Source: an uncultured Gammaproteobacteria bacterium
Lineage (GTDB): Bacteria > Patescibacteriota > Microgenomatia > Levybacterales > GWA1-39-11
Direction of reading: 5' to 3'
Length of the DNA: 64,000 bases
Assembly: GCA_964504535.1 (NCBI GenBank)
Contig: CAZDED010000005.1
Location: forward strand, 9,411-73,410
Part shown: piece by piece, positions 1 through 64,000 of the stretch
How positions within the stretch are numbered: the first letter of the stretch is position 1
How the letters are laid out: each line of letters starts with the position of its first letter
The notes under the pieces: generated by a model
Database searches by the model: none
What the model saw: only the letters and a program-made list of their open reading frames with translations
What the model was told of the DNA's origin: nothing
Position numbers and translations under genes: made by a program

Positions 1-586
1 CCTATCACCGGAAGATGAAGCAAAAATTAAAGTATCTTTAGATTCTTCACAACACCTTATATCACTAGTAAGCGACATACTGGATGTATCAGCAATCGAA
101 GGAAAACGTATCAAGCTCAATCCTTCGCAAATTGATCTTAAAGCACTCATTCAAGCACAAATTGAAGAAATGCAGACTCTTGCCCAACAGAAGAATATCA
201 AGCTTGAAAGTAAAATAGAAAGTGAGAAAGTGATGGCATATGCGGATCCTGATAAGGTAAAACAAGTATTAACAAATCTTATCGGCAATGCATTTAAATT
301 TACTCCTGGAGGGGGAAGCATAACTATTTCGGCACGTATTGAAGGTAAAAATGCGAAAGTTTCGGTGGCAGACACCGGACCAGGAATCAAAAAAGATGAT
401 CTTTCAAAGTTATTTACAAAATTTGGGAAGCTTGAAACTTCATTTAGTAAGTCTGCAAATACTTCAGGTGTAGGTCTGGGGCTTTATATTAGTAAAAATC
501 TCATCGAAATGTCTCGAGGTGAGATTACAATTGAGTCTGAGGTGGGAAAGGGTACAACATTTAGTTTTACCCTGCCTGTTTCTTGA
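1..586 (+). CDS. sensor histidine kinase, C-terminal fragment (phosphoacceptor region and HATPase_c domain); 5' end lies outside the window
   Basis: The frame is open from nucleotide 2. The G1 and G2 boxes are present (GxGL, GGGSI, GTGLGL). It is followed by receiver-domain genes. Confidence 0.8.
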   Translation, partial: LSPEDEAKIKVSLDSSQHLISLVSDILDVSAIEGKRIKLNPSQIDLKALIQAQIEEMQTLAQQKNIKLESKIESEKVMAYADPDKVKQVLTNLIGNAFKFTPGGGSITISARIEGKNAKVSVADTGPGIKKDDLSKLFTKFGKLETSFSKSANTSGVGLGLYISKNLIEMSRGEITIESEVGKGTTFSFTLPVS

Positions 587-617
587 CTTGCTTGATGCGA
601 AGTGATAGTTTTTAGTT

Positions 618-983
618 ATGGATAATAAACACATACTACTTATTGAAGACGACCAGAATACAAGTGATATTTATTCAGGAATTTTAAAAACCCAGGGATA
701 CCAAGTAGATGTTGCGCTTGATGGACGTGAGGGGCTAGATAAGGCGTCTACAAATGCGTATGACCTCATATTGCTCGATATTATGATGCCAAAAATAGAT
801 GGACTTGAAACGCTTGCTGTTCTTAAGAAATATGATGCGCATAGAAAAGTTGCCCTTTTTTCCAATTTATCATCAACAGAGATTATCGAGAAAGCTATGA
901 AAATAGGAGCAGATGAATTTATTATGAAGTCAGACACCGATCCAGACAGTTTTCTGGTAAAGGTAAAGAGATTAACAAATTAA
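618..983 (+). CDS. single-domain response regulator (CheY-like receiver)
   Basis: Acidic pocket and phospho-acceptor Asp context (LLIEDD...LILLDIMMPKIDG). 121 aa with no output domain. Confidence 0.8.
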   Translation: MDNKHILLIEDDQNTSDIYSGILKTQGYQVDVALDGREGLDKASTNAYDLILLDIMMPKIDGLETLAVLKKYDAHRKVALFSNLSSTEIIEKAMKIGADEFIMKSDTDPDSFLVKVKRLTN

Positions 984-1034
984 CGGCAGCTTGTTTTTTC
1001 ACAATGTAAGGATTACAGTAGTTGAAAGGGTAAT

Positions 1035-1433
1035 ATGAGTAAAATATTAATTGTAGAAGATGATCCACTGATGTCTCGGATGTATCAAAAGATTTTTTCT
1101 TTTGAGAATTATGAAGTGATCCAAGCAGCGGATGGAGAAGAGGGTTTGGAGAAGGCAAAAACAGTAAATCCAACTATCATACTTTTAGACGTTATGATGC
1201 CTAAAATGAATGGTCTTGATGTGCTGGATAAGCTTAAACTTGATCCTTCAACCAAAGCAATCCCTGTCGTTATGCTGACTAATCTTGCCGGACAACGAGA
1301 TGCAGAAACAGCGATGGCAAAAGGAGCGGTCAAGTACATCATAAAAAGTGAATATGAGCCAAAACAAGTCGCAGACATGATAAAAGAAATATTGGCCGGG
1401 TACACCAGGGATGAAGTCCCAGAAAGTGCATAA
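1035..1433 (+). CDS. single-domain response regulator (CheY-like receiver), paralog of 618..983
   Basis: ILIVEDD...IILLDVMMPKMNG...K motif set. 132 aa. Confidence 0.8.
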   Translation: MSKILIVEDDPLMSRMYQKIFSFENYEVIQAADGEEGLEKAKTVNPTIILLDVMMPKMNGLDVLDKLKLDPSTKAIPVVMLTNLAGQRDAETAMAKGAVKYIIKSEYEPKQVADMIKEILAGYTRDEVPESA

Positions 1434-2073
1434 AACCGTGAAAAAAAAGCTTGCCCCGAGTAAAAAATCTACTGAAAATATTCCCGAAGAACTTCCCGTT
1501 GTTGAAAAAGTCGAAGAAATTAAGGCGACGACACGAAGAGATTCATTTTTCTACAATCAAGAACCTGAAACTCCCTCTGAAAGTACAATTGTCGAAGAAA
1601 GTGAACCCAAAATTGAACGTCAGAATAAAAAGCTATTTTTCTTAGGATTTGGAGTATTTATAGCAACGGTTATATGCACCTTAATTTTTGGATTACTATT
1701 TATGCAATTAAATGGATCCGGAAATGCGAAGCAATCGCAGGATACTATTTCGAATCCGGAACCTACCCCAACACCAACGCCAGCAACACTTGACCGGGAA
1801 TCTTGGACTTTTGAGGTACACAATGGCAGTGGAGTAGCTGGTGCGGCCGCAAAAGCTTCTGAAAAATTTGAAAAACTTGGATATAAAGTGACCAATACGG
1901 GAAATGCAGAGGAGGAAGTTACTATAACAGAACTTTACATTTCAAAAGATAAAAGTGAAGAAGAGACGCAACTTCTATTGGAAGATTTAAAATCTGATTT
2001 CGGAGAGCTGACTGTTACGGGAAAACTTACAGATTCAACCGCTTCAGTTCGAATTATTCTTGGAAAGGAATAG
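1411..2073 (+). CDS. membrane-anchored protein with C-terminal LytR_C (LCP-family C-terminal) domain
   Basis: A single TM helix is followed by a Pro/Thr linker. The C-terminus (WTFEVHNGSGVAGAA...VRIILGKE) is typical of LytR_C. Start is uncertain because it overlaps the upstream gene by 23 nt. Confidence 0.55.
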   Translation: MKSQKVHKTVKKKLAPSKKSTENIPEELPVVEKVEEIKATTRRDSFFYNQEPETPSESTIVEESEPKIERQNKKLFFLGFGVFIATVICTLIFGLLFMQLNGSGNAKQSQDTISNPEPTPTPTPATLDRESWTFEVHNGSGVAGAAAKASEKFEKLGYKVTNTGNAEEEVTITELYISKDKSEEETQLLLEDLKSDFGELTVTGKLTDSTASVRIILGKE

Positions 2074-2121
2074 GCCATATTCCTTGACAGCAAAGTTTCA
2101 TATTCCGTATGATAAAAACAT

Positions 2122-2973
2122 ATGAAAAAAGCTGCCCGCAACAAGAAAGAATCCTTTTTTGAAAAACAACAGGAGATAGTGGAAGAAATTGTAATTGAAG
2201 AGAAAAAAATTGCTAAATCGAAAATGAAATTGTTGTCACAAAGAAAATATCAGGTAGGATTATTAGTTTTGATAATTATTGTCGTGGGAGCTTTGGTGGC
2301 AGGGTATGGGTTTACTCAAAAAAATGACTTAGTTGATGGTGGAAAGCTGAGCCCTTCCCAGATATCAGCACTTGTTAATGAAGTGGGGGATAAGATGGTC
2401 ATTCCAAAAGGGGAGACTCCAACTATCGCAACGGTTACTGATATCACAAAACTTGAAGAACAACCGTTCTTTAGGAATGCTCAAAATGGCGATAAAGTCA
2501 TGATATTTGGGAGTACAAACACTGCAATTTTGTACCGTCCATCAATTCACAAAATAGTAACGGTAGCGCCTATTAATGCTCAGAATTCCCCGATAACAAC
2601 TAGCAATACAACCCCAACACCATTGCCATCAGGTGTAACTCCGAGCGTCAGTCCAACTCCCACATCTACACCAACAAAAGTAGCAATTCTTAACGGAACG
2701 AAAGTAGCCGGACTTGCCAAAAAAGCGGAAGATCTTCTAAAAAGCTCAAACATCGAGGTAGTTACTCTTGGGAATTCAGTTGGAGACTATCAAACAAGTT
2801 CAATCTCTAAAGTTGCAAGCTCAACAAAGCTTACAGATAATGACTTACAGTTAATAATTTCACCTACAAAATTAAAGGCTAAAGTAGTTGCTCTTCCTGC
2901 TGATGAAACAGTACCGGGAGGAGTAGAAGTAGTAATTATCCTCGGAAAAGATTTTGCTGACGCTCAACAATAA
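2122..2973 (+). CDS. membrane-anchored LytR_C domain protein (paralog of previous)
   Basis: N-terminal TM helix, Thr/Pro-rich linker, C-terminal VAILNGTKVAGLA...VVIILGKDF matching LytR_C. Confidence 0.55.
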   Translation: MKKAARNKKESFFEKQQEIVEEIVIEEKKIAKSKMKLLSQRKYQVGLLVLIIIVVGALVAGYGFTQKNDLVDGGKLSPSQISALVNEVGDKMVIPKGETPTIATVTDITKLEEQPFFRNAQNGDKVMIFGSTNTAILYRPSIHKIVTVAPINAQNSPITTSNTTPTPLPSGVTPSVSPTPTSTPTKVAILNGTKVAGLAKKAEDLLKSSNIEVVTLGNSVGDYQTSSISKVASSTKLTDNDLQLIISPTKLKAKVVALPADETVPGGVEVVIILGKDFADAQQ

Positions 2974-2975
2974 TA

Positions 2976-5720
2976 TTATCTTCTCGCCGCCCGCATATTG
3001 GAGGCCCACAAGAGAATGTCTGCGATTGACACTATTATAAATGGAAGTACTTTAAACACCCCGAATTGACCTATAAATACGATTTCTATAGCCAGAACAA
3101 GAATTAAAATAGCCTCAAATAGAGTAGATAAAAGATATTCCGTATACCACTTAACATTATTAAGACTCATACGAGGAGGCTTGCCTGTTTGTTCTATTAG
3201 TAAAACAATCCTGTCATTAAGATCATTCTTTTTGACCTTGATTGATGTACCAGAAAACCCTTTTTTATTAGTAGTTATTCTGATATCAACAGCCTCATGA
3301 ATCTTTACTAAAAACTCACCATGCTCATTGCTTTTTGTATGACCCAGAACTTTTCCTGAGTTTGAAAGGAAATAGAGTAGGACTCCTGCTACCGGCTCAT
3401 CTGAACCTGAAGTTGAGATGTTCCCATGAACAAGAAATGTGTGTACATCCTTTCTAAAAGGAAGAAATATGTGATACAAGAGAAACGTGGGAAATAAAAT
3501 GACTGGCACCGACATCCTTTTTGAGAGAGAGATGGTAAGAAGAAAAGCAAGAAACGATAGTAATAAAAAGGCAACAAGCTCAAAAAATCGATAAGACGAG
3601 CGAAGAGTTTGTATTGCTTGCTCAGAAGACTGGAAAAAATCAAGTGCAGTTGATAGGTAATATTGGCCAAGTGTCAGGATGTTAAATGGCAGGGGGGTAA
3701 GTTCGACGGTGGGGTAGGAAGATGACATATCAGGGTCAAGAGTGAACTCGAGTGATTGTTCTTTGTATCCAAGAATTTGAATAACAGCTTTGTATTTCCC
3801 AGGAGGAAGAACTGTCAAAACCTTCCCATCAGGCTCAGAATACGCAGGATTTTTTATAGGTGTTACGGAAGATGATAATAATTCATAAATCTTGAGACGT
3901 TGATTGTAGAAGTAGAACGTAATTTTTGCGTGCTCGATAGCAGCTTTTGTTGCACTATTTATGACTCGTAAAGGTTGGGAGACTGTAACATCTGAAATTT
4001 TTTGTTCTGAGATGTTGCCATTGTAATCCTGGACTTGCAATATGAGCTCATATTCTCCAGGCCGTACTCCGGCATTTAGTCTTCCCACAAAATGTCCCGG
4101 ACTTATTTCAGATACTGTTACGGAGTCCGAACTCGTGGTTTCAGGTTCAAAACTATTTATTCCAAGTACATTCTTACTTCTGAGAATTGCTTTTACTGCC
4201 TTTACATTAGAAGGATCTTTTATCATTACCTTAAAGGAGTAATTGGAAGTGTTGGGAATGATAAAGATACCTATTGGACTTTGGAGACGCGAACCGTCGA
4301 CTAGCAATACATCTTGGCTTGTTACAATCAATGAATTTATGTCTACTTGGGGTGGGTTTGAGGTTTGAGCTGTATCTAACAGATAAAGATCTGAGGTGGC
4401 AGATATCCCATTTTGTGTGGTTGCCAAGACTTTGAAATAGTATCTTGTGCGAGGTTTGAGGTTGGTAAGAGTTACTAAATGATCTTTCCTAAAGTCGTTG
4501 ACAACCTGAGATTCATTTAAATTACTTATAGACGTACCGTATGAAATGTTAATTTTTGAAGCCAGACTGGTTGATATATAAATTGAAGCCTGATCTTGGC
4601 TAATTGTTCTGATATCAATTACATTTATCCGTAATGATGAGCTAGTGTTTGGTTTTGGTCCCAGTCCATCAGATTTTCCATCAGTTCTACCATCAGTTCT
4701 GCCATCCCCTCCAGAACTGCCACCATAGGAAATCGCAGATGTCGGGGCATTTGGATTTTGAAAAGTAGACGTTATTGTTGAATCTGCGGTTTGGGTTACT
4801 GGGCCTAAAACTCTCCCATTGACCGTAAAAGTCACTGGTAATGAGCCGGTGTAGGATGAGCTTGTTTTGAGTTTGAAAGTCACAGTTTGGTCAGTAGTAT
4901 TGCCCGGTATAGTAGTTATAGTCCAATCTATTTTTCTGTTAACCGTGTCAACCACTGCTGGAGTGTTGTTGTAAGCATTTGAACTACTACCTATTACATA
5001 ATCGAGAATTTCCTCAGTTGGCGTTCCATTCCCTTCAACGGTTCCCAAATCCCAGCTAGCCTCAACAGTAATTGCAGCTGGATAACTGAGCAAGTTTGCG
5101 TAAGTCAGAGTATATGTTAGAGTCGTTTCTGGGGCAAAAGTACCGTTTGCAGGGTCTGTGATGGTAAGATCAGCACTAAAATCCGTGGGATTTGCAGCGA
5201 CAGTTGCTGTGACGGATATGCTTTCACTGGTGACTATTGAAACCGCATAGGCATGATAATCAACGACCTGGCTCGAGTTATTCATGGTTCTAAGAACCCC
5301 TACATAGGTTCCAGTTGATGCTGGAGTAGTCAGAGTATTTGAAGAAGCGAAGTTAAAGCAATACTGCGTGCCTGTTGACAGGTCGTTTGAGGGAAAAGTG
5401 ACTGTTTGGCCTGAGACTGCTGTTGCTGTGCCTATTCCAGGCAATGGAGTAGCACCTGAGGGTAGATTTGTCGTTGCGATAGTCCAATTTGAAGCCGTAG
5501 AATTTACACTAAACCCAGTCGGAAATATAACTTGAATCGAATTTTCTACGCCATTTGTTGAAGGTGTAGCACAAATAAGACCTCCAGTCACTTTTGAGAT
5601 CGCCAATCTGTCTAGACGCACTAAGGTTTCCAAATCTCCAGCATAGGCTAGATGAGGCAGGAGAGGGGTAAGAATGGGTATAAGTACTACCACAAAAAGG
5701 ATACGGGCAATAATACGCAT
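2976..5720 (-). CDS. large (914 aa) cell-surface protein: signal peptide, Thr/Ser-rich Ig/FN3-like beta repeats, GDGRTDGRTDGKSDG low-complexity stretch, C-terminal multi-TM region
   Basis: N-terminal MRIIARILFVVVLIPILTPLLPHLAYA signal. Long T/S/N-rich repetitive beta-strand sequence. Several hydrophobic helices near the C-terminus. Confidence 0.6.
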   Translation of the reverse strand: MRIIARILFVVVLIPILTPLLPHLAYAGDLETLVRLDRLAISKVTGGLICATPSTNGVENSIQVIFPTGFSVNSTASNWTIATTNLPSGATPLPGIGTATAVSGQTVTFPSNDLSTGTQYCFNFASSNTLTTPASTGTYVGVLRTMNNSSQVVDYHAYAVSIVTSESISVTATVAANPTDFSADLTITDPANGTFAPETTLTYTLTYANLLSYPAAITVEASWDLGTVEGNGTPTEEILDYVIGSSSNAYNNTPAVVDTVNRKIDWTITTIPGNTTDQTVTFKLKTSSSYTGSLPVTFTVNGRVLGPVTQTADSTITSTFQNPNAPTSAISYGGSSGGDGRTDGRTDGKSDGLGPKPNTSSSLRINVIDIRTISQDQASIYISTSLASKINISYGTSISNLNESQVVNDFRKDHLVTLTNLKPRTRYYFKVLATTQNGISATSDLYLLDTAQTSNPPQVDINSLIVTSQDVLLVDGSRLQSPIGIFIIPNTSNYSFKVMIKDPSNVKAVKAILRSKNVLGINSFEPETTSSDSVTVSEISPGHFVGRLNAGVRPGEYELILQVQDYNGNISEQKISDVTVSQPLRVINSATKAAIEHAKITFYFYNQRLKIYELLSSSVTPIKNPAYSEPDGKVLTVLPPGKYKAVIQILGYKEQSLEFTLDPDMSSSYPTVELTPLPFNILTLGQYYLSTALDFFQSSEQAIQTLRSSYRFFELVAFLLLSFLAFLLTISLSKRMSVPVILFPTFLLYHIFLPFRKDVHTFLVHGNISTSGSDEPVAGVLLYFLSNSGKVLGHTKSNEHGEFLVKIHEAVDIRITTNKKGFSGTSIKVKKNDLNDRIVLLIEQTGKPPRMSLNNVKWYTEYLLSTLFEAILILVLAIEIVFIGQFGVFKVLPFIIVSIADILLWASNMRAARR

Positions 5721-5794
5721 ATATTAAGTATCACGCATTACAAAGAGCGTATCAAGTATTTGATTCTCAAACAGATATTCCTCATAATTGTTAT

Positions 5795-6481
5795 ATGACA
5801 TACAAGACAAAAGAGAAGTCTTTTTTCGAAAAAACAATTGAAGAGGAGATAGTAAAGCCGGTTCAGGAAACAAAGGAGGATCTTCAGGAATTGGAGAAAA
5901 AAGGTGCTAAAAAAGTCCTGAAATGGTACGATTTCGGAGCCTCTTCTCTTCGTGATGAGATCAAAAGACGTCCTGCGCAATATTTTTTCTTATTCATAAC
6001 ATCCTTTATAGGGTCTGCATTGACTACTGGTGCTGCTTTAATAATTTTTTCAGGCAATCTTATCGCTCAGTTCGTCCCAAAACCGGTCCAAAAAGTGGAA
6101 AGTTCTCAGACTGTCAAAGTTCCTGTAGCTGCCACTAAATATGACCCATTACTTCTTGCTTCAAAATTGCGCAAAAATGAGACAGACTTCGAGCTCGTGG
6201 ATGTACGAAGTTCAGAGGAATTCAACCGAGGCCATATCATGGGTGCTGTGAGCCTTCCTGTTTATTCGACAGAAATGGTTGGCAAAAGTGGTGATGTCGA
6301 TGTGGCAAGCATAAAGGAGGCATTCAAGAAATATACTACAACTGACAAATTCCTTATCATTTACGCTCAAAATGCTTATGCAACTATCCCTTCAGATATA
6401 GCAGCCATCCTCTCAACTGGCAAAAAGGAAGTAAAAGCCCTTGCAGTTGGGTGGGAAGAGTGGCAACATCTCAATCAGTAA
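5795..6481 (+). CDS. membrane-anchored rhodanese-homology domain protein (catalytic Cys replaced; probably inactive)
   Basis: FELVDVRSSEEFNRGHIMGAVSLP matches rhodanese. The active-site loop reads YAQNAYA with no Cys. Confidence 0.6.
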   Translation: MTYKTKEKSFFEKTIEEEIVKPVQETKEDLQELEKKGAKKVLKWYDFGASSLRDEIKRRPAQYFFLFITSFIGSALTTGAALIIFSGNLIAQFVPKPVQKVESSQTVKVPVAATKYDPLLLASKLRKNETDFELVDVRSSEEFNRGHIMGAVSLPVYSTEMVGKSGDVDVASIKEAFKKYTTTDKFLIIYAQNAYATIPSDIAAILSTGKKEVKALAVGWEEWQHLNQ

Positions 6482-6731
6482 TTAGTAAATAGTAATTAGG
6501 AATTTCCAACAAATTGAAGCTATTAGTCCTATATTAAAAAAATATCCCTATAGTACGAAGCATGACAAGTCACATATAGGCCTAGAATATGAATCGTTAT
6601 TATCTCAGTTTGAGCCTAAAAATTATTACGGGATAATTTATTCTTAGAGCATTTGTTTCCTTTCTATTTGAGCTGATATTTAGTAAAATATACTTCGTGC
6701 CGAAGATGAAAATTTTCGGTGCAAAGAAAGC

Positions 6732-6820
6732 GTGCCGAGATGACGGAGCGGTCAATCGTAACAGACTGTAAATCTGTCGCCCGTTTGGGCTACATAGGTT
6801 CGAATCCTATTCTCGGCACA
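6732..6820 (+). tRNA. tRNA-Tyr (anticodon GTA), type II with long variable arm
   Basis: 7-bp acceptor GTGCCGA/TCGGCAC. Anticodon loop CTGTAAA. Variable hairpin GCCC-GTTT-GGGC. T arm ATAGG-TTCGAAT-CCTAT. Discriminator A, CCA not encoded. Confidence 0.8.
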
Positions 6821-6886
6821 AAAATAGATAAGAAGTTTTTTTGTGAAGAGAAAGGAGTCGACTGATAGATTTCAGTCCCCTTCGGG

Positions 6887-6972
6887 AACAGACTGTAAGC
6901 AAGCTTGAGACCGTTGGTCTTAAATCTGTCGCCCGTTTGGGCTACATAGGTTCGAATCCTATTCTCGGCACA
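6887..6972 (+). pseudogene. tRNA-Tyr 3' partial duplicate (anticodon loop to 3' end) interrupted by a 22-nt mini-hairpin insertion right after the anticodon
   Basis: acagactgtaa + gcaagcttgagaccgttggtct + taaatctgtcgcccgtttgggctacataggttcgaatcctattctcggcaca. The upstream sequence does not form a 5' acceptor or D arm. Confidence 0.5.
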
Positions 6973-7037
6973 CGAAATTTTTTTGAGTGTGACGAGAACA
7001 AACTTGCTTTATTCTCGGCACAAAATCCGCTAAATTT

Positions 7038-7100
7038 GCCCTGATGGCTCAGTGATCGCTCAATTTGCTTTGCAAATTGTAGAGCGCGTTCTTGAGACGG
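7038..7100 (+). repeat. tRNA-Thr-like 5' fragment carrying a 25-nt hairpin (caatttgc-ttt-gcaaattg) inserted in the D loop
   Basis: gccctgatggctcagtg | atcgctcaatttgctttgcaaattg | tagagcgcgttcttg. This parallels the genuine tRNA-Thr 5' half 14 nt downstream. Confidence 0.5.
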
Positions 7101-7113
7101 AAAAACTTTTTAT

Positions 7114-7185
7114 GCCCGAGTGGCTCAGTGGTAGAGCGCATTCTTGGTAAGAATGAGGTCCCGGGTCCGATTCCCGGCTTGGGCT
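7114..7185 (+). tRNA. tRNA-Thr (anticodon GGT)
   Basis: Acceptor GCCCGAG/CTTGGGC (one G-U pair). D arm GCTC-AGTGGTA-GAGC. Anticodon stem CATTC/GAATG with loop TTGGTAA. T arm CCGGG-TCCGATT-CCCGG. Confidence 0.8.
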
Positions 7186-7261
7186 CAAAAGTTTTTCCTC
7201 GCAATTTGGCGAAGCCAAATCGAAAGAACAGAGTGGTGACGACCATGCGAAGTATGGCCAA

Positions 7262-7437
7262 GCTTGAAAGGCTTATTCCCGCTCGGGGCTCAGTGATCGC
7301 TCAATTTGCATTGCAAATCGTAGAGCATTCTTGGTAAGTAGTCATGGGGACGACCCTGCATAGCAGGGCAAGGTTCTGAACTTATTCAGGTTCTTAGCAG
7401 AGCCAAGCCTGAAAGGCTTATTCCCGGCCGAGGCTCA
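7262..7437 (+). repeat. degenerate tRNA-Thr-derived copy with the same 25-nt D-loop hairpin insertion plus an ~85-nt insertion after the anticodon loop; probably non-functional
   Basis: gctcggggctcagtg | atcgctcaatttgcattgcaaatcg | tagagcattcttggtaag ... ttcccggccgaggctca. Flanking sequence gccaagc(t/c)tgaaaggcttattcccg is duplicated at 7256 and 7403. Confidence 0.45.
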
Positions 7438-7503
7438 AATATTTCCTCGCAGGTTTTCGTTTCTTTTTTGCAATAGCTTGCCTATCAGGAGTATAATATA
7501 GAG

Positions 7504-7809
7504 ATGTCAGAATTTATATCGGATGCTATTATTATGTTTCCTGACCGGAATTTGAGAGGTGGTCTTACTTTACATAGTGAACATGAGGATGGAAGACTAA
7601 TGAAAATGGAAGTCGATGAAAGTGTCGTTAATCGGCTTAAAAAGTTTGGATATAGTCAGGAAGCTGAAATTATGGATGTTTTGGTACCAATTAGCAATGT
7701 AGACGGAGAGGATATTATGCAAATGGATTCACCTGTATATCAGTGGGGGATGGAGATAGGGCAATTTATAGTAGCAAATGAGCCAAAAAATAAAATAAAT
7801 CTCTCCTAA
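7504..7809 (+). CDS. hypothetical protein (101 aa)
   Basis: ORF only; no recognisable motif. Confidence 0.35.
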   Translation: MSEFISDAIIMFPDRNLRGGLTLHSEHEDGRLMKMEVDESVVNRLKKFGYSQEAEIMDVLVPISNVDGEDIMQMDSPVYQWGMEIGQFIVANEPKNKINLS

Positions 7810-7882
7810 TACACCTTATTTACTTGCAATTCTAGGTAATAGCTAATATAATTTGTACTTACGTTAAAAACTTTCACATATT

Positions 7883-8062
7883 ATGGCAAAAAAATCTAAA
7901 GGAACACGTCTACAATTCGGTCTTCAATGCACCGTTTGTAAGAACGTTAACTACATAACACAACGCAACAAGCTCAATACGCCAGAAAAATTGGTGTTAA
8001 AGAAATTCTGCAATTTTTGTAAGAAAATTCAACCTCACAAGGAACGGGAAAAGTTGAAGTAG
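7883..8062 (+). CDS. rpmG: 50S ribosomal protein L33
   Basis: MAKKSKGTRLQFGLQCTVCKNVNYITQRNKLNTPEKLVLKKFCNFCKKIQPHKE carries the L33 CxxC...CxxC zinc ribbon. It is 59 aa, below the ORF-track cutoff. Confidence 0.85.
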   Translation: MAKKSKGTRLQFGLQCTVCKNVNYITQRNKLNTPEKLVLKKFCNFCKKIQPHKEREKLK

Positions 8063-8128
8063 TCTTCATTTTCTTTGTTTCACTAAAAAGATCCAACCCC
8101 ACAAAAAAAGAGAAAAACTCAAATAGCT

Positions 8129-8827
8129 TTACAGTAGTAGAAGAGAGAAGAGTCCGAAAGCTGCTCCAAGTAGTGCTCCACCAATGACGTCAGTTGTCCA
8201 ATGTTCTCCTAGACTGATCCGGGATACTAGCATCAGAATCGCATACAAAGAGACGACTCCAATGACAGGGAATCGTAAATATGTAGATATTTTTTTGCCC
8301 TTAATTAGAAGCATAATTATAATTATGAACAAGAAAATTACACGTAAAGAATGACCCGAAGGGTACGATGCATCAGTATGTACATAAAGCCCTGGGAATT
8401 GCATTGATAGATCAGTCGTACGAAGGAACATATGAGGTGGACCAGGCTGGGATAGGATGCCTTTTCCGATGATCTCAATGATATGTGCAGCTCCAAAAAA
8501 ACCAATAGTCAGAATTCCTATGATTTTATGTCTGAAAATTAATATCAAGATAAGAACAACTAAAGAAAATTCAAATCTTCCTGCTACGCTCAAAAAGGAG
8601 AAAAATTCATCAAATCTTAGAGGAATATCATCCTGAAGTCTTACAGTGGTGTTGAAGTCGAATTGCCTTAAAATATCACTTCTGACAATAAATGTGAATG
8701 CAGTGAACATTCCAAAGAAAATGACACCCAGAATAGTAAATGCCTTTTTATAATGTGGTGGAAATGAGGACATGAGCTCTTTTTTTATATGTTTGACTAC
8801 TTTTTGCATCGATATATATGGTAGCAA
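8129..8827 (-). CDS. PAP2-family (type 2 phosphatidic acid phosphatase) membrane phosphatase
   Basis: PAP2 motifs PSGHS and SRxxxxxHxxxD (SRISLGEHWTTDVIGG) with multiple TM helices. Confidence 0.75.
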   Translation of the reverse strand: MLPYISMQKVVKHIKKELMSSFPPHYKKAFTILGVIFFGMFTAFTFIVRSDILRQFDFNTTVRLQDDIPLRFDEFFSFLSVAGRFEFSLVVLILILIFRHKIIGILTIGFFGAAHIIEIIGKGILSQPGPPHMFLRTTDLSMQFPGLYVHTDASYPSGHSLRVIFLFIIIIMLLIKGKKISTYLRFPVIGVVSLYAILMLVSRISLGEHWTTDVIGGALLGAAFGLFSLLLL

Positions 8828-8860
8828 AAAACAGGTTTTAAATGCAAAAAAAAGACTGTA

Positions 8861-9079
8861 TTAAGTATTATTGCGAAGGGTTTCGTTCTGTGTCAGATCA
8901 AAAGAGGAGACGATGGGAGCTTCCTCAAGGAGAGTGTCAATTTCTCCAAGGAAGTGGCTTTGATCTTGCGAGAGTCCGGTAATATTCTGGCCATCTGTGA
9001 TTGCCTTTCTTTTAAGTTCAATAAGTTCAGGATCTTGGTAGTCCAAGTTCCTCAATGCTGCAGCAAGTTTCTCGTTCAT
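8861..9079 (-). CDS. hypothetical protein (72 aa)
   Basis: ORF only. Confidence 0.3.
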   Translation of the reverse strand: MNEKLAAALRNLDYQDPELIELKRKAITDGQNITGLSQDQSHFLGEIDTLLEEAPIVSSFDLTQNETLRNNT

Positions 9080-9251
9080 GTGTATATTTTATACCTCAAA
9101 ATTCTATATGCAAGCATTAGAAAATATTAGTTAGGGATCATTTTTTAGATGATGAATAATTTTTTATGGGGTATTTATCCTAGCAAACATATGTTTGAAT
9201 GGTAAATAGCCTACAATTGCTCATAGAATCTCAACCTTATACAATTTATAA

Positions 9252-9971
9252 ATGACAGAAGAAATCTCAGTTGATGAGCCTCCTCTTGTAAATCGAGATG
9301 CCTTACCTGATCCAGATCAGCAATGGGGAGACGTAAATTATATTCCCGATTTGCGACCATCGCTTCTTTATCTGCCTCCTGATATGGGTACATGGTCAGA
9401 TAAGTGGGGATTTACGGCGTTTGGGAGAACACCCTTTGAGGTATACATACAAGCTCGTGGAAGAATGACCAGAGAAGTATGTCAGGATGAAGTAAACAAA
9501 CTTAGCTCTCAAGAACTTGAAGCAGAACCTTTTCAATTTTTTTACCGTCACGCCGACATGATCTCAAGATTTGGAGTCCCAGATAGCGCAAGTAAATTCT
9601 TGCCTACGGTATGGAAAAGAGTAATAGATGAAGCCGAAGGTTTTGTGGAAACTGTTTATCCTGAGAACCCAAACTTCCAGGAGACTGTGAGAGCTGATAC
9701 ATTCAATTATTTATTTTGTATTCTTGAGCTCTATGGACAAGAAAGTTCCAATAATTTGAGTCCTGACAAAGTTGAAGAATTATATAATATGGGAATGGAT
9801 AAATACCCGAAATTTGTGCGCAGTGCGCTGCGTTTTGATAACAGAAATAAGATATTAGGAAAATCAATTGGCCTTTCAAGCAGGGTTAAGGCTTCATTGG
9901 AGTCGCTGTTATTAGATGAAAGTAGTGCGGGGAGCAATCAACTAAATGTATTAATTGCTTATATTAGCTAA
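9252..9971 (+). CDS. hypothetical protein (239 aa)
   Basis: ORF only; acidic N-terminus. Confidence 0.45.
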   Translation: MTEEISVDEPPLVNRDALPDPDQQWGDVNYIPDLRPSLLYLPPDMGTWSDKWGFTAFGRTPFEVYIQARGRMTREVCQDEVNKLSSQELEAEPFQFFYRHADMISRFGVPDSASKFLPTVWKRVIDEAEGFVETVYPENPNFQETVRADTFNYLFCILELYGQESSNNLSPDKVEELYNMGMDKYPKFVRSALRFDNRNKILGKSIGLSSRVKASLESLLLDESSAGSNQLNVLIAYIS

Positions 9972-10010
9972 ATTGATAGCTCAATATTACCTCAAGCCCT
10001 TGTATCTTCA

Positions 10011-10967
10011 TTGGCGCATTCAGACTCATCTCAGCAAGTTAGTAAAGTAATTGATGATATAGCTCCTAGACTAGGTATTGAACAAATACGAAAAACCCTT
10101 AGAGAATATGCGGAATCGAATGAGAGTTTTTTGCCAAAACTTAAGCAAACCTATGCATATGTGGGAATTGACAGTGCAAATGACATTGCTTTAAGCCTAA
10201 AAAATGATGTTTATAACAAGCTCGATTTTTCACTATATAACCCAAATGAAAAGCTGCAAAAGTTTGAAGAGCAGCTGCTTGAGGATGAATTCAAGGATAA
10301 GAAAGTTTTAGATGTAGCTTGTGGGACTGGTAGGCATGTGCTTGCAAATAGTAGTGCTGGTGTGAGTGTATCAGGTATAGATATAGTCCCAAAGCATGTC
10401 GAATACATAAAAAATAAAAACCCCGATACAGACGTGCAAATTGCTAGTTGGTTTGATATGCCATTTCCAGACAATAGTTATGAAGGCATATATTGTCTTG
10501 GTAGGTCATTTACCCACAATACAACAATTCCAGATGCCGTCGCTTGTCTGCGAGAAATGAGAAGAGTGTTGAACGATGATGGAATAGTTATTCTTGATCT
10601 TCCAGATCCTGCAAAAGGGGAATATAAAGATCTCATAGACCAAGTGTCTAGAGTACGAATATCCAAAGGATTGAAAGTGCTAAAAGGAATTATTAATGAT
10701 AGTCCGGATCAAGAGCATTATTTCGATAGATTTGTGCCCGATGACAAGCAATTTATTTTAATTGCAGAGCTTGCTGGATTTAAAGCCGAAAAGTTTGCAG
10801 AAAAACCGTATAAAGGAGTATCGGAGAGAGAAAACGTCAATACATATTGGAAATTAACCAAACAACATGAATTGACGACAAAAGTACAGTTGGACTGGAG
10901 AATGTCGACAATGAGAAATAGAGATCAGGCAATTGGTTCTCTTAGTTATGTTTCTTATCGACCGTGA
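10011..10967 (+). CDS. SAM-dependent methyltransferase (class I)
   Basis: Motif I VLDVACGTGRH with an acidic-loop context. The start codon appears to be TTG. Confidence 0.65.
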   Translation: MAHSDSSQQVSKVIDDIAPRLGIEQIRKTLREYAESNESFLPKLKQTYAYVGIDSANDIALSLKNDVYNKLDFSLYNPNEKLQKFEEQLLEDEFKDKKVLDVACGTGRHVLANSSAGVSVSGIDIVPKHVEYIKNKNPDTDVQIASWFDMPFPDNSYEGIYCLGRSFTHNTTIPDAVACLREMRRVLNDDGIVILDLPDPAKGEYKDLIDQVSRVRISKGLKVLKGIINDSPDQEHYFDRFVPDDKQFILIAELAGFKAEKFAEKPYKGVSERENVNTYWKLTKQHELTTKVQLDWRMSTMRNRDQAIGSLSYVSYRP

Positions 10968-11719
10968 ATAGTATTTCTCCACGCAAGGTCGAACCAAGCC
11001 TTCATAGACATCGCAACTGAGGGGTGGTGGATGACAATTCCGACAAGTCCTTCGTCTTTTTTGTAATGAATGATGGCAACTTTATCTCCATATATATCTA
11101 TTTCATGCTGAAAAGGAAAGAGTTTCGAGTCGACCATTCGGGTAGTTCTAAATTCTTCAGTATTTTTACTGGTATATGCTTTACTTTCACGACTGGAAGC
11201 AACGATAGCTTTGACATGAACTTTTTCTCTCACTCTTTTTCTCACAAATTTTGTCCTAAGCCAAGCATATAGTTCTGGCTCTACATCTGCAGCTTGGAGT
11301 AGAGCATAGATAGTTTTTTTTTCCACCAAGATATCCTCATAAATATCCTTCAATCCTTCAACTCCTTCATAAATTCTCACAATAGGGCGTTCTGTAGACA
11401 GGGTATAGCTCATAGCAAGTGCCGGGAGTAAGGCGTCAAAATCTTTTTTTGCCTGCTGGACTTTTTCTAGCTCTTCTTGTGCAAGAAGTGCAAGTTTTGT
11501 TGGGGATTCAGGACGTACATGGATGATTTTTTTGTAGTCTCTTTTTAGAATAAAGCCTTTTTTCTCTAATATTGCGAGCGCTTTGTAGACGGTAGGGCGC
11601 TTAAGGCCACACTTTTGGATAAGTGTGCCGACGGGAACTTCTCCACATTTGACCAAAACTTCATAGATTTTTGCCTCATTTTCAGAAAGACCGACGTTTT
11701 GTAAAGCTTGTAGTGACAT
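10955..11719 (-). CDS. TrmB-family transcriptional regulator
   Basis: N-terminal winged helix LSENEAKIYEVLVKCGEVPVGTLIQKCGLKRPTVYKALAILEKKGFI. A C-terminal TrmB-like domain follows. Confidence 0.7.
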   Translation of the reverse strand: MSLQALQNVGLSENEAKIYEVLVKCGEVPVGTLIQKCGLKRPTVYKALAILEKKGFILKRDYKKIIHVRPESPTKLALLAQEELEKVQQAKKDFDALLPALAMSYTLSTERPIVRIYEGVEGLKDIYEDILVEKKTIYALLQAADVEPELYAWLRTKFVRKRVREKVHVKAIVASSRESKAYTSKNTEEFRTTRMVDSKLFPFQHEIDIYGDKVAIIHYKKDEGLVGIVIHHPSVAMSMKAWFDLAWRNTIHGR

Positions 11720-12052
11720 ATTTGAGTATATTTATACCATCATAAGGTTGATTTGTCAATATATTATGCCACCATATAGTGTCAAAATATGGAAATAAAG
11801 CTGATATAAGGCTGTTTTTGTACAGGGATAGAAGATTTGAAAATATATATTATTGTCAAGAGTGTTGAACATTATATAACTATAAGATAAAATGTACCAC
11901 TGTTTTAAAGCAGTCAAGCAATAGCTGTTTGATGACCCTTGAAGCAGCGTACATTAACAATCTGCTGAAAAATACTCCTTTCGGAGACTTTTCCCATCAC
12001 AAATATGGTGGGCGAAATCTCCGACAAGGAGAATACAATGAGGAGGGGCGTT

Positions 12053-12820
12053 ATGTCCCAGGCATTTCCTATCCCTGCATCCATCCTTCAGCCCATTCCT
12101 GATCCCGTCCCGGAAGGCTACTTCCAGCGGTGGCAGGTCTACGTCGATGGGCAAGAGGCAACGCCTCAGCACATCACGATGGTGAATGTGGGGCAAGGAC
12201 TCCAGCTCGACTGGGGCTCTCACCCCGATGGCAAATGGTCGCAGTTCTGTTACCGCGAGAACCATGGAGGTGGCGTTGTCATCATTCCGCATGCAGTCAT
12301 GCCCGACGGGCGTGTCTACATCGGCGTCATCGACGCCAGGCGCCCTTTCCGCGATCCGCGGCCAGGGGCTGTCTTCATGGAGTTGCCGCGCGGTATGCGT
12401 GACAAGCTGGAATCGGCCACACAGGCCGCTCAGCGCGAAACGGAAGAAGAGACCGGCCATTCGGTTTCCGAAGGGTCGTATGTCGTGCTCGATGGTGATG
12501 GGGCCAACCCCAATTCCACCTTCTGGCTCACGTATGATCACAAGAACGAGACGCCGGATGGCGTCAGGTTCGTGACCGTCGAAGTCCCGGCCTCATCGCT
12601 CGTTCCCTCAAGGGACGGCGAAATGGTTTTGGACACCGCCGGACCCGTGGATTCCTTTGAAGGAATCGAGAAGTGTAGGTTCGTGCCCCTTACTATCCGT
12701 GAAACCGCGGGTGAAGGGGACATGTTCCTGCTCAGTGGAGCTTTCAAGCTCCAAGCGTACCTCATCGGACACTACGCCAACGTTTCCTTTCGGGATGGCG
12801 TGATGGTCGTGTCCAACTAG
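12053..12820 (+). CDS. Nudix hydrolase (ADP-ribose pyrophosphatase-like), encoded in GC-rich island A
   Basis: Nudix box GMRDKLESATQAAQRETEEETGH. High GC3 codon usage. AGGAGG sits 6 nt before the ATG at 12053; the ORF is open from 12005. Confidence 0.7.
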   Translation: MSQAFPIPASILQPIPDPVPEGYFQRWQVYVDGQEATPQHITMVNVGQGLQLDWGSHPDGKWSQFCYRENHGGGVVIIPHAVMPDGRVYIGVIDARRPFRDPRPGAVFMELPRGMRDKLESATQAAQRETEEETGHSVSEGSYVVLDGDGANPNSTFWLTYDHKNETPDGVRFVTVEVPASSLVPSRDGEMVLDTAGPVDSFEGIEKCRFVPLTIRETAGEGDMFLLSGAFKLQAYLIGHYANVSFRDGVMVVSN

Positions 12821-12838
12821 TCATTCAGCAGATCTCAG

Positions 12839-12860
12839 CCGGGTACCTCACGGTACCCGG
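12839..12860 (+). terminator. GC-rich hairpin ccgggtacc-tcac-ggtacccgg 18 nt after the island A stop codon (weak U-tract)
   Basis: Perfect 9-bp inverted repeat. Confidence 0.4.
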
Positions 12861-13106
12861 CACCATTTAAAACCTAATCAGCAGGGTTGGTAAATATTGG
12901 TACTACATCAATTCCAAGGATACAAGAAAGAGTTTGCCAGTTCCCATTCAAATATGTCTTATATATCGATATATCATGCAATAGTGGCTTATGTTTTTGA
13001 GTTAGTTGAAGCTTGCCGTGGACTAGTTGAAGGGTTAAAATAAGGAGTCTTAGGGTAGTAGCTTAGTGCGAATGAAATGAGCACCAAACTTACTTTTTGA
13101 CAATAT

Positions 13107-13180
13107 AGGGTCGTAGTTTACCGGTAGAATAGGGGTCTCCAAAACCCTTGAAGATGGTTCGATTCCATCCGGCCCTGCCA
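13107..13180 (+). tRNA. tRNA-Trp (anticodon CCA), CCA encoded
   Basis: Acceptor AGGGTCG/CGGCCCT. Anticodon stem GGGGT/ACCCT with loop CTCCAAA. T arm GATGG-TTCGATT-CCATC. D stem carries two G-U pairs. Confidence 0.7.
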
Positions 13181-13286
13181 GGCACCATTCGGAGCCTGGC
13201 TTCGCAAGGAGCCAGCGTAGATGGTGACGCAGTCAGGTATCGTATGGTACCTGACAACCTTAGTATCCTCCATGTAAACTTAACAA

Positions 13287-13547
13287 GTGAAATTATTTTA
13301 CGTCTATATTCTTCGCAATAGAGATAAATATTTTACCTACATCGGTTATTCTGAAGACTTAAAATTCCGTTTGAAAACTCACAATTCTGGACAAGTTATT
13401 TCAACTAAGCATTACGTTCCACTTGAACTAATCCATTACGAAGCATATAAAAATATGAAGGATGCAAAGAGAAGAGAGCAATATCTTAAATCCAATAAAG
13501 GCAAAACTACCTTAATAACAATGCTTAAAGAATACTTTTCAGAATAA
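13287..13547 (+). CDS. GIY-YIG nuclease family protein (UPF0213/YhbQ-like)
   Basis: FYVYILRN...YIGYSEDLKFRLKTHN matches the GIY-YIG core. Confidence 0.75.
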   Translation: MKLFYVYILRNRDKYFTYIGYSEDLKFRLKTHNSGQVISTKHYVPLELIHYEAYKNMKDAKRREQYLKSNKGKTTLITMLKEYFSE

Positions 13548-13584
13548 TAGCCCCAGAACTTTTACAACCCTCGAGCACAATTCT

Positions 13585-13992
13585 ATGCTCGACTTCGCGA
13601 AGCAATTCGAACTTCTTTGTTATAATATTTTAATGGAACAACTTGAAAATTGGCTCGAATTACTAAAGACCGCATGGGAGAAAAAGAATCCTGATCTAGC
13701 AATAGAGCTGTGTGCCGAAAAGTTTATTTGGTATGAAGCTCCTTTTCAGAATCCAATCACAACTAGGCAAGGTCTATTAGATGAATGGGAAAGTGTGCAA
13801 AATCATAAAGATATATCAATGAAGTACGAAATATTAAGCTTAACAGGTAATGTTGGCATCGCAAAATGGTCAGCAGTTTTTAAAAGACTATCTGAAGAAA
13901 CAAGCACAGAATTAGAAGGAATTTATTTAGTAAAACTAGATTCTCAAGGAAAATGCACAGAATTTCACCAGTGGTATAACTCTAAATATTGA
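13585..13992 (+). CDS. hypothetical protein, possibly SnoaL/NTF2-like fold
   Basis: 135 aa; only a weak resemblance. Confidence 0.35.
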   Translation: MLDFAKQFELLCYNILMEQLENWLELLKTAWEKKNPDLAIELCAEKFIWYEAPFQNPITTRQGLLDEWESVQNHKDISMKYEILSLTGNVGIAKWSAVFKRLSEETSTELEGIYLVKLDSQGKCTEFHQWYNSKY

Positions 13993-14103
13993 GAAAATGC
14001 GCCCAAAAATCCCTCACCCTCCCGGTGCAAGCGAACCTTGCCCAACCTCGAAAATTAAATCTCCGCTTGTTCTCAAGAAGACTCTCTGATAACCAGATTG
14101 CTT

Positions 14104-14502
14104 TTATGGAGTACGATTTCGGTCAGGATTATAGATCTGAGCATTTTCAAGAGCAACAACAGCACCATCAAAAAATCCTCGTAGTGAAAGTGCGTTTGAC
14201 ACTCTTTTCCATTCTTTAGTTATATGATATGGGTCCTGGCTCAACTGAGAAAACCATATCATTTCCCCTGAATCCTTCACGCCTTCATCAGGATGTACGT
14301 ATGCGGGAACGTTTCGTGTAAGAATATATACATTTGCGTTTTTGCCTTTATCAAAGACACGTTTTCTTCCATCTCGAAGGTCAAGCTCTCCTTCGATAGT
14401 CCAATCAGAACTCCAATCCCATGTGGACCTCTCTGGGTATTGATTCATGTAAGTCGTTGGGGGTAAGTAAATAGCAAAGTCTGCTTCGTCTGAACGGGGC
14501 AT
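14104..14502 (-). CDS. hypothetical protein (132 aa)
   Basis: ORF only, convergent with the upstream gene. Confidence 0.35.
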   Translation of the reverse strand: MPRSDEADFAIYLPPTTYMNQYPERSTWDWSSDWTIEGELDLRDGRKRVFDKGKNANVYILTRNVPAYVHPDEGVKDSGEMIWFSQLSQDPYHITKEWKRVSNALSLRGFFDGAVVALENAQIYNPDRNRTP

Positions 14503-14641
14503 ACCAATATGCTATTACCTCTTTCGTTAGAAGTCAATATTTAACGTAGTTACATTCCTCTATTTTTAGACTCAAATTTTATACTCCAGTGGGATTCGTT
14601 ACTGATATAATTCAATTATGAAAATAAGTAAAAAATTGTAG

Positions 14642-15178
14642 GCAAAAATTGACAAAGCTGTTAAAGAAAAAATCGATATTGTTCCCTACGACCCAAATTG
14701 GCCAATACAATTTGAAGTAGAAAAAAAATTCCTTATCGAGAGATTTCCAGCCCTTATTGTCCGAGTTGAACATTTTGGCAGTACTGCAGTTCCAAATCTT
14801 TCTGCAAAACCAGTTATCGATATGCTTATCGAAGTTTCAAGTTTGAATGAAACAAAAAAACAGATAGTTCCAGTTCTTAAATCACTTGGATATGATTATT
14901 TCTGGAGAACTGACATGGGCAAACCTTATACGTGGTTTATAAAAAGAGATCCAAGTGGAAAAAGAACACATCATCTTCATATGCATGAGAAAGATGCAGA
15001 GATTTGTGATAGATTGTATTTTAGAGATTTTCTTAAAGAGCATCCACAAACTGCTAAAGAATACCAAGAATTAAAAATTTACCTTGCGGAAAAATATCCT
15101 TACGACCGAGAGGCATATACAAAGGGTAAGACTGATTTTATTCTACCTATTTACTACAGAGGCAAAAAAAATTTATGA
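14642..15178 (+). CDS. GrpB-family protein (UPF0157, nucleotidyltransferase-like fold)
   Basis: IDIVPYDPNWPIQFE...HFGSTAVP...KPVIDMLIEV...HHLHMH matches GrpB. The domain extends upstream of the first ATG at 14822, and an in-frame TAG sits at 14639, so the start is probably non-ATG (ATT/GTT near 14648). Confidence 0.6.
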   Translation, partial: AKIDKAVKEKIDIVPYDPNWPIQFEVEKKFLIERFPALIVRVEHFGSTAVPNLSAKPVIDMLIEVSSLNETKKQIVPVLKSLGYDYFWRTDMGKPYTWFIKRDPSGKRTHHLHMHEKDAEICDRLYFRDFLKEHPQTAKEYQELKIYLAEKYPYDREAYTKGKTDFILPIYYRGKKNL

Positions 15179-15378
15179 AAAAAGATAATAAGTTCAATAT
15201 TATTTACTCAAGCAATGTACGGTAGGCTTATACGAAGCTAATTTTTATCTTATAGTTTTGATATTCGTTTCAATTTCTGTTAAAATATATCTATGCAAAC
15301 ATGATAAATCTAAGCTCAAAAATGCTGCTTAGAGGTGTCAAATTTGCCATTTTTAGCACTTTTACATTGCGGAAATTA

Positions 15379-15426
15379 GTGGTTACCACCTTACACATAA
15401 GATGTTGTGTTTGAGGTGGTAACCAT
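15379..15426. repeat. long hairpin at the left edge of GC-rich island B (stem ggttaccacc/ggtggtaacc, 24-nt loop with an internal acaca/tgtgt repeat)
   Basis: Perfect 10-bp inverted repeat read directly. Confidence 0.5.
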
Positions 15427-15447
15427 AGAAAGAGGAGGTCACACCAA

Positions 15448-15833
15448 ATTGTAGGGGCAACCCTGAATCCTCAGCGTGTCGAGGAGATTTTTCTTGACTG
15501 CCTCTTCAAGCGTGGAGAGGACACGACCAGCCACATCAAGGCCGAGGGTATCACCTCGGTGGTCGGGTTTCATCCCAACCGCCTCGAAACCCATAAGGCA
15601 GAGATCAAGGCTCTCTTGGACGATTGCCTGATGAGTTCAAGCTGACAGGCGGCGGCGGAATGTCATTCCTGAAAGCCTGCAACGACAAGCACGGCAACCA
15701 ATGGACCGGTCTCCATTAGCACATGGAGCAACTGTTCCAACTCGGAATTGCCATCGGCAAGGTGCAAACCCTTCTCCCTCGGGAGATGTGGTCGGCACTA
15801 CCGGGTGCAGTGCCGTACTACGCAATCATGTAG
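15448..15833 (+). pseudogene. disrupted GC-rich ORF: three collinear segments (…HKAEIKALLDDC / …LTGGGGMSFLKACNDKHGNQWTGLH* / HMEQLFQLGIAIGKVQTLLPREMWSALPGAVPYYAIM*) separated by one frameshift (~15600-15645) and one in-frame TAG (15717)
   Basis: Protein-like, high-GC3 translation continues across the frameshift and stop. AGGAGG at 15433 has no ATG downstream. Confidence 0.5.
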
Positions 15834-15888
15834 TCAGCCCAACCCTCACATCGTCAAGACAACGGTTCACAACCAGAGAAAGGAAGCC

Positions 15889-16254
15889 ATGTCACTTACG
15901 ATCACCGCTGATTTCCTCCAACGATTTGTAGGAGGACAGTTGGAGTATGAGAACACAATGGGGCATTATCGGTTTCGCGGCGAGATCGAACGTGTCTGGA
16001 TAGAGGGCAGCAAAAATGCAACAATGTACGTCCTCTTGAAGTGGCTTGCCGAGATGGGTGAGGACTCCAGATGGCACGGTGCCGTTGACACCCTCGATTA
16101 CTCGGTCGGCCTCGCCGAAACGAGTTTCAGTGAGGCTGACGACAGCACTGTCCATTATGTCTCAACGCTCATTCAAGAAAAGGGGACCTTTTTCCCTCCA
16201 GAAGGAAGTAGACTGGATCCGTTGGAGGTGGAAGGGCTCCAGCTTCCCTCCTAA
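15889..16254 (+). CDS. hypothetical protein (121 aa) of GC-rich island B
   Basis: ATG preceded by AGGAAG. High GC3. The longer ORF from 15748 runs through the pseudogene tail. Confidence 0.55.
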   Translation: MSLTITADFLQRFVGGQLEYENTMGHYRFRGEIERVWIEGSKNATMYVLLKWLAEMGEDSRWHGAVDTLDYSVGLAETSFSEADDSTVHYVSTLIQEKGTFFPPEGSRLDPLEVEGLQLPS

Positions 16255-16293
16255 CAAGTTCCGCATCACGAATCACTCGGGCAAAAGTGCACT

Positions 16294-16327
16294 GGGCCGC
16301 GACACGTTCGCGGCCCTTTTGCTTTTG
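16294..16327 (+). terminator. Rho-independent terminator gggccgcg-acacgtt-cgcggccc followed by ttttgcttttg
   Basis: Perfect 8-bp GC stem plus a U-tract. Confidence 0.7.
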
Positions 16328-16403
16328 TAAAGTAAAACAATATTTTCCGATATATTCGCTCGCGGGTTCAAGCTTGACCTTAACATATATATTTGAAATA
16401 CTG

Positions 16404-17198
16404 ATGTTTATGGAGATAATAGATCCTATTCAATCTCAAGCACCTATTCAAGCACCTACCGTTTTTTCATCACAACAACCTGTTGGTAGTCGGAAAAAAT
16501 ATATGGTTATGGGTTTGGTGGTTGCAATTCTATTGCTGATTGTAGGTATTGGAGGATACTTATTAGGAATAAGAAGTAACCTAGCTTCTAATGGAAATAA
16601 TGTAAATGAAAGAATATCCGTTACTCCCCAGAGTGATTCTCCTCCGGTTGTCGACCTATTACCTAGTAAAGTTCCAACTCCTACAACAAATCCAACAGCA
16701 GACTGGAGGATATATTTGAATAAAGACTGGAATCTAACAATTAAATACCCTCCAAATTTGTTTAAAAAAGACTACAATGATCTTGCTTATTTTACTTTTG
16801 AGCCTGAACCTACTGAAGGATGGGGCATGATGGGAGCTTCAAGCGCCATAAGAATTTCAAAGGTGGAGCCTTTTTTTACACCTGGATTAAAATTTGACGC
16901 ACTATCCAAAGCAGTGGTTGGATCAGATGTAAAAGAAGCACAAGAAGGGGTAGATATAAAAGTTACTAAAATAAAAAACACAAAAATTGGGAATTATGAT
17001 GCAGTTGAGTATATTCATGATGGGATCACGCCTCCTAAAACGGATGGAAGGGGACCAATTGGTTATTCACGCATACTACTTGTTAAAGTGAATAACGATA
17101 CGTTTATAGAACTTAAAAATTCTTCGTATGAGGTGCAAACAACAAAGAATAATGATGAGATTTTTAATCAAATGATATCGACACTACAAATTAAATAG
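16404..17198 (+). CDS. membrane-anchored hypothetical protein (start likely MFMEII; ORF open from 16287)
   Basis: AT-rich host-type codon usage; a TM helix near residue 40. Confidence 0.5.
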   Translation: MFMEIIDPIQSQAPIQAPTVFSSQQPVGSRKKYMVMGLVVAILLLIVGIGGYLLGIRSNLASNGNNVNERISVTPQSDSPPVVDLLPSKVPTPTTNPTADWRIYLNKDWNLTIKYPPNLFKKDYNDLAYFTFEPEPTEGWGMMGASSAIRISKVEPFFTPGLKFDALSKAVVGSDVKEAQEGVDIKVTKIKNTKIGNYDAVEYIHDGITPPKTDGRGPIGYSRILLVKVNNDTFIELKNSSYEVQTTKNNDEIFNQMISTLQIK

Positions 17199-17365
17199 TT
17201 CGCTAAAACATCATTTAGTTAAAAAACTTTTACACTGGATTAAGCCGAGAATTTCCTCAAGCCGCGTAAACTATCTTATAGTTTGACATTTGACCCCAAA
17301 TTTAGTATAATTCTTGTTCACCGATATGGTGAAAGTGCCTTCGCGATATGTGAAAGGAGAACAAT

Positions 17366-17896
17366 ATGCGATCAGGCGAATGGACGCAAAGCATGGCACT
17401 TGCTATGTCAGCGGCCGTCGGAGTCCTAACCATAACAGGTGGGACATATCCCTCGGAAGTCATCAAATACTTCCGCGGAATTACTCCTAGTCCTCAGCAC
17501 GTTTCACGGAAGCTGGGGTTGAAAACACACGAAGAATACTTCCAGTTGACCTTCGAGTCAATCGGAGATGTAGTCTTTCCTGTGATTATTGAGGTCGCTC
17601 TTTTGTGCGAAGATTGTAACCTCCACACCCATAACTGGGGAACATCCTTACCCAACTGTTACATGTTCCTGCAAATAAGTAAGTACTTACAAAGGTACTA
17701 TTGGAATAGAAATTATTATATGAATCAACAAGTAATAGAAGAACAGATCACAACAACTGAAGTTTCATCTCCTCTGCAAGCTATGAGAGCTACCAAACAA
17801 GCTCTAAATCCCCAAGTTAAGACTGAACACCCACAAAAAGTATTTGAAAAAAGAAAAAGATTTTTCGTTTTAACCAAGTCGTTTGGTATATCCTAG
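17366..17896 (+). CDS. hypothetical protein (176 aa)
   Basis: Strong AAAGGAG site before the ATG. The 5' half is moderately GC-rich. Confidence 0.45.
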   Translation: MRSGEWTQSMALAMSAAVGVLTITGGTYPSEVIKYFRGITPSPQHVSRKLGLKTHEEYFQLTFESIGDVVFPVIIEVALLCEDCNLHTHNWGTSLPNCYMFLQISKYLQRYYWNRNYYMNQQVIEEQITTTEVSSPLQAMRATKQALNPQVKTEHPQKVFEKRKRFFVLTKSFGIS

Positions 17897-17910
17897 TATT
17901 TATCGAAGTT

Positions 17911-18171
17911 TTGCTTATATTTAGGGCCGGATTTAAAGCAATAGGGGCAAACCCATCAAGTGGCTTTGTCAGCATGATCCATGGTGTCACAGATGTTATG
18001 GTAATACCTTTTCAGGGTATCATAGGAAGTGTAGTGAGTGGCAACTCGGTCATTGAATGGGCTTCAGTTATTGCTGGAGTAGTTTTTGCCTTAATCGCTT
18101 GGGGACTTGTGTATCTTCTGCAATTCATAAAGCCAATCACCCCTCATGAAGTAGAAGAGCAAATTGGATAG
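17911..18171 (+). CDS. small hypothetical membrane protein (86 aa)
   Basis: Two predicted hydrophobic helices. Confidence 0.4.
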   Translation: MLIFRAGFKAIGANPSSGFVSMIHGVTDVMVIPFQGIIGSVVSGNSVIEWASVIAGVVFALIAWGLVYLLQFIKPITPHEVEEQIG

Positions 18172-18218
18172 AGCATCTCATAGTTTATTTTTGGCCACAA
18201 ATCTGATATAATTTCATT

Positions 18219-18947
18219 ATGTCAGAAAGAAAATTATCTCCTGAAAGAATACATTCCATGTATTCCATTGGACGAAAACGTGCAATGGCTGGTCGTCCGA
18301 TCGTTACAGAAGCTGTAATCGGAATAAGAAATAGAGAACGTGTGAGGGAATATTTATTTGGATATGTAGGCTATGTTGAAGAGTCACTAGCCGAAATTGG
18401 TATAGAGGGTCCAGCAAGTCTAGGAATTCATGAATCATTTCAACACGTGGTCGTGCAGGATCCGACAGTTGAAGGCCTTTCTGGAATTGAAGGACTTAAT
18501 GATGGTATGAGGCTAAAAGAAGAGGACGATAGTTTTGGTTCACTTGGTTATGGTGAGTCAATTCATTATCAAGATGGTTACAAAATCGGGTCTGCCTTTG
18601 CTCGAGCGAATGTGAGAAAAGGTAATTTTGAAGCTATTCCTATGTCACAAAAAATTTCTCAAGAAGGGACACAAATGATAAAGCCCGTAATTAAGGGATG
18701 GCTTGAAGAGAATGGTGCATTAAAGTTCGACCCAAGCATTGTATTAGCATTAAATCCTGTTGTGCGGTTGGCTTTTGCTTACTGCATAAGTAATGGTAAT
18801 GCTGCGTTCGGGGACTATTCGAAAAAACTACAGGAAAGGTTAGAAACAAACACAGAGTATTCGGATGAGGTTAAAAAACTAATTACTGAAGGTATAAAGA
18901 GAAGTCCGCTACTTGCTACGAAAGCAAAATCTTCGATTTTGACGTAA
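18219..18947 (+). CDS. hypothetical protein (242 aa)
   Basis: ORF only. Confidence 0.45.
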   Translation: MSERKLSPERIHSMYSIGRKRAMAGRPIVTEAVIGIRNRERVREYLFGYVGYVEESLAEIGIEGPASLGIHESFQHVVVQDPTVEGLSGIEGLNDGMRLKEEDDSFGSLGYGESIHYQDGYKIGSAFARANVRKGNFEAIPMSQKISQEGTQMIKPVIKGWLEENGALKFDPSIVLALNPVVRLAFAYCISNGNAAFGDYSKKLQERLETNTEYSDEVKKLITEGIKRSPLLATKAKSSILT

Positions 18948-18980
18948 GGGGAAGAGGATTTACGACTGGTATCCTAAGAA

Positions 18981-19532
18981 TTAACCAAAAAGTTTTTTTT
19001 TAAATTCCGCAAATTTTTGAGGGTCATGTCTGATTCTAAAAATGTCATCTGAGATCATTTTTCCCCAAAAATCAGGACCGTCTACTTTTTCCAAAAACTC
19101 ATCAAAGGATACTTCAACAACCTCAATTTTTTCTCCACCATCAAGGGACGCCTCTTGTACCTTTTTTGCGTTTCTGGCAATAAAAAGATAGATGTCCCAT
19201 TCAATTTTTCCGCCCGCATGGTAAGTTTTAAGTAGTTCCCAGTCATCAGATTCAAGTCCAGCCTCCTCAAGAAGTTCACGTTTTGCAACGGACAAAGGTT
19301 CCTCCCCTTGTTCTTGTCTACCTCCTAAAAAGGTATAACAAAGGGATTTTGATGGTTGTTCTTCGTGGGATAAATATAGTTTTTCACCATTTACCGGGAT
19401 GATCTGGATTGTTGCAGAGCGTTTGAGAGCCTCAAAGGTTTTAGTTGTACCATCATACATTGTCTGTTCCCATTGATAGACATCAAATATAGTACCTGTA
19501 AAGACTTTTTTTGCCTGTGGTGGGATTCTCAC
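18981..19532 (-). CDS. Nudix hydrolase
   Basis: Nudix box GGRQEQGEEPLSVAKRELLEEAGL. Confidence 0.7.
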   Translation of the reverse strand: MRIPPQAKKVFTGTIFDVYQWEQTMYDGTTKTFEALKRSATIQIIPVNGEKLYLSHEEQPSKSLCYTFLGGRQEQGEEPLSVAKRELLEEAGLESDDWELLKTYHAGGKIEWDIYLFIARNAKKVQEASLDGGEKIEVVEVSFDEFLEKVDGPDFWGKMISDDIFRIRHDPQKFAEFKKKLFG

Positions 19533-19561
19533 ATCGATATTATATCTGATATAATTTTTTT

Positions 19562-19819
19562 ATGAGCAAGAAAAATGCTTTTAACACAGTAACTACATTC
19601 TCTAAAATTACGGCACTCGTACTTTTTGTAATGTTTCCAGTTGTAGCATTTTATTTGGGTGCTATGTACCAAGAACGGTTAGACAAGCCCTTTGTGCAAC
19701 AATATGTTGAGGTTAAAAAGCCAGTTCAAAAGGCATGTACAATGGAAGCAAAGCAGTGTCCTGATGGGAGTTATGTCGGGAGAAGCGGATCAAATTGCGA
19801 ATTTGCCAAGTGTCCTTAA
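19562..19819 (+). CDS. small membrane-anchored Cys-containing protein (85 aa)
   Basis: N-terminal TM helix and a C-terminal CxxxxxC...C pattern. Confidence 0.4.
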   Translation: MSKKNAFNTVTTFSKITALVLFVMFPVVAFYLGAMYQERLDKPFVQQYVEVKKPVQKACTMEAKQCPDGSYVGRSGSNCEFAKCP

Positions 19820-19831
19820 AGCTAAAACTAT

Positions 19832-20473
19832 ATGCTCCCCAATTTCTCTTTCGAAGAGCCACTATGGAATGACAAGTACACCGTTGTTGGCATTGATGAG
19901 GTGGGGCGTGGTGCTTTCGCAGGACCGGTTGGAATTGGGGGAGTAGTATTTCCGCCAAATCTTTCAGACTTGGAAAAACAAAAACTTCTTTCTTTGGGTA
20001 TAAATGACAGTAAAAAATTGAGTCCAGAAAAGAGGGAATACCTCGCAGAAATTATCAAAGAAAAATGTTTCTCCTATAATATTAGTTTTATCAATGTTGA
20101 AACCATCAACAGGATAGGTATTGGTAAAGCAGCATATATGGGTATGCGTGAAGTCGCTAAATCTATAAACTATAAACTCCGGACTACAAACTTGTATTTG
20201 CTCATTGATGCTTTTGAAATACCTGGGTTGAATATACCTCAAAAAGGGATCATCCATGGCGATACTTTGAGTATCTCAATTGCGGCGGCCTCAATTATCG
20301 CTAAAGTCGAACGAGACCTACTGATGGATAAGTTGGGTATTGACTTTCCTGAGTATGGATTTCAGGCAAATAAAGGGTATGGCACTGTAAAGCATAGGCA
20401 AGCAATCTCTCGTTTTGGGGTAAGCACAAACCATAGAACTGATTTTTGTAAAAAAACCGTAAGTAGTTTGTGA
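19832..20473 (+). CDS. rnhB: ribonuclease HII
   Basis: VVGIDEVGRGAFAGPV and the DDSK context. Confidence 0.85.
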   Translation: MLPNFSFEEPLWNDKYTVVGIDEVGRGAFAGPVGIGGVVFPPNLSDLEKQKLLSLGINDSKKLSPEKREYLAEIIKEKCFSYNISFINVETINRIGIGKAAYMGMREVAKSINYKLRTTNLYLLIDAFEIPGLNIPQKGIIHGDTLSISIAAASIIAKVERDLLMDKLGIDFPEYGFQANKGYGTVKHRQAISRFGVSTNHRTDFCKKTVSSL

Positions 20474-20509
20474 TTGACCTGATCATTTAGTACAATGTAA
20501 ACTTAAAAT

Positions 20510-21280
20510 ATGTTCGGTAACAAAACTGACAAAACTGTGTGGGAAAAATTCCCCGAGCTCAAAGGAATACCCGAGAATAAATTTCCTACACATCTACTCC
20601 TCATCCCTGATGGGAATGGCAGGTGGGCAAAGATGGCTCACAAGACAATAACTGATGGCCACAAGGCTGGGGCTGAGGTTATTAAGAATATCTACAATGA
20701 CTTGTGGCAGTTGCCAATAAAATTCATCAGTATTTGGGGATTTTCAGCAGACAATTGGTCAAGAACCCCCGAGGAAGCAGATGGGATAATGCATGTCATT
20801 GACGAGACTTTGAAAGTACTATTGCCACAAGCATTAGAGCGTAATGAAAGAATTATTCATATAGGGCGCAAAGATAGAATTCCTGCATTTTTGAGAGATG
20901 CTTTTGAGCATGCTGAAGAAATTACAAAAGAGAATACGGGAACGGTTCTGTCACTTTTAGTTGATTATGCAGGGCAAGACCAAGAACTTCGTATGATAAA
21001 AAAGATGATGAAAGACAAAATATCAGATATCACCTCAGAAACACTTCTAAAATATAGAGATGGTGGAGGGGTAGTTCCGCCGGCGGATTTGGTAGTTAGA
21101 ACTAGTGGCGAGAAAAGAACATCAGACCTTGGATGGTTAACCATAAATTCAGAGCTTGCTTTTATTTCAAAATTACTTCCAAATACAGGTTCAAAAGACA
21201 TCGTTGAGGCGATAATAGATTACACCAAAAGAGAAAGACGATTTGGCGGAAGACCCACCCCAATAGCTAAAAGCCAGTAG
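20510..21280 (+). CDS. uppS: undecaprenyl diphosphate synthase (cis-prenyltransferase)
   Basis: HLLLIPDGNGRWAK, WGFSADNWSR and a C-terminal RTSGE. Confidence 0.85.
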   Translation: MFGNKTDKTVWEKFPELKGIPENKFPTHLLLIPDGNGRWAKMAHKTITDGHKAGAEVIKNIYNDLWQLPIKFISIWGFSADNWSRTPEEADGIMHVIDETLKVLLPQALERNERIIHIGRKDRIPAFLRDAFEHAEEITKENTGTVLSLLVDYAGQDQELRMIKKMMKDKISDITSETLLKYRDGGGVVPPADLVVRTSGEKRTSDLGWLTINSELAFISKLLPNTGSKDIVEAIIDYTKRERRFGGRPTPIAKSQ

Positions 21281-21358
21281 TCATTAGACATTAGAACTTA
21301 CTAGTATTTACACTAACCCATAGTATCATTCAGCCTTGAATTTTAGTATAATAGAAGA

Positions 21359-22243
21359 GTGAAGAAGGAAATAAAACCTACTTATAAATCTGGGGTTGTT
21401 GCCATTTTGGGCAGGCCAAATGCCGGCAAATCAACACTCCTCAACGCACTTCTGGGTACAAAAGTTAGCATCACTTCACCAAAACCCCAAACAACACAAT
21501 TTTCAGTACAGGCTGTTTATGAGGATCCTGCCTCCAAAGATGGTCCTGGCCGTGGACAAATTATCTTTACAGACACCCCAGGAATTTTTGCAAAGACAGA
21601 CAATCCGAAAGCCCATGATATCAATTTGACTGCAGAGCATTCGTTGAAAGAAGGGGTTGATGTTGTAGTCTATGTTATTGATAAAACAAGGGAGCGTGGT
21701 GTCGAGGAGAATAAAGTGCTTGGCATAATAAGAAAGGTTGATGTACCAAAAATACTTGTCATAAATAAAGTTGACAAAAGAGAACCCGACTTTATAGAAC
21801 AATATAAATTTATGCAGGAAGAGTTTGATGCGACGATAGAGCTTTCAGCACGGACTCACAAAAATCTTAATGTCCTCATAGACACAATTTTTCTTTTCCT
21901 AAAAGAGGGGGAGCCTCTTGTGGAATCACAAGGCATGGCAACACCGGTTCTTAATATGAATTCAAAATTGTACCTAGAAGAGATGATACGGGAGAAAGCA
22001 TTTTTACGATTGAGACGAGAGGTTCCATACAGCATAAGGGTAGTTGTTGATGAGATTATCGAAAAACCACAAAAGAATATGACGGTAATTGAGGCACGGA
22101 TACTATGCCTTCCTCGGTACAAAAAAATGATAATTGGGGCGGGTGGATCCAAAATCAAAGAAATAGGATCTATGGCACGGCGTGAATTAGAACTTTCCAC
22201 CAACCGCAAAATATTTCTTTCACTCCGAGTTGAAGAAGAATAA
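21359..22243 (+). CDS. era: GTPase Era
   Basis: G1 GRPNAGKSTLLNAL, DTPG and NKVD motifs. C-terminal KH domain (GAGGSKIKEIG). Confidence 0.85.
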   Translation: MKKEIKPTYKSGVVAILGRPNAGKSTLLNALLGTKVSITSPKPQTTQFSVQAVYEDPASKDGPGRGQIIFTDTPGIFAKTDNPKAHDINLTAEHSLKEGVDVVVYVIDKTRERGVEENKVLGIIRKVDVPKILVINKVDKREPDFIEQYKFMQEEFDATIELSARTHKNLNVLIDTIFLFLKEGEPLVESQGMATPVLNMNSKLYLEEMIREKAFLRLRREVPYSIRVVVDEIIEKPQKNMTVIEARILCLPRYKKMIIGAGGSKIKEIGSMARRELELSTNRKIFLSLRVEEE

Positions 22244-22300
22244 ATCAATTTTTTCATTTCCAGTATTGACATTCTTTTTCATATAATATAATCTTGTCCC

Positions 22301-23011
22301 ATGGCAACAACAAAAACCGCAAAAAAGAGTACAATTGTTTCTAAAAAAACTCCGGTAAAAGTTTCAAAACAAGCAAAGACAGTAAATTCTTCATTTTCAG
22401 TATCTGATCTTCAAAAAAAAGTTCTTGATCCAAAAAATCGTCGTTCACTGATTCTTGCTATCATCGTCATCGTTCTTATACTAGCTATATATCTTGGCAA
22501 AAGCTTGTTTGTAGCCGCTCTCGTGAACGGACAACCTGTATCAAGACTCGCAATCATTCATGACCTTGAGAAGCAGAGTGGAAAAGCAGCGCTTGATGCA
22601 GTCATAACGCGGATGCTGGTTTTCCAAGAAGCTCAAAAAAAGAACATCACAGCTAGTGAAAAAGACATTGACGCAGAAATTGCAAGAATCAGGGCTCAAT
22701 TTCAAGCACAAGGACAAAATCTGGATCAACTTCTTGCCACACAAGGTCTTACAAAGGATAAATTCCGCGATGAGGTAAAAGTTCAAATTTTAGTTACCAA
22801 AATTCTCGGAAACCAGGTAAAGGTGACTGACAAAGAATTCAATGATTTTCTTTCTAAAAATCAGGATCTTCTAACAAATGAGAAAGATCAAAATGCTGCA
22901 AAAGCTTCGCTTCGTCAACAGATGGAGCAACAAAAATTGGCTCAAAAATATCAAGAATGGATCGCAACTGTAAAGAAAAACGCAAAAGTTAACACCTTCA
23001 TTAACTACTAA
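22301..23011 (+). CDS. membrane-anchored periplasmic protein, SurA N-terminal-domain-like (chaperone-like)
   Basis: A TM helix followed by a helical, Gln/Lys-rich domain. Weak resemblance only. Confidence 0.35.
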   Translation: MATTKTAKKSTIVSKKTPVKVSKQAKTVNSSFSVSDLQKKVLDPKNRRSLILAIIVIVLILAIYLGKSLFVAALVNGQPVSRLAIIHDLEKQSGKAALDAVITRMLVFQEAQKKNITASEKDIDAEIARIRAQFQAQGQNLDQLLATQGLTKDKFRDEVKVQILVTKILGNQVKVTDKEFNDFLSKNQDLLTNEKDQNAAKASLRQQMEQQKLAQKYQEWIATVKKNAKVNTFINY

Positions 23012-23085
23012 TCTCCATTTTTTAAGGGTACGAAATGATTTCTGCCTATTTTAGATATTTTTTTTCCAGCTTGATAGAACTTATG

Positions 23086-23117
23086 AAAAAGACCCCGAGC
23101 ATGCTCGGGGTCTTTGG
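23086..23117. terminator. bidirectional terminator: perfect 22-nt palindrome gaccccgagcatgctcggggtc flanked by AAAAA and TTTGG
   Basis: Sits between the convergent + gene (ends 23011) and the - strand island C operon (ends 23126). Confidence 0.7.
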
Positions 23118-23125
23118 AATTGAGA

Positions 23126-23425
23126 TTACTGGGACGAGTATGTCCCCTTGTCGTCAGCAAGCGTGACGCACGCCGTCTGTTTGATCCACTCACGGTCGTG
23201 ATGGGCGTACTGTTGGCATACCATTGTTGTGAGAATGGAACGATCACCTGGTACCTTGAAGTACATTCGGGCACGTTCTTCAAAGCTAGCAGTGACGCTT
23301 GCGATGATCTGCTCTCTCGTGACACCCCCAGGAAGGGGGTCAACCAGCGTGTAGTTGAGCGTGAGCATTCCAAGGTTCGTTGGCACGAGAACTTGGAGAA
23401 CTTCGCTTGGTGAGGTAGTGCTCAT
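23126..23425 (-). CDS. hypothetical protein (99 aa), second gene of GC-rich island C operon
   Basis: High GC3 on the minus strand. It starts 17 nt after the upstream stop. Confidence 0.5.
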   Translation of the reverse strand: MSTTSPSEVLQVLVPTNLGMLTLNYTLVDPLPGGVTREQIIASVTASFEERARMYFKVPGDRSILTTMVCQQYAHHDREWIKQTACVTLADDKGTYSSQ

Positions 23426-23442
23426 GACGTTACCATGAGAGG

Positions 23443-23796
23443 CTACCCTGCGGTTTCTTGAGGCATCGCCTCATTGGTCATCAGGTGTTCCTGGATGAGC
23501 TTCGCAAGTTCACGAAGGCCTTCTTCGGTCCGGGCAACAACTTCCACGCCAAGCCAGTTCAAGGACTTTGGGGTCCGTGCCAGCTTGGAGCGCGCCGCCA
23601 GGGGGAGGGCTCCTACGAGAGCCCAGGCTTCCTCCGAACGGAGGAGCTTGTGGCCAGTATGGGTCATGAAAGCGAATGCTTTCCAGTCCCGGTCGAAAGA
23701 TGAGGTGACGACGATGTGAGCAAGTCCAACGTCCTTCAGTTCCTTGGCGGCGAATTGCTTCCACCGCGTGTCTTGAAGGTCAATCCTTCTGATCAA
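23443..23796 (-). CDS. hypothetical protein (117 aa), first gene of GC-rich island C operon
   Basis: GC3 is about 70% on the minus strand. The overlapping + strand ORFs lack this bias. Confidence 0.5.
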   Translation of the reverse strand: MIRRIDLQDTRWKQFAAKELKDVGLAHIVVTSSFDRDWKAFAFMTHTGHKLLRSEEAWALVGALPLAARSKLARTPKSLNWLGVEVVARTEEGLRELAKLIQEHLMTNEAMPQETAG

Positions 23797-24118
23797 GCTA
23801 TGTCTCCGGTGTGAAGTGTCTGTTCCATTGCCGTTGGGGTACGAAACAGCTTCTCAAAGACATGTAAATCTTCAAAAAGCTATTTCGTACGGTAAGAAAT
23901 GAAGTAATCTCAATTGTTAATGTACATCATGAAATCCACGTAAGGCGCGCATGTGCCTCAAAGGATTTATGAGGAAAACTATTATACCTGCAATAGCCTT
24001 GATTGTGCAATTGCTAAGCATTGTGCTACTTGACTGTGAGTTTTGAGATACCGTACACTGAAATCAGTTTATAGTTGTAAAACTAGTAGCTGAGGACTAA
24101 TAACTCGTCTCTGCCCAT

Positions 24119-25468
24119 ATGATATTTCAAACTGTAGGTGAACTTGATGAAAATTTGCGAGAGGTATTCTCATTTGATGATGAGGATATAACGGTAAAGG
24201 ATGAAGCAAAGCTACGGGAATTTGGAATAGACCACCTTATATATACTGCTGTTCTTTCTGATGACCCCCAAGCACGACATCTCTGCCGCGTATATATCCG
24301 CAAATTAGCTAAAACCCTCGGTATTTTCCCCGCTTCAATTTTTCCTCTCTATCAAGCTTTTGGTTCAGGTGATGTAAAAGGATTCACCGTTCCAGCAATG
24401 AATATGAGGGCAATAACGTACGATGTTGCCCGGGAAGTATTCAAAAAATCAATCGTTCATGAGGCTAGTGCTTTTATTTTCGAGCTTTCCAGAAGCGAGG
24501 CAATTTACACAAAACAAAATCAGGATGAAGTGGCAATATGTGTTCTTGCAGCTGCGATAAAGGAAGGTTATGTCGGTCCCGTATTTCTGCAAGGAGATCA
24601 TTACCAATTTGACACAAAAAAATTCAAAGAATATCCTCAGGGACAAATTGATGAGATAGAGCTTGCAGTAAAAGATGCATTGACTGCGGGGTTTTACAAT
24701 ATTGACATCGACGCTTCTACGCTTGTTGATCTTTCCTTGCCGGAGAAAGCGGACCAACAGAAAAATAATTTCGAGATGACCGCAACGGTCACAAAATTTA
24801 TAAGAAGTATGCAGCCTATTGGTGTAACAGTTACAATTGGAGGAGAAATTGGGCATATCGGTGATGTGAATTCAGATGTAGAAGATTTTGAAGCATTTAT
24901 GGCAGGTTATCTTAGTGAATTAAATAAAAAAGATTTACAGATTATATCAAAAGTCAGCGTCCAGACAGGAACTTCACATGGAGGAACTCCCAATCCTGAC
25001 GGAACTTTAAAGGATGTAAGTGTGGATTTTGGTGTTCTGGAAAGTATCGGTAAAGTTGCACGTGATAAATATAAAATGGCAGGTCCTGTTCAACACGGAG
25101 CATCAACATTGCCACATGATATGTTTGGGAAATTTCCTGACGTTGGAACTGTTGAAATCCATCTAGCAACAGGATTTTTGACTATTGTATACGAAAATAT
25201 GTATGACTCAACTCGCAATAAATTATATGAGTATGTCAGGTCAAATTTTTCAGAAGAAAAAGAAGAAGGATGGACTGATGAGCAATTTATCTATAAATTA
25301 AGAAAGAAGGCTATCGGCCCTAATAAAAAAGATTTGTGGCTCATGCCGGAGGAAGAAAAAAATAATATCCGGGCAAAACTAGCAGAAGAACTGGAGAATC
25401 TATTTCAAAAACTTAATATTGTAGGTACTTCCCACACGGTAAGAAAATATATAGAAAATAAATCCTAA
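24119..25468 (+). CDS. class II aldolase family protein (fructose-bisphosphate aldolase-like, long form)
   Basis: Metal-ligand motifs LQGDHYQFD, GGEIGHIGD and QTGTSHGG parallel the class II FBA DHG, ELG and HG boxes. It lies next to pgk. Confidence 0.55.
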   Translation: MIFQTVGELDENLREVFSFDDEDITVKDEAKLREFGIDHLIYTAVLSDDPQARHLCRVYIRKLAKTLGIFPASIFPLYQAFGSGDVKGFTVPAMNMRAITYDVAREVFKKSIVHEASAFIFELSRSEAIYTKQNQDEVAICVLAAAIKEGYVGPVFLQGDHYQFDTKKFKEYPQGQIDEIELAVKDALTAGFYNIDIDASTLVDLSLPEKADQQKNNFEMTATVTKFIRSMQPIGVTVTIGGEIGHIGDVNSDVEDFEAFMAGYLSELNKKDLQIISKVSVQTGTSHGGTPNPDGTLKDVSVDFGVLESIGKVARDKYKMAGPVQHGASTLPHDMFGKFPDVGTVEIHLATGFLTIVYENMYDSTRNKLYEYVRSNFSEEKEEGWTDEQFIYKLRKKAIGPNKKDLWLMPEEEKNNIRAKLAEELENLFQKLNIVGTSHTVRKYIENKS

Positions 25469-25558
25469 GCACTAAATTCGAAGCACGAAACAAGTTTGGA
25501 ATTTTTTAGATTAGAGTTTGAAATTTGTTTCGAATTTCGATATTAGAATTTCGAATTT
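25469..25558 (+). repeat. MITE-like intergenic repeat, copy 1 (gcactaaa...ttcgaagcacgaaacaa | core | ttgtttcgaatttcgatatt...atttcgaattt)
   Basis: Fills the whole fba-pgk spacer. An imperfect inverted repeat of about 15 bp flanks the core. Confidence 0.6.
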
Positions 25559-25561
25559 TAC

Positions 25562-26740
25562 ATGATTGTATATATTGATAAAGCTCACATTAAAAACAAA
25601 AAAGTACTTCTTCGGGTAGATTTTAATGTCTCAATGAAGGGAACTCACATAACCGACGATGCGAGAATTCGTGCTGTACTTCCAACTATCAAAAAACTTC
25701 TGAAAGACAGTAACAAGTTGATTATTATATCGCATCTAGGGCGTCCCGATGGATGGGATGAACGTTTTAGATTAAAGCCGATAGCACAACGGCTTCATAA
25801 ATATCTTCCCCATGTGAAGCTTATGGTTATAGATGATTTTACATCTGAAGGTGCGAGAGAACATTTTGAAAACCAAAAGGAAGGAGAAATATTATTTCTA
25901 GAAAACATACGGTTTTTTAAAGAAGAGGAAGAGGCAGACCACGAATTTGCAAAAAAATTAGCTTCTCTTGCTGATGTATACGTGAATGATGCCTTTGGAG
26001 TAAGTCATAGGGATTGTGCATCAATTACTGAAGTACCAAAATATTTGCCCCATTTCGGGGGGTTACTTATGGAGCGTGAAGTAGAGACTATTGGGCATGC
26101 GCTCAAGCATCCCGCACATCCATTTGCAGCAATTATTGGGGGCGCAAAAGTCAGTACAAAGCTCAAGCTTCTGTATAAAATTACTGAAATTGCCGACTTT
26201 TTGATATTAGGTGGTGGGCTTGCCAATACGTTGCTTTACGCCTTAGGCTATCCGATCGGGAAAAGTTTGTGTGAAAAAGACATGATAGATGATGTTAAAA
26301 GAATTGTGAGACACGCCAAGGAAAAAAATACAAAGATACTATTGCCAAAGGAAGTAATTGTTGGTGATAGAAATGATGAAAAAGAGGCCGGTGTTGTCAA
26401 GAAAATTACAGAAATTGGAGCAAATGACACGATACTTGATATAGGACCTGAGGCACAAGCTGATTATGCAAAATCAATTCTGAGCTCTAAAACTCTTATT
26501 TGGAATGGGCCTGTTGGTGTTATCGAAAATCCTCAGTATGCTCGTGGAACTGATTTTTTGTACTACACAATTTCTCAGAATCCAAAAATGTTATCGATAG
26601 TTGGGGGGGGAGATACTTTGGCGGCAATCGAAAAAATGGAATATCTTGACTCAATATCGCATATATCGACAGGGGGTGGTGCGATGCTAGAATACATAGA
26701 AAATGGGACATTACCTGGCATAGAAGCTCTCAAAAAATAA
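25562..26740 (+). CDS. pgk: phosphoglycerate kinase
   Basis: VLLRVDFNVS, and the ISHLGRP, GGGA, GGGD boxes. Confidence 0.9.
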   Translation: MIVYIDKAHIKNKKVLLRVDFNVSMKGTHITDDARIRAVLPTIKKLLKDSNKLIIISHLGRPDGWDERFRLKPIAQRLHKYLPHVKLMVIDDFTSEGAREHFENQKEGEILFLENIRFFKEEEEADHEFAKKLASLADVYVNDAFGVSHRDCASITEVPKYLPHFGGLLMEREVETIGHALKHPAHPFAAIIGGAKVSTKLKLLYKITEIADFLILGGGLANTLLYALGYPIGKSLCEKDMIDDVKRIVRHAKEKNTKILLPKEVIVGDRNDEKEAGVVKKITEIGANDTILDIGPEAQADYAKSILSSKTLIWNGPVGVIENPQYARGTDFLYYTISQNPKMLSIVGGGDTLAAIEKMEYLDSISHISTGGGAMLEYIENGTLPGIEALKK

Positions 26741-26760
26741 TTGGATACAACCTATAATAA

Positions 26761-27825
26761 TTGACAATAACCAATTTTGAGGTTACAATATGTGATCATA
26801 TTATGTCAATTCCAATCGAAAGAGAATTTGAAACGATACGTCCCGATATTGAGAAAATAAGGTTTAAAGATTATATAAGGCACTTGCCCGAACCAGAAAA
26901 TCCAAGAACAGAAGCAATGGGTATAAGTATAATTCCGGACAATGGAATTGCTATGGATAGTGCAATTTGGATGCAGAGAGTGCAAGATGGTTATGAGTTA
27001 TCCTTGAGTGTGGTTGATATAGCATCCGGTGAGATGGGTCGCTTTTCGGGTCCTGACGCTGGCTTTGTTAAGGCGATCACTATCAAATCTGTTCTTGATT
27101 TAGAACTTGAGAGCCAAAAGTTTGAAATTAGTTTTACAAACCTTCAGTCACTTGCTGTCATTAGAGATTCTGACGTTATGCAATATATTAAAGATGATCA
27201 ATCGGAGCTTCATATATTGCTCAAACCTTATTTTCAAATTGCGCATTCATTAAAGGAAAAAAGAAAATATGAAGGTGCGCTCGATGATGCCTACAGTAAA
27301 GCATCTTCTTTTATTAGAGGCGATTATGCTGTACAAGACATACAGGTTGTGAGGAGAGAATTCTTACATTTGGCAAAAAAAGCAGTTGCAGAGAAATTCG
27401 CACAGGATAATACACTAGCGCTTTATGAAAATTGGTTTGAAAGTCAGAGTGGTATGCCTGTTGTGGAAATCAGTGCAGCCGAGGAGCAATTTGATAAGAA
27501 CCCCACGGAAACGAATGCTGCTGCAATTATTTCTTTAATAAAAAGTGGCATGGGAAAGAGGGTACACAATATAAATCCTGCCGGTCATGTGCTCTACAAC
27601 GATGAAGCACACTTGAAATTTACTATTCCAGCCAAAGAATTCTCAAGTTACATTAATCTTATTATATTGCATGGAGTGTTGACGGGAGATAATCCTTATA
27701 CCCCTCAGCAAATAGACATAGCAATAAATACTATCAATGGAAAAAAAGGCCTTAGTTCACCCTACTATTGGTTATCGCCACGAAGGAGAGTTATTAGTAA
27801 GAATCAAGGAGACTCTATTTCATAA
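26761..27825 (+). CDS. hypothetical protein with degenerate RNB-like (RNase II/R catalytic domain) similarity
   Basis: ISIIPDNGIAMDSAIWMQ...YELSLSVVDIASGE parallels the RNB IDxxxAxDxDDAxS...VHIADVS motifs, but the acidic residues are mostly replaced. Confidence 0.3.
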   Translation: MTITNFEVTICDHIMSIPIEREFETIRPDIEKIRFKDYIRHLPEPENPRTEAMGISIIPDNGIAMDSAIWMQRVQDGYELSLSVVDIASGEMGRFSGPDAGFVKAITIKSVLDLELESQKFEISFTNLQSLAVIRDSDVMQYIKDDQSELHILLKPYFQIAHSLKEKRKYEGALDDAYSKASSFIRGDYAVQDIQVVRREFLHLAKKAVAEKFAQDNTLALYENWFESQSGMPVVEISAAEEQFDKNPTETNAAAIISLIKSGMGKRVHNINPAGHVLYNDEAHLKFTIPAKEFSSYINLIILHGVLTGDNPYTPQQIDIAINTINGKKGLSSPYYWLSPRRRVISKNQGDSIS

Positions 27826-28016
27826 TTGTAAAATTGTTAAGTTTTTTCGAGAGTACCGATGTTACTCAACCAAACCCTCGTAATGCAGCAAAGATGAAGC
27901 CAAATTTCAGTTAGAAGTTCATGTTGGAGAAAATGGTATAAGCATTAAAACACACCTAGATATTATCTGTATGAAGTTCTCTTTCCGTTAAGTCTATAAT
28001 ATGAGTATAATTATAT

Positions 28017-29282
28017 TTGGTAAATATGCAGCAAAACAATCCGTGGATAAGAGCCCAAAAACAACTCAGAAAGATTGCAGAGAATATCGACTTAGACCAA
28101 TCTCTTCTTTCAAGACTTATGGAACCTGACAGGATTGTAACTGTTGCGCTTCCAGTGGTTCTTGATGACGAACAGATAAAGGTTTTTACCGGCTACAGAG
28201 TTCAGCATAACAATATCATGGGTCCATACAAAGGAGGACTTCGCTATCATCCAAATGTAGATATGGATGAGGTTAAAGCGTTAGCCTTTTGGATGACTAT
28301 GAAATGCGCAGTAGTTGATATTCCATTTGGGGGAGGAAAAGGTGGGATTACTGTTGACCCACAACTCCTTTCAGATGCAGAGATTGAATCCCTTTCCAGA
28401 ATTTTTGCAAATCGACTCGCTCCAGTTATTGGGCCAGAGTTGGATGTTCCTGCCCCTGATGTCAATACAACCCCCCAAATTATGAGCTGGATCATGGATG
28501 AATATGGAAAAGTTACCGGCGACACTTCTAATGCAGTAATTACTGGAAAACCAATCGAAAATGGAGGGTCACGAGGAAGGACTGAGGCAACTGGCCTTGG
28601 TGGCGTATATGTCCTGCTTCGAATGTTAAAGAACTTGGATATTGCACCTTCTGGCCTTACTGTTGCTGTTCAAGGAATAGGCAATGTCGGATATCATGCA
28701 GCCTATTTTTTAGAGAAAGAAGGGTTCAAAGTCATTGCAATATCAGACTCGAAAGAGGCAATCCATGTTCCAAATGGTCTCAATCCTGAAAAGACTTTAA
28801 AATGTAAAAAAGATAGAGGGATGCTTTCTAATTGTTATTGTGACAATGAGCGTTGTGATATAAAAGGGGGGACAATCATTAGTAACGAAGAGCTTTTAGA
28901 ATTGCCGGTCGACATTTTAGTGCCTGCCGCACTCGAGAACGTAATAGTGTCAGAAAATGCAGGCAAAATTAAAGCCAAAATGATTTTGGAATTGGCAAAC
29001 GGCCCAGTGACTGAGGATGCTGATGAGATTCTCAATAAGAAAGGGATTACAGTCATTCCAGACATATTAGCAAATTCAGGGGGAGTCGCGACATCTTATT
29101 ATGAGTGGTATCAAAATATGCATAAAGAGGTGTGGGAAAAAGAGGCTGTTTTTGAGAAATTAAAGCAGCAATTGGAGCGGGTAACTGACGAGGTCTACAA
29201 GTCTTCCATAGAAAATGGTGTTTCTCTTCGAGATGGAGCGTATATTTTAGCCCTCAAAAGACTTCAACGAAAATGGTTATAA
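28017..29282 (+). CDS. gdhA: NAD(P)-dependent glutamate dehydrogenase (Glu/Leu/Phe/Val dehydrogenase family)
   Basis: KGGLRYHP, the GGGKGG loop and a C-terminal Rossmann GIGNVG. Confidence 0.85.
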   Translation: MVNMQQNNPWIRAQKQLRKIAENIDLDQSLLSRLMEPDRIVTVALPVVLDDEQIKVFTGYRVQHNNIMGPYKGGLRYHPNVDMDEVKALAFWMTMKCAVVDIPFGGGKGGITVDPQLLSDAEIESLSRIFANRLAPVIGPELDVPAPDVNTTPQIMSWIMDEYGKVTGDTSNAVITGKPIENGGSRGRTEATGLGGVYVLLRMLKNLDIAPSGLTVAVQGIGNVGYHAAYFLEKEGFKVIAISDSKEAIHVPNGLNPEKTLKCKKDRGMLSNCYCDNERCDIKGGTIISNEELLELPVDILVPAALENVIVSENAGKIKAKMILELANGPVTEDADEILNKKGITVIPDILANSGGVATSYYEWYQNMHKEVWEKEAVFEKLKQQLERVTDEVYKSSIENGVSLRDGAYILALKRLQRKWL

Positions 29283-29296
29283 ATTTTTAGAAAAGT

Positions 29297-29322
29297 CCCC
29301 GGGCGCACTACAGCGCCCGAGG
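29297..29322. terminator. GC hairpin cccgggcgc-actaca-gcgcccg(a)gg between convergent gdhA and the island D gene; U-tract present on the minus-strand side
   Basis: Read directly; 7 bp plus an extension. Confidence 0.55.
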
Positions 29323-29345
29323 ACAGAACCAGATTTAGCTGGTGG

Positions 29346-29600
29346 CTAAAGCCGAGTGGCGAGGCACGTTGTCGTACGTTGAACGCCACCGATCGTCTGG
29401 ATGCTGCAGGTGACGATTTGGCCGACGCTGTCCAGGTCGTTGTGCGTGATCTTCACGATCACATCGTACGGACCGGTCACGGTGTTGATCTCGGAAAGCT
29501 GTCCGCTGTGGCCGTTTTGGGCAATCTCGGAAAGGCGCGTAGCAACGGCCTTTGACTTGCCGACTTCCGTCTCGATCAGAACGTAAGCGTTAACCGCCAT
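29346..29600 (-). CDS. stand-alone Lrp/AsnC C-terminal ligand-binding (RAM) domain protein, GC-rich island D
   Basis: VNAYVLIETEVGKSKAVATRLSEI...TGPYDVIVKITHNDLDSVGQIV is the canonical AsnC_trans_reg fold sequence. GGAGG lies 8 nt before the ATG. Confidence 0.7.
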   Translation of the reverse strand: MAVNAYVLIETEVGKSKAVATRLSEIAQNGHSGQLSEINTVTGPYDVIVKITHNDLDSVGQIVTCSIQTIGGVQRTTTCLATRL

Positions 29601-29637
29601 GACTCAAGCCTCCTGTCCCGCGAAGCGGGAACGACTA

Positions 29638-29657
29638 TGCACGGAATTATTCCGTGC
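29638..29657. promoter_or_regulatory. perfect 19-bp palindrome gcacggaat-t-attccgtgc in the 5' region of the island D gene (candidate operator); a second palindrome ccgcgcactgcgcgg lies at 29730..29744
   Basis: Read directly; positioned 40-60 nt upstream of the minus-strand start. Confidence 0.35.
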
Positions 29658-29964
29658 GGTCTTTGTGGATTGTGTTTTATGCACCTCCAGCTTGATCTGT
29701 TGTTAATGCGAACAAAGACGTAAACTCTCCCGCGCACTGCGCGGAAGGCCACATCTCAATTCACTGATGGTAATTATAGGTCTATAGTATATAAAATGCA
29801 ATGATCTGTGATTAAAATTGCGTTCTTAAAAAAATAGAAAAAAAGAAACTATCCCTAAAATTAGGAAGGGATTTTTGAAAAAAACGCGAGTGTTCCTTCG
29901 GAACCAAAGGCTTCATCATCGGGGTGAGCAAAAACGGCACCAACGAACAGTTTCATGTTTTTAT

Positions 29965-30441
29965 TTATGCTTGGTCTTCAATTTTACAAAGTATCCTTTT
30001 GTATAAATTTCTGTATTTTCTTCCAATAAAACCTACCATAAGTTGTGCAATTTCTACCTCAGTGAACTGCCAGTATGTTACGTTTGTCGGATTTTCAGTA
30101 GTACCTAGTTGAAGGGCAGATCTAGTTTTGCGAACACGATCTGGATGAGTTAATTCAACCAGTTCTCCAATTTCTGAGAGTGTGAATTCTCCATTTTCGA
30201 TATCCTCTCTAAAAAAATCTCTTAATGGTTTTCCAAATTCCTCAGACTTATACATTAATATGAAATCTTCTTCAGCAAGGGGCCAATGTTCCTGTAATTC
30301 TTTGACAAAAAGATCATTTTCTTTACCATCGTTAATTAGAGGGAATGGAATGGGAGTTGACAAGAAAAAGGGTTTAGTGGTGGTATCTTTCGATGGAGCA
30401 TTTTCAATAAGATGAAATGAAGACGAAAATTCTGATTCCAT
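29965..30441 (-). CDS. hypothetical protein (158 aa)
   Basis: ORF only. Confidence 0.4.
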   Translation of the reverse strand: MESEFSSSFHLIENAPSKDTTTKPFFLSTPIPFPLINDGKENDLFVKELQEHWPLAEEDFILMYKSEEFGKPLRDFFREDIENGEFTLSEIGELVELTHPDRVRKTRSALQLGTTENPTNVTYWQFTEVEIAQLMVGFIGRKYRNLYKRILCKIEDQA

Positions 30442-30459
30442 AAAATAAATCGAGGTATA

Positions 30460-31353
30460 TTAGATAATATTGAGTCTGATTGCGGGACTCATTGTAGATT
30501 TAAGCGTAACTGAAGCGATATTGTTGATGCCAACACTTGAAATAAAAGTATGTACATTATCTTTTAATTTGCTATCTTCAAATGAAATTTTTCCGACACG
30601 TGCATGGATGATAGGTGCTTCTGACTCAGTTTTGTAGTTGATTTGTCCGCCTGAAAGTTTTTTTACAGCCTCTTCTGGTTTTTCAGCAATTGTTCCATTT
30701 TTTGGGTTTGGCATAAGACCTCGTGGTCCTAGAACTCTTGCAACTTTAGCAAGGCTTGGCATCATGCTAGGTGTTGCAACCAAAAGATCAAAATTTATTT
30801 TTCCTTTTGCAACTTCAGCGATGATTGCGTCATCAGCAATTTTTATAACTAATGTTTTTCCTGTTCCGTGGGGAAGAGTGACTTGACCGCTAACGCCTTT
30901 TTCTTTTGTATTGATATGAAGCTCAACGGTTTCGTCAAATTTTGTTGATTTAAATTTCTTAAGTGCAGCCAAAGCTTGATCAAGGTCGTATTTTTGAGAA
31001 GAGGAGACAACGGTCATATTCTCTTTATGTCTTTTTGATTCAACTTTTGCTCTTGCCTTTGCGAATTTCTCCTTTTTTGTTTTCTTTTTTTCTTCCTTTG
31101 GAACTTCAGTTTCTTCTTTTACTGTTTCAATGGTGATTTCTTCAGGAGCCGCAGAAACTGTTTCAACAACAATCTCTTCTGCCTCTTCTTTCATTGACCC
31201 ATCAGTTTGGGGATTCGTTTTTTTACCAGCGGCGATTTTCTGTTCATTTTTAGCCGCAATTTTTTCTGCCTTTTTGGCTTCTCTTTTGGCTTTTAATTTT
31301 GCTTCGTCCTCTGGGGACGACTCATCAAATGCTTTAATTCTTATTTTACCCAT
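30460..31353 (-). CDS. rplA: 50S ribosomal protein L1 with ~115-aa Lys/Glu/Ala-rich N-terminal extension
   Basis: L1 core KFDETVELHINTKEKGVSGQVTLPHGTGK. Confidence 0.85.
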   Translation of the reverse strand: MGKIRIKAFDESSPEDEAKLKAKREAKKAEKIAAKNEQKIAAGKKTNPQTDGSMKEEAEEIVVETVSAAPEEITIETVKEETEVPKEEKKKTKKEKFAKARAKVESKRHKENMTVVSSSQKYDLDQALAALKKFKSTKFDETVELHINTKEKGVSGQVTLPHGTGKTLVIKIADDAIIAEVAKGKINFDLLVATPSMMPSLAKVARVLGPRGLMPNPKNGTIAEKPEEAVKKLSGGQINYKTESEAPIIHARVGKISFEDSKLKDNVHTFISSVGINNIASVTLKSTMSPAIRLNII

Positions 31354-31359
31354 ATATTT

Positions 31360-31785
31360 TTACTCCTGTACTTTAATTCCCATTGATCGGGCGGTTCCCA
31401 TAACAACTCGGGATGCCATTTCAACATCTTTTGTATTTAAATCGTCCATTTTCTTCATAGCAACTGACTCAATTTGAGCGCGATTTAGAGTTGCTGCAAC
31501 TTCACGTCCTGGTTTCATTGATCCCTTTTGGATTTTTAGTTCCATCTTGATGAGCTCACTCATCGGTGGTTTTTTAACGATGAATGAAAATGTTCTGTCT
31601 TCATATACCGAGATTACAACTGGAAGTAGAACTCCCTTTTGATCAGAGGTCTTTGCATTAAATGCCTGAACGAATTCCATAATAGGAAGTCCGTGGGGGC
31701 CAAGTGCAGTTCCTACTGGTGGTGCAGGAGTTGCTTCGCCGCCCTTAATAGCGAGTTTTATGTACGTCTTAACCTTTTTTGCCAT
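31360..31785 (-). CDS. rplK: 50S ribosomal protein L11
   Basis: MAKKVKTYIKLAIKGGEATPAPPVGTALGPHG. Confidence 0.9.
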   Translation of the reverse strand: MAKKVKTYIKLAIKGGEATPAPPVGTALGPHGLPIMEFVQAFNAKTSDQKGVLLPVVISVYEDRTFSFIVKKPPMSELIKMELKIQKGSMKPGREVAATLNRAQIESVAMKKMDDLNTKDVEMASRVVMGTARSMGIKVQE

Positions 31786-31798
31786 ATAGTGTTTGAGA

Positions 31799-32674
31799 TT
31801 ATATCTTTGCTACTTGAAGGAAGTCAAGCTCAACTGGTGTTTCTCGTCCAAAAATTGAGACCAAAACCTTGATTTTTCCCTTAGCTTCATCAATTGATTC
31901 AACGGTTCCCAAAAAGTCAGAGAATGGACCGTCAGTAATTTTAACAGCTTCACCATTTGAAAATTGAGCCTTGTAGACTGGATCTTTTTGTCCGACGAAT
32001 GCAACAATTGCTTGGACTTCATCATCTCTAATTGGAGTTGGTTTGTTTTGAGCTCCTACAAATGAGGTAACGCCAGGGGTTGTGCGGACAAGTACCCAAG
32101 CCTCATCTGATAGATCCATATTAACTAAAATGTATCCTGGGAAAATCTTTTCTTTGATTGTTTCTTTTTTGCCTCCGCGGACTCGGATGGTGTCACGAGT
32201 TGGAACGAGTGCATCAAAAATTCTTTCCTCAAATCCCATTGCCTGAACTCTTTGCATCAATGTTTTGGCAACTTTGTTCTCATGTCCTGAATAAGTGTGA
32301 ACGATGTACCATTTTCCTCGATACGCTTTTGGAGCGGGCATAGAAGGTTGGATTTTTTCCACAACAGCAGGTTTTGCTTCCTCGGCCGAATCAGCTGCAG
32401 CTTCCTCAATCATATCTGTTGCTTCTTCAGAAGATGCTTCTTCGTTGGGAGTTGGATCCTCAACTTCAGTTTCTTCAACGGGTGAATTAGCAGAATCTTG
32501 GATAGCATCAGCGACTACTTCAGATGACGCCTCAGCAACTGTTGCCTCAACAGGTACCTGTTCTTCGGAAGGAATAGCTTCAGACATCATGTCATCAAGA
32601 CTTGGCTCACCGCTGTCTGCAGTCGTAGTTTCTTCAACAACATCTTCGTTTTTTAAATCATCAGTAATATCCAT
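31799..32674 (-). CDS. nusG: transcription antiterminator NusG with ~120-aa acidic N-terminal extension
   Basis: NGN WYIVHTYSGHENKV; a KOW domain at the C-terminus. Confidence 0.8.
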   Translation of the reverse strand: MDITDDLKNEDVVEETTTADSGEPSLDDMMSEAIPSEEQVPVEATVAEASSEVVADAIQDSANSPVEETEVEDPTPNEEASSEEATDMIEEAAADSAEEAKPAVVEKIQPSMPAPKAYRGKWYIVHTYSGHENKVAKTLMQRVQAMGFEERIFDALVPTRDTIRVRGGKKETIKEKIFPGYILVNMDLSDEAWVLVRTTPGVTSFVGAQNKPTPIRDDEVQAIVAFVGQKDPVYKAQFSNGEAVKITDGPFSDFLGTVESIDEAKGKIKVLVSIFGRETPVELDFLQVAKI

Positions 32675-32676
32675 AT

Positions 32677-32925
32677 TTAGCTAACTAAAAGTTTGAGCAT
32701 TTGCGTAAAGACCATGTCGAGTCCTCCTAGATAGAGTCCGACTCCGACAGATATTCCAAGTACTATGATTGTGAGTCTAATAGTGTCAGCTCTAGTAGGC
32801 CACGTTACCTTTGAAATTTCTGCCCTAACCTCATTTACAAATTTGAATATATTCATTGGTATTATACTCACTACCCAAAAGAACCTAAAGCAAATGTCAA
32901 TTCTTAGATTCTCGGGATATAGCAT
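32677..32925 (-). CDS. secE: preprotein translocase subunit SecE
   Basis: FVNEVRAEISKVTWPTRADTIRLTIIVLGISVGVGLY. Position is the conserved secE-nusG-rplK-rplA order. Confidence 0.7.
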   Translation of the reverse strand: MLYPENLRIDICFRFFWVVSIIPMNIFKFVNEVRAEISKVTWPTRADTIRLTIIVLGISVGVGLYLGGLDMVFTQMLKLLVS

Positions 32926-33096
32926 ATTATTATACAGAGTTGAGGCGGAATTGTAAAGAGACTGTTGAGTATAGTCTCTTTGCCCATTCTCAACCCAGTG
33001 GGTTTCGAAGGGTAAAGATGTCCCGGGCCTGAATTGATTCTAGACTTTTGTGAAATTATCTATTAATCTTGTACATATGGGCAAGATAAGCGAAGC

Positions 33097-34017
33097 TTGT
33101 TTCTGCCACTGTTGAACAATATGCCAAAAATTAAAAAAGCAGTTATCCCCGCAGCAGGTTTTGGAACCCGATTTCTCCCTCAAACGAAGGCAATGCCGAA
33201 AGAAATGCTTCCGATAGTTGATAAGCCAATCGTTCAATATATTGTAGAAGAACTGGTAGATGCAGGCATTGAGGACATCATCATCGTTACGGGGTCACAC
33301 AAAAGAACTATCGAGGATCATTTTGATAGGCCATCAATGGAATTGGTAGAAAACCTACGGATGGGTGGGGAGAAGAAGATGAAATTTTTGGAAGAGGCCG
33401 AGAGGATTGCTTCAATGGCAAACTTCATTTATGTCAGGCAAAAAGGGCCGTATGGCAATGGAACGCCACTTCTTAATGTAAAGTCTATCGTTGGTGATGA
33501 GCCCTTCATATATACCTGGAGTGACGATTTTATTAAAGCAGAACCAAGATCTCGCTTCCAACAATTAATAGACATATACGAAAAATATAATTGTTCTGTT
33601 CTGGCATCTGTCCGGGCAAAATCAGACGAGGATTATGACAGATATGGATTTGCCGGAGGAGAGGAAATAGAAGATGGAGTAATTGATACCAAGACAATCA
33701 TCGAAAAACCAGGAAAGATAAATGCTCCTTCAGACATGGCAAATGTGAGTGGATATTTACTCACTCCAGACATTTTCGGATATTTGGAAAAGGCAATGGA
33801 AAATTTACGTGAAGGGGATGAATTGTACTATAACGATGCCCTCAAGCTCATGTTGGGTGATGGCAAAAGAGTATTGGCCGCTGAAATTAAAGGTGGGAAA
33901 TACTATGATACGGGGAACAAGATAGAATATATGAAGACTATCGTCGAATTTGCTCTCCAAAACCAAAGCATCGGTGGAGAATTTAAAGACTTTCTTCGAA
34001 CCCTCGATTTGTCATAA
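33097..34017 (+). CDS. galU: UTP--glucose-1-phosphate uridylyltransferase
   Basis: KAVIPAAGFGTRFLPQTKAMPKEMLPIVDKP. Confidence 0.85.
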   Translation: MFLPLLNNMPKIKKAVIPAAGFGTRFLPQTKAMPKEMLPIVDKPIVQYIVEELVDAGIEDIIIVTGSHKRTIEDHFDRPSMELVENLRMGGEKKMKFLEEAERIASMANFIYVRQKGPYGNGTPLLNVKSIVGDEPFIYTWSDDFIKAEPRSRFQQLIDIYEKYNCSVLASVRAKSDEDYDRYGFAGGEEIEDGVIDTKTIIEKPGKINAPSDMANVSGYLLTPDIFGYLEKAMENLREGDELYYNDALKLMLGDGKRVLAAEIKGGKYYDTGNKIEYMKTIVEFALQNQSIGGEFKDFLRTLDLS

Positions 34018-34092
34018 GTCCATGTAAGACTTAAAAGGAGCCCCTCTTTATTTCTTCTTGAGTTCAAGTTCATCTTCGTTTAAACTTACAGT

Positions 34093-35823
34093 ATGCATAT
34101 TGTTCACTCTATCGCTTCTGAAATAGGGCAAATCGCGAAAAAATTCTCAGAAGAATTCCTAGAATTTGATGTTTCTGTAGGTTCAAATAGTAGCAAAGGA
34201 GACATTACAACAAATATCGCCCTCGTACATTTCAAGAAATTAGGATTTAACTCACCACATGAAGCAGCAGACGCAACTGTTGCCGAATATAAACTTCATG
34301 AAGAAGAATTGGGTGAACACTCAACATTTAAAAACATTGAGGTAGCAGGGCCAGGTTTTATCAATTTTTATTTCAATCAAACATTTCTTTCTTCTGTTTT
34401 AAAATCAGTCATTCAAGATGGTAATCAGTTTGGTAAGAATGAAAAACTAAATTCTCAAACAAATAAAACAATCGTTGAATTTGGGGATCCAAACCCTTTC
34501 AAAGAAATTCATATCGGGCATCTTCGGAATTTTTGTATTGGAGAGTCTTTTTGCCGGCTTTTAGAGTCTCAAGGTGACACAGTCATCCGTGCAAATTATC
34601 AGGGAGATGTCGGCCTTCATGTAGCAAAGGCAATGTGGGGGTTACTAAAAAGAGAGGAAGAATTCTTAGATTCTGGTAAATCTGAGGATGAAAAAGTAAA
34701 GATTTTAGCCGAGTCTTATGTGGAAGGTGCAACTGAGTTTGAAAATAATGAAACTGTTAAGCAAGAAATCATTGATATCAACAAGAAAATATATGGTGAC
34801 GATGAGAGTCTATATCAGTTGTGGGAGGAAGGTAGAAAAGTTAGCCTTGAACACTTTGAAGAACTCTATAAAAAGATCGGAGTACGTTATGACAAATACT
34901 TTTTTGAGTCCACGACTGCAAAAAAAGGAAAAGAAGTGGTTCTTTCTCATATAGATGATGGTGTTTTTGAAAAAGATGATGGGGCAGTCGTATACAGAGG
35001 AGAACAGGATGGGTTGCATACTCGTGTTTTTTTGACATCCCAAGAATACGCAACCTATGAAGGAAAGGACCTAGCGCTTGCCATCTTGAAAAATGAAGAC
35101 GATGAGTACGATATATCGGTAATTTTGACAGGAAATGAGCAACAAGAATACTTTCAGGTAATGCTTGCGGCTCTTAAAAGAATTGAGCCAAGCCTTGCAT
35201 CAAGAACAAGTCATTTTACTTTTGGACACGTAAAGCTTAAAGAAGGAAAGATGTCTTCACGTACTGGAGACGTAATATCTGCAAATTGGTTGATTGACGA
35301 GGCGATAAAAAGGGTTCGTACGCAATTTTCGGATATGGACGAAGGAACCTCTGAAAAAGTAGGAATAGGAGCTGTGAAATATTCTATGCTTAAATTTGCA
35401 ATTCCATCTGAGATCCATTTTTCTTTTGAAGAATCAATTTCGTTGGAAGGAAACAGTGGGCCATATTTGCAGTATGCGTATGTCAGGACGCAAAGTGTTT
35501 TGCAAAAAGCAGGAAGTCAGAGTACAGAAAACAGGGGACAGGGGACAGTTAAGGCTGGAAGTTTGGAAAATGAGGAATCTGACCTATTACGTTTTCTTAC
35601 ACAATATCCGTACCATGTAGAAAATGCCTCAGTCGAATTCGCTCCAAATTTACTGTGTAACTATCTATTTGAATTAGCACAAAAATTCAACCTCTTTTAT
35701 CAGAAATGCAAAATCATAGATTCAGAAAATGAGTCATTTCGGTTGGAACTTACAAAGGCCGTGGGGATAGTTCTTCAGAATGGCCTGCAACTTCTTGGCA
35801 TCGAAACAGTTGAAAAAATGTAA
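34093..35823 (+). CDS. argS: arginine--tRNA ligase
   Basis: HIGH motif PFKEIHIGHLRN; a DALR anticodon-binding domain at the C-terminus. Confidence 0.9.
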   Translation: MHIVHSIASEIGQIAKKFSEEFLEFDVSVGSNSSKGDITTNIALVHFKKLGFNSPHEAADATVAEYKLHEEELGEHSTFKNIEVAGPGFINFYFNQTFLSSVLKSVIQDGNQFGKNEKLNSQTNKTIVEFGDPNPFKEIHIGHLRNFCIGESFCRLLESQGDTVIRANYQGDVGLHVAKAMWGLLKREEEFLDSGKSEDEKVKILAESYVEGATEFENNETVKQEIIDINKKIYGDDESLYQLWEEGRKVSLEHFEELYKKIGVRYDKYFFESTTAKKGKEVVLSHIDDGVFEKDDGAVVYRGEQDGLHTRVFLTSQEYATYEGKDLALAILKNEDDEYDISVILTGNEQQEYFQVMLAALKRIEPSLASRTSHFTFGHVKLKEGKMSSRTGDVISANWLIDEAIKRVRTQFSDMDEGTSEKVGIGAVKYSMLKFAIPSEIHFSFEESISLEGNSGPYLQYAYVRTQSVLQKAGSQSTENRGQGTVKAGSLENEESDLLRFLTQYPYHVENASVEFAPNLLCNYLFELAQKFNLFYQKCKIIDSENESFRLELTKAVGIVLQNGLQLLGIETVEKM

Positions 35824-36335
35824 AGGGTGGTGCCGGAAAGCAGGACTATCACCCCATGATGCCCTAGGGCATCAAGTGAGTCCCACGATGGGGACATCAA
35901 CTTTCCGGCGTTTAAAACACACTGCGTTATTGGGATCTTAGCGCCTCTGCGCCGTGGCTGTCGTCTTCAGCGGCTGATCGGGAACCCCGTCACCGTTGTA
36001 AGGCCTGAAGCCATTCGACCGCTGCTGCTTGCGATCGGCAGCTGCCTGTTCGCGGCTTGTTTCCGTTTCTTCTCCCGGTCCGAGTGATTCACGAAGAGAC
36101 CCTCATCGACCGACCGTTCTGGGCCCTCCGATGAGAGACGGTGGCGGTGGGAACGTATGTGCTAACGTTCCCATGCATCCGGTCTTGTAGGACCTTCCGC
36201 TTGTTGCGCCATGCCTTGAAGGAGTTGCTACTCCTCCACGTATCTTTCGCTTTGCTCAAGTACCTTTACCTCTCCTGGAGTGGATTGATCCCGTTTTACG
36301 CAGTGTAGTTTTTCAATGATCTTAAAAGCAGAACC
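35824..36335. other. GC-rich non-coding island E: no ORF of 60 aa or more in any frame, dense hairpins (candidate structured ncRNA or decayed foreign DNA)
   Basis: An 82-nt nested structure lies at 35825..35906 (gccggaaag...ctttccggc enclosing gatgcc-ctag-ggcatc and ccccat/atgggg). Further perfect stems: gggaacgt/acgttccc, ctcatcg/cgatgag, ggcagctgcc. Confidence 0.3.
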
Positions 36336-36430
36336 GCTCTTACGCTAAGTGCACTAGCACTAGCATAAGTTAAGAATCCGCTCTCGTGATGCAGATATTA
36401 TACACCTGCATAGTATAAATACTAGATTTC

Positions 36431-37741
36431 TTGCAACGGCACTTTAGGTGTGAGAGAATTGTTCTCACAATGCACTACCACAGAAATATTCTTTCCAATG
36501 GCACCAGAGTAATTGTTGTTCCGGTTCTTGGAGTTGAAAGTGCTACAACTCTTGTCATGTACGGAACAGGGAGTAGGTATGAGGAGAAGAAGCATAACGG
36601 TATTTCCCACTTTTTGGAGCACATGGCTTTTAAAGGCACGACCAACAGACCATCAGCTCGCGAAATTTCAGCTCTTATTGATGGAATAGGGGGGGATTTT
36701 AATGCTTTTACCAGCAAAGAATACACCGGATACTACATAAAATCGGCGACAAGTCATGTCCATTTGTGCCTCGATGTACTTTCTGACATGTTAAAGAATC
36801 TTCTTATGGATCCAGAGGAAATTGAGCGCGAAAAGGGGGCAATTGCTGGTGAGATAGGCATGAATGAGGACAATCCGATGAGAAATATAGGAGATATTTA
36901 CGAAGGTCTTTTGTATGGAGACACCCCTCTTGGATGGGATACTGCTGGCACTCCTGAGATCATAAAATCACTGTCCCGCCAGGACTTTCTAGAATACATG
37001 GGAGATCACTATAGCGCTCACAATATGACTGTTGTGGTTGCGGGGAACGTTCATGTCGAGTCTACTCTAAAAGAAATTGAAAAATATTTCGGAGATGTTA
37101 AGAGATTTGATGTCAAGTCGTATCTACCTGTTCACGACAAGCAAACAAAACATCAAGTTTTTATAAAGCAGAAAAAAACAGAACAAGCGCATTTTGCGTT
37201 GGGTGTCAGAACGGTAGGACTTTCTGACAAAAAAGACAGATATCCACTGAGTGTTTTGGCTTCAATTTTAGGTGGAGGAATGTCCTCACGACTTTTTTAC
37301 GAAATCCGAGAAAGACGAGGATTGTCTTATTATGCCCACACGAGTTCAGAGCATTATCTTGACGCAGGATATTTGGCAACATGGATAGGAGCTGATCCTA
37401 AAAGGGTTGAGGAAGCAGTCAAAGTTACTGTCGAGGAGTACGCGAAAATTACTGTTAAAGGTGAAATTACTGAAGAAGAGCTGACAAAAGCAAAAGAATT
37501 TATGAAGGGGCACTTTGTATTGGGGCTTGAGGATACCAGATCTATTGCTGTCATGTATGCATCTCAGGAAATACTTGAGCATTGCTTAACTGATCCAAAA
37601 GATATCATGGAAAAGGTTGATGCAGTAACTTTGGATGATATCCATAGAGTAGCGAAGGAATACTTAGATACGAGGGCAATGAGCCTTGGTATGATCGGTA
37701 ATTTTGAAGAACCTGAAAAATTTGAAAGACTTCTGAAATAA
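36431..37741 (+). CDS. M16-family zinc peptidase (pitrilysin-like)
   Basis: Inverted zinc motif HFLEHMAFKGT...E. Confidence 0.8.
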   Translation: MQRHFRCERIVLTMHYHRNILSNGTRVIVVPVLGVESATTLVMYGTGSRYEEKKHNGISHFLEHMAFKGTTNRPSAREISALIDGIGGDFNAFTSKEYTGYYIKSATSHVHLCLDVLSDMLKNLLMDPEEIEREKGAIAGEIGMNEDNPMRNIGDIYEGLLYGDTPLGWDTAGTPEIIKSLSRQDFLEYMGDHYSAHNMTVVVAGNVHVESTLKEIEKYFGDVKRFDVKSYLPVHDKQTKHQVFIKQKKTEQAHFALGVRTVGLSDKKDRYPLSVLASILGGGMSSRLFYEIRERRGLSYYAHTSSEHYLDAGYLATWIGADPKRVEEAVKVTVEEYAKITVKGEITEEELTKAKEFMKGHFVLGLEDTRSIAVMYASQEILEHCLTDPKDIMEKVDAVTLDDIHRVAKEYLDTRAMSLGMIGNFEEPEKFERLLK

Positions 37742-37744
37742 ATT

Positions 37745-38491
37745 CTATTCCTCATTAGTCTCTAATATCTCTCTGGGTTGCATCATTGCAAGAATTTTTA
37801 CATAATCATCATTTTTAGCTCTTCTTATTTTAAATTCTAAATTGTGTGGGATGGGTCCGTAGGCTACAGTAGCAAATCTCTCATCAACCGGACCAAAAAA
37901 TCCGCTTAAGAATTTTTTACCATCTTTTGTCGGGATAATAATCCGACCACCATTAGCATACAATCTTTCTGCTTTTCTAAGTATCCGTGCACCTTCTGGG
38001 ATTTTATCAGTGAAGCTTTCATAAAGAATATCCATAGCATGACCTGTCAAAAAAGAGAGAGGAACTGCATATATAAGACCCAGATGGTTCAAATATTGAG
38101 CAAGAGTTACAAGCTTGTTACCGGAGGAACTTTTCATCAAGCTTATCAATTGCGTATGTTCGGACGGTGAAATTTCATGTAAGTCGTTATAGTCAAGAGG
38201 GTCAACTCTTTCACGTTCGATAAGACTTTTTATTGTATTAAAATGTTGATCGGAAGTTGCATCTAACGCATGGTCAAGAGCCAGTTGTGCAGCTTCATCA
38301 TATAGGTGGTACGAAAAATCCTGGGAGTACGGCTTGCTTTCTCCTTTTTGAACTTTCACGTCTTCGTACAAAATCGAATCAACAAATTTTATTGCCCAAA
38401 ATCCGGGATTAGGTTCTGTATACTTATTTTTTAAAAATTCAAAGAGTTGTGGGTTGGGTATTTCAGACATAGGGTGGATTATACTCCTCAT
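37745..38491 (-). CDS. hypothetical protein (248 aa)
   Basis: ORF only. Confidence 0.45.
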   Translation of the reverse strand: MRSIIHPMSEIPNPQLFEFLKNKYTEPNPGFWAIKFVDSILYEDVKVQKGESKPYSQDFSYHLYDEAAQLALDHALDATSDQHFNTIKSLIERERVDPLDYNDLHEISPSEHTQLISLMKSSSGNKLVTLAQYLNHLGLIYAVPLSFLTGHAMDILYESFTDKIPEGARILRKAERLYANGGRIIIPTKDGKKFLSGFFGPVDERFATVAYGPIPHNLEFKIRRAKNDDYVKILAMMQPREILETNEE

Positions 38492-38545
38492 AGCACCAAT
38501 TTTTGTACTTGATTTTTAATTTGCATCTCCGTACAATAGCAGGAG

Positions 38546-39007
38546 ATGGAGAAAACTGTAGTTTTGGTCAAACCTGATGGAGTCCAGCGCGGATTAATAG
38601 GTGAAATAATATCTAGATTTGAAAAAAAAGGTCTCAAGCTTTCGGCTCTCAAAATGATGAACATGACAGATGAGATCATTGATGAATGGTATGCACATCA
38701 CAAAGAGAGATCATTTTTTCCTGCTCTAAAGAGTTTTATGATTTCATATCCGATTGTTGCGATGGTGTGGGAGGGAGTTGAAGCGGCATCGGTTATTAGA
38801 AAAATGATAGGTATTACTCAAGCACGCCAAGCAGAGCCAGGAACAATAAGAGGAGACTTTGCTATCAGTACCCAGATGAATTTGATTCATGCTTCTGAAT
38901 CAAATGAAGCAGCTGTCAAAGAGTTGGGTATATTATTCTCAGATTCTGATCTTTTCTCTTGGGAGAGGACAGATTCTCCTCATCTTTACGGAGCAGACGA
39001 GCGGTAG
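38546..39007 (+). CDS. ndk: nucleoside diphosphate kinase
   Basis: VVLVKPDGVQRGLIGEIISRFEKKGLKL; the NLIHASES context. Confidence 0.9.
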   Translation: MEKTVVLVKPDGVQRGLIGEIISRFEKKGLKLSALKMMNMTDEIIDEWYAHHKERSFFPALKSFMISYPIVAMVWEGVEAASVIRKMIGITQARQAEPGTIRGDFAISTQMNLIHASESNEAAVKELGILFSDSDLFSWERTDSPHLYGADER

Positions 39008-39049
39008 GTATTTTTTATTACTTTTTCCTCGTAGAAGTTCAGAGAGCCT

Positions 39050-39694
39050 CTAAGTAATTTTATCAAGATCGATAGCCTCAGACAGTTGAAAAGTATTCAC
39101 ACGGGTTCTAATAAGACCTTTTAAATACCCACCTGTTTTTAGTTTTTCACCCAAATCTCGAGCCAAAGAACGGATATAAACCCCTGGTCCAGTGGTCACA
39201 TTTAGCCTCAAAATGGGGTAGTCGTACTCCAAAATCTCTATGTTTTTAATGATGACAGCTCGTGGCTCAAGCTTTACTTCCTCGCCGTGACGAACCCGTC
39301 TGTGGGAAGGTTTTCCCGATATTTTCACGGAGCTATAAATTGGGGGTGTCTGCATGATATTTCCTATAAATAATTTGATCGATTCTTTGATTTCAGAAAT
39401 ATTGGGCAGACTTTTAACATTTACATTTTGCTTTTCACCTTCTTCATCATCTGTCGTAGAATTTGCTCCCAAAAAAATAGTTGCTATGTATTCTTTTTCG
39501 CCTTTTACGAATTCATCTAAGCGTTTTGTGTTTTCTCGGCCAACAGCAATGACTAAAACTCCAGAGGCCAATGGATCCAAGGTTCCACCGTGACCAACAC
39601 GTCTAACGCCTGTTTTTTTACGAACAATATCCACAACATCATGAGATGTGATGCCGACGGGCTTGTTGACTGCAAATATTCCGTTGTTTTCCAT
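39050..39694 (-). CDS. truB: tRNA pseudouridine(55) synthase
   Basis: VGHGGTLDPLASGVLVIAVG. Confidence 0.85.
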   Translation of the reverse strand: MENNGIFAVNKPVGITSHDVVDIVRKKTGVRRVGHGGTLDPLASGVLVIAVGRENTKRLDEFVKGEKEYIATIFLGANSTTDDEEGEKQNVNVKSLPNISEIKESIKLFIGNIMQTPPIYSSVKISGKPSHRRVRHGEEVKLEPRAVIIKNIEILEYDYPILRLNVTTGPGVYIRSLARDLGEKLKTGGYLKGLIRTRVNTFQLSEAIDLDKIT

Positions 39695-39722
39695 TTGTTA
39701 TATAATCGAACAAGTCAATTAT

Positions 39723-41072
39723 ATGAATCTTTTAGACAATATCAAACAAAAAGCACTCGAGGAAAATCTTTTGATAAGAAAAACAGACGAGGAAAAATAC
39801 GGCAAAAAAAATGGTATTTCAGTTAGGAGGCTTTCTAATGGGGCAAGAATCTTATCCGTTCAAAGAATTGTTGGGGACAGTAGAGTTTCAACGGTGAGTT
39901 TTAATATGCATTCCGGTGGGTACCTTGATCCAAAGGGTTATGAAGGCGCACACCACTTTTTAGAACATTTATTTTTTACGCAAAAACTGCGCAATCTTTA
40001 TCAGAAGTATCTTATCGAATCAAATGCATTTACATCCCAAGACAAAATTTCTTTTTATACTCGTGGAGGATTTAATACAAAAGTAAAAGACTTTGGTTTA
40101 CAAAAAGTTTTGAAAGCAACTGTGGACTCAATTATTTATCCCGAAACATTAGACAATACGGAAAGTTTTGAATTTAGCAAAGAAATAATTTTAAGAGAAA
40201 TTGACGAATTTTATGCAGATTATCGAAGGTATATGTTTGATGAATTATATAAATTAACACTTGTTGAAGATAACCCTTTTTATGGAAGTGCTCTTGGATA
40301 TCGAGAGTCAGTAATAAGAATAACTCCTGAAATTGTAAAAAAAGTGCTAAACGGCCATATTTCTACCCAAAATATGATAGCAACCATTTTTTCAGAAGGA
40401 AATGGCGCTGAGAGTCATGAACTTTCAAATGTTGTTGCCGATTTGCTTGAAAAATTTCCACGCACTCAAAAAGTTGATGAGATTAAATGGGAGAACATAG
40501 CCAAAACAAAAAAACTTCCCTTCGGAAAAACAGTTAGACATTCTGTAAAAATACAATCAAATATTGTTTCAATAAATTATGCTTGGATGATACCTATAGA
40601 ATACTTATCTAAAGATGACAGGATCACCCGTCTTTTAGGACCATTTCTTTCTGAGCTTTTTAATATTGAGGGACGGGAAAAAGGGCTAGGGTATTCACTA
40701 TATTTTTATCCAAGATATTTTTTCCCAAAGAGCATGTTGATAACGGCGAGCGTTTTATGTCCAGTCGAAGAACTTGATAAAACGCAGACACGAATGGAAC
40801 AAGTCGTTACGACAACTCTTAGAAGACCTCTTGTGGACAAACAGCTTTTTGAAGAGCTCTTATCAACTGAAAAAAACAGGCAGAGTATCGAGCCTATATA
40901 TTCAGGAGGAAGAATGGATACGGCTTACGACTCAGTTAAATGGTTTGACCTTCTCTTTAACAGTGAAAGAATGCGTGAATTGTTTTTAGAATTAAAAGAA
41001 AATGATCTCCTAACGATGCTAAAAAAAATTACCGATCAAAAACCAGCAATTTATATTCTCGGAAATATCTGA
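39723..41072 (+). CDS. M16-family peptidase, second copy (ORF open from 39648; start moved to MNLLDN to avoid overlap with truB)
   Basis: HHFLEHLFF HxxEH motif. Confidence 0.6.
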   Translation: MNLLDNIKQKALEENLLIRKTDEEKYGKKNGISVRRLSNGARILSVQRIVGDSRVSTVSFNMHSGGYLDPKGYEGAHHFLEHLFFTQKLRNLYQKYLIESNAFTSQDKISFYTRGGFNTKVKDFGLQKVLKATVDSIIYPETLDNTESFEFSKEIILREIDEFYADYRRYMFDELYKLTLVEDNPFYGSALGYRESVIRITPEIVKKVLNGHISTQNMIATIFSEGNGAESHELSNVVADLLEKFPRTQKVDEIKWENIAKTKKLPFGKTVRHSVKIQSNIVSINYAWMIPIEYLSKDDRITRLLGPFLSELFNIEGREKGLGYSLYFYPRYFFPKSMLITASVLCPVEELDKTQTRMEQVVTTTLRRPLVDKQLFEELLSTEKNRQSIEPIYSGGRMDTAYDSVKWFDLLFNSERMRELFLELKENDLLTMLKKITDQKPAIYILGNI

Positions 41073-41073
41073 T

Positions 41074-41841
41074 ATGAAATTTAAGTTCATTACATTAAAC
41101 ATCTGGAATGGGGGAGAATTATTCGATGCAGTTATAGAATTTTTGCAAGATGAAAATCCTGACATTGCGGTATTTCAGGAAGTGTATGATGGTGGTAGTC
41201 CTTCACAAGAACCTAGATTCCGGTCAATGGAAGTTTTACATGAGGCACTCCCCGACCTTAAATTTTCTACTTTTGATGGAACAATCATTGATCATGGGAA
41301 CGGGGATCTTCCTTGGGGTAATGCTGTTTTTTCAAAATTTCCGATTGTCGCAAAAAATAATGTATTGTTTGAAGATAAAGTGGGAGACTTCGATTTTGTT
41401 ACGAGAAATGATTTTCAGAATGTAACCCAAGGTATGTGTGGGGCGACGATTGAGGTTAGCGGCAAAAAAATAGATGTCTATAGCATCCATGGGGTGTGGG
41501 GTACGCATGGTCAAGATACCCCGGAAAGAACTAAAATGGGTACAACAATCATCGACTCATTAAAAGACGTGTCGCCATTGATAATTGCCGGAGACACCAA
41601 TCTGTATCCTGACACCCAATTTGTAAAAGATGTTTGCGAAAATCTCAAATTGACTAATATTTTCGGAACCGAGTTGGTCACTACTTTTAATATGAAATAT
41701 AAAGATCCGGAAAAAACAGGATACGCGACCTCTCCGGTAGACATGGTCATGGCAAGTCCGGAGCTTACGGTTGTTTCCAAAGAGATGCCATTGGTTGACG
41801 CATCTGATCACTACCCATTAAAAGTTATATTTAATCTTTGA
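41074..41841 (+). CDS. endonuclease/exonuclease/phosphatase (EEP) family protein
   Basis: FITLNIWNG, DIAVFQEV, GDTNL and SDHYPL motifs. Confidence 0.75.
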   Translation: MKFKFITLNIWNGGELFDAVIEFLQDENPDIAVFQEVYDGGSPSQEPRFRSMEVLHEALPDLKFSTFDGTIIDHGNGDLPWGNAVFSKFPIVAKNNVLFEDKVGDFDFVTRNDFQNVTQGMCGATIEVSGKKIDVYSIHGVWGTHGQDTPERTKMGTTIIDSLKDVSPLIIAGDTNLYPDTQFVKDVCENLKLTNIFGTELVTTFNMKYKDPEKTGYATSPVDMVMASPELTVVSKEMPLVDASDHYPLKVIFNL

Positions 41842-41882
41842 TGGGCAAGATCTTCTTACCCATTAAAAGTTATATTCGAAGT

Positions 41883-42602
41883 TTAGTTGGCTTTAAGTGA
41901 GGCAATAACAGAATCCATTTGAGAAAGAATTACTTCGTCAGGACTGGTTGGCGCGGTGTAGGTTATGGCACCAAATGAAGTTGGGGATCCAAAAGATCCT
42001 TTAGTTGAGGGGTTGCTTGCGCAGAATGTGTAGGTCGGGATAGGGGGGTTGCCACTGGTTATCACGACTCTTCTAAAAGTTGTATCCCCCGCTTTTATCT
42101 CGACAAATTCCTTATTACTATAATCTTGAGACATTTCTGATGGAGCATCTCCCTTGAAAGTGCATCCACTTCCTCCCATTGGTGCTTGGTAAATTTTTAT
42201 ACTATATTCCCCTTTTGTTAGGGTCAATAAATCAGAAATCTCATCTCTTTTCGTATCCTTTTGCCAGTCATTCGGATACGAAATTGTGTAGGCAGATGCC
42301 GAATTGTCTTTTAATTTCGTGCTTGTATATACAAGCACTTTCATTTTAGTTGATGGGGTACTTGTAATTGGAGTTTCTACAGTGGTAGTTGGAGTCGGTT
42401 GGGTTGTAGTTGGTGGGACGGTAATTGCAGCTTCGGGCTTTTTTTGCATCCCCAGATACGCTGCAGCTGCTACCACAACAAGTGCAAGAAATATTATTGC
42501 GCCAACTAGTGGAACATTATTGCTTTTGTGAACTACAACCGCTTGTGGGGTGGGGGTGTTCGCTTGAGATATTGGTGCTGCCGGGGATGTTGCTTCTTCC
42601 AT
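41883..42602 (-). CDS. membrane-anchored secreted protein with Pro/Thr-rich linker
   Basis: An N-terminal TM helix followed by TTTQPTPTTT. Confidence 0.45.
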   Translation of the reverse strand: MEEATSPAAPISQANTPTPQAVVVHKSNNVPLVGAIIFLALVVVAAAAYLGMQKKPEAAITVPPTTTQPTPTTTVETPITSTPSTKMKVLVYTSTKLKDNSASAYTISYPNDWQKDTKRDEISDLLTLTKGEYSIKIYQAPMGGSGCTFKGDAPSEMSQDYSNKEFVEIKAGDTTFRRVVITSGNPPIPTYTFCASNPSTKGSFGSPTSFGAITYTAPTSPDEVILSQMDSVIASLKAN

Positions 42603-42645
42603 ATATTTATTCTTCCATGATCCGGATGATATTACAAGTTGTATG

Positions 42646-43899
42646 TTACTTCAAAATGGTAATCCTCTGTTGCCATCCTTTGTCATTTGCGAATTGAAAT
42701 GCATCCGTAGGTTTGCCTTTGATTTCTTTTGTTCCAACCATTCTTCCATCTCTTAAGACTCCTGCACTTATAAATCCCTCACCGGTCCCGATGACTACAT
42801 GGCCTTTTCCTTCTTTCAACTCAACTATCTCAGTTACTTTCCCTGGCTCTGGTGAGTCACCAGATTCGACTCTCCCTTCATAGAGAGTTACCATATTACC
42901 TTCTTGATCTTCCACCCAAGCGCCTGGGTTAAATGTGCCTGCATCAATCATTGCTTTTATGGAATGCGCAGGTTTGGTCAAGTCAATCTTTACATGCTTC
43001 TTTTCAATCGGTGGTTGATAATTTCCTTCCCCATCTACTTGAGGCTGTCCGCGGAAAATGAGTCCCATATCTTTTGCTATAGCCATCTTATTGGTGATCT
43101 CAAGCATATATTCAACACCTTGAGGGAAAAGTACATTGTTAAATGCCGATATTACTGTTGTTGCATCTTCAGGTAGCGTAACTAATTTTTCCGCAAGAAT
43201 AGGTCCTTTATCGAGAGTATCATTTGGATCATTTTCTTTTGATCCCGTCGGTAGGGGTTTTTTATTCATACCATGTTCACTAGGAATTAGTTCATCTCCA
43301 CGACTAAGAGAATAAACACACATTCCTATTGCTGGATTTCCATTTTCATCTGTTAGTTCATTAATTCTTTGCCAATTAGGAGCAGAGCGTCCCCGATACC
43401 CATCCTCTTTTGCTCTAGACGGATGCCATCCCCAGAAATCCATCGGCGCTATTTCTGCTACATCTTGCGGAACAGTTGCAGTTAGGCTCGCAGCAATCAG
43501 TATGTCTGGTTCAAAATCCTTTAAATTTTTAGCTGCATCAGGTTGTGTAAGACTGCTGAATTTAAAATTCGGTATTCCAAACTCCTTTGCGGTAGCACGT
43601 ACTGCATCTGGCTCTTTACCATCGACCATTGCAGGGCCTACAACAAATACTATTTCATGACCAGCTTCGATAGCCCCTCTTACATATCGGTCTGCAAATT
43701 TACCTGATCCCATGACACCAATTTTTAGAGGGTTGAACGGAGTGTTAGGATCAATATCCCAATGATCTATTCTGTCATCAACAAATTCAAACTGGGTATG
43801 AACATCTGGTGTTTCAATCGAGTGAGGACTAGCTTTTCCTTCTAACTCTGCTGCCATTGTAAAAAAAGTATATACGTAGCGGATACTAGTTTGCAACAA
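42646..43899 (-). CDS. hypothetical protein with Rossmann-like N-terminal region, weak formyltransferase-like similarity
   Basis: IGVMGSGKFA and WGWHPSRAKEDGYRG are only loosely similar to the HPSLLPxxRG box. Confidence 0.35.
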   Translation of the reverse strand: MLQTSIRYVYTFFTMAAELEGKASPHSIETPDVHTQFEFVDDRIDHWDIDPNTPFNPLKIGVMGSGKFADRYVRGAIEAGHEIVFVVGPAMVDGKEPDAVRATAKEFGIPNFKFSSLTQPDAAKNLKDFEPDILIAASLTATVPQDVAEIAPMDFWGWHPSRAKEDGYRGRSAPNWQRINELTDENGNPAIGMCVYSLSRGDELIPSEHGMNKKPLPTGSKENDPNDTLDKGPILAEKLVTLPEDATTVISAFNNVLFPQGVEYMLEITNKMAIAKDMGLIFRGQPQVDGEGNYQPPIEKKHVKIDLTKPAHSIKAMIDAGTFNPGAWVEDQEGNMVTLYEGRVESGDSPEPGKVTEIVELKEGKGHVVIGTGEGFISAGVLRDGRMVGTKEIKGKPTDAFQFANDKGWQQRITILK

Positions 43900-43925
43900 T
43901 TATTTTAGTCCTCTATAATGCCACA

Positions 43926-44240
43926 ATGGCAGAAAAACATTTCCCGGAAGAAAAGATTGCAGAAGGTGTTTTGAAACAGAAAATAGCTGATGGTACTAAT
44001 GATTTTTCAGTAAGAATGGAGCCGGGAAGTGAGATTGAAATGCGTACGAGTGAACACGAATATTTATGGGTAGTAGAGTCGGGCGTTGGTCTTTTGACTA
44101 TGATTGAGGCGGGTCACGAGCACAGAAGGAATATAAGAGTTAGTAGTGGAATTGGTGGAGAGCTTCACGTTGGAGATCAATTCGGAGTTTTGAATATTGG
44201 ACGCGAAATTTTAGAAGTATTGGTTACAAAAAATCTCTAG
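43926..44240 (+). CDS. hypothetical protein (104 aa), possibly cupin-like
   Basis: ORF only. Confidence 0.35.
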   Translation: MAEKHFPEEKIAEGVLKQKIADGTNDFSVRMEPGSEIEMRTSEHEYLWVVESGVGLLTMIEAGHEHRRNIRVSSGIGGELHVGDQFGVLNIGREILEVLVTKNL

Positions 44241-44244
44241 TTTG

Positions 44245-44317
44245 CGACCCCGAGAGGAGTCGAACCTCCAGTCTTTCCCTTAGGACGGGACTGCTCAATC
44301 CATTAAGCTACGGGGTC
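44245..44317 (-). tRNA. tRNA-Arg (anticodon CCT)
   Basis: On the minus strand: acceptor GACCCCG/CGGGGTC, D arm GCTT-AATGGATT-GAGC, anticodon loop GTCCTAA, T arm GGAGG-TTCGACT-CCTCT. Confidence 0.75.
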
Positions 44318-44383
44318 TCGTCACAAAGTATTTTATCATAGTGACCCGTGGGTAACTTATTGACTAATAGTTGAGCTTGCAAT

Positions 44384-45250
44384 ATGATAGTAGTCATGGC
44401 GGAAGGTCTCACAAAAAAGCAAATCAAGGAACTTCGGAAGCTTGAAAAGATGCAGTCCAGAAACATGGAAGAGAAGAACGGGACTGTTAAATGGATAGCA
44501 ATCACGGTAATTTCTGCAATATTTCTCCTTTTGTTTGTGGGTATCATTGTAGTTGCGAAGAACAAAAATAAACCACAAACTGCAAGTGGAAGCGCGCAAT
44601 TTGCTAACAATGGGCACACCCGAATGTTGACTAAAGAAGGGAAGGATGCAACTAATTCTGCAAATCCTGCTCAAAAAGTGGTGACTGTGGTTGAATATGG
44701 TGACCTCCAGTGTCCGGCATGTAAATCCTATCATCCAGTAGTTACAGAATTATTGAAAGCATTTCCTGAGCAATTAAAACTGGTTTTCAAAAATTACCCA
44801 CTGACACAGGTGCATCCAAATGCGATGGCAGCATCAGTTGCTGCTGAGGCAGCGGCAAAGCAAGGGAAATTTTATGCATTTGTAGATGCTGCATATGAAA
44901 AGCAAGAAGAATGGGCAGGGCTTGACGACCCACAAAGCAAATTTGAAGAATATGTAAAGGCGCTTGGTATGAATGTCGATCAGTTCAGAAAAGACCAAAA
45001 GGATCCTGCAATCGCTAAATTGATAGCAGATCAAAATACGGAGGGTATACAAAATGGGGTTACAGGAACACCATCATTTTTTGTGGAAGGAAAAAAGATA
45101 GAAAATCCAGCAAGTCTTGAGGATTTTAAAAAGATTATTTTACAAGAGTTAAAGTCAATCACCGGCTCCGACATAGTCCCTCAAAATCCAACAGGAACTA
45201 GCGCCAGCCCTACTACGGCGGTTCCTGAAAAGCTGCCATTACAGCAATAA
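44384..45250 (+). CDS. membrane-anchored thioredoxin-fold thiol:disulfide oxidoreductase (DsbA/BdbD-like)
   Basis: CPACKSYHP CxxC active site; an N-terminal TM helix. Confidence 0.75.
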   Translation: MIVVMAEGLTKKQIKELRKLEKMQSRNMEEKNGTVKWIAITVISAIFLLLFVGIIVVAKNKNKPQTASGSAQFANNGHTRMLTKEGKDATNSANPAQKVVTVVEYGDLQCPACKSYHPVVTELLKAFPEQLKLVFKNYPLTQVHPNAMAASVAAEAAAKQGKFYAFVDAAYEKQEEWAGLDDPQSKFEEYVKALGMNVDQFRKDQKDPAIAKLIADQNTEGIQNGVTGTPSFFVEGKKIENPASLEDFKKIILQELKSITGSDIVPQNPTGTSASPTTAVPEKLPLQQ

Positions 45251-45255
45251 ATCAT

Positions 45256-45798
45256 ATGTCACCACTAGCTCAGATTTTAATTTCTGTTCTTTCCACAGGA
45301 ACTCTTTTACTTCAGATAGCAAGTTTCGTTCTAGTTGTAGTCCTATTTTTTGGAGTTCTAAAACCTAAAAATAAAACGATCAAGAAAATAAAAACCCTTA
45401 TATCTGATAACTACGTCGTTATAATACTGATTGTAAGCGGACTGGCAACTGCCGGAAGTCTAGCGCTTTCTGAGATAGTCAATTTTGCTCCATGCAAATT
45501 GTGCTGGTATCAGAGGGTAATGACATATCCGCAGGTATTGATAGCATTTGTAGCTCTTATTACAAATGATCAAAAAATTAAAAAATTTATTTTGCCATTA
45601 TCCATTATTGGGTTTGTTATAGCGACATATCACATATTGCTACAAGTTTTTCCTACAGCATTTCAGTGTAATGATGAGGTAGCAAAATGTAGTGCTATAC
45701 AATTTGCACAATTTGGTTATATTACAATTCCTGTCATGGCTTTTTCTACTTTTATATTTATTATTCTAATAAGCTTGGTAAAAAAAAGAGAGGATTAG
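45256..45798 (+). CDS. disulfide bond formation protein B-like (DsbB/BdbC family)
   Basis: APCKLCWYQRVMTYP and a second Cys pair (CNDEVAKC); 4 TM helices. Confidence 0.7.
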   Translation: MSPLAQILISVLSTGTLLLQIASFVLVVVLFFGVLKPKNKTIKKIKTLISDNYVVIILIVSGLATAGSLALSEIVNFAPCKLCWYQRVMTYPQVLIAFVALITNDQKIKKFILPLSIIGFVIATYHILLQVFPTAFQCNDEVAKCSAIQFAQFGYITIPVMAFSTFIFIILISLVKKRED

Positions 45799-45815
45799 TG
45801 TCTTTGAGGGTCTTA

Positions 45816-46103
45816 TTATTTCCCCGGTTCCTGAGTGATGTTTTGAACAGCCCCATGAGTAGGCTCACCTTTTGCCTCAGATTCTGCAGTGTTAAAGACT
45901 CCGTGTTTGTAGCCTACAAGAGCAAGAGCTGACAATGTTACCCCAGCAGCTAAGGCCAAAAGTTTTTGCTTTGCAGATAATGGATGATGTTCAGGTGTAG
46001 GTGTACCCTCTAGAAATTGGGCTGTTGTAGATGCCTCATGATCAAAATTCTCCAATTTACGTGTCTGTCGGCCGACTTGTCCATTTTCACCAGATTCATG
46101 CAT
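45816..46103 (-). CDS. hypothetical protein (95 aa) with hydrophobic segment
   Basis: ORF only. Confidence 0.35.
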   Translation of the reverse strand: MHESGENGQVGRQTRKLENFDHEASTTAQFLEGTPTPEHHPLSAKQKLLALAAGVTLSALALVGYKHGVFNTAESEAKGEPTHGAVQNITQEPGK

Positions 46104-46122
46104 ACAGATAGTATGTAATTTT

Positions 46123-46605
46123 TTGGGATACCTGTCAAGTTCTGCCTTATTATGTATAATTAATTACATGACCCAAGAAATATTGGTAAGAGCACTTATC
46201 ATCAGAGACAGAAAGATTTTGGTGTGTCAAACCGTTGGGAAAGATTATTTTTTTCTGCCCGGCGGACACGTGGAATTTGGAGAGAGTATGCAAGATGCCT
46301 TGCACCGAGAGCTTATTGAGGAATTGAACGCACGCGTAATTGCTTCGTCATACATTGGTAGTGTTGAAAATATTTTTGAGCAGAATGAAGTAAAAAAGCA
46401 CGAACTCAGTTTTGTTTTTCATGTTGATATCGATTTGCGCGACGTTGTTTCAAAAGAGGAGCACATTTCCTTTTATTGGCTGACTTTTGAAGAATTTATT
46501 GATGCTAAAGTCATGCCACCTGCTATGAAAGACGCAATTATTGAATGGACCGCTGAGAAGGAAACATTTTTTATAGAAGAGAAAAGTTCAGGCAATAGTA
46601 ACTAG
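46123..46605 (+). CDS. Nudix hydrolase
   Basis: Nudix box GGHVEFGESMQDALHRELIEELNA. Confidence 0.75.
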   Translation: MGYLSSSALLCIINYMTQEILVRALIIRDRKILVCQTVGKDYFFLPGGHVEFGESMQDALHRELIEELNARVIASSYIGSVENIFEQNEVKKHELSFVFHVDIDLRDVVSKEEHISFYWLTFEEFIDAKVMPPAMKDAIIEWTAEKETFFIEEKSSGNSN

Positions 46606-46615
46606 TCACTGACCA

Positions 46616-47371
46616 ATGGCTGTCCCACCACAACATCATCAGAAATCATCCAGAAGAAATCAAATCATTTGGTTCCTTATTCTAAGAACTCTTGGTAATT
46701 TTTTGATCTTATTTACTATATTTGGATTCGGATTTACTTTCGGTCCCGCTGTTTTTTATGAAGCCCGTTACCAAGTAGCCCAAAGATTTAATATCCATTA
46801 CAAAGTCGGACAAGTAGTACAACAGGGACCGACAGAACTTGGAAAAATCATTCAGAAAGAGCAATTGGCAAAATCTCAACCAAGCATTTTTAATGCTGTT
46901 CTTTCAGGAAAAAGGGAGGAGATACTGTATCCTGCAGATCCAGCATTTTCTGTAGTCATCCCAAAAATTGGCGCAAATGAAAGGATCATAGCAAATGTCG
47001 ATCCAGACAATGAGGAAGAATATCTCAAAATATTGCTGAATAACATAGCTCATGCCAAAGGAACGGCTTTTCCCGGGGTCAATGGAACAACATATTTATT
47101 TGCACACAGTACTGATAATTTTTGGAATGTAGGTCGATATAATGCCGTGTTTTATTTACTGAATAAAATGGAGGTAGGGGATGATGTTGTGATATTTTTA
47201 AATGGAAAAAGATTTAACTACGCAGTCAGCGAAACTAAAATTATCGATCCCTCAGACACACATTTTATTGCCAGTAATTTGGGACAAGGGGAGCGGGTAA
47301 TTTTGCAGACATGTTGGCCACCAGGAACCGCATGGAAGAGGCTATTGATTTTTGCTACACCCAAGCCTTAA
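46616..47371 (+). CDS. sortase-family transpeptidase
   Basis: LFAHS His and the ILQTCWP (TLxTC) catalytic Cys motif; an N-terminal TM anchor. Confidence 0.7.
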   Translation: MAVPPQHHQKSSRRNQIIWFLILRTLGNFLILFTIFGFGFTFGPAVFYEARYQVAQRFNIHYKVGQVVQQGPTELGKIIQKEQLAKSQPSIFNAVLSGKREEILYPADPAFSVVIPKIGANERIIANVDPDNEEEYLKILLNNIAHAKGTAFPGVNGTTYLFAHSTDNFWNVGRYNAVFYLLNKMEVGDDVVIFLNGKRFNYAVSETKIIDPSDTHFIASNLGQGERVILQTCWPPGTAWKRLLIFATPKP

Positions 47372-48002
47372 AATACATCAAATGGCCACACATTCTTTTA
47401 CTGTCAAAGAATCTTTAAAATACGGTTGGGATACTTTTAAAAAGAACTGGCAATTTTTAATTGCAGTATTTGCAATTGTTGTTCTTGCCGGCATGATCCC
47501 AAACTGGCTACATGATTGGTCACGGGACAACATGCCAAATGTATCTTTTGTTTTTTCTATCATCAGCTGGCTTATACAAATGATCACTGGCATTGGAGTT
47601 ATCGTTATCAGTCTGAAAATAGTGGATGGGAAAAAACCAAATATTTCAGATCTGTATACTCATTCTTCACTCCTTCTCAATTATTTCCTCGGGTCATTAA
47701 TTTACGGACTTGTAACTATCGGAGGATTTATTTTGCTTATTATTCCTGGAATAATTTGGGGAATTAAGTATCAATATATAACGTATTTGATCATAGATCA
47801 GGGAATGAGTCCAATGGATGCTTTTAGAAAAAGCGGGAAGATAACACAAGGGCACAAAACAAAACTTTTCTGGCTCGGAATTTCATATATAGGGATAACA
47901 CTTCTTGGCATTCTTGTATTTGGGATTGGTCTTATTATCTCCTGGCCCATCATTGCTCTTTCTGGAGCATACGTCTATCGAAAGCTTTCCCCTAAGAAAT
48001 AA
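47352..48002 (+). CDS. integral membrane protein (6 predicted TM segments)
   Basis: Hydrophobicity pattern only. Confidence 0.5.
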   Translation: MLHPSLKIHQMATHSFTVKESLKYGWDTFKKNWQFLIAVFAIVVLAGMIPNWLHDWSRDNMPNVSFVFSIISWLIQMITGIGVIVISLKIVDGKKPNISDLYTHSSLLLNYFLGSLIYGLVTIGGFILLIIPGIIWGIKYQYITYLIIDQGMSPMDAFRKSGKITQGHKTKLFWLGISYIGITLLGILVFGIGLIISWPIIALSGAYVYRKLSPKK

Positions 48003-48101
48003 AGTTGGTATTGTTTGTAACTCTTTTTCATAGATTGTACCTCTTGTCTACTCGTTAAATTCATGTAAATCTATATGTAGCTTCCTTGCCCCGGCTACAA
48101 A

Positions 48102-48587
48102 ATGACTGCCCAACTGTACACCTCTGTTTTTTATTTCTTGTTTTTATTTTTTGTTGTGCCATTTAGTTTGCTTACTTCTGCAATAGTTAAAACGGGCTTT
48201 TTGACCGGAGTCAACGCTTTTGTTGTTGTTTCTTACTCTATGAATCCGTCAGTTCCTATGGGAAGTGTTATTTATACAAAAAAAGAATCAACCTATAAAA
48301 AAGGGGATATAATTGCCTTTCCGTTAAAAGGTAAAACAATTTCACACAGAGTAGATGATGTTATAAAAATAGGTAGCCAGATTTACTATTCAACGAAAGG
48401 GGATGCAAACGCCATCTCCGATTTTGATTTAGTTGAAAGAGGAAGCATCTTAGGAAGGGCTGTTTTTTTCTTGCCATTTGTAGGTGAAATAATAGTAGCG
48501 CTGAGAAACCAAAATTTAATCCTCTTAGGAGCCGTCTTGCCCACGCTTCTTTTCCTCGGTAGGAAAATAGTACCCCATAGTTTTTGA
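48102..48587 (+). CDS. signal peptidase I (S26 family, SipW/archaeal-type)
   Basis: SYSMNPS Ser box, GDIIAF, and ISHRVDDV His box. Confidence 0.7.
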   Translation: MTAQLYTSVFYFLFLFFVVPFSLLTSAIVKTGFLTGVNAFVVVSYSMNPSVPMGSVIYTKKESTYKKGDIIAFPLKGKTISHRVDDVIKIGSQIYYSTKGDANAISDFDLVERGSILGRAVFFLPFVGEIIVALRNQNLILLGAVLPTLLFLGRKIVPHSF

Positions 48588-48767
48588 TTTTTCCCATTTT
48601 GTGCTATAATAACTTGTTTTTGCCCACCTTTTGGCGTGTTGCATGTCAAAATCAACGGGCTTAGCACGTTAACAAGTTGCTTGATATTTTTTAAGGTTGC
48701 GGCTTTCTGCTAATCTATGGTTGGTAGGAAGCCGTAACCTATATTCTGCGGCAAGGAGACAACAGGG

Positions 48768-49556
48768 ATGACCTACCTTGAGGCTATCACCACGACACTC
48801 AAAAGCGCAACATCTCGCTGGGCAGCGGTAGCGCCCGCTTTCCTCAAGCTGCCCGAAGGGCAGGTCGTCGTCGTCCACGTGCTCATCCGCGGCGAACAGT
48901 TCGTTGGACGAGTATCAATGCCGGCGGAGATCACCAGCCAGGCGCGTGCCATCCAGTCGCTTGGCATTCAGACCCTTGGGTTCTACCGCTTCGATGCGGG
49001 CCTCTGGGAGATGGCTTGGAAATTGCTCCAAGCCATCGACGAGTCCACGAAGAACGCACCCAAGCTGTTCGAAGAAGAGCTTCTCAAGAGGCTGCTTTCA
49101 GAGGGCGTAGTCAGGGATGACCTGATCACGCCGGTTCCCGACGATATGGAGGAGTTCTTCCTTCATCGCGTCGGGACGGAGCAGGCCATCGTTATGGCCT
49201 CCGCCGAGGAGGACATCTTCAACGTTCCCGAGAATCCGCTCGGCCGCCTCATCGCGCCCAAGGGGACAGTGGCCATGTATTGGCCAGCCATCGAGAAGGA
49301 GCGAGATGACGTGCGCAAAGCGCGCGAACAGGACCCCATCCTCGGCACCCCGTTTGTAGTAATCCATCACCACTCCTCGCAAGAGGAGACGGACGAGCGG
49401 ACTAGGAGCCGTTTCCGCCGCAACCGCGTCACCACCGAGACCGAGCCGGTTCCCGGAATGGGAGCATCGGAGAGCAAGGATCGTGGTGAGCCTTCCTACG
49501 TTCCGGCCGGTCTCGCAAGGACCCGCCGCGGTCAAGCCGGTCAAGACCTCGGCTAA
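48768..49556 (+). CDS. hypothetical protein (262 aa), GC-rich island F
   Basis: AAGGAG before the ATG. High GC3. Followed by a strong terminator. Confidence 0.6.
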   Translation: MTYLEAITTTLKSATSRWAAVAPAFLKLPEGQVVVVHVLIRGEQFVGRVSMPAEITSQARAIQSLGIQTLGFYRFDAGLWEMAWKLLQAIDESTKNAPKLFEEELLKRLLSEGVVRDDLITPVPDDMEEFFLHRVGTEQAIVMASAEEDIFNVPENPLGRLIAPKGTVAMYWPAIEKERDDVRKAREQDPILGTPFVVIHHHSSQEETDERTRSRFRRNRVTTETEPVPGMGASESKDRGEPSYVPAGLARTRRGQAGQDLG

Positions 49557-49585
49557 CAAGCCGACGCACATCAAGCAACTCCCGT

Positions 49586-49620
49586 CCCCCGATTGCAGAA
49601 ACGCAACCGGGGGACTTTTC
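49586..49620 (+). terminator. Rho-independent terminator cccccgattgc-agaaac-gcaaccggggg + acttttcc
   Basis: 11-bp stem with one mismatch, plus a U-tract. Confidence 0.7.
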
Positions 49621-49632
49621 CTACGCTAAAGC

Positions 49633-50469
49633 TTGAGCTTTGAACGTATTTTTGGTACAGTGGGTATCAAATATATGCAAAGCATTTCCCCAAAATTTCA
49701 ACGTAAAAGAATTATCATAACAATTACGGTTCTTATCATTCTTTCAATTCTTATTTTTATGAACAGACTTTCCGGTCCTGTTTTGTTTTTGGAAGGTTTA
49801 GTTCAGTCTATCTTTGAGGTTCCAAAGAGTATCATGTATTCACTGGGAAAAAAAGAGAATGATCAAAAGATACTACAGCTTACTAAAAAAAATCGCGAAT
49901 TAGAGCAAAAATTAGTCGAGTATCAAATAATTAGAAACGATAACAATGCGCTTCGTAGTCAGTTCAATATAAGTTCGGATACCTCTCAAAGTCTTGTTGC
50001 CACAAAAATAATTGGATTTCAGGGAGAGAGCAAACTTCCTTCCGAATTTATTATCAATGCTGGAAAAAAGCATGGTATTAAAAAAGGAATGACGGTAATT
50101 TTTGAAAAATATCTCATTGGGAAAGTAGAAACGGTTGGTCAGAATTATTCGGTGGTCACAACACCTGTGAGTCCCAAGTTTAGAGTTTTGGCAAAACTTC
50201 CCGAAACAAACGCTAATGGACTCTTGATTGGAAGAAGTGATTTTATGTTATTTGATGGAGTTGTTATAACAGACACTCTGAAAAATAATGGAATTATCGT
50301 AACAAAAGGAGAGGTCGGGCGCGATGGGATAGGTGTTGTCCCGGATATGATTATCGGAAAAATAACTTCTATCTCAAAAAACGAAACCTCGCCATTTCAA
50401 AGTGCTGAGATCATGCCAATTATTGATTATTCAAAACTCGTGGATGTATTTGTTATCTCTCAAATGTGA
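49633..50469 (+). CDS. mreC: rod shape-determining protein MreC
   Basis: N-terminal TM helix and coiled coil (NRELEQKLVEYQ). The C-terminal beta domain follows. Confidence 0.7.
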   Translation: MSFERIFGTVGIKYMQSISPKFQRKRIIITITVLIILSILIFMNRLSGPVLFLEGLVQSIFEVPKSIMYSLGKKENDQKILQLTKKNRELEQKLVEYQIIRNDNNALRSQFNISSDTSQSLVATKIIGFQGESKLPSEFIINAGKKHGIKKGMTVIFEKYLIGKVETVGQNYSVVTTPVSPKFRVLAKLPETNANGLLIGRSDFMLFDGVVITDTLKNNGIIVTKGEVGRDGIGVVPDMIIGKITSISKNETSPFQSAEIMPIIDYSKLVDVFVISQM

Positions 50470-50888
50470 AGAACTATCAATTAGCATTTCTCATAATTAT
50501 TCTTTGTAGTGTTGCTCTAATGCTTGAAACAACCGTTATAAATTTCCCTGCGGTTTTTTTGATCGGTTCAGTTTTGGCTATTTTAGTAAAACGTACACCA
50601 ATGCTTATTGGAGTCTTTATTCTCAGTTTTATTATAGATGCACTGCGAGTATCGAATTTTGGGATTACAGCACTTTTTATACTGGGCACGCTTTCAATAG
50701 TCTTGCTTTATGAGAAATATTCTGGCTCAGATGACTTACTGGTAGCGTCTTTTGTCATTGCAGTTATGTTATTTTTGTATGCTCATTTTCTACTATACTC
50801 AACAACATTGATTGTTATATTTTTTGGGCTTTCATTTTTAACTCTATATATCGTTAGCATTTTAAAAAAGAAAGGAAAATTATTATGA
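50466..50888 (+). CDS. mreD: rod shape-determining protein MreD-like membrane protein
   Basis: 140 aa with 4-5 TM helices, overlapping mreC by 4 nt and preceding PBP2. Confidence 0.5.
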   Translation: MKNYQLAFLIIILCSVALMLETTVINFPAVFLIGSVLAILVKRTPMLIGVFILSFIIDALRVSNFGITALFILGTLSIVLLYEKYSGSDDLLVASFVIAVMLFLYAHFLLYSTTLIVIFFGLSFLTLYIVSILKKKGKLL

Positions 50889-52660
50889 AGAGAAGACACA
50901 GACCTATAGGCCATGCATTTTCAGATCATGTGTTTGAAGAACATTTGAAAAGAAAACGTGGATTTTCAGGTTCAAGACTTGAAGGGTTTGGTAGATTTAT
51001 TCCTCTTCTTATTCTTTCTCTTGTTTTTGCACTGCTTGCAATGCGTCTTTTTACATTACAGGTAGTGCGAGCTTCATATTACTCAAGATTATCTGATGCA
51101 AATAGAATACGTACGGAGTTAATAACGGCACCCCGTGGCATAATTTTTGACAGGAATGGGGAGGCATTGGTGCGCAACATTCCAGCATTTGGGACTATAA
51201 AAAATAATAAAGTAGAGTGGTTGGATAGGGACGTTGCTTTGAAGATGGCATCCAATGGAACAAGCGTTCTTGCAATTGTAAAAAGAGATTATTTATATAA
51301 AGACATTTTCTCACACGTCATAGGATATGTAGGACAAGTTAATAGTGATGAATTATTACTTCCTGATTTTAGTGATTATGGAATATCAGATTTTACGGGG
51401 AGGATGGGTCTTGAGGAACAGTATGAAAAATTTCTTCATGGGCAAAATGGAAAACAATTATATGAAGTGAATGCAAAAGGTGAGCGTATACGGCTTTTGG
51501 GTGAAGAGGAGGCAAGACAAGGAGCGGTTCTCAAAACCACTCTTGATGTCGGTCTTCAGAAGGCTGCAGCAAAAGCGATGGAAAAGATAGATAAGGGCGC
51601 TGTTGTAGTTACCGACCCGCGAGATGGATCTGTGATGGCTCTTTATTCAAAACCATCTTTTGATCCTAATTTATTTACAAGAGAACCATCATACAAACCT
51701 GAAGGAGCATATCAGAAGAAAGAAGATATTTTGCTTGATGATGAAAAATTTCCTCTTCTTGACCGAGTTATTGCGGGAGTATATCCACCCGGTTCCACTT
51801 TCAAAATTGTTACTTCCCTTGCTGCACTTTCATCAAATGCCATAAAGCCGGAGACAGAATTTGAAGACACCGGAATACTATCTATTGGAGGAAGTAATTT
51901 CGGTACGTGGAATTACTTGGAAACAGGAAGAAAAGAAGGATTTATGAATGTTGAGCGTGCGCTTGTCCGATCAAATGACATCTTCTTTTACGATGCAGCC
52001 ATGAAAACGGGGATTGATACATTGTCATCATGGTCAAAAAAATTAGGTCTTGGGGAAAAAACAGGTATTGATATACCGGGAGAAGTAAAAGGCACGGTTC
52101 CAAATCCTGCTTGGAAAAAAGAAGAGATTGGGGAGCAGTGGTATCTTGGTGACACAATCAACATGAGTATCGGACAAGGCTTTTTGGAAACGACACCAAT
52201 GCAGGTTAACCTATACACACAATTGGTTGCTAATGGAGGTGAGTTGATAAAACCACACTTGTTGTTTGGGGATGTAAGAATTATTAAAAAAGATTTTATA
52301 GCGAAAGAAAATATTGATGTTGTAAAAAATGGCATGAGGGGTGCTTGTGAGCCAGGTGGTACAGGATACCCACTATTTGGATTTAAAGTAAAAAATGAGC
52401 GATTGAAAATTGATGACCTTGATTATGTAAGAGATGCATCAGCAGGAGCTAATTTTGTACATGTCACAATGGGTTGTAAGACCGGAACTTCTGAGGCACA
52501 TGGAGACAATGCGAAGTCTCATGCATGGTTTACCGTATTTGCTCCTTTCTATAATCCGGAAATTGCAATAACGGTTCTTGCAGAAAATGCAGGACAGGGT
52601 AGTGATATTGCAGCCCCCGTTGCTCGCGATATCTTAAAGGAATATTTTGAGAAAAAATAG
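50885..52660 (+). CDS. mrdA: penicillin-binding protein 2 (class B transpeptidase)
   Basis: STFK, SxN (SNDIFF) and KTGT boxes. Confidence 0.85.
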   Translation: MKRRHRPIGHAFSDHVFEEHLKRKRGFSGSRLEGFGRFIPLLILSLVFALLAMRLFTLQVVRASYYSRLSDANRIRTELITAPRGIIFDRNGEALVRNIPAFGTIKNNKVEWLDRDVALKMASNGTSVLAIVKRDYLYKDIFSHVIGYVGQVNSDELLLPDFSDYGISDFTGRMGLEEQYEKFLHGQNGKQLYEVNAKGERIRLLGEEEARQGAVLKTTLDVGLQKAAAKAMEKIDKGAVVVTDPRDGSVMALYSKPSFDPNLFTREPSYKPEGAYQKKEDILLDDEKFPLLDRVIAGVYPPGSTFKIVTSLAALSSNAIKPETEFEDTGILSIGGSNFGTWNYLETGRKEGFMNVERALVRSNDIFFYDAAMKTGIDTLSSWSKKLGLGEKTGIDIPGEVKGTVPNPAWKKEEIGEQWYLGDTINMSIGQGFLETTPMQVNLYTQLVANGGELIKPHLLFGDVRIIKKDFIAKENIDVVKNGMRGACEPGGTGYPLFGFKVKNERLKIDDLDYVRDASAGANFVHVTMGCKTGTSEAHGDNAKSHAWFTVFAPFYNPEIAITVLAENAGQGSDIAAPVARDILKEYFEKK

Positions 52661-52702
52661 GCCTTGAATATACACATCTTCTGCTTTATATTCTAGAAAG
52701 AA

Positions 52703-54124
52703 ATGTTAAGAAATCTTGAATCCTCAATGCAAACTGCTCAAAACGGATATGGATCTCCTGACATAATTGATACTGGTCCCTTTATTCCACCAAACGACCA
52801 AATTGGACTATTTGAAGAAGAGCTTCTTCCTTTTTCTCATCGAATTCCTGAAGCACAGCAAGAGACTTTAAGCCTCCAGTTAGAGGGAGTTGAAGCTGAA
52901 AAAGAGGGCAATGTGCAGCAAGGTGAATTTGAGAGACATGATCTTTCGGAATTAAATACAGTTGTACAACAACGAAAAATTTATGACGACATAGATATTT
53001 TGGCAAATAATATTAAAGAAGAAGGACTATTGATTCACCCCCTATTAGTTGCAAGGTATACATCGGAAGAGCAAGCACACGCATATTTAGTTGCTGCTTA
53101 TGGAACTGTTGGCAAAAAAATCCCACCGAATGAAAGAAGAAGGCTCGTTGATTTAAGACAATCAACTTATGATGGAAAACCTTGTTGGTACATTGTAATT
53201 GCAGGACACAGAAGACTAAGAGCTTTAGAAATGTTGGAGGAGGAAAGCTCAGTGGTTCAAGTCTTTGATAATATGCATCCATTAAGAGCTCTTAAAGTGC
53301 AGGTTTCTGAAAATACTTCAAAGCTCCCAAAAGATTTTGAAAGAGCTGAGCAAAATGGAGATCTTTGGTCTGTTGATAAAGCACTGGATCCGAAGTTAAC
53401 TGTTGAACAATTTGCAAAAAGAGTTGGACATAGACCAGAAGTAATTAGACGCGATCTTTTATATTATAGTCTTCCCGACGAGTTAAAAAATCTCGTTGTA
53501 CCACAAGGACAAGAAGATACAGGTCATGGAAACACGAAAGTAGTATCGCAATCGCTTATGCCATTTCGGGTTGCTAGTCAACTTGGGAGAATGGTAGAAA
53601 AGGGGGTGCCAAAGCATGATGTGCTTTTCTTGGCACGAAGATTTTGGGATGAGGGACTATCTAGCGAAGAAGCTGCAAGTAAAAGAGTGAGCGAATATTT
53701 AAAAGCATTTGAGCAAGGAAATCTGAGTATGGATAGTCTTTTCAACATTAAAGCCGAAGAAACTGCAAAGTTACAAAATAACAGAGAGGCTGGAAAAAGA
53801 TTTGTTGACCCATTTAATTCTGCCATAAGATATTTTATGCAAGTCGCAAAGGCAAAAGCATACGGTTTGCCAACAGATCAGGACGGTATTTCTTATAGAT
53901 CGGCAGCAACGCGTATGAGAATATTAACATTGGTAGTTAGAGATTTGATACCGGAAATGAGATCACATTTAACAAAAGAAGGTAAAGAAGAGATTGCAAG
54001 GACGATGGCAGAATGGGAAGAATTGGCTAAAGAGTATGGTGGTATAGGTTCAGGTGTAGGGATAGCAAACGATGCAATGGAAATATATCTGAATAAAGAA
54101 TTCAAGCTAGAGGATGCTCAATAA
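52703..54124 (+). CDS. ParB/Sulfiredoxin-domain protein (473 aa) with HTH, no adjacent parA
   Basis: The ParB N-domain arginine patch YIVIAGHRRLRAL. HTH LTVEQFAKRVGHRPEVIRRDL. Confidence 0.6.
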   Translation: MLRNLESSMQTAQNGYGSPDIIDTGPFIPPNDQIGLFEEELLPFSHRIPEAQQETLSLQLEGVEAEKEGNVQQGEFERHDLSELNTVVQQRKIYDDIDILANNIKEEGLLIHPLLVARYTSEEQAHAYLVAAYGTVGKKIPPNERRRLVDLRQSTYDGKPCWYIVIAGHRRLRALEMLEEESSVVQVFDNMHPLRALKVQVSENTSKLPKDFERAEQNGDLWSVDKALDPKLTVEQFAKRVGHRPEVIRRDLLYYSLPDELKNLVVPQGQEDTGHGNTKVVSQSLMPFRVASQLGRMVEKGVPKHDVLFLARRFWDEGLSSEEAASKRVSEYLKAFEQGNLSMDSLFNIKAEETAKLQNNREAGKRFVDPFNSAIRYFMQVAKAKAYGLPTDQDGISYRSAATRMRILTLVVRDLIPEMRSHLTKEGKEEIARTMAEWEELAKEYGGIGSGVGIANDAMEIYLNKEFKLEDAQ

Positions 54125-54684
54125 AATTTAGCGGTTCCAATAATATCATCTAATAATTTCTTATTTCCAAAAACTTCATCAGCATTATCTGCAAAAATTG
54201 CGAAATTATAAATATAGTTACCATTCTTAAACAAATTGTAATAGTAATACGCGTCTGCTTTTTCTTCGAGGTTTGAAATTCTTATTCCTTCCATTGTTCC
54301 AAGTTTTATCTTTTGCCGGTTGTAGTTTTTGATGTGTAAATTTTTATCAACAAATTGATCGATTGTTCCTTCAAATTTCCATCCATTTGCTTCAAAGTAA
54401 ACATTATAGGAATTAGGATCTGACGTTTTTTTTGATTTTTTGTTTGCCTCTAACTGCTTTAGAGTAATGTCAATTGGACCAGTAGAATCAACCTTGAAAT
54501 TACTAAGTAGCCCTTCTGGGTATTTAAAGGAGAAGTGATATTGGGAATTTTTGTATTCTTTCCATCCGGAAGTTACGTTAGCATCCTCCTGTGGTATAAC
54601 AATTGGTTTTTCTGATCTTAAGAAAGGAGCAAGGAACAACAAAATCCCAAGTGTGATTAGAGCGGCTGCAATTGATTTTTTCAC
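54118..54684 (-). CDS. secreted/membrane-anchored hypothetical protein (188 aa)
   Basis: N-terminal signal/TM MKKSIAAALITLGILLFLAPFL. Confidence 0.45.
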   Translation of the reverse strand: MKKSIAAALITLGILLFLAPFLRSEKPIVIPQEDANVTSGWKEYKNSQYHFSFKYPEGLLSNFKVDSTGPIDITLKQLEANKKSKKTSDPNSYNVYFEANGWKFEGTIDQFVDKNLHIKNYNRQKIKLGTMEGIRISNLEEKADAYYYYNLFKNGNYIYNFAIFADNADEVFGNKKLLDDIIGTAKFY

Positions 54685-54830
54685 TTTAGGAAAACCGGAG
54701 AAATGCCCAAATCAAAAAAGCAACAATAAAACCAAAGCCGGCAATAATTATATTTAGCAATTTATTTTTAAACATGACAACAATTAAAAGTATGAAACTA
54801 ATTTTTCTTGCTGTCAAATGATACTATGAA

Positions 54831-55943
54831 ATGATGTTGGATAAATACTCCTTGGGGTTTTCGCTAAGTAATCTTGGGCCAAAAAGTTTTCTAAAATTAA
54901 TCAACGAGTTTGGAGCAGCTGAACGGGCATGGAATGCATCAGAAAAAGAATATGAAAGACTTGGCATTGTAAAAATTACGTATAGGAAGTTCGATGAATT
55001 TCGCAGAACCTATAATAGCATCCAGTATACTGGATGGTTAAAAAAGGAAAAAGTTGAATTCATTGGATTTGGGGATAAGCGTTATCCTACGTCTTTAAAA
55101 AATATAGAAAATCCTCCAATAGGGTTATTTTGTAAAGGAAATCTGACACTTCTGCGTCATCCCGGGCTTGACCCGGGATCCAGTTCATTAAGGATTGGTG
55201 TAGTTGGTACGAGAAGGATAACTCAATATGGAAGGGATGTAACCAGTATGTTGGTTACGGATCTAGTCAAAAATGGAGTAGTAATTGTAAGTGGTCTTGC
55301 GCTCGGTGTTGACGGTCTAGCCCATCATGTAGCGCTTTTAAATCATGGGTATGCGATTGCAGTACTGGCGTGCGGAGTTGACTGTTGTCTGCCATCAGAA
55401 AATTACAATTTATATTCTCAGATATTGCAGCAAAATGGACTTATAATTTCTGAGTATCCGCTGTCACAACCTCCCAACAAAGGAACTTTTTTGGCCCGAA
55501 ATAGAATAGTGGCAGCAATTTCTGACGGATTACTTATAACAGAAGCAGCGGAGGGGAGTGGTTCATTAGTTACTGCTGAGTATTCGTTGCAGTATGGAAA
55601 AAAAGTATTTGCTGTTCCAGGACAGATAACATCCAGGATGTCTGATGGGAGTCTTGAGTTATTAAAAAAAGGAGCGACTTTGGTCAGTAATGCTGAAGAC
55701 ATCCTTGCGAAATTCGAAATACGAAATTCGAAATCCGAAACAAACATCAAATCTCAAATAAAAAAACTTAAACTATCAAAAGAAGAGGAGAAGATAGTTT
55801 TGTTGATTGAAAATGAAGGACTCACTATTGATGAAATTGCAAGAGAATCTAAATTGCCCATCTCTAAAATATTTATTTTGATATCCAATCTAGAACTGTC
55901 TGGGGTAGTGAAGAATAGTGGAGGAAAGATCTCAATTAAATAG
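54831..55943 (+). CDS. dprA: DNA processing protein DprA (Smf)
   Basis: Rossmann core GVVGTRRITQYGRDV...IVSGLALGVDGLAHHVALL. Confidence 0.8.
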   Translation: MMLDKYSLGFSLSNLGPKSFLKLINEFGAAERAWNASEKEYERLGIVKITYRKFDEFRRTYNSIQYTGWLKKEKVEFIGFGDKRYPTSLKNIENPPIGLFCKGNLTLLRHPGLDPGSSSLRIGVVGTRRITQYGRDVTSMLVTDLVKNGVVIVSGLALGVDGLAHHVALLNHGYAIAVLACGVDCCLPSENYNLYSQILQQNGLIISEYPLSQPPNKGTFLARNRIVAAISDGLLITEAAEGSGSLVTAEYSLQYGKKVFAVPGQITSRMSDGSLELLKKGATLVSNAEDILAKFEIRNSKSETNIKSQIKKLKLSKEEEKIVLLIENEGLTIDEIARESKLPISKIFILISNLELSGVVKNSGGKISIK

Positions 55944-57393
55944 CAAGATTGGGTATAGATTTTGTAATACCTGTTTTTTCTTGGAGTATTGCAGGTACGA
56001 GCCAGAGTTGCCCTGCCTTTATCCTTTGAAGAAGAGTTGGGCTTTCCATTACTGCCATCATATGAGATCGTAATTTAGCGCGTGCATTTCGATCGGAAGA
56101 GGAGGTAGATTTCTCAGGAACCGATTCAGAAAGGAAGGCTATATATGGAGATCTCATTTTGCCGATCTTATCTGCAAGTGCAACTTTAGTTTCTAAATGG
56201 GAAACAGAATCCTCATAATTTGCTACATTCGCACCAAAAGATTGAATGCGCGGATCGTTTTGTCCAACTCTCAGGCCATTGGTAGATGAAGAGATATATT
56301 GTTCGTTGTGTGCGGATACTGGTTGATCTCCACCTTGGTACAATCCGGTTGAATATTGTGAGGCTACAGCTCTTGCCTCGAAAAATCTAAAAGCTTGCTT
56401 CTGGTTTTCAGTGTAGCCCGCCATATTTTGATCGATAAAAGATTCTATATATTCTCTAAATGTTTTGCTTTGTCTTAGTAATATCTTCTCAATATTGTAC
56501 ATTGCATACTCTCTGGAGATAAGTGTTGCAGGATCAGTGAAATTATTTCTAAATAGTCCTGGTTGACCTAGTCTCTGAATTGTTTCCAAGTCATCTGATT
56601 TGAGAATCGCTTTTGTCAATTGAGTAGAGCTTAGGGTTTTGACTCCGTCTACAGTAAATCCTGCTGTTCTAGTATCATACATGGCAGTAAGACCTGCATT
56701 TTTAAGTGGTGAATAGCCACGTGCGAGGGCTGATCTATTAAAGGTAGCTCCTACTGCAACACCGGTATTTGCCAACATTTGTCTAAAAGCATCTCTATAT
56801 GATCCATCATTGGGAAGTGAGCCATTGCCAATCATAAGTTCTACTGCAGCGCATGTTATAGAATCTGGCTTATCCGAATCTTCATGTCCTGTACTAAATT
56901 GTAAAATTTCAGAGCTTTCTTTAAGCGGCCTATCTCCAATTGACTCAATAATTCTTGGGTTTGCTAATTCTAGTTCTCCATCTAGCGGGGAGCGGGTAAC
57001 CGGTACAAGACCAGCCTTAGTTTCTGAAATATCAAATACAGGACTACCTACAAGCACTGGGACAAGTCTTCCGTCGATACAAATAAATATACCAATCGAG
57101 CAAATTCCCCTCAGTTCTTTTTTTTGGCGTTGCGATATTGATTGAAATTCAGGTGACGAAACATATCTTGCGGAAATGTCGCTCGAATTTAAAAATTCAG
57201 CTGCACTTTCCTCAACAGCTTCAACTATTTCAAGTGATGTTGTGGAGGGATCTGCAAAGGGTATTAGTCTGTTGTGATGTGAAGACAAATACGACTGAAG
57301 ATCTTTACGATATGGTTGAAATTTGTTCTCTTCTGATTCACTGCCGAAAAATGAGCCAGGTGAATCTTGCGGTGCTCTTTCAAATTCAAACAT
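55936..57393 (-). CDS. hypothetical protein (485 aa), no recognisable domain
   Basis: A long ORF with host-type codon usage. Confidence 0.5.
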   Translation of the reverse strand: MFEFERAPQDSPGSFFGSESEENKFQPYRKDLQSYLSSHHNRLIPFADPSTTSLEIVEAVEESAAEFLNSSDISARYVSSPEFQSISQRQKKELRGICSIGIFICIDGRLVPVLVGSPVFDISETKAGLVPVTRSPLDGELELANPRIIESIGDRPLKESSEILQFSTGHEDSDKPDSITCAAVELMIGNGSLPNDGSYRDAFRQMLANTGVAVGATFNRSALARGYSPLKNAGLTAMYDTRTAGFTVDGVKTLSSTQLTKAILKSDDLETIQRLGQPGLFRNNFTDPATLISREYAMYNIEKILLRQSKTFREYIESFIDQNMAGYTENQKQAFRFFEARAVASQYSTGLYQGGDQPVSAHNEQYISSSTNGLRVGQNDPRIQSFGANVANYEDSVSHLETKVALADKIGKMRSPYIAFLSESVPEKSTSSSDRNARAKLRSHMMAVMESPTLLQRIKAGQLWLVPAILQEKTGITKSIPNLAI

Positions 57394-57484
57394 AGAGAGA
57401 TATTATAGGACTATGCATCCAAAGTTTCAATAGTTTAATTAATTATTATTGCAAAATGTAAATTATTTACTATAATACTCAAAT

Positions 57485-57889
57485 ATGTCTCAAGTTGATG
57501 ATACGTTTTTTACTTCAGTTGGGTGCATGGATGGACGTGTTCAAAATGCAGTTAACAGTTATGCTTCCTTAGTTTTTGGAGCCGAGTATCCCGATACTGT
57601 AACAAAAGCTGGATTAGATGGGTTGCTTGCTCATGACGAACTAGATCAAAACGAGCATGACTCTATTGAAAAAATGATTATGGTTTCAGTTGATAAGCAC
57701 AAAAGTGTCGGAATTGTTGTACATGGGCATGAACATTGTGCAGGAAATCCAGTGGAAGAAAAACAACATAAAATCGATATCAAAAAGTCTGTTTTGAAAG
57801 TAAAAAAAATGTTGAAAGGAAAAAAAGTAGAGGTAAAGGGAGTTTATATAAGACTTAGTCCGAGAGTCAGAATCATAGATGTTGTTTGA
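57485..57889 (+). CDS. beta-carbonic anhydrase-like protein (short, 134 aa)
   Basis: Zinc-ligand motifs CMDGR (CxDxR) and HEHCAG (HxxCG). Confidence 0.5.
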   Translation: MSQVDDTFFTSVGCMDGRVQNAVNSYASLVFGAEYPDTVTKAGLDGLLAHDELDQNEHDSIEKMIMVSVDKHKSVGIVVHGHEHCAGNPVEEKQHKIDIKKSVLKVKKMLKGKKVEVKGVYIRLSPRVRIIDVV

Positions 57890-57987
57890 TTTCTTGATTT
57901 TGAGCTAGATATCTGTTAAACTACTACTTAGATCCAAAGACAGCTGGCGCAAAAGAAGTCCAGCCGAGGAGAACATAAGTTTTCAAA

Positions 57988-58012
57988 CGTCGATGGATCG
58001 GCGTTTTTTTTT
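57988..58012 (+). promoter_or_regulatory. rplJ leader hairpin + U9 (attenuator/terminator-like) immediately upstream of rplJ
   Basis: gtcgat-gg-atcggc followed by ttttttttt, 9 nt before the rplJ start. Confidence 0.45.
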
Positions 58013-58020
58013 GGTCAAAT

Positions 58021-58539
58021 ATGCCAAGTTCAAAAAATATAACATCACTACAAGACATTAAAGAAAAGGTCGAAAAGGCTCAAGCTATCTTTTTGGTAGA
58101 CTATGCTGGACTTACCCATATCCAACTTGAAGAATTCAGACATGAGTTAGCCTCTTCGAAAGGTGAAATTGCAATTCTCAAAAACACGCTCGTAAATATA
58201 GCTCTTCAGGATAAGAAAATTGATGCTGCTGATAGACTTAAAGGTCCACACGCAGTAATCTTTGCATATGAAGATCCTATCGGTACAGCAAAAGCACTCG
58301 TTGCATTCAATAAAAAATATCAACTCCCAACAATCAAATTCGGAGTCTTTGAGAATTCTATAATTGAAGAAGGAATGGTAACAGCACTTTCAACTATTCC
58401 TCCAAAAGAGGTACTTATCGCAAAACTTTTGGGATTACTCAATTCACCAATCACAAGTCTTGTATACGATCTTAACTACAACATTCAAAAATTAGCACAA
58501 CTATTAAGCGCTATTGAGAAAAAGAAGGCAAGCGCTTAA
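58021..58539 (+). CDS. rplJ: 50S ribosomal protein L10
   Basis: VDYAGLT...L. Confidence 0.85.
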   Translation: MPSSKNITSLQDIKEKVEKAQAIFLVDYAGLTHIQLEEFRHELASSKGEIAILKNTLVNIALQDKKIDAADRLKGPHAVIFAYEDPIGTAKALVAFNKKYQLPTIKFGVFENSIIEEGMVTALSTIPPKEVLIAKLLGLLNSPITSLVYDLNYNIQKLAQLLSAIEKKKASA

Positions 58540-58650
58540 GAAGCACTAAACACTAATTTCGAAGCACGAAACAAATTCAAAAGTTTCAAACATTATAAAT
58601 TGAGATTTTGGGATTGTTTCGAATTTCGATATTCGGATTTCGAATTTAGC
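58540..58650 (+). repeat. MITE-like intergenic repeat, copy 2 (same arms as 25469..25558, different core) occupying the rplJ-rplL spacer
   Basis: aagcactaaa...ttcgaagcacgaaacaa ... ttgtttcgaatttcgatattcggatttcgaattt. Confidence 0.6.
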
Positions 58651-58674
58651 AAGAATTGGAGGTGACGACATATT

Positions 58675-59073
58675 ATGGCAAAAATGAAACAAGAAGAACT
58701 ATTAACAGCAATTGAAGAAATGTCAGTTCTAGAACTTTCAGAGCTTGTAAAAGCATTGGAAGAGAAATTCGGCGTAACAGCAGCACAACCCATGATGGCA
58801 GCAGCTCCAGCAGGAGCAGGTGCAGCAAGTGGAGAGGCAGCTGAAGAAGCAGAAGAACAGACGATCTTTAATGTCGTCATTACTGCATCCGGAGCTAACA
58901 AACTAGGCGTTATTAAGACTTTGCGAGAATTAGCCCCAACTTTGGGACTTAAAGAAGCAAAAGACTTAGTTGATGCTGCTCCAAAAGAAGTTTTGATGCA
59001 GGTTAACAAGAAAACAGCAGATGAAGCTAAAGAGAAACTTACCGCCGCAGGCGCAACAGTTGAACTTAAATAG
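58675..59073 (+). CDS. rplL: 50S ribosomal protein L7/L12
   Basis: [12 protein letters not shown]...Ala-rich hinge...[26 protein letters not shown]; GGAGGTGA RBS. Confidence 0.9.
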
Positions 59074-59125
59074 TTTCTGAAGGTTACTCCTTCAAACGAA
59101 GGAGCAAGCTTCGCTTACAAAAGAA

Positions 59126-59150
59126 CCTCGATTTGATCGGGGTTTTTTTG
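59126..59150 (+). terminator. Rho-independent terminator cctcgat-ttg-atcgggg + ttttttt after rplL
   Basis: 7-bp stem (one G-U pair) plus U7. Confidence 0.55.
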
Positions 59151-59201
59151 TGGCTAAAGATGGCTTTAAATTTAAATAAAGTTTTCTGCTAAAATAAATA
59201 T

Positions 59202-60617
59202 ATGATTACGACAGAATCAGCACAGACTGGTTTACCAGATGAACAAAGAAACTTGGTTCCACCAAGAACAGAGGTAGTAAAAGAGATTTATACAAATTCT
59301 GTATCAAGCGTTGATAGAAAAGTTATTGATGAGAGGATGAAATTTTATGAAACTGGAGACGTTAAGGTATTTGATAGCATACAAAATCTGCGAGAAGAAG
59401 TAGGATCCCTTGATGGTTGGAAGAAAACAAAAGAAAATGCACAAAAAGAAATGTCTGAAGTTCCCGCAGACGTTTTAGAAAGCATACTTGAGAGATTCTC
59501 TCCTTTTATTAAAAATTTGCCTGCCGGACATAGTAAAGGCCATTTCCTTAGAGATACAGTAAATCTTTCAATGGCTTTTCAAGATTCATCACTTGCGGAT
59601 TATGATGCAACAGAAGTTCTCGTTGGATTATTTGGAGCAATGTTTCATGATATAGGTAACTCAGTCGTTGACAGATATCAAGAACAAAAAAGATTTTCGG
59701 GACACGCTGAAGTAGGAGCACACCTTTTTGGGGAAGTGTCAAAAGGTTTGATGGGTGACAATCTTCGAAAGATGGTAATGCTAGCAATTGCAGGACACAC
59801 GCATTACACAAAAGATATTGTCGTAACTAAAGAGGGGGAGTCTAAAACAAAAAAACCATATGATGACGAAGTAGTTGATGGGAACAGAATGGCTTTCTGG
59901 TGGACACGACAGGCGGACCGCCTGGATATTCAAGGCTCTGTTGGCGATATTAGGCACATAATCACAAAGGCTGATCCTACTGAGGATTTTGGAGATGGTC
60001 AGTTCCATCAGGTTTGGGATACACCTGAAAGAGACTTCAAGCACCAATTCAGTCCGGTTTTTAGAACCCCAGAACAAAGAGCTTCGAAAGAAAAACCTGA
60101 ATCTACCAACAATGTTTTGGAGCATTTAAAGATGTTTGCAGATTCAAATTTTAATCCAAACTTGCCCTATGCAAAACATGATAATCCTTTTTATTCAAGA
60201 CTCATAAAGGAAGCAGCTGATGATCAAAGTGAATTTATTTCAGCAGTTGCAGGCGAAAAACCAAATATGTCTCCTCAGGATGCCAATACTGCATTTGAAA
60301 GATTTTTTAAAATGTGCCAAATGATAGAACCTGCCCAGAATACGGGGGAGGCAGTCGAAAAATTGCGCAAGAAGTTCAGCCTTCTAACACCCGACGAGCG
60401 TTCACAGTGGGCAAATGGTTTTAGTGTTTTGACTCAGAGGATTTATCCACGAAGATATGAAAGGTTCAAGGCAATACTTAACTATCCTACACCCGCTAAA
60501 ATTCAAGATAAGAATGAAGCTGCCCGTCAAAAAGTAAGCGATATTATCAATAATCATATGTACCCACTTGCTGCTGAAGTTTGGGAACAATTTAATCCTG
60601 CGAAAATTGCTGCATAA
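59202..60617 (+). CDS. HD-domain phosphohydrolase-like protein (471 aa)
   Basis: H...HD...D metal motif (GHSKGH, MFHDIGN, HAEVGAH, DRLD). Confidence 0.55.
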   Translation: MITTESAQTGLPDEQRNLVPPRTEVVKEIYTNSVSSVDRKVIDERMKFYETGDVKVFDSIQNLREEVGSLDGWKKTKENAQKEMSEVPADVLESILERFSPFIKNLPAGHSKGHFLRDTVNLSMAFQDSSLADYDATEVLVGLFGAMFHDIGNSVVDRYQEQKRFSGHAEVGAHLFGEVSKGLMGDNLRKMVMLAIAGHTHYTKDIVVTKEGESKTKKPYDDEVVDGNRMAFWWTRQADRLDIQGSVGDIRHIITKADPTEDFGDGQFHQVWDTPERDFKHQFSPVFRTPEQRASKEKPESTNNVLEHLKMFADSNFNPNLPYAKHDNPFYSRLIKEAADDQSEFISAVAGEKPNMSPQDANTAFERFFKMCQMIEPAQNTGEAVEKLRKKFSLLTPDERSQWANGFSVLTQRIYPRRYERFKAILNYPTPAKIQDKNEAARQKVSDIINNHMYPLAAEVWEQFNPAKIAA

Positions 60618-60685
60618 GTATAATTCTTCATTGTGAGTGCCACGAACATATACTTTTTGACCTTAATTTGTTATAATCCAGAATT

Positions 60686-61306
60686 ATGGTAGAGAGAAAA
60701 TTAATTCCATACGATCCAAATCGTTTACCACCAGAAAAAGCTGATTTACAGATTGATGGTGTAGATTCTGACTTTTCTGGGATAACTGCAAGGAGTGGTT
60801 TTGCTGGAGTTGAGCGTATGATGGTAGAGCGTGATGGGGCAATTCTATTTGACACGATAAAAATTAATCCTTCACCTGGAGTGTTCGTTTTGCCAGTAAG
60901 GATAAATCATCAAAAGCTAGCGGAATACTTGTTGGTTAACGAATGGAAAGATAAGCTCGGAAAAAGGATTACCCAAATCCCCCAGGGAAGAGTTAACAAT
61001 GGAGAGACCGAAACAGAAGCTGCTAAGCGCGAAGTTAGAGAAGAGACCGGCCATGAACCATTCGGGCTTGTATTAGTTGGCAGGCAAGTTTTCGATTCTG
61101 CATACATGTCCAAAGAGCAGCCTTTTTATTTGGCACTGGTTCCTTATGGACAAGAAAGACAGGATTTAGAACTTGAAGGTGGGGAAGACATAGAAAAGCT
61201 TTCTTGGATGAGGCCTGAGGAAGTTAGAAAACTTCCAATAATTGATGGTAAAACAACAATTGGTATAGCCCTTGCTGAAAAAGTTCTAAATCCAAATCTC
61301 CTCTAA
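60686..61306 (+). CDS. Nudix hydrolase
   Basis: Nudix box GRVNNGETETEAAKREVREETGH. Confidence 0.7.
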   Translation: MVERKLIPYDPNRLPPEKADLQIDGVDSDFSGITARSGFAGVERMMVERDGAILFDTIKINPSPGVFVLPVRINHQKLAEYLLVNEWKDKLGKRITQIPQGRVNNGETETEAAKREVREETGHEPFGLVLVGRQVFDSAYMSKEQPFYLALVPYGQERQDLELEGGEDIEKLSWMRPEEVRKLPIIDGKTTIGIALAEKVLNPNLL

Positions 61307-61412
61307 AGTATTCCTTTTTTGAACTGATTCATGTATAATATCTACCTATACCGAATATTATTCTTCGGTTCTATTTTTGCTTAGGGCAACTTTAGATATA
61401 AGAAAAAAAATT

Positions 61413-61655
61413 ATGGCAATGAAATGCGACAACTGTAGTAAGGGAATTATGTATGGGCATAAAGTCAGCCATGCAAAAAACCGCACAAATAGAACCTGGA
61501 AACCAAACCTTCACAATAAAAGAGTTGTGATTGAGGGGCGTGCAATGAATCTAAAACTTTGTGCAAAGTGTATAAGACTTTTCAAAAAAGCAGCACAAGT
61601 TGTAAAAGAACAAAAAGAAGCCTCATCTACAACTCCGGTTGTTGCAACTGCTTAA
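61413..61655 (+). CDS. rpmB: 50S ribosomal protein L28 with C-terminal extension (ORF open from 61377)
   Basis: MAMKCDNCSKGIMYGHKVSHAKNRTNRTWKPNLH matches L28. Confidence 0.8.
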   Translation: MAMKCDNCSKGIMYGHKVSHAKNRTNRTWKPNLHNKRVVIEGRAMNLKLCAKCIRLFKKAAQVVKEQKEASSTTPVVATA

Positions 61656-61710
61656 AAGGTATTTAATTTTTACCTCATTTTCTTTATTTTTAACCTAACC
61701 TGTAGTAAAA

Positions 61711-62874
61711 TTGCTGACAATGGAATTTGATATTATTCATGGAGAGCAAGAAACCGATAATTCCAAAACAGCCCGTACAACACTGGGTCAACTTCATCCA
61801 GAAATCCGCGTTAACAACGTATTCGAGCAATCTACGCCCGTTGAAATACAGACAGATGAGATACCAGGCGGAAGGAAATACTCACTGCTAATAGAAGAGC
61901 CCTTGAGGAGTAGTGACCTAAGGAAAATTCTTGAAAGTTCATCAGACCAGAAATATGAACATCAGATTGCAGTTTCGTATTTAAGAGATGATATAGATGA
62001 GTTTGGGGGAAGACAGAAGAGTTATCTGCATGAAATGGGTAGACTTCTGGATATGCATGATGATACAGCTTTTGTAAATGATTTGCTGAGAAGCTTTGAT
62101 TCACACAAAGAAATATGGAGAAATACAGTAGGTTCGCAAGGGTTTGCCCAAGTTCTCATACGCGATTTTGACATTTATAACTCTCCGTATTTTGCCACAG
62201 CTAAATTTGTTGTCGATTATTTATCATCAAAAAGAAGTCCTCTAACAGAAAGTGATCGGATCAATCTAAATAGAAGGATGCTTGTAGAAAGATTCGGTAA
62301 GTTGGCATTACCTCAGCGTTTGACAATAATTGATACAGAGATGTCTCAATTTGGTGATGAACAAGAGGAAGAACAAACCCTAAGAATCAAAGATATAAAA
62401 GGTCTAAATTTTTCAATCGAGCATGAAGGAGAGAAATGGCATCTTACTGGAAAATGGGACGAAATAGTAGGATATTATCCAAAAAATACATATGCAATTA
62501 GAAGAGGCTATGATGCTGCAATCATTAGTCATTCTAGTAATGGTTTTACGATTTCACCGAATTCTGAGTTTCTTGTTCCTGCGATTGCTTGGAAAATTGA
62601 CAGCAATGGAAGAAGTCTAATAATTCCTTCAAGTTTTGGAAAAAATGTTTTGACAAGACATGTAAAAGGAAAGCCTTCCTTATCATTGTCTTATCAACTC
62701 AGCGAGCGTCATAAATCGAATTCAGTTGCTGGTTTGACTGTATTACAGTATGTTTTGGGATATCAAGAAGCTGCCGGTATACCACCAGAGCATATTCCTG
62801 AGATGGCTTTGCTGAGACGGAGAGAGTTATTGCGTAGTGGTTTTATAAAAAAGGCTGAAGACCTGGTTAAATAA
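61711..62874 (+). CDS. hypothetical protein (387 aa)
   Basis: ORF only. Confidence 0.45.
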   Translation: MLTMEFDIIHGEQETDNSKTARTTLGQLHPEIRVNNVFEQSTPVEIQTDEIPGGRKYSLLIEEPLRSSDLRKILESSSDQKYEHQIAVSYLRDDIDEFGGRQKSYLHEMGRLLDMHDDTAFVNDLLRSFDSHKEIWRNTVGSQGFAQVLIRDFDIYNSPYFATAKFVVDYLSSKRSPLTESDRINLNRRMLVERFGKLALPQRLTIIDTEMSQFGDEQEEEQTLRIKDIKGLNFSIEHEGEKWHLTGKWDEIVGYYPKNTYAIRRGYDAAIISHSSNGFTISPNSEFLVPAIAWKIDSNGRSLIIPSSFGKNVLTRHVKGKPSLSLSYQLSERHKSNSVAGLTVLQYVLGYQEAAGIPPEHIPEMALLRRRELLRSGFIKKAEDLVK

Positions 62875-63709
62875 GATGAAGATTTTCTAATAATTCTTTT
62901 CCTTTTTCACCAAATCCATTGACAAAGTCTTTATAGTTCATTGGGTTTTTTCCTTCAACTTGAATTCTTCCTTCCGGCAACATTTTTACAATTTTGGTTT
63001 GCCCATTAAGACTTGTTGTGAACCAGACCCCTGGCCAAGGGTAGAAAGCACGTATCATGTTTTGGAGTTGGGAGTTAGAAGTTGGGAGTTTTGAAAGGTC
63101 TATACAGCCATCTTGTTTTGTGATCTTATAGCTCCATGTTTCTTTTGAGTGGTCTTGTGGGGTTTCAGTTATTGTTGTTCCGTTTTCAAGTTTTATGACA
63201 ATCTCCTCAACCATGTTTGCTCCAATTTCAAAAAGAATTGAGAGTAGGTCTTCTGAAGTTTCATTTCCAATCAGATTATACGGCTTTTGAGAAAGGATAG
63301 GGCCATGATCAATTTCGCTATCTAATTTTATAAGAGTTACTCCTGTTATTGTTTCGCCATTAAGAAGAGCATATTGGACGGGGGAGGGGCCTTTGTATTT
63401 TGGAAGGAGAGAGGGATGGATATTTATGATGCCGTTGTCAAAACTATCTATTGTAGATTTTGGAATAAAGGCACCGTAGGATGAGAGAATGGCAACATTA
63501 TGATTTAAGATTTGAGAATTGAAGGTTGAGAGTTCTTTAGCAGTGGAACAGATGAGTATCTTAACACTGTTCTTTTTACAAAAATTAATGAGTTGGGAAT
63601 TTGGATTTTTATCATTCGTGACAACCAGATCCAATCCATGTGGCAAAAGTTTTTCAACGACTGGAATTGTAAAATCGCCACTTCCAAAAAAAACTATTTT
63701 TTGTTGCAT
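62867..63709 (-). CDS. fmt: methionyl-tRNA formyltransferase
   Basis: IHPSLLPKYKGPSPVQYALLNGE, and the N-terminal KIVFFGSGDF. Confidence 0.85.
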   Translation of the reverse strand: MQQKIVFFGSGDFTIPVVEKLLPHGLDLVVTNDKNPNSQLINFCKKNSVKILICSTAKELSTFNSQILNHNVAILSSYGAFIPKSTIDSFDNGIINIHPSLLPKYKGPSPVQYALLNGETITGVTLIKLDSEIDHGPILSQKPYNLIGNETSEDLLSILFEIGANMVEEIVIKLENGTTITETPQDHSKETWSYKITKQDGCIDLSKLPTSNSQLQNMIRAFYPWPGVWFTTSLNGQTKIVKMLPEGRIQVEGKNPMNYKDFVNGFGEKGKELLENLHLI

Positions 63710-63718
63710 ATGGTTATT

Positions 63719-64000
63719 TTAACTTTTTTTGCGTTCTTTTATATAGTCTTGTGCCTTTTTTCCTTCAATTGGGCCAAGCCCTTTATCATTTGAGATGGCT
63801 TTGAGAATGCGTGCTGCAAAACGGAAATATGACCCATTTATATCTTCATGTTTCATAACCAGTCGAGTCCTAGCTGCAAAAAAATGTGCAAAATGTTGGT
63901 TGTAACTATGAGGCCACGTCATAGATCCATCAATATTTACAAATCTGGGCATTATACTACCACCCCTGAATTCTTGATAAGAAAGTCCATCGATGGCGCC
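63719..64000 (-). CDS. hypothetical protein, partial (N-terminus beyond window end); weak peptide-deformylase-like motifs
   Basis: The frame stays open to nucleotide 64000. DGLSY and KHEDING loosely recall the PDF EGCLS and HExxH boxes, and the gene lies next to fmt. Confidence 0.3.
   Translation of the reverse strand, partial: GAIDGLSYQEFRGGSIMPRFVNIDGSMTWPHSYNQHFAHFFAARTRLVMKHEDINGSYFRFAARILKAISNDKGLGPIEGKKAQDYIKERKKS

What the first reader, a model, noticed from the sequence alone, without database searches (positions are those of the whole stretch)
15379..16335. Island B: hairpin-bounded GC-rich block holding a decayed ORF (frameshift + in-frame TAG) and an intact 121-aa gene
The left edge is a 10-bp-stem hairpin (ggttaccacc...ggtggtaacc). 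The next ~390 nt translate as one protein-like, high-GC3 sequence across three collinear pieces, only if a frameshift near 15600-15645 and an amber codon at 15717 are ignored. This is a typical recently inactivated acquired gene. An intact ORF with AGGAAG follows (15889..16254), then a textbook terminator (16294..16327). Either decay in progress, or programmed recoding, which is less likely.
Basis: seen in the sequence. Interest (0 to 1): 0.6.

Follow-up and report, generated by a model that had tools for sequence, protein, structure and literature searches.

The report
Dead gene in acquired GC-rich cassette
A small GC-rich two-gene unit, picked up by an AT-rich ultra-small (Patescibacteria) bacterium, has just lost its first gene to three mutations while the second stays intact; this is ordinary gene decay, but the unit is one of six look-alike hairpin-led cassettes in the window, a design I found no description of.

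Summary
Its preferred reading, a recently inactivated acquired gene, is supported.

**ORF1 (15448-15833)** is a full-length member of a widespread ~128-aa family (phrog_26039). The search found 510 intact homologues, mostly in Patescibacteria and also in jumbo phages. The window copy carries three lesions:
- ATT where the ATG start is expected.
- A 1-nt deletion (GAC GA[G] TTG).
- CAG>TAG at 15717.

**Strain comparison.** Eight independent metagenome contigs from near-identical strains all carry the TAG and the ATT. Five of them still have the G. The frameshift is therefore a real, recent strain polymorphism, not an assembly error or programmed recoding. TAG is a normal stop codon in this genome.

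**ORF2 (121 aa)** is intact and belongs to a real but unnamed small-protein family.

**The "left-edge hairpin"** is a 21-bp stem-loop that forms only on the sense strand, so it works as single-stranded RNA in the mRNA leader. It is homologous to the leader hairpin of the closest intact ORF1 homologue.

**Wider pattern.** Six GC-rich islands in the window share one design: long 5' hairpin, Shine-Dalgarno site, ORF(s), with a hairpin terminator seen in five. Three also share a leader box.

**Verdict.** The pseudogene is ordinary. The recurring cassette design is moderately interesting, and its function is unknown.

The parts
15258..15286 (+). Candidate sigma-70-type promoter (TTGATA-17-TAAAAT, TG-extended) in AT-rich DNA upstream of the leader
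   Evidence: Consensus scan only, 10 of 12 matches. Not tested experimentally.
15295..15347 (+). First, weaker leader stem-loop just downstream of the predicted transcription start
   Evidence: Inverted repeat I3, 21-nt arms, 76% complementary. Inferred.
15358..15372 (+). Degenerate copy of the leader box (cacttTTACATTgcgg). Islands A, C and E carry ACRTTAACAAK at the same relative position.
   Evidence: and the leader print-out. The match in island B is weak and was made by eye.
15379..15426 (+). Long 5'-UTR hairpin: 21 pairs, 3 of them G.U, 4-nt loop
   Evidence: dG -31.9 kcal/mol, z = -4.68. Folds to -29.4 on the sense strand against -24.8 on the antisense strand, with G.U pairs only on the sense strand. 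Homologous to the leader hairpin of the closest intact homologue in L066.
15430..15439 (+). Shine-Dalgarno site of ORF1 (AAGAGGAGGT)
   Evidence: Read directly from the sequence. It lies 9 nt before ATT 15448.
15448..15833 (+). ORF1 pseudogene, phrog_26039 family. ATT replaces the start codon at 15448-15450. A 1-nt deletion lies between 15623 and 15624. An in-frame TAG is at 15717-15719. The native stop TAG is at 15831-15833.
15878..15886 (+). Ribosome-binding site of ORF2 (GAAAGGAAG)
   Evidence: Read directly from the sequence.
15889..16254 (+). ORF2, an intact 121-aa gene of an unnamed small-protein family with the motif GGQLE..YRGEI..WLA..FFPP.GS.LDP..V.GL
   Evidence: One homologue at 45% identity, P0122. 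141 representative clusters at E <= 1e-3. All invariant and nearly invariant family residues are retained. AlphaFold2 model with pLDDT 95.5.
16294..16327 (+). Intrinsic terminator: 9-bp G+C stem followed by a T-run

Best explanation
Island B is a self-contained, horizontally acquired two-gene transcription unit, similar in design to a phage 'moron'. It sits in a variable intergenic slot of an AT-rich Patescibacteria chromosome (Microgenomates, near Levybacteria).

Layout: candidate promoter, structured leader ending in a 21-bp RNA hairpin, Shine-Dalgarno site, ORF1, ORF2, intrinsic terminator.

ORF1 belongs to a widespread phage and Patescibacteria accessory family of unknown function (phrog_26039). 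It is a young pseudogene. An ATG>ATT start loss and a CAG>TAG nonsense mutation are present in every sampled strain. A 1-nt deletion has been added in the sub-lineage that the window comes from.

ORF2 belongs to a second unnamed family with a predicted all-beta fold. It is intact and presumably still expressed from the same transcript through its own ribosome-binding site.

The hairpin acts as RNA in the 5' UTR. Most likely it shields the mRNA 5' region or is a double-strand-specific (RNase III-type) processing site.

What is shown: the anatomy, the homology, the polymorphism and the strand-specific folding.
What is inferred: the promoter, the role of the hairpin, and expression of ORF2.
For: ORF1 is one gene and is broken here only:
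- One family covers all three pieces.
- 510 intact homologues at up to 79% identity.
- The G allele is present in 5 contigs and the deletion allele in the window plus 3 contigs. TAG and ATT are present in all.
- TAG is a normal stop in this genome.
- There is no excess of replacements at conserved columns.

Acquired origin:
- GC3 is 0.59-0.71 in the island against 0.23-0.36 in six of the seven host genes measured.
- The syntenic relative L063 (RNase HII 80% identical) has an unrelated 235-aa gene in this slot. Homology resumes at window 16364, just past the terminator.
- ORF1 is 73% identical to a Saccharibacteria MAG copy (L014) and a Patescibacteria-group copy (L013). The window's RNase HII is only 52-57% identical to the homologues that carry a Levybacteria name.
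- The family sits in different neighbourhoods in every genome examined.
- It is richer in GC than its flanks in about 30 Patescibacteria genomes.

Hairpin acts as RNA and travels with the gene:
- G.U pairs occur on the sense strand only (B 3/0, C 5/0, E 5/0; 47 against 11 over 13 hairpins).
- It is homologous to the L066 leader hairpin.
- In the Saccharibacteria leaders of the same family, 10 of 23 stem pairs show compensatory double changes.
- The orthologous island-C hairpins show an A-U to G-C change and a wobble-to-Watson-Crick change.

ORF2 is a real gene.
Against: - No clean empty site was found. The slot is a variable hot spot, so neither the insertion event nor its exact left boundary is demonstrated.
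- GC-richness is not proof of recent arrival. Island C is equally GC-rich but orthologous in relatives at 75-85% nucleotide identity.
- ATT can occasionally serve as a start codon, so the 'start loss' is the weakest of the three lesions.
- ORF2 being intact while ORF1 took all three lesions is not statistically compelling (about 0.14 by chance). ORF2 shows no polymorphism, so selection on it cannot be tested.
- The promoter is a consensus match only.
- The stabiliser or processing role of the hairpin is untested.
- No function is known for either protein. There are no Pfam, NCBIfam, PADLOC or PDB matches.
Confidence: 0.8

Rival explanations
1. Programmed recoding: ORF1 is functional, and a full-length protein is made by a -1 ribosomal frameshift near 15623 together with read-through or reassignment of UAG 15717.
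For: The conceptual fused protein is well conserved. TAG falls at a position that is Q in most homologues. A second family member, L018, also has an in-frame TAG at a Q position.
Against: - Near-identical strains carry the unshifted allele, so the frameshift is a fresh mutation.
- The site GGACGATTGCC has no X XXY YYZ slippery motif.
- TAG ends 12 of 53 long ORFs and ORF1 itself.
- No CUA-anticodon tRNA is present in the window.
- The canonical start codon is also missing.
- C>T changes that turn CAG into TAG are the expected decay route for a GC-rich gene in an AT-biased genome.
Confidence: 0.03
2. Sequencing or assembly artefact: the frameshift and/or the TAG are errors, and the gene is really intact.
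For: Single-base indels are a common assembly error, and the window is probably from a metagenome-assembled genome.
Against: - The deletion allele is reproduced in 3 separate Logan assemblies (SRR12487035, SRR12487045, SRR12487046).
- The G allele is reproduced in 5 ENA assemblies.
- TAG and ATT are present in all 8.
- The indel is not in a homopolymer.
Confidence: 0.03
3. The hairpin is a DNA-level recombination site, such as an integron attC-like site or an IS200/IS605-type end. Under this reading the islands are cassettes moved as single-stranded DNA by an enzyme encoded elsewhere.
For: - Six islands with unrelated cargo share the same hairpin-first design.
- The Saccharibacteria hairpins have a conserved base and a variable but still paired distal stem, as attC sites do.
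- The islands occupy variable slots.
- Single-stranded DNA also tolerates G.T pairs, so the strand asymmetry does not exclude it.
Against: - The hairpin lies 5' of the ORF, after a promoter-like site, and folds on the sense strand. attC sites lie 3' of the ORF and use the bottom strand.
- There are no RYYYAAC / GTTRRRY boxes, no extrahelical bases and no cassette array.
- There are no target-site duplications or terminal inverted repeats.
- The island ORFs match no recombinase family.
- The hairpin is conserved with compensatory changes in orthologous, vertically inherited island C. That fits a function in place rather than a one-off recombination scar.
Confidence: 0.08
4. Island B is not foreign. 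It is an old, vertically inherited pair of genes whose GC-richness is maintained by selection, for example for mRNA structure, and ORF1 simply became dispensable.
For: Island C keeps 0.52-0.58 GC and conserved proteins in relatives whose flanks are 75-90% identical. The leader box is shared among islands within this genome.
Against: - Island B is absent from the syntenic slot of L063.
- ORF1 is more similar to copies in Saccharibacteria (73%) than housekeeping proteins are to same-group relatives.
- ORF1 and ORF2 occur separately, and with other partners, elsewhere.
Confidence: 0.1

Closest known systems
Phage 'morons' (autonomous promoter-gene-terminator units inserted between conserved genes; named from my own knowledge of the lambdoid-phage literature)
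   Same: A small self-contained unit with its own terminator and a candidate promoter. It lies between genes that are conserved in relatives. Its base composition differs from its surroundings. Its cargo is of accessory or unknown function. ORF1 homologues sit in blocks of small accessory genes in jumbo phages.
   Different: It lies in a bacterial (Patescibacteria) chromosome, not a prophage. It is richer in GC than the host. It is always preceded by a 21-25 bp RNA hairpin. The adjacency of the flanking genes in relatives was not shown, because the slot holds other cargo.
phrog_26039 (PHROGs family of unknown function)
   Same: The fused ORF1 matches the full profile at E = 1.7e-35. It shares 33-66% identity with proteins of Variovorax, Stenotrophomonas, Klebsiella, Xanthomonas and Caulobacter phages.
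   Different: The window copy is a pseudogene. In Patescibacteria chromosomes the gene is compositionally foreign, whereas in phage contigs its GC content matches the phage.
5'-UTR stabiliser stem-loops and RNase III processing hairpins (for example the ompA leader, T7 R-sites and the lambda N leader; from my own knowledge)
   Same: A long, nearly perfect stem of about two helical turns, a few nucleotides upstream of the Shine-Dalgarno site, that folds on the sense strand.
   Different: No cleavage or half-life data exist. The function is inferred only.
Integron gene cassettes and attC sites
   Same: Small ORF cassettes associated with an imperfect palindrome whose base is conserved and whose centre varies.
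   Different: The position (5' rather than 3' of the ORF), the folding strand, the lack of core-site boxes and extrahelical bases, the dispersed rather than arrayed arrangement, and the lack of an integrase within the island (the rest of the window was not scanned for recombinases).

Membership tests
phrog_26039 / ~128-aa ORF1 family | Full-length profile match | tested here: met
   E = 1.7e-35, profile positions 6-127 of 129. 510 homologues.
phrog_26039 / ~128-aa ORF1 family | Conserved residues retained | tested here: met
   58 of 60 columns conserved at 90% or more are retained. The deviations are G>A and M>V in the LPGGMPY motif.
phrog_26039 / ~128-aa ORF1 family | Uninterrupted reading frame with a start codon, that is, a functional member | tested here: not met
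   ATT at the start position, a 1-nt deletion and an in-frame TAG.
ORF2 family (unnamed, ~120 aa) | Full-length homology and the motif GGQLE / YRGEI / WLA / FFPP.GS.LDP | tested here: met
   141 representative clusters at E <= 1e-3. All 3 invariant and 12 nearly invariant residues are present.
Intrinsic (Rho-independent) terminator | G+C-rich stem followed by a T-run | tested here: met
   9-bp stem with 8 G-C pairs, then TTTTGCTTTT.
Programmed -1 ribosomal frameshift | Slippery heptamer X XXY YYZ at the shift site | tested here: not met
   The site reads GGACGATTGCC. The unshifted allele exists in sister strains.
Stop-codon reassignment (TAG read as Gln) | TAG not used as a terminator in the genome's genes | tested here: not met
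   12 of 53 long ORFs end in TAG, including UppS and ORF1 itself.
Stop-codon reassignment (TAG read as Gln) | Suppressor tRNA with a CUA anticodon | tested here: inconclusive
   None among the 5 tRNAs of the window. The rest of the genome was not available.
Integron cassette / attC | R''/R' core boxes (RYYYAAC ... GTTRRRY) and extrahelical bases | tested here: not met
   The arms read GGTTACCACC ... GGTGGTAACC, with a continuous stem.
Integron cassette / attC | Palindrome 3' of the ORF that folds on the bottom strand | tested here: not met
   The hairpin is 5' of ORF1 and folds better on the sense strand.
Integron cassette / attC | IntI integrase nearby or in the genome | not tested
   Only the island ORFs and a few neighbouring ORFs were scanned.
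IS200/IS605-type element | Encodes TnpA and/or TnpB | tested here: not met
   The island ORFs have no Pfam hit.
Moron-like unit | Own terminator and atypical base composition | tested here: met
Moron-like unit | Own promoter | tested here: inconclusive
   Consensus match at 15258-15286 only.
Moron-like unit | Flanking genes adjacent in relatives that lack it | tested here: inconclusive
   L063 lacks island B but carries a different gene in the slot.
RNase III site / 5' stabiliser hairpin | Cleavage, or an effect on mRNA half-life | not testable with these tools
   Only the structure, the strand bias and covariation were shown.

The most novel reading that the evidence does not exclude
Patescibacteria share a pool of small, GC-rich accessory genes: the ORF1 family, the ORF2 family, a Nudix protein, a stand-alone RAM-domain protein and others. 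These genes recombine in different combinations. Each is expressed from a common type of leader: a promoter, in some cases a short conserved box (ACRTTAACAAK), and then a 21-25 bp sense-strand RNA hairpin. They keep their foreign composition over long periods. That would imply a dedicated processing, stability or regulatory system, or a cassette-capture mechanism, specific to this gene class. Island B would then be one decaying member of it.
Probability: 0.2. Interest if true: 0.6.

Novelty: new member of a known kind. Interest (0 to 1): 0.35.

Why it matters
On its own the finding is a textbook snapshot of accessory-gene decay. Its one unusual merit is that the order of the lesions can be read from natural strain variation.

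The context is of wider interest. Ultra-small Patescibacteria genomes are thought to be shaped by gene exchange, mostly among themselves (PMC12455944). This window shows what some of that traffic looks like: sub-kilobase, compositionally foreign units with a stereotyped, structured mRNA leader.

If the leader hairpin and box prove to be a shared expression or processing signal, they would give two things:
- a handle for finding this accessory gene pool computationally;
- a way to study post-transcriptional control in organisms that cannot yet be manipulated genetically.

Tried and rejected
Searches that found no match:
- Rfam, whole window at gathering thresholds and islands B and D at E <= 1. 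Only tRNAs were found; nothing on the hairpins or leaders.
- Pfam, NCBIfam and PADLOC for ORF1 and ORF2. PHROGs matches ORF1 only.
- PDB sequence profiles.
- Foldseek against PDB and BFVD with confident AlphaFold2 models (pLDDT 88.6 and 95.5). There were no significant matches. The weak resemblances were winged-helix-like for ORF1 and PH/EVH1- or YojF-like for ORF2.

Empty-site search:
- The metagenome scan with RNase HII found nothing.
- The protein search gave syntenic relatives L063 and L065. The island-B slot there holds other genes, so no clean empty site exists.

Other checks:
- The exact-protein look-up of GrpB found only the same species.
- No target-site duplications or terminal inverted repeats flank island B.
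- The ORF2 alignment was too divergent for a viral-contig scan.

Ideas considered and dropped:
- attC or IS200-type hairpin ends.
- A sigma-70 promoter formed by the TTAACA box. No acceptable -10 element lies at a 16-18 nt spacing.
- TAG recoding.
- Programmed frameshifting.

Full report
**Observation**

The window is AT-rich (0.39 GC). Positions 15400-16300 reach 0.52-0.56 GC. An AAGAGGAGGT ribosome-binding site follows at 15430-15439.

From 15448 the sequence translates as one protein-like chain in three collinear pieces:
- 15448-15623.
- 15624-15716, after a one-base frame change.
- 15720-15830, after an in-frame TAG at 15717-15719. The native stop is TAG at 15831-15833.

A 121-aa ORF (15889-16254) with its own ribosome-binding site follows. 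Then comes a terminator, a 9-bp G+C stem at 16294-16316 plus a T-run.

One lesion was missed. There is no ATG, GTG or TTG at the start. ATT occupies the position, 9 nt after AGGAGG, where homologues have ATG.

**The three pieces are one gene, and it is intact elsewhere**

The fused 128-aa translation matches PHROG family phrog_26039 (function unknown) over its whole length, E = 1.7e-35. A search of 5.8 billion proteins returned 510 homologues. The 120 listed are 124-144 aa long and 64-79% identical. Those that carry names are from Patescibacteria (Collierbacteria, 'Patescibacteria group'). A genome scan added Saccharibacteria, WWE3, Nomurabacteria, Paceibacterota and Woesebacteria, and more distant copies in other phyla.

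In the alignment, the TAG column is Q in most sequences. The frameshift falls in the conserved L-D-E-L-P-D-E-F stretch. Homologues also occur in large phages of Variovorax (66% identity), Stenotrophomonas, Klebsiella, Salmonella, Xanthomonas and Caulobacter, inside runs of small hypothetical genes.

**The lesions are real, and they are ordered in time**

An exact-sequence look-up of ORF2 and of the upstream GrpB gene recovered eight further contigs of the same species from independent assemblies.
- Three Logan contigs are 100% identical to the window, including the deletion.
- Five ENA contigs are 99.6-99.9% identical overall and read GAC GAG TTG CCT. They have the G that the window lacks between 15623 and 15624.
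- All eight still carry TAG at 15717 and ATT at 15448.

The nonsense and start-codon changes therefore predate the split of these strains, and the frameshift is a later addition in one sub-lineage. This is decay in progress, not an assembly artefact.

Inactivation is recent. The copy deviates at only 2 of 60 columns conserved at 90% or more, against a family mean of 1.7. Each piece keeps GC3 of 0.68-0.71 in its own frame.

**Recoding is not supported**

- The shift site GGACGATTGCC has no slippery heptamer.
- The unshifted allele exists in sister strains.
- TAG terminates 12 of 53 long ORFs in the window, including ORF1 itself.
- None of the five tRNAs in the window is a suppressor.

A Saccharibacteria copy (L018) also has an in-frame TAG, at an otherwise invariant Q. 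I read this as the same decay route, CAG>TAG by C>T change in a GC-rich gene under AT-biased mutation, and not as a recoding signal.

**ORF2**

The word-indexed search found only one homologue, P0122 at 45% identity, which has a nearly identical C-terminal motif GTFFPPEGSRLDP..VEGLQL. The exhaustive HMMER search found 141 representative clusters at E <= 1e-3, mostly 105-130 aa proteins matched over almost their full length.

The window protein keeps all invariant and nearly invariant residues. AlphaFold2 gives a confident model, all-beta with an N-terminal helix, pLDDT 95.5. Neither ORF2 nor ORF1 (pLDDT 88.6) has a significant match in Pfam, NCBIfam, PADLOC, PDB sequences or Foldseek libraries. 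The function of both remains unknown.

**Host and origin**

RNase HII homologues that carry names point to Candidatus Levybacteria at 52-57% identity. Two syntenic relatives were recovered, L063 (RNase HII 80% identical) and L065 (75%).
- L063 lacks island B. Homology with the window stops upstream and resumes at 16364, just past the terminator. An unrelated 235-aa gene on the opposite strand fills the slot.
- The slot is therefore a variable hot spot, and no clean empty site exists.
- ORF1 is 73% identical to copies in a Saccharibacteria MAG and in an unclassified Patescibacteria MAG. That is more than housekeeping proteins share with same-group relatives.
- ORF1 lies in a different neighbourhood in every genome inspected.

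Together with the composition (GC3 0.59-0.71 against 0.23-0.36 in six of the seven host genes measured), this supports horizontal acquisition.

**What the hairpin is**

It folds much better on the sense strand, because its non-Watson-Crick pairs are G.U there and would be A.C on the other strand. Island B has 3 G.U pairs against 0, C has 5 against 0 and E has 5 against 0. Over 13 hairpins the count is 47 against 11. It therefore acts as a single strand, most simply as RNA in the mRNA leader.

It travels with the gene. The closest intact homologue (P0001, locus L066) has a homologous hairpin, GGTAGGTACCAC...TTTGAGGTGGTAC, at the same place.

In Saccharibacteria, the same gene family is preceded by a 23-pair hairpin. 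Its basal 12 pairs are conserved (CACAAGATGAG / CTCATCTTGTG), and its distal pairs covary; 10 pairs show double compensatory changes among 7 sequences.

I infer a 5'-UTR stabiliser or an RNase III-type processing site. This is not tested. Rfam has no matching family.

**Island B is one of six**

A whole-window fold scan found seven hairpins with 21 or more pairs that lie outside the GC-rich coding sequences. Six of them sit on the coding strand at the 5' edge of a GC-rich island:

| Island | Hairpin position | Cargo |
|---|---|---|
| A | 11975 | Nudix protein |
| B | 15379 | ORF1 pseudogene and ORF2 |
| C | 23892, minus strand | Two small ORFs |
| D | 36384, minus strand | Only broken ORFs |
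| E | 48694 | 262-aa ORF |
| F | 29764, minus strand | 84-aa Lrp/AsnC ligand-binding domain protein |

Islands A, C and E also carry the box ACRTTAACAAK 14-21 nt upstream of the hairpin (3 matches, 0.14 expected). The exact 11-mer ACATTAACAAT occurs only at A and C (0.07 expected). The same box precedes the hairpin in L066. The pattern was defined after the matches had been seen, so these figures are indicative only. Island B has only a degenerate copy.

**A caution about GC content**

Island C is orthologous in L063 (85% nucleotide identity; proteins 96% and 93% identical) and partly in L065. It remains at 0.52-0.58 GC there, and its promoter, leader and hairpin are conserved with compensatory changes. 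GC-richness in these islands is therefore long-lived and does not by itself date an acquisition.

In viral contigs the ORF1 gene's GC tracks that of the phage, over a range of 0.30-0.69. In about 30 Patescibacteria chromosomes the gene is richer in GC than its flanks. I cannot tell whether this reflects repeated transfer from a GC-rich reservoir or selection on composition.

**Gene-pool links**

- In L066 the ORF1 homologue is followed by a Nudix gene 32% identical to that of island A.
- In L033 an ORF2-family gene and an ORF1-family gene lie 2.3 kb apart, each in its own GC-rich patch.
- In L067 the ORF1-family gene shares a GC-rich block with three other small ORFs.

**Verdict**

The pseudogene is ordinary. 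The recurring hairpin-led, GC-rich cassette design, with its shared leader box, was not found in Rfam or in three full-text literature searches. It is the part worth following up.

Noticed in passing
window 11951-12870 (+): Island A. Leader box ACATTAACAAT (11951-61), a 22-pair hairpin (11975-12030), a GC-rich Nudix-domain ORF (12053-12820, GC 0.59) and a terminator-like hairpin (12839-12866). It is absent from relative L063, where homology resumes at 12853. A 32%-identical Nudix gene follows the ORF1 homologue in L066.
   Followed up: partly
window 23082-24010 (- strand): Island C. Promoter TGCACA-17-TATAAT, leader box, a 23-pair hairpin (23839-23892), two GC-rich ORFs (23443-23796 and 23126-23425) and a terminator (23093-23116). 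It is orthologous in relatives L063 (85% nucleotide identity) and L065, and still GC-rich there, so the composition persists over long periods.
   Followed up: partly
window 35826-36400 (- strand): Island D. A TATAAT element, a long hairpin (36325-36384), about 450 nt of 0.5-0.6 GC sequence with only short broken ORFs, and a complex terminator-like structure (35829-35915). It is either another decayed cassette or a non-coding RNA. There is no Rfam hit.
   Followed up: partly
window 48590-49620 (+): Island E. Box variant ACGTTAACAAG (48666-76), a 22-pair hairpin with 5 G.U pairs (48694-48741), a 262-aa GC-rich ORF with no family match (48768-49556) and a terminator-like hairpin (49591-49612). 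Its leader shares GTCAAAnT..TTAGCACnTTnACA with the leader of island B.
   Followed up: partly
window 29290-29765 (- strand): Island F. A 25-pair hairpin (29705-29764) precedes an 84-aa GC-rich ORF (29346-29600) that is a stand-alone Lrp/AsnC ligand-binding (RAM) domain (Pfam E = 5.9e-8).
   Followed up: partly
window 32939-32994 (+): The seventh long hairpin (22 pairs). It lies between the divergent SecE/NusG and GalU genes and is not attached to a GC-rich island. Its role is unknown.
   Followed up: no
L018 1607-1993: A Saccharibacteria MAG copy of the ORF1 family also has an in-frame TAG, at the otherwise invariant Q96 (LHQTMG*LFQLG). I read this as an independent CAG>TAG pseudogenisation.
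   Followed up: partly
L025, L029, L031, L035, L037, L040, L045 (about -130 to -40 from the ATG): A conserved leader of about 150 nt lies upstream of the Saccharibacteria ORF1-family genes. It runs: promoter, small hairpin, TTTGACAAGC motif, 23-pair hairpin with a conserved base and covarying tip, second small hairpin, Shine-Dalgarno site. L036 has the same promoter and TTTGACAAGC motif but lacks the long-hairpin module.
   Followed up: partly
window 50899-50991 (+): ARAGORN calls a 93-nt tRNA-Phe (GAA) that Rfam's tRNA model does not report. It overlaps a 591-aa ORF (50885-52660). It may be a false positive or an unusual or intron-bearing tRNA.
   Followed up: no
window 17350-17650 (+): A local GC rise to 0.48 at the start of the 176-aa ORF (17366-17896). 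It was not examined and could hide a structured RNA.
   Followed up: no

Follow-up and report, generated by a model that had tools for sequence, protein, structure and literature searches.

Island C, a GC-rich segment of about 750 bp in the 64,000-nt stretch of DNA that we analysed (the window), is probably a real, native accessory operon of Levybacteria that is expressed as a compact end-paired mRNA. The host is an uncultured ultra-small bacterium, Candidatus Levybacteria (CPR/Patescibacteria). We propose a vertically inherited operon of two genes, gene 1 and gene 2, with a four-codon remnant of a lost middle gene between them; it would be transcribed from a promoter at 24010-23981 into an mRNA of ~890 nt ending at a terminator at 23115-23086. 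The leader segment 23915-23903, directly after the motif GTACATTAACAAT, would pair with 23130-23118 and fold the transcript into a panhandle. This compact end-paired fold may give a long-lived message; alternatively, it may mark the message for processing, for example by an RNase that is specific for double strands and attacks at the closing helix.

The island lies in the gene order UppS - Era - SurA-like / cassette / fba - PGK. Its GC content is 0.49-0.66 across 23100-23850, compared with 0.30-0.42 in the flanks (100-nt windows), and 54% overall, compared with 39% for the genome. GC3 is 0.66 in gene 1 and 0.60 in gene 2, against ~0.30 in fba; the first-pass annotation had correctly described both genes as GC-rich, but its GC3 figure of ~70% was somewhat too high. 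Identical junctions are present in at least eight independent assemblies, indicating that island C is not an assembly artefact. No tRNA was found within 10 kb, no recombinase, transposase or integrase among the ORFs adjoining the cassette (the neighbours are UppS, Era, SurA-like, fba and PGK), and no flanking repeats of mobile-element type or target-site duplications at the island.

The genes of the operon

Two co-directional genes of 117 and 99 aa lie on the minus strand with a 17-nt gap between them, and the ORFs confirm the first-pass annotation in this respect. Gene 1 (23443-23796, minus strand), recognized from its ORF and orthologues, has a TTG start and encodes an orphan alpha/beta protein. 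Its ribosome-binding site, read from the sequence as GGAGA (23803-23807, minus strand), is 7 nt upstream of the TTG, and GGGAG together with the TTG start is kept in L001, L009 and L021 (L numbers denote related lineages). Gene 2 (23126-23425, minus strand), recognized from its ORF, substitutions and an orthologue, has an ATG start and also encodes an orphan. The gap contains a 4-codon ORF, ATGGTAACGTCATGA (23422-23436, minus strand; M-V-T-S-stop), whose TGA overlaps the ATG of gene 2. We regard it as the remnant of an 80-aa middle gene, gX, reduced to its start codon and last codons. The basis is a comparison with L021, where gX is intact, and L012: there the gene closes with ...K-V-T-A-stop, likewise overlapping the start of gene 2. 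HMM, BLAST and hhalign comparisons gave no support for gX and gene 2 being paralogues.

Between the window and a sister lineage, gene 1 differs synonymously at 6 codons and non-synonymously at 3 (1, 2 and 6 changes at positions 1, 2 and 3), and gene 2, compared with the sister lineage L001, does so at 10 and 4 (2, 2 and 10). Substitutions thus fall mostly at third codon positions, indicating that both genes are real. Both reading frames stay open in orthologues at 36-58% amino-acid identity; gene 1 orthologues at the same locus are 97, 57 and 36% identical, and the gene 2 orthologue in L021/L012 is 58% identical. The overlapping plus-strand ORFs had been dismissed as artefacts, a view backed by the substitution bias in the minus-strand frames and by the conservation of those frames. 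The dN of gene 1 is 0.31-0.65, compared with 0.07-0.10 for the neighbouring fba, and dN/dS of the cassette genes is 0.1-0.5. Judged from these substitutions, the two proteins are fast-evolving orphans under purifying selection.

Neither protein had been placed in a recognizable family, and searches of Pfam, NCBIfam, PADLOC and PHROGs agree, giving no match at a useful score for either protein and no toxin-antitoxin or defence family; PDB sequence and profile searches gave no match for either. Foldseek comparisons of AF2 models of both proteins with the PDB and BFVD, a check proposed in the first-pass annotation, returned no match at E <= 0.001. The gene 1 model (pLDDT 75.6; one confident model of five) has three helices and six strands. 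Its top Foldseek matches are to the C-terminal domain of phage T4 MotA, the "double-wing" DNA-binding domain (PDB 6k4y_M and four BFVD entries, MotA or unnamed), with TM 0.46-0.53 over ~100 columns. The likeness to MotA is confined to these top fold matches: E-values of 0.01-0.03 exceed the 0.001 cut-off, sequence identity is just 10-14%, and DUF1801/YdhG score comparably. The modelled fold may represent a nucleic-acid-binding alpha/beta domain, a weak lead rather than an assignment. No hydrophobic segment was found in either protein. As lineage-specific, dispensable and fast-evolving partners, the two proteins are worth tests of toxicity or nucleic-acid binding.

The predicted transcript and its end pairing

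A promoter scan predicted a sigma-70-type promoter on the minus strand (23981-24010), with the -35 element TTGCAC (24005-24010) and the extended -10 element GGTATAAT (23981-23988); transcription is predicted to start near 23974. The arrangement TTGCA/TTGAA -17- (G/T)GTATAAT is kept in eight lineages. The same kind of scan, which is weak evidence, found no promoter-like site on the plus strand between 23700 and 23980.

The leader and 3' end carry a series of predicted RNA elements, all on the minus strand. Hairpin HP1 (23927-23972), with the core GGCACATGCGCGCC (23944-23957), appears in both MFE and centroid folds, and a hairpin occupies this position in all lineages, its stem varying in sequence (L023/L024 have TTGGC...GCCAA, for instance). 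Next comes the single-stranded motif GTACATTAACAAT (23913-23925), which adjoins the long-range helix on its 5' side. Exact copies of this 13-mer are found at just two sites of the window, in island C and at the equivalent site of island A, and variants stand at the equivalent place in island D (GCATTAACAAC) and island F (GTTAACAAG). Hairpin HP2 (23839-23890), an inverted repeat with a 22-bp imperfect stem in the MFE fold, lies between the 5' arm of the long-range helix and the ribosome-binding site; other lineages have a hairpin of different sequence at this position. One copy of a 10-nt direct repeat, GGGTACGAAA, is located within HP2. At the other end, hairpin HP3 (23131-23146; GGGAC-ATACTC-GTCCC in the MFE fold) abuts the 3' arm, and its GGGAC...GTCCC is kept in L001, L009 and L021, although the gene upstream of it differs in L009.

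The intrinsic terminator (23086-23115) has a 12-bp GC-rich stem, a 4-nt loop and UUUUU. The perfect 22-nt palindrome that the first-pass annotation placed at the end of the cassette is present (gaccccgagcatgctcggggtc, 23093-23114) and is this terminator less its flanks; it extends to 14+14 nt (23088-23115) and is followed by TTTTT on the minus strand and just TTT on the plus strand. In L001, L009 and L021, an A-T pair of the stem is replaced by G-C, a compensatory change. Promoter, leader and 3' frame can be aligned in eight lineages, and between the window and L021 this non-coding frame is 71-85% identical in nucleotides, compared with 45-55% for gene 1. A 6-codon leader ORF (MMYINN) overlapping the 5' arm was rejected, as it is not conserved in L009 or L025. 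Rfam searches of islands C and E, at gathering and E-value thresholds, returned no family.

The 5' arm AATTGAGATTACT (23903-23915, minus strand) is a perfect 13-nt complement of the 3' arm AGTAATCTCAATT (23118-23130, minus strand), which contains the gene 2 stop codon TAA and stands just before the terminator. In an alignment of the arms from eight lineages, 89.4% of cells pair and 4 of the 13 pairs show compensatory changes; slid controls pair in 14-42% of cells. The covariation score was reached by 0 of 500 shuffles, and it rests on eight related sequences that represent roughly four or five independent events. The helix includes one G.U wobble, on the sense strand. L028 has an apparent matched 3-nt insertion in both arms, the arms of L021 contain one mismatch with 10 bp remaining, and those of L023, a mosaic or chimeric contig, do not match.

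The complete helix is present in the MFE fold of all eight predicted transcripts (889-1324 nt) and also in the centroid, bearing in mind that MFE prediction is unreliable for 1-kb RNAs and that translating ribosomes would melt structure in the coding region. The predicted probability that the 5' arm is unpaired is 0.01-0.05 in full-length transcripts (0.03 in island C), giving a pairing probability above 0.95, and rises to 0.61-0.75 after 3' truncation. Complementarity, covariation and thermodynamic prediction thus support a panhandle in which the leader 5' arm pairs with the 3' arm and closes off the coding region. In four lineages, the mean unpaired probability from the Shine-Dalgarno sequence to the start codon is 0.43-0.62, whether the 3' arm is present or removed, and accessibility of the GGAGA site of gene 1 is likewise about 0.45-0.6 in both cases; in these predictions, end pairing does not mask the gene 1 ribosome-binding site.

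RNase III stems bracket rRNA genes and some phage and operon transcripts, with repeats hundreds to thousands of nt apart. As in island C, distant repeats enclose an entire functional RNA, and complementarity rather than sequence is conserved. The island C helix differs in length, at only 10-13 bp even though it stacks directly on HP3, and in enclosing a protein-coding message. An RNase might cleave at the closing helix.

Distribution, composition and related islands

A phmmer search of 1.84 billion representative proteins returned three relatives only, one of them a 39-aa fragment; the two full-length ones come from other Levybacteria, where they stand at the same position, flanked by fba and the SurA-like gene. 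Among these representatives and 5.8 billion clustered proteins there are no homologues outside the Levybacteria locus, and the pair, which had been thought worth seeking in Actinobacteria, has none outside Levybacteria among the proteins searched. Viral contigs and plasmids contain no relatives, a scan of the genome collection with a gene 1 profile found nothing, and a metagenome scan with the 3' frame pattern gave one further copy, of the L009 type, plus chance matches. The synteny of the locus recurs in L009/L010, L011-L021, L025, L023/24/28 and L029. Three related genomes do not have the cassette, indicating that it is dispensable.

The content of the locus varies between lineages. Gene 1 and gene 2 are kept as a pair in L001 and also in L021/L011-L020, there with the 80-aa gene between them, so the pair conservation whose lack would have counted against the first-pass annotation is found elsewhere. 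In L009 a 166-aa gene stands in place of gene 2, and more distant lineages carry other genes; the variants in L023/24/28 ("c") and L025 end with a small single-pass membrane protein. We considered whether the first genes of all variants are homologous, and HMM, BLAST and hhalign gave no support: the 132-aa protein of L025 is marginal against gene 1 (E about 0.004-0.05), and the 150-aa protein of the L023 type shows no relation to it. L023 had looked like a cassette swap and is actually mosaic, or a chimeric MAG contig, over >2 kb, and therefore does not demonstrate cassette-specific exchange. Likewise, an apparent excess of conservation of the island over its flank, between the window and L001, proved to be a tract of recombination that begins midway in fba and extends across the cassette.

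The high GC of the locus is not restricted to the window. Cassette genes have GC3 of 0.58-0.66 in every lineage and orthologues are 54-56% GC, while dS of fba between lineages ranges from 1.6 to saturated. Since the orthologues remain GC-rich despite saturated synonymous sites in fba, the high GC is being maintained and is no remnant of a transfer. Relative to dinucleotide shuffles, the whole transcript has z = -10.65 and its coding part z = -4.41, compared with -0.70 for Era. When synonymous codons are shuffled, gene 1 has z = -3.85 and gene 2 z = -2.46; 12 of 19 cassette genes reach z <= -1.8, as do 0 of 17 native gene segments. Excess structure is absent from gene 1 of L009 (z = -0.06) and from island D (z = +0.5). 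Because the coding region is GC-enriched and folds beyond its synonymous permutations, the data support the view that selection on the RNA, rather than a foreign relic, keeps the GC of island C high. Biased gene conversion at a recombining locus could in principle also produce high GC. Compositional islands in small genomes are routinely dismissed as horizontal transfer; here, islands in a CPR genome appear native and conserved, and selection on mRNA structure has apparently kept their synonymous sites GC-rich over saturated divergence, despite a mutational background that strongly favours AT.

The window contains six GC-rich islands (A-F) with a common design: promoter, 5' hairpin, a ACATTAACAA-like motif, 5' arm, cargo, 3' arm and terminator. 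Their cargo is unrelated and includes a NUDIX-domain protein, an AsnC-like protein and orphans; island E has the frame and no long ORF. The arms measure 10 bp in A, 7 in B, 5+6 in D, 9 in E and 11 in F, at equivalent relative positions, and in these five islands begin 39-80 nt past the presumed transcript start. In A, C, D, E and F, the 3' arm closely follows the stop codon and a strong terminator comes 3-6 nt later; in B, the spacing between arm and terminator is ~28 nt. Arm pairing probability is ~1.0 in A, D, E and F, and pairing in B is predicted by MFE only. The six cassettes have six different arm sequences, and in the L029 and L025 orthologues of island D the helix is preserved by compensatory changes together with matched insertions. 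In island A, the arms are at 11960-69 and 12824-33; an 11-nt repeat around it (11715/12948) was a chance match. A strict automated scan for motif, arm and terminator recovered only C and F, gave ~0.8 false matches per shuffled window and is unfit for counting.

One format with unrelated cargo argues for a lineage-specific expression format rather than the signature of a single function. We suggest, tentatively and with less than even confidence, that the six islands belong to a genome-wide "panhandle-mRNA" cassette family, so far seen in Levybacteria only, that constitutes an undescribed expression format or post-transcriptional regulon. Each member would have its own promoter, the shared ACATTAACAA, cassette-specific complementary ends, a strong terminator and a GC-rich, over-structured coding region kept by selection on the RNA. 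If this is true, island C is one cargo among others, a fast-evolving two-protein module, and the format might serve to store very stable messages in a slow-growing episymbiont, to let a dedicated RNase or RNA-binding protein process messages at the motif and helix or, most speculatively, to export RNA. If confirmed, the format would offer a testable case of whole-message RNA architecture controlling unrelated genes, a search handle (motif, arm and terminator) for cassettes in Patescibacteria and a caution for island-based predictors of horizontal transfer.

Alternative explanations

The first-pass annotation read island C as a foreign insert of toxin-antitoxin type. The co-directional operon, the intrinsic terminator, the dispensability and the fast evolution stand; the foreign origin and the toxin-antitoxin assignment are not supported. 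We consider it unlikely that the locus is a toxin-antitoxin, addiction or defence pair, either with one gene as a DNA-binding antitoxin or regulator and the other as the toxin, or as a hok-like RNA-controlled module in which end pairing keeps a harmful message inert. Type II operons resemble island C in having two small, close, co-transcribed genes, here translationally coupled between one promoter and one terminator, at a dispensable, fast-evolving locus whose gene content varies as in conflict systems, and the weakly scoring MotA domain is a DNA-binding one. They differ in that island C has no match at a useful score in Pfam, NCBIfam, PADLOC or PHROG, shows no mobility (a single fixed chromosomal site, absent from plasmids and phages) and has a partner for gene 1 that varies among lineages (kept in L001 and L021, replaced in L009). 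Toxin-antitoxin modules typically show a scattered distribution. Another parallel is with hok/sok-type mRNAs (tac/fbi) and H. pylori aapA/IsoA, where a covarying helix between 5' UTR and 3' end likewise closes the full-length message before the terminator; 5'-3' end pairing is the hallmark of hok-type toxin mRNAs (PMC9841398). Both are compact structured RNAs from small accessory loci, the helix of island C being a predicted one, and the small membrane proteins that end some cassette variants (L023/24/28, L025) would also suit a toxin. However, the cargo of island C is two soluble proteins (117 and 99 aa), neither of them hydrophobic, rather than a hydrophobic peptide of ~50 aa; no antisense RNA gene was found at the island, and a promoter scan, itself weak evidence, showed no antisense promoter in the leader; predicted accessibility of the ribosome-binding site is independent of end pairing, which does not sequester it; and the same RNA frame serves six cassettes with unrelated cargo, among them NUDIX-domain and AsnC-like proteins. 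Recombination could instead account for the inverted repeats, as sites for a recombinase that flips a 798-bp inverton relative to the fixed promoter, a phase-variable ON/OFF switch, or as terminal inverted repeats of a transposable cassette. The repeats do bracket the coding segment, leaving the promoter beyond one of them and the terminator beyond the other, and gene conversion during recombination could produce coordinated arm changes, among them the apparent matched 3-nt insertion in L028. This explanation is nevertheless quite improbable, as at least 12 independent contigs with flanks all have one orientation relative to fba, the neighbours include no recombinase or transposase gene, six different arm sequences fit base pairing rather than recognition by one enzyme, the G.U wobble is on the sense strand, and the position is fixed across species with no target-site duplications. 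Integron cassettes share a constant promoter-proximal region, short, variable and mostly single-function cassettes, an inverted-repeat end and content that differs between relatives. In contrast, island C has no integrase among the ORFs next to the cassette and no attI or attC cores (GTTRRRY / RYYYAAC), its arms and motif do not fit such sites, and each island cassette has its own promoter and stands alone at a fixed site between housekeeping genes.

Recent acquisition from a GC-rich donor such as Actinobacteria, with too little time to drift to host composition, would explain the GC of 54% against 39%, the GC3 of 0.60-0.66 against ~0.30, the orphan proteins and the lack of the island in some relatives, and gene transfer is common in Patescibacteria (PMC12455944). 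We nevertheless judge a foreign origin very improbable: relatives occur only at the same Levybacteria site even among the billions of proteins searched, same-site orthologues are equally GC-rich across lineages with saturated synonymous sites, the unit includes, as conserved and integral parts, a promoter and leader that are AT-rich like the host, no integrase gene adjoins it, no tRNA gene is within 10 kb and no mobile-element repeats flank it. In an AT-rich genome, a GC-rich island is a classic sign of structured RNA. The very strong excess of predicted structure, the covarying closing helix and the frame of island E, which has no long ORF, would all suit a large structured non-coding RNA with ORFs as compositional by-products, and a structured RNA that also codes is a dual role that our preferred reading includes. 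A purely non-coding RNA is extremely unlikely, given that Rfam gave no match, that substitutions fall at third positions in both minus-strand frames with dN/dS < 1, and that both frames stay open at 36-58% protein identity with conserved start codons and ribosome-binding sites.

Genes and terminator of island C

Island C is a minus-strand cassette (23086-24010) that holds two small genes 17 nt apart, as the first-pass annotation had described and the coordinates confirm. Gene 1 (117 aa, 23443-23796) has a TTG start with GGAGA 7 nt upstream, and gene 2 (99 aa) occupies 23126-23425. The perfect 22-nt palindromic terminator noted earlier is likewise present: gaccccgagcatgctcggggtc (23093-23114) extends to 14+14 nt and is followed on the minus strand by five T, which by sequence makes it a canonical intrinsic terminator. 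GC content is 0.49-0.66 over 23100-23850 and 0.30-0.42 outside. Both genes are GC-rich as proposed, but their measured GC3 (0.66 for gene 1, 0.60 for gene 2) is slightly lower than the ~70% given for them. Eight independent assemblies contain the same sequence, joined in the same way to fba on one side and the SurA-like gene on the other; four of them are 99.9% identical and four come from the sister lineage. Compared with the sister lineage, gene 1 carries 6 synonymous and 3 non-synonymous changes and gene 2 carries 10 and 4, with third codon positions taking 16 of the 23 substitutions in the two genes together. Because substitutions fall mostly at third codon positions, we consider both genes real and under purifying selection; the same pattern supports the minus-strand frames and the earlier dismissal of the overlapping plus-strand ORFs as artefacts.

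An AF2 model of gene 1, built from a 4-sequence alignment (pLDDT 75.6, confident in one of five models), contains three helices and six strands. Its top Foldseek matches in PDB and BFVD are phage MotA C-terminal DNA-binding domains (E 0.01-0.03, TM about 0.5), with DUF1801/YdhG just behind, giving a weak lead toward a nucleic-acid-binding domain. For gene 2 the model is of low quality (pLDDT 61.7), and a Foldseek search with it returned no match.

Conserved frame and predicted end pairing

Aligning the locus across eight lineages revealed a conserved order on the minus strand. The promoter, TTGCA/TTGAA -17- (G/T)GTATAAT (24010-23981), also found by a promoter scan, is followed by a 5' hairpin, the motif ACATTAACAA and, directly after it, a AATTGAGATCAC-like 5' arm (23915-23903), and then by a second long hairpin and the ribosome-binding site. 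After the last gene come a small hairpin (GGGAC...GTCCC), the 3' arm GTGATCTCAATT (23130-23118), which is the complement of the 5' arm, a short spacer and the terminator. Between the window and its relative L021, the parts of this non-coding frame are 71-85% identical and gene 1 is 45-55% identical, indicating that the conserved portion of the locus is, at the sequence level, the non-coding frame.

The arms form a perfect 13-nt inverted repeat in the window and covary among relatives. A T-A pair in the window is C-G in L001 (the sister lineage), L009 and L025, and L024 and L028 show G-C to U-A together with a sense-strand U.G wobble. In L028 there are also four more compensated positions, or alternatively a matched insertion of 3 nt. 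In the arm alignment 89.4% of cells pair, compared with 14-42% in slid-register controls; double changes occur in 4 of 13 pairs, and the covariation score was reached by 0 of 500 shuffles. The terminator stem also contains a compensatory change.

We folded the predicted transcripts of eight lineages (889-1324 nt), which differ in coding content. The complete arm-arm helix is present in all eight MFE structures and in the centroid of the window transcript. In partition-function calculations, the probability that the 5' arm is unpaired is 0.01-0.05 in full-length transcripts versus 0.61-0.75 without the 3' arm. The predicted structure far exceeds what base composition alone would give: dinucleotide shuffles give z scores of -10.65 for the island C transcript, -4.41 for its coding part and -0.70 for the Era gene, and shuffles preserving protein and codon usage give -3.85 for gene 1 and -2.46 for gene 2. 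Across island C and related loci, 12 of 19 cassette genes have z <= -1.8, versus 0 of 17 native segments; the coding regions of islands A, B and F are over-structured as well (z -2.6 to -4.8). It therefore appears that synonymous sites are placed so as to pair, which offers a reason for the maintained high GC. In our model, island C would be expressed as a GC-enriched, over-structured, end-paired mRNA; all of these RNA-level results come from computation.

End pairing occurs in rRNA processing stems. It is also known for the mRNAs of hok-type toxins (PMC9841398), from which island C differs in that its end pairing leaves predicted ribosome-binding-site accessibility unchanged: the gene 1 site is equally accessible with and without the 3' arm. 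We therefore infer that end pairing would serve message stability or processing rather than translational masking.

The six GC-rich islands of the window

The window contains six GC-rich islands, A-F, with a common layout of promoter, leader motif, 5' arm, cargo, 3' arm and terminator. Island A (plus strand, 11949-12861) has the motif GTACATTAACAAT (11949-11961), 10-bp arms (11960-11969 and 12824-12833) and, by family match, a 271-aa NUDIX-domain protein. The exact 13-mer GTACATTAACAAT recurs in the window only in island C (23913-23925), where 13-bp arms enclose gene 1 and gene 2. Island D (minus strand, 29295-29780) has GCATTAACAAC (29699-29709), arms of 5+6 bp (29687-29699 and 29330-29342) and an 84-aa protein matching the AsnC-type ligand-binding-domain (AsnC-like) family. 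Its orthologues in L029 and L025 are GC-rich as well (GC3 0.67-0.73), and in them the helix is preserved by compensatory substitutions together with a matched 2-nt insertion. Island E (minus strand, 35914-36405) has ATCATTGAAAAA (36309-36320) and 9-bp arms (36298-36311 and 35914-35927); its promoter, arms and complex terminator are present, but in 35830-36310 the ORFs do not exceed 56 aa and Rfam gives no match. Candidate readings of island E are a decayed cassette, a gene for a small protein or a non-coding RNA. Island F (plus strand, 48668-49615) has GTTAACAAG (48668-48676), 11-bp arms (48675-48685 and 49570-49580) and a 262-aa protein.

The 5' arms begin 39-80 nt past the assumed transcript start. 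In islands A, C, D, E and F only 3-6 nt separate the 3' arm from a strong terminator, and in A, D, E and F the arms pair with a probability of about 1.0. Island B (plus strand, 15368-16316, protein cargo) is the weakest case: only ACATT of the motif is present, the 7-bp arm helix (15368-15374 and 16259-16265) comes from the MFE only, and about 28 nt lie between the 3' arm and the start of the terminator stem. In the predicted island B fold the ribosome-binding site GAGGAG (15433-15438) pairs with CUCCUA (16247-16252), which overlaps the cargo stop codon and would be a possible 3'-end anti-SD, in contrast to island C.

Since arm sequences differ from cassette to cassette, complementarity itself is what is conserved, which speaks for pairing at the RNA level rather than binding by a single recombinase. 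An end-paired mRNA format is predicted for all six islands and appears conserved across Levybacteria. In the literature searched and to our knowledge, no family of such cassettes has been described that spans several loci, shares a leader motif and keeps its coding regions GC-rich.

Relatives, origin and history of the locus

Gene 1 and gene 2 encode orphan proteins. A word-indexed search of 5.8 billion clusters with both proteins returned near-identical copies only, and a complete phmmer run with gene 1 against 1.84 billion representatives gave three matches (57% identity, 36% identity and one fragment). Their contigs carry the gene at the same site, divergent from fba and upstream of SurA-like, Era and UppS. 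No relative of the island C proteins was found in the viral contigs and plasmids searched. Among species-representative genomes, the fba protein has its relatives in Candidatus Levyibacteriota and other Microgenomates. Levybacteria/Microgenomates-type loci also occur in several TPA MAG records (L021, L022, L024, L026-L029, L032, L035, L037) that bear the title 'uncultured Gammaproteobacteria bacterium', a label that looks like a placeholder or error.

Gene content at the site varies. L011-L021 have gene 1, gX (80 aa) and a 91-aa gene 2 that is 58% identical to that of the window; L009 and L010 have gene 1 and a 166-aa gene whose N-terminal half matches gX. By sequence, the 17-nt window spacer is a gX remnant: in ATG-GTA-ACG-TCA-TGA the gX start is fused in frame to the last gX codons, and the TGA still overlaps the gene 2 ATG. 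In more distant Levybacteria (L023, L024, L025, L028, L029) the site instead carries other genes that are small and GC-rich, and L022, L026 and L027 have no cassette at the fba site. Gene 1 may have a remote homologue in the first cassette gene of L025 (E about 0.004-0.05); the L023-type first gene was rejected as one, the comparison showing no relation. Gene 1 dN is 0.31-0.65 versus 0.07-0.10 for fba, with gene 1 dN/dS below 1.

In all lineages the cassette genes have, without exception, a GC of 0.53-0.61, next to an fba with GC3 of about 0.30, and fba dS between these lineages runs from 1.6 to saturated. Because neutral foreign composition could not last across such a distance, these comparisons indicate that GC-richness is maintained. 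The first-pass annotation had proposed a foreign, selfish two-gene module. That reading finds only partial support: the two-gene operon stands, but a foreign origin is not supported, given the native Levybacteria site and the maintained GC. A recent transfer from a GC-rich donor is accordingly very improbable, as homologues were found only at this one site.

That gene 1 and gene 2 form a toxin-antitoxin module is compatible with the two-gene architecture, the gene turnover and the hok-like end pairing, but we consider it unlikely: neither protein matches a family, there is no mobility, the partner of gene 1 is not constant among lineages, and the same frame carries non-toxin cargo in other islands. 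We give little credence to the arms being repeats of an inverton or transposable cassette, since orientation is uniform in at least 12 contigs, no recombinase was found among the neighbouring genes and arm sequences are cassette-specific. A purely non-coding RNA conflicts with the coding signatures of both genes and is exceedingly improbable. Island C is a native, dispensable, fast-evolving two-gene operon.

Other lineages carry membrane-anchored surface proteins downstream of the cassette, some of them dockerin-domain proteins that begin with MV(Y/H)EI... (L003 940-1219; L009 10951-12109; L021 1524-3725; L022 2873-4858). The window lineage lost these genes, leaving its terminator face to face with the SurA-like gene. 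The direct repeat GGGTACGAAA (10 nt; 23026-23035 and 23837-23846) has one copy in the stem of the second leader hairpin and the other beyond the terminator, beside the end of the SurA-like gene, with an 18-nt, 78% inverted match alongside (23019-23036 versus 23882-23899); it could be the scar of a deletion that took the dockerin-type genes, or chance. Across 23086-24500 the window is 96-98% identical to L001 from mid-fba through the cassette and 81-90% deeper in fba, which points to a recent recombination tract extending over the cassette and the half of fba next to it. L023 (JAYRRJ010000027.1) is a mosaic, ~90% L024-like until ~70 nt into the first cassette gene and then 97-100% L028-like for >2 kb, a pattern that reflects either genuine recombination between species or a chimeric MAG contig. 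The 5' and 3' arms of L023 are mismatched to each other. At the cassette's place upstream of fba, L026 (~4805-4930) has about five tandem copies of a ~21-22-nt unit (GCTAAGCAAAGCTTGGCTAC...).

Elsewhere in the window, ARAGORN calls a 93-nt tRNA-Phe at 50899-50991 with its anticodon at position 38, on which the Rfam tRNA model is silent at gathering score; this may be an intron-containing tRNA, an aberrant tRNA or a false call. Two diverged class II fructose-bisphosphate aldolase copies, about 45% identical, occur in L009 (2131-9608) and L021 (8859-10187), and in L009 a single cluster also brings together two PGK genes, FBPase and glutamate dehydrogenase.

Follow-up and report, generated by a model that had tools for sequence, protein, structure and literature searches.

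In a 64-kb stretch of bacterial DNA (analysed as a whole and referred to here as the window), two intergenic elements without an open reading frame (ORF) were characterised, one at the fba/pgk junction (copy A) and one in the rplJ/rplL spacer (copy B). Both are probably hairpin derivatives of a cassette that carries a PF05635 gene, resembles the intervening sequences (IVSs) of 23S rRNA and is found across phyla; a third copy, located inside dprA (copy C), is on the same reading an old solo arm of that cassette. The positions of the three copies, of their parts and of neighbouring features are presented in Table 1.

Table 1. Positions of the repeat copies and associated features in the window.
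Feature	Position	Strand	Sequence	Basis or remark
Copy A, ORF-less hairpin element	25457..25561	+		Right-arm HMM, fold, filled/empty comparison
Copy A left arm, short	about 25457-25493		AATAAATCCTAAGCACTAAATTCGAAGCACGAAACAA	Joined directly to right arm
Copy A right arm, complete	25494-25558			Right-arm profile match
fba stop codon	25466..25468	+	TAA	Supplied by copy A
pgk	25562..26740	+		Starts right after copy A
Empty site upstream of dprA	54685..54830	.		PF05635 cassette at this place in relatives L213 and L217
Copy C, solo left-arm-like heptamer array in dprA	55705..55762	+		Left-arm HMM
Copy B, ORF-less hairpin with both arms	58540..58652	+		Between rplJ stop codon and rplL Shine-Dalgarno sequence
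Copy B left arm	about 58540-58600	+
Copy B loop	about 58601-58607	+
Copy B right arm	about 58608-58650	+

Each arm repeats a unit of 7 nt, NCGAAAN in the left arm and the complement TTTCGNA in the right arm, and sites A, B and C align with one another. The left-arm 17-mer TTCGAAGCACGAAACAA occurs exactly at positions 25477 and 58558 (0.23 matches are expected at up to 3 mismatches). With up to 2 mismatches allowed, TTTCGAATTTCGA was matched 12 times, always within sites A, B and C, against an expectation of 4.8, and none of 100 shuffles reached 12. Arm HMMs built from other genomes matched exactly three places in the 64 kb, which were A, B and C. On these statistics, the inverted-repeat element of the preliminary description is real and is present in several copies.

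An exact search with TTGTTTCGRATTTCGAWWTT in one genome per species returned at least 120 loci from MAGs of more than 10 phyla, where about ten matches would be expected by chance (our own estimate, for uniform base composition). The phyla included Desulfobacterota, Planctomycetota, Verrucomicrobiota, Omnitrophota, Aminicenantes, Nitrospirota, WOR-3, Binatia and Chloroflexota, and the matches in Patescibacteria included Saccharibacteria, Parcubacteria and Doudnabacteria, with others in both cases. The flanks of the match were also conserved. Together with the match they define an arm, GTTTTGGTCATTTGAATTTTGAAT-TTGTTTCGGATTTCGATATTCGGATTTCGGATTT, that is about 65 nt long and directional; its outer end is sharp, and the order of its heptamer variants is conserved across phyla. 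The right arms of copies A and B fit the profile GTTTTGG..TTGTTTCGGATTTCGATATTCGGATTTCGGATTT, and their left arms fit its inverted complement, ending CGAAACAA. Among the loci listed, the arm HMM detected 215 arms in 119 loci. Inverted pairs of arms form 65 hairpins, and 85 arms stand alone; as so many arms are solo, the hairpin is not obligatory.

Identity in the outer arm was about 87% between genomes of different phyla and 91% within genomes, values which are inflated by the search pattern. A further comparison of within- and between-genome arm identity (0.78 vs 0.70) was uninformative, because the loci had been selected by an exact 20-mer. Neutral selfish DNA would not be expected to keep the outer arm this similar between phyla; this speaks for a partner that recognises the specific sequence and may point to a role for the host or in protein binding. 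Fold energy was equal for the sense and antisense strands (-46.0 vs -46.1 kcal/mol, p=0.77) and the counts of G:U and A:C were balanced (12 vs 13). As there was no strand signal in folding or pairing, the arms could be recognised as DNA, or as hairpins on either strand. No Rfam family was matched at the gathering threshold, and at the E-value threshold only miRNA-precursor hairpins were returned, far below their cut-offs. A full-text literature search with the arm sequences retrieved only unrelated primers.

Copy A matched the right-arm HMM with E=6e-12 and the left-arm HMM (+ strand) with E=4e-4; the corresponding values for copy B were 6e-14 and 1e-4. Structure prediction, which had been proposed as a check in the preliminary description, folded the RNA of each copy into one long imperfect hairpin (copy A, -27.6 kcal/mol, z -4.3; copy B, -30.6 kcal/mol, z -3.5). 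Both spacers named there proved to hold the element, whereas its limits, previously placed at 25469-25558 and 58540-58650, were moved to those of Table 1. The pgk start codon is found 1 nt past the end of copy A (25561) and 3 nt past the last base of the right-arm profile (25558). Scans of copies A and B for a sigma-70 promoter or an intrinsic terminator in sense orientation detected neither. Copy A was present in three independent assemblies of one strain (L001-L003, same junction) and in the related genome L219, and copy B was present in five independent assemblies; this recurrence in independent assemblies indicates that they are not assembly artefacts.

Presence of the elements in related genomes, another check that had been advised, was found to be polymorphic. 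Site A was filled in L219 (PGK 92% identical to that of the window) and empty in L220 and L221 (88-90%), in which fba and pgk overlap at ATGA (junction cccATGAtc). The fba gene is 3 codons longer in these empty-site relatives, with its TGA overlapping the pgk ATG, and the Fba C-terminus is VEEPTILP* in L220 and L221 and IENKS* in the window and L219, where the stop codon lies within the element. Compared with the empty-site relatives, the window and L219 have about 105 nt in place of about 17 nt. Site B was empty in L213, L215 and L217, relatives with a DprA 70-80% identical to that of the window, in which 22 nt separate rplJ from rplL (taa-ggaatggaggtgacgacatattATG). In the window, about 113 nt more lie between the rplJ stop codon and the Shine-Dalgarno sequence, which is the same as theirs. 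No target-site duplication was seen in the filled/empty comparison at either site. These comparisons show that the lineage of the window acquired copies A and B as insertions, which close relatives lack, and bear out the earlier suggestion of a mobile miniature element. Copy A had also been held to leave pgk without a Shine-Dalgarno sequence; since the overlapping fba and pgk genes of the empty-site relatives likewise lack one, this feature is ancestral and attributable to translational coupling.

Copy C encodes the DprA interdomain linker AKFEIRNSKSETNIKSQ, which joins the Rossmann-like domain to the C-terminal winged helix. The arm-like sequence that had been reported here was confirmed, but not its description as a reverse-orientation fragment: the left-arm profile on the + strand scored 38.3 bits (E=5e-11) against 23.4 bits (E=2e-6) for the right-arm profile on the - strand, and a solo left arm in sense orientation describes copy C better than a reversed fragment of the right arm does. 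The length of the linker is equal in all homologues, copy C adding none. Arm-like DNA was also found in dprA of L223 (protein 75% identical, E=3e-7) and L222 (61%, E=2e-7), and the dprA linker of L213, L215 and L217 consists of decayed heptamer-like sequence. Given the equal linker length and the retention of arm-like DNA in DprA genes that are only 61-75% identical, copy C appears to be old and not a recent insertion. From the sequence, we read it as an old arm apparently retained as linker-coding sequence, with repeated conversion as an alternative.

Just upstream of dprA, L213 and L217 have a PF05635 gene where the window and L215 have none. The cassette at this place is of another PF05635 subfamily, and the inverted heptamer arrays around it are particular to it, with CTACTGA/TCAGTAG-like arms (ctactga ctactga ctactta... 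upstream, ...gagtcag ttgttag aagtaag downstream). Because the site is filled in L213 and L217 and empty in the window and L215, PF05635 cassettes are polymorphic in the window's own lineage. This was the sole cassette seen in the relatives of the window, and it is of this other heptamer type and not of the TTTCGGA type; no PF05635-like ORF was found anywhere in the 64-kb window.

A small PF05635 ORF ('23S rRNA-intervening sequence protein') was found in two loci between inverted arms spaced by about 400 nt; it has a match to NCBIfam TIGR02436 as well ('four helix bundle protein') and encodes an Avd-like protein of about 120 aa. Among the loci listed, PF05635/TIGR02436 ORFs lie directly between arms in L094, L055, L102, L114 and L117, and a sixth PF05635 locus, L026, contains only the 3' end of the ORF and the right arm. 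The left arm of the cassette consists of about 8 heptamers of the AAATCCG/AAATTCG type and ends ...CGAAACAAATTCGA-ATG-ACCAAAA, so that the start codon is inside the inner left arm. The right arm is the inverted complement of the left (GTTTTGGTCATTTGAATTTTGAATTTGTTTCGGATTTCGATATTCGGATTTCGGATTT), and the stop codon is found 4-15 nt before its inner end. The cassette proteins, from hosts assigned to Deltaproteobacteria, Gemmataceae, Saccharibacteria, Dehalogenimonas and an 'Alcaligenaceae' bin, were 62-67% identical to the protein of L094 (Deltaproteobacteria). Their profile matched PDB 2RLD, and in PADLOC the cassette protein matched no model of known anti-phage defence proteins.

A reverse test was performed on PF05635 relatives collected from metagenome contigs by protein similarity alone; of the 600 stretches obtained, 538 could be confirmed, and the test used the best 80. 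Among these best 80 of 538, a right arm was found after the ORF in 62 of the 77 cases that could be assessed, and a left arm, which extends over the first ~21 nt of the ORF, in 58 of 78; both arms were present in 48 of 75 and neither in 7. The 7 cases with neither arm carry variant arms in which TCCGAAA/TTTCGGA is changed to TCCTAAA/TTTAGGA on both sides. This reverse test is the strongest evidence that the arms belong to the PF05635 cassette. The first heptamer of 221 distinct arm pairs was G:C in 188, U:A in 15 and mixed in 18 (Fisher p=1.6e-11, inflated by relatedness), and the two arms clearly change together. Taken with the loci described above, these results show that the arms are terminal inverted repeats of a PF05635 gene cassette.

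No target-site duplication was detected in 37 full copies among the loci listed, and no transposase, recombinase or reverse transcriptase adjoined the cassettes that were examined. A transposase was sought between the widely spaced inverted arms of L092, L108, L112 and L060, where only Hsp70, ferredoxin, a PASTA protein and exonuclease VII were encoded; as the genes between them are ordinary ones, these arms are separate solo arms. To our knowledge, no mobility mechanism has been described for the PF05635 protein family.

The genomic context of the family was assessed with crude longest-ORF gene calls, by which 102 of 150 arm sites among the loci listed were intergenic. By the same calls and among the same loci, sites between co-directional genes were in sense orientation in 35 cases and antisense in 16, and a further 19 were in convergent and 9 in divergent spacers. 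The orientation of ORF-bearing cassettes relative to both neighbouring genes, again from crude longest-ORF calls, was ++ in 39, -- in 4 and mixed in 4. Cassettes and hairpins are thus located mostly between co-directional genes in sense orientation. Several cassettes were found between leuC-like and leuD-like genes, the neighbours of the family as a whole being varied (leuC/leuD-like, hsp70, exonuclease VII, defence operons), and right arms often end 5-25 nt upstream of a start codon. None of 20 cassettes checked was inside an rRNA gene, and there is no rRNA in the 64-kb window, where copies A and B lie between protein genes. Sense placement in operons, together with the lack of a promoter or terminator in copies A and B, fits a reliance on read-through transcription of the host operon. 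The earlier proposal of binding sites for a regulator of highly expressed genes was not upheld, since the family adjoins all kinds of genes and copies A and B have no promoter-like site. A REP-like effect on mRNA, which had also been suggested, may still exist.

The cassette protein was also compared by tblastn with the PLSDB plasmids of cultured strains, which gave 30 records, mostly from cyanobacteria and also from Bacteroidota, Chloroflexota, Bacillota and Spirochaetota. In 13 inspected records, the four-helix-bundle gene was wedged inside operons, the interrupted pairs being drmD/MmeI-type enzyme, helicase/N6-methylase, csx2/cas1, cas2/cas1, HsdS/HsdR, RND adaptor/permease and KAS III/M20 hydrolase. 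All 13 of these genes had period-7 flanks, with the upstream and downstream arrays inverted, and a lag-7 score of >=0.6 was reached by 26 of 26 gene flanks compared with 12 of 165 control segments (Mann-Whitney p=6e-15). The heptamers were CCCCAAT / AAATCGT upstream and CGATTTA / GGATTTA downstream in Planktothrix, AATTCAA x4 upstream and TTTTGAA x4 downstream in Nostoc and Aulosira (31 nt, 100% complementary), GAAGGAT... upstream and TCATAAT... downstream in Chlorohelix, and of the TCCGCTC type on both sides in Treponema. These data show that heptamer-array arms are general to four-helix-bundle genes and that the heptamer is lineage-specific.

If copies A and B are derivatives of such a cassette, the element would be transcribed together with the host operon, and its arms would pair into a long (~45-bp) AU-rich stem that keeps the flanking cistrons adjacent and makes the insertion nearly harmless. 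In copy A, the base of the left arm holds the fba stop codon, and pgk starts 3 nt past the right arm. A stem that holds the flanks together would explain why insertion is tolerated in coupled genes, and why relatives in rRNA are tolerated in helices. RNase III probably cuts the stem, by analogy with rRNA IVSs that encode members of this protein family, and the spread of ORF-less copies would probably need the four-helix-bundle protein in trans to recognise the heptamer arrays. A wider proposal is possible, although we hold it only tentatively: PF05635 genes and their cognate inverted heptamer arrays might constitute an unrecognised cross-phylum class of mobile elements without a transposase, recombinase, homing endonuclease or reverse transcriptase of their own. 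Each protomer of the pentameric protein would recognise one heptamer of the arrays, in RNA or ssDNA form, and the protein would drive the spread of the cassette and of the far more numerous ORF-less hairpins and solo arrays; STRR, TAACTGA repeats, the Geobacter sites and rRNA IVSs would all be its products.

Among the alternatives, a host-serving RNA element was considered somewhat unlikely. It would act as an RNase III site or REP-like stabiliser uncoupling fba from pgk and rplJ from rplL, as a stop-start re-initiation structure or as a substitute for the Shine-Dalgarno sequence. The sense orientation of copies A and B within operons of highly expressed genes, their strong folds and the high conservation of the arms between phyla are in keeping with such a role, as are the placement of the fba stop and pgk start codons at the two ends of copy A and the frequent ending of right arms shortly before a start codon; the TAACTGA arrays of Beggiatoaceae likewise abut start codons without a Shine-Dalgarno sequence (PMC4679880). 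However, close relatives do without the element at both sites, the same element is found beside unrelated genes and also in convergent and divergent spacers, and the pairing has no strand asymmetry. The origin of the sequences as arms of a gene cassette would also be left unexplained, although a host role is compatible with our reading as a secondary benefit after insertion. A regulon in place of a parasite, in which the arrays are cognate RNA or DNA binding sites through which the four-helix-bundle protein regulates itself and controls array-bearing genes, seems less probable again. The gene of every PF05635 subfamily is bordered on both sides by a heptamer particular to that subfamily, the two arms change together, Avd homologues bind structured RNA (10.1101/2023.10.23.563531), and paired five-heptanucleotide arrays of Geobacter have been annotated as 'global regulator binding sites' (PMC2700814). 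The same subfamily pattern would nevertheless arise without any binding if the arms and ORF are inherited as one unit, binding of the arrays by the protein is putative, and the genes that adjoin arrays share no function. A complex sequence of 105-113 nt must in any case still be copied to new sites, so that mobility would be needed anyway.

A classical MITE, that is, an internally deleted DDE-transposon moved by a transposase encoded elsewhere, would account for terminal inverted repeats, small size, the lack of an ORF, intergenic location and insertion polymorphism. It was nonetheless judged very improbable, and this part of the preliminary description was abandoned: target-site duplication was absent from the two filled/empty comparisons and from the 37 full copies, the arms are heptamer arrays of about 65 nt and not short terminal repeats, and no transposase was located between inverted arms in the loci checked. 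The sole ORF between arms is PF05635 (5-6 loci among those listed), and about 80% of PF05635 genes have arms. Chance resemblance of AT-rich spacers might be entertained for simple heptamers in an AT-rich genome, and the earlier text had named it as the implication should no further copies and no conservation of the arms be found. The conservation of the arms across many phyla strongly contradicts this; with the shuffle controls, HMM E-values of 1e-11 to 1e-14 from other-genome models and the cross-phylum order of the heptamers, the probability of coincidence is negligible.

The reading of copies A and B as cassette derivatives joins three separately described things of unknown function, namely the rRNA IVSs with an S23p ORF (1990s), the intergenic heptamer tandem repeats of cyanobacteria, Beggiatoaceae, Geobacter and Xanthomonas, and the very large 'four helix bundle protein' family. 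Our analysis suggests that these are parts of one cassette system and its ORF-less progeny. If this is true, the protein would have a concrete role, that of recognising its own heptamer array, the patchy and apparently horizontal distribution of heptamer repeats would be explained, and a mobile element would exist without a recognisable mobility enzyme. For annotation, it is relevant that the repeat breaks metagenome assemblies, can alter gene ends (here the C-terminus and stop codon of fba) and can become coding, as in the DprA linker.

The family was compared with known systems of repeated and mobile DNA. It is like REPIN-RAYT systems in having a gene flanked by inverted repeat units, many dispersed intergenic ORF-less doublets and solo units, and insertions tolerated at 3' ends and within operons. 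The flanked gene of REPIN-RAYT encodes a Y1/HUH transposase, whereas the present one encodes a non-catalytic-looking four-helix bundle, is multi-copy and is spread across phyla; the REPIN-RAYT units are 20-40-nt palindromes with GTAG, in contrast to the present 7-nt arrays. A REP/REPIN-RAYT assignment was rejected, as the flanked gene is PF05635/TIGR02436 and not RAYT and as the GTAG motif is absent from the arm consensus. Bacterial MITEs (Correia/NEMIS, ERIC, RUP, BOX) are similarly small, ORF-less, intergenic, co-transcribed inverted-repeat elements that are polymorphic between strains, and Correia elements are RNase III substrates; the present elements differ in having neither target duplication nor a transposase partner but sequence conservation across phyla. 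The core sites R'' and R' of integron attC read RYYYAAC ... GTTRRRY, and CCGAAAC and GTTTCGG do not fit this purine/pyrimidine pattern. More generally, the motifs of attC, parS, CIRCE, boxA, the CsrA/GGA sponge, HutP-like sites and the T-loop misfit or are absent from the copies in the window. Rickettsia palindromic elements (RPE) are said to have been described by Ogata and colleagues in 2000 as inserted in frame in protein genes. Copy C is comparable in being repeat-derived DNA translated in frame, here as a surface/linker peptide of DprA, but the sequences are unrelated, and copy C is a solo arm with no length difference among homologues and hence old.

Published heptamer repeats share with the present family an intergenic 7-nt period, a frequent position beside start codons without a Shine-Dalgarno sequence and a patchy distribution across phyla; the present family differs in its fixed order of heptamer variants. 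The cyanobacterial STRR heptamers reported by Mazel and colleagues in 1990 are said to be CCCCAAT, TTGGTCA and CAACAGT. The present arms have STRR-like 7-nt periodicity in intergenic DNA, arrays of CCCCAAT flank the Planktothrix four-helix-bundle gene, and TTGGTCA occurs once in the inner-arm consensus. TAACTGA repeats occur in Beggiatoaceae, Cyanobacteria and Bacteroidetes near start codons without a Shine-Dalgarno sequence, with 'no mechanism evident' for their transfer (PMC4679880), G-rich heptamers occur in Xanthomonas and Nostoc (PMC4692102), and the annotated sites of Geobacter metallireducens are paired sets of five heptanucleotides (PMC2700814). In the three texts that were searched for them, the terms '23S', 'S23' and 'four helix' do not appear. 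No paper linking heptamer arrays to four-helix-bundle genes was found among open-access papers and preprints, and an earlier description elsewhere is possible. The DGR accessory protein Avd binds structured RNA; it forms a basic, pentameric barrel and is described as 'similar to S23 ribosomal proteins' (10.1101/2023.10.23.563531). The cassette protein has the homologous four-helix-bundle fold (2RLD match), while the cassettes examined have no adjoining reverse transcriptase or template/variable repeats.

The closest comparison is with the 23S rRNA IVSs, which RNase III excises; their terminal inverted repeats pair into a stem whose loop carries an S23p ORF (PMC4990558). The Coxiella IVS has GACAGAT heptamers, as direct repeats, before the start codon (PMC4990558), and 23S_rRNA_IVP ORFs, the protein being uncharacterised, occur in rRNA insertions of CPR bacteria (PMC11270868). 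IVSs are regarded as selfish and horizontally spread, by a mobility mechanism given as unknown (PMC4990558, PMC11270868); a role of the ORF in their mobility was proposed by Ralph & McClelland in 1993, as cited in PMC4990558. The full-length cassettes share architecture and the PF05635 family with the IVSs of Leptospira, Coxiella, Xanthomonas, Brucella and CPR bacteria, and the copies in the window keep the stem without the S23p/PF05635 ORF. The IVSs sit in rRNA, at helix 25 or 45 of 23S, whereas the present elements are located in spacers of mRNA operons and have arms that are heptamer arrays of about 65 nt conserved across phyla. Having failed the tests for a classical MITE, REPIN-RAYT, attC and any Rfam family, copies A and B resemble rRNA IVSs but live in mRNA operons.

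In two relatives (L213 and L217), a PF05635 gene of another subfamily was located directly upstream of dprA (L213 9517-9990; L217 9511-9984); the corresponding site in the window (~54685-54830) was empty. CTACTGA-type inverted heptamer arrays were present on both sides of this gene, and the C-terminus of its protein was encoded by the right array. The ORF was annotated as 157 aa, and its true start is probably later, at MSFRFRKFEI. In a more distant relative (L222), the rplJ-rplL spacer (71 nt; 13786-13856) was occupied by another element, palindromic and heptamer-like in sequence (AGCTAAATGGTTGAATGGCTAAATAGC / GCTATTTAACTATTTTAACC). An independent colonisation of the same spacer seems to have taken place.

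At another locus with a PF05635 ORF (L210, ~2400-3000), the stretch 5' of the ORF (...gaagaaaaattcgaaataagaatatttaaaatacgaaacaaattacaaaatgaaaaacttacaatgacaaaa) was repeated directly 3' of the same ORF; this arrangement of the sequence suggests tandem cassettes. An unusually dense cluster was present in a Saccharibacteria MAG (L041 2940-6254), with five arms or hairpins in 3.3 kb and few long ORFs between them. Hairpins of the same heptamer-arm family were also observed on nine predicted viral contigs (IMG/VR, L124-L132), most of which carried both arms; these contigs may represent phages, prophage flanks or misclassified host DNA.

Other repeats were present in the window. Two 35-nt units (TACCCATTAAAAGTTATATT...) with 80% identity, spaced 45 nt apart, were located at the junction of a + strand ORF and a - strand ORF (41812-41891). 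The 3' 52 nt of the tRNA-Tyr gene recurred 152 nt downstream with 100% identity (6769-6820 and 6921-6972). This downstream copy is immediately preceded by acagactgtaa-gcaagcttgagaccgttggtct-taaatctgt, which resembles the anticodon stem-loop split by a short insertion of ~20-24 nt. The arrangement at 6734-6972 could reflect either a second tRNA-Tyr gene that has been interrupted or the scar of an integration. Around tRNA-Thr, tRNA-like pieces were repeated as two pairs (7046-7085 and 7287-7326, 95% alike; 7257-7292 and 7402-7437, 89% alike), and the copy from ~7287 looks like a tRNA gene with an insertion of ~100 nt. Within 7046-7437, Rfam and ARAGORN called tRNA-Thr alone and none of the repeated pieces. 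A 93-nt tRNA-Phe was called by ARAGORN, and not by Rfam, at 50899-50991, within an ORF (50885-52660) that encodes a PBP transpeptidase in relatives; this call is probably a false positive.

tRNA genes next to these repeats
Feature	Position	Called by
tRNA-Tyr	6734-6819	
tRNA-Thr	7114-7186	Rfam + ARAGORN

Four-helix-bundle genes on plasmids of cultured strains were frequently wedged into defence operons (L224, L227, L228, L229, L231, L232, L233 and L235), and that of L233 (Monoglobus) lacked any annotation. This setting was drawn from plasmid records only and, because the search covered only these, may simply reflect plasmid gene content. The operons concerned were DISARM-like helicase/methylase, cas2/cas1, csx2/cas1, type I R-M HsdS/HsdR and DUF1156/HEPN.
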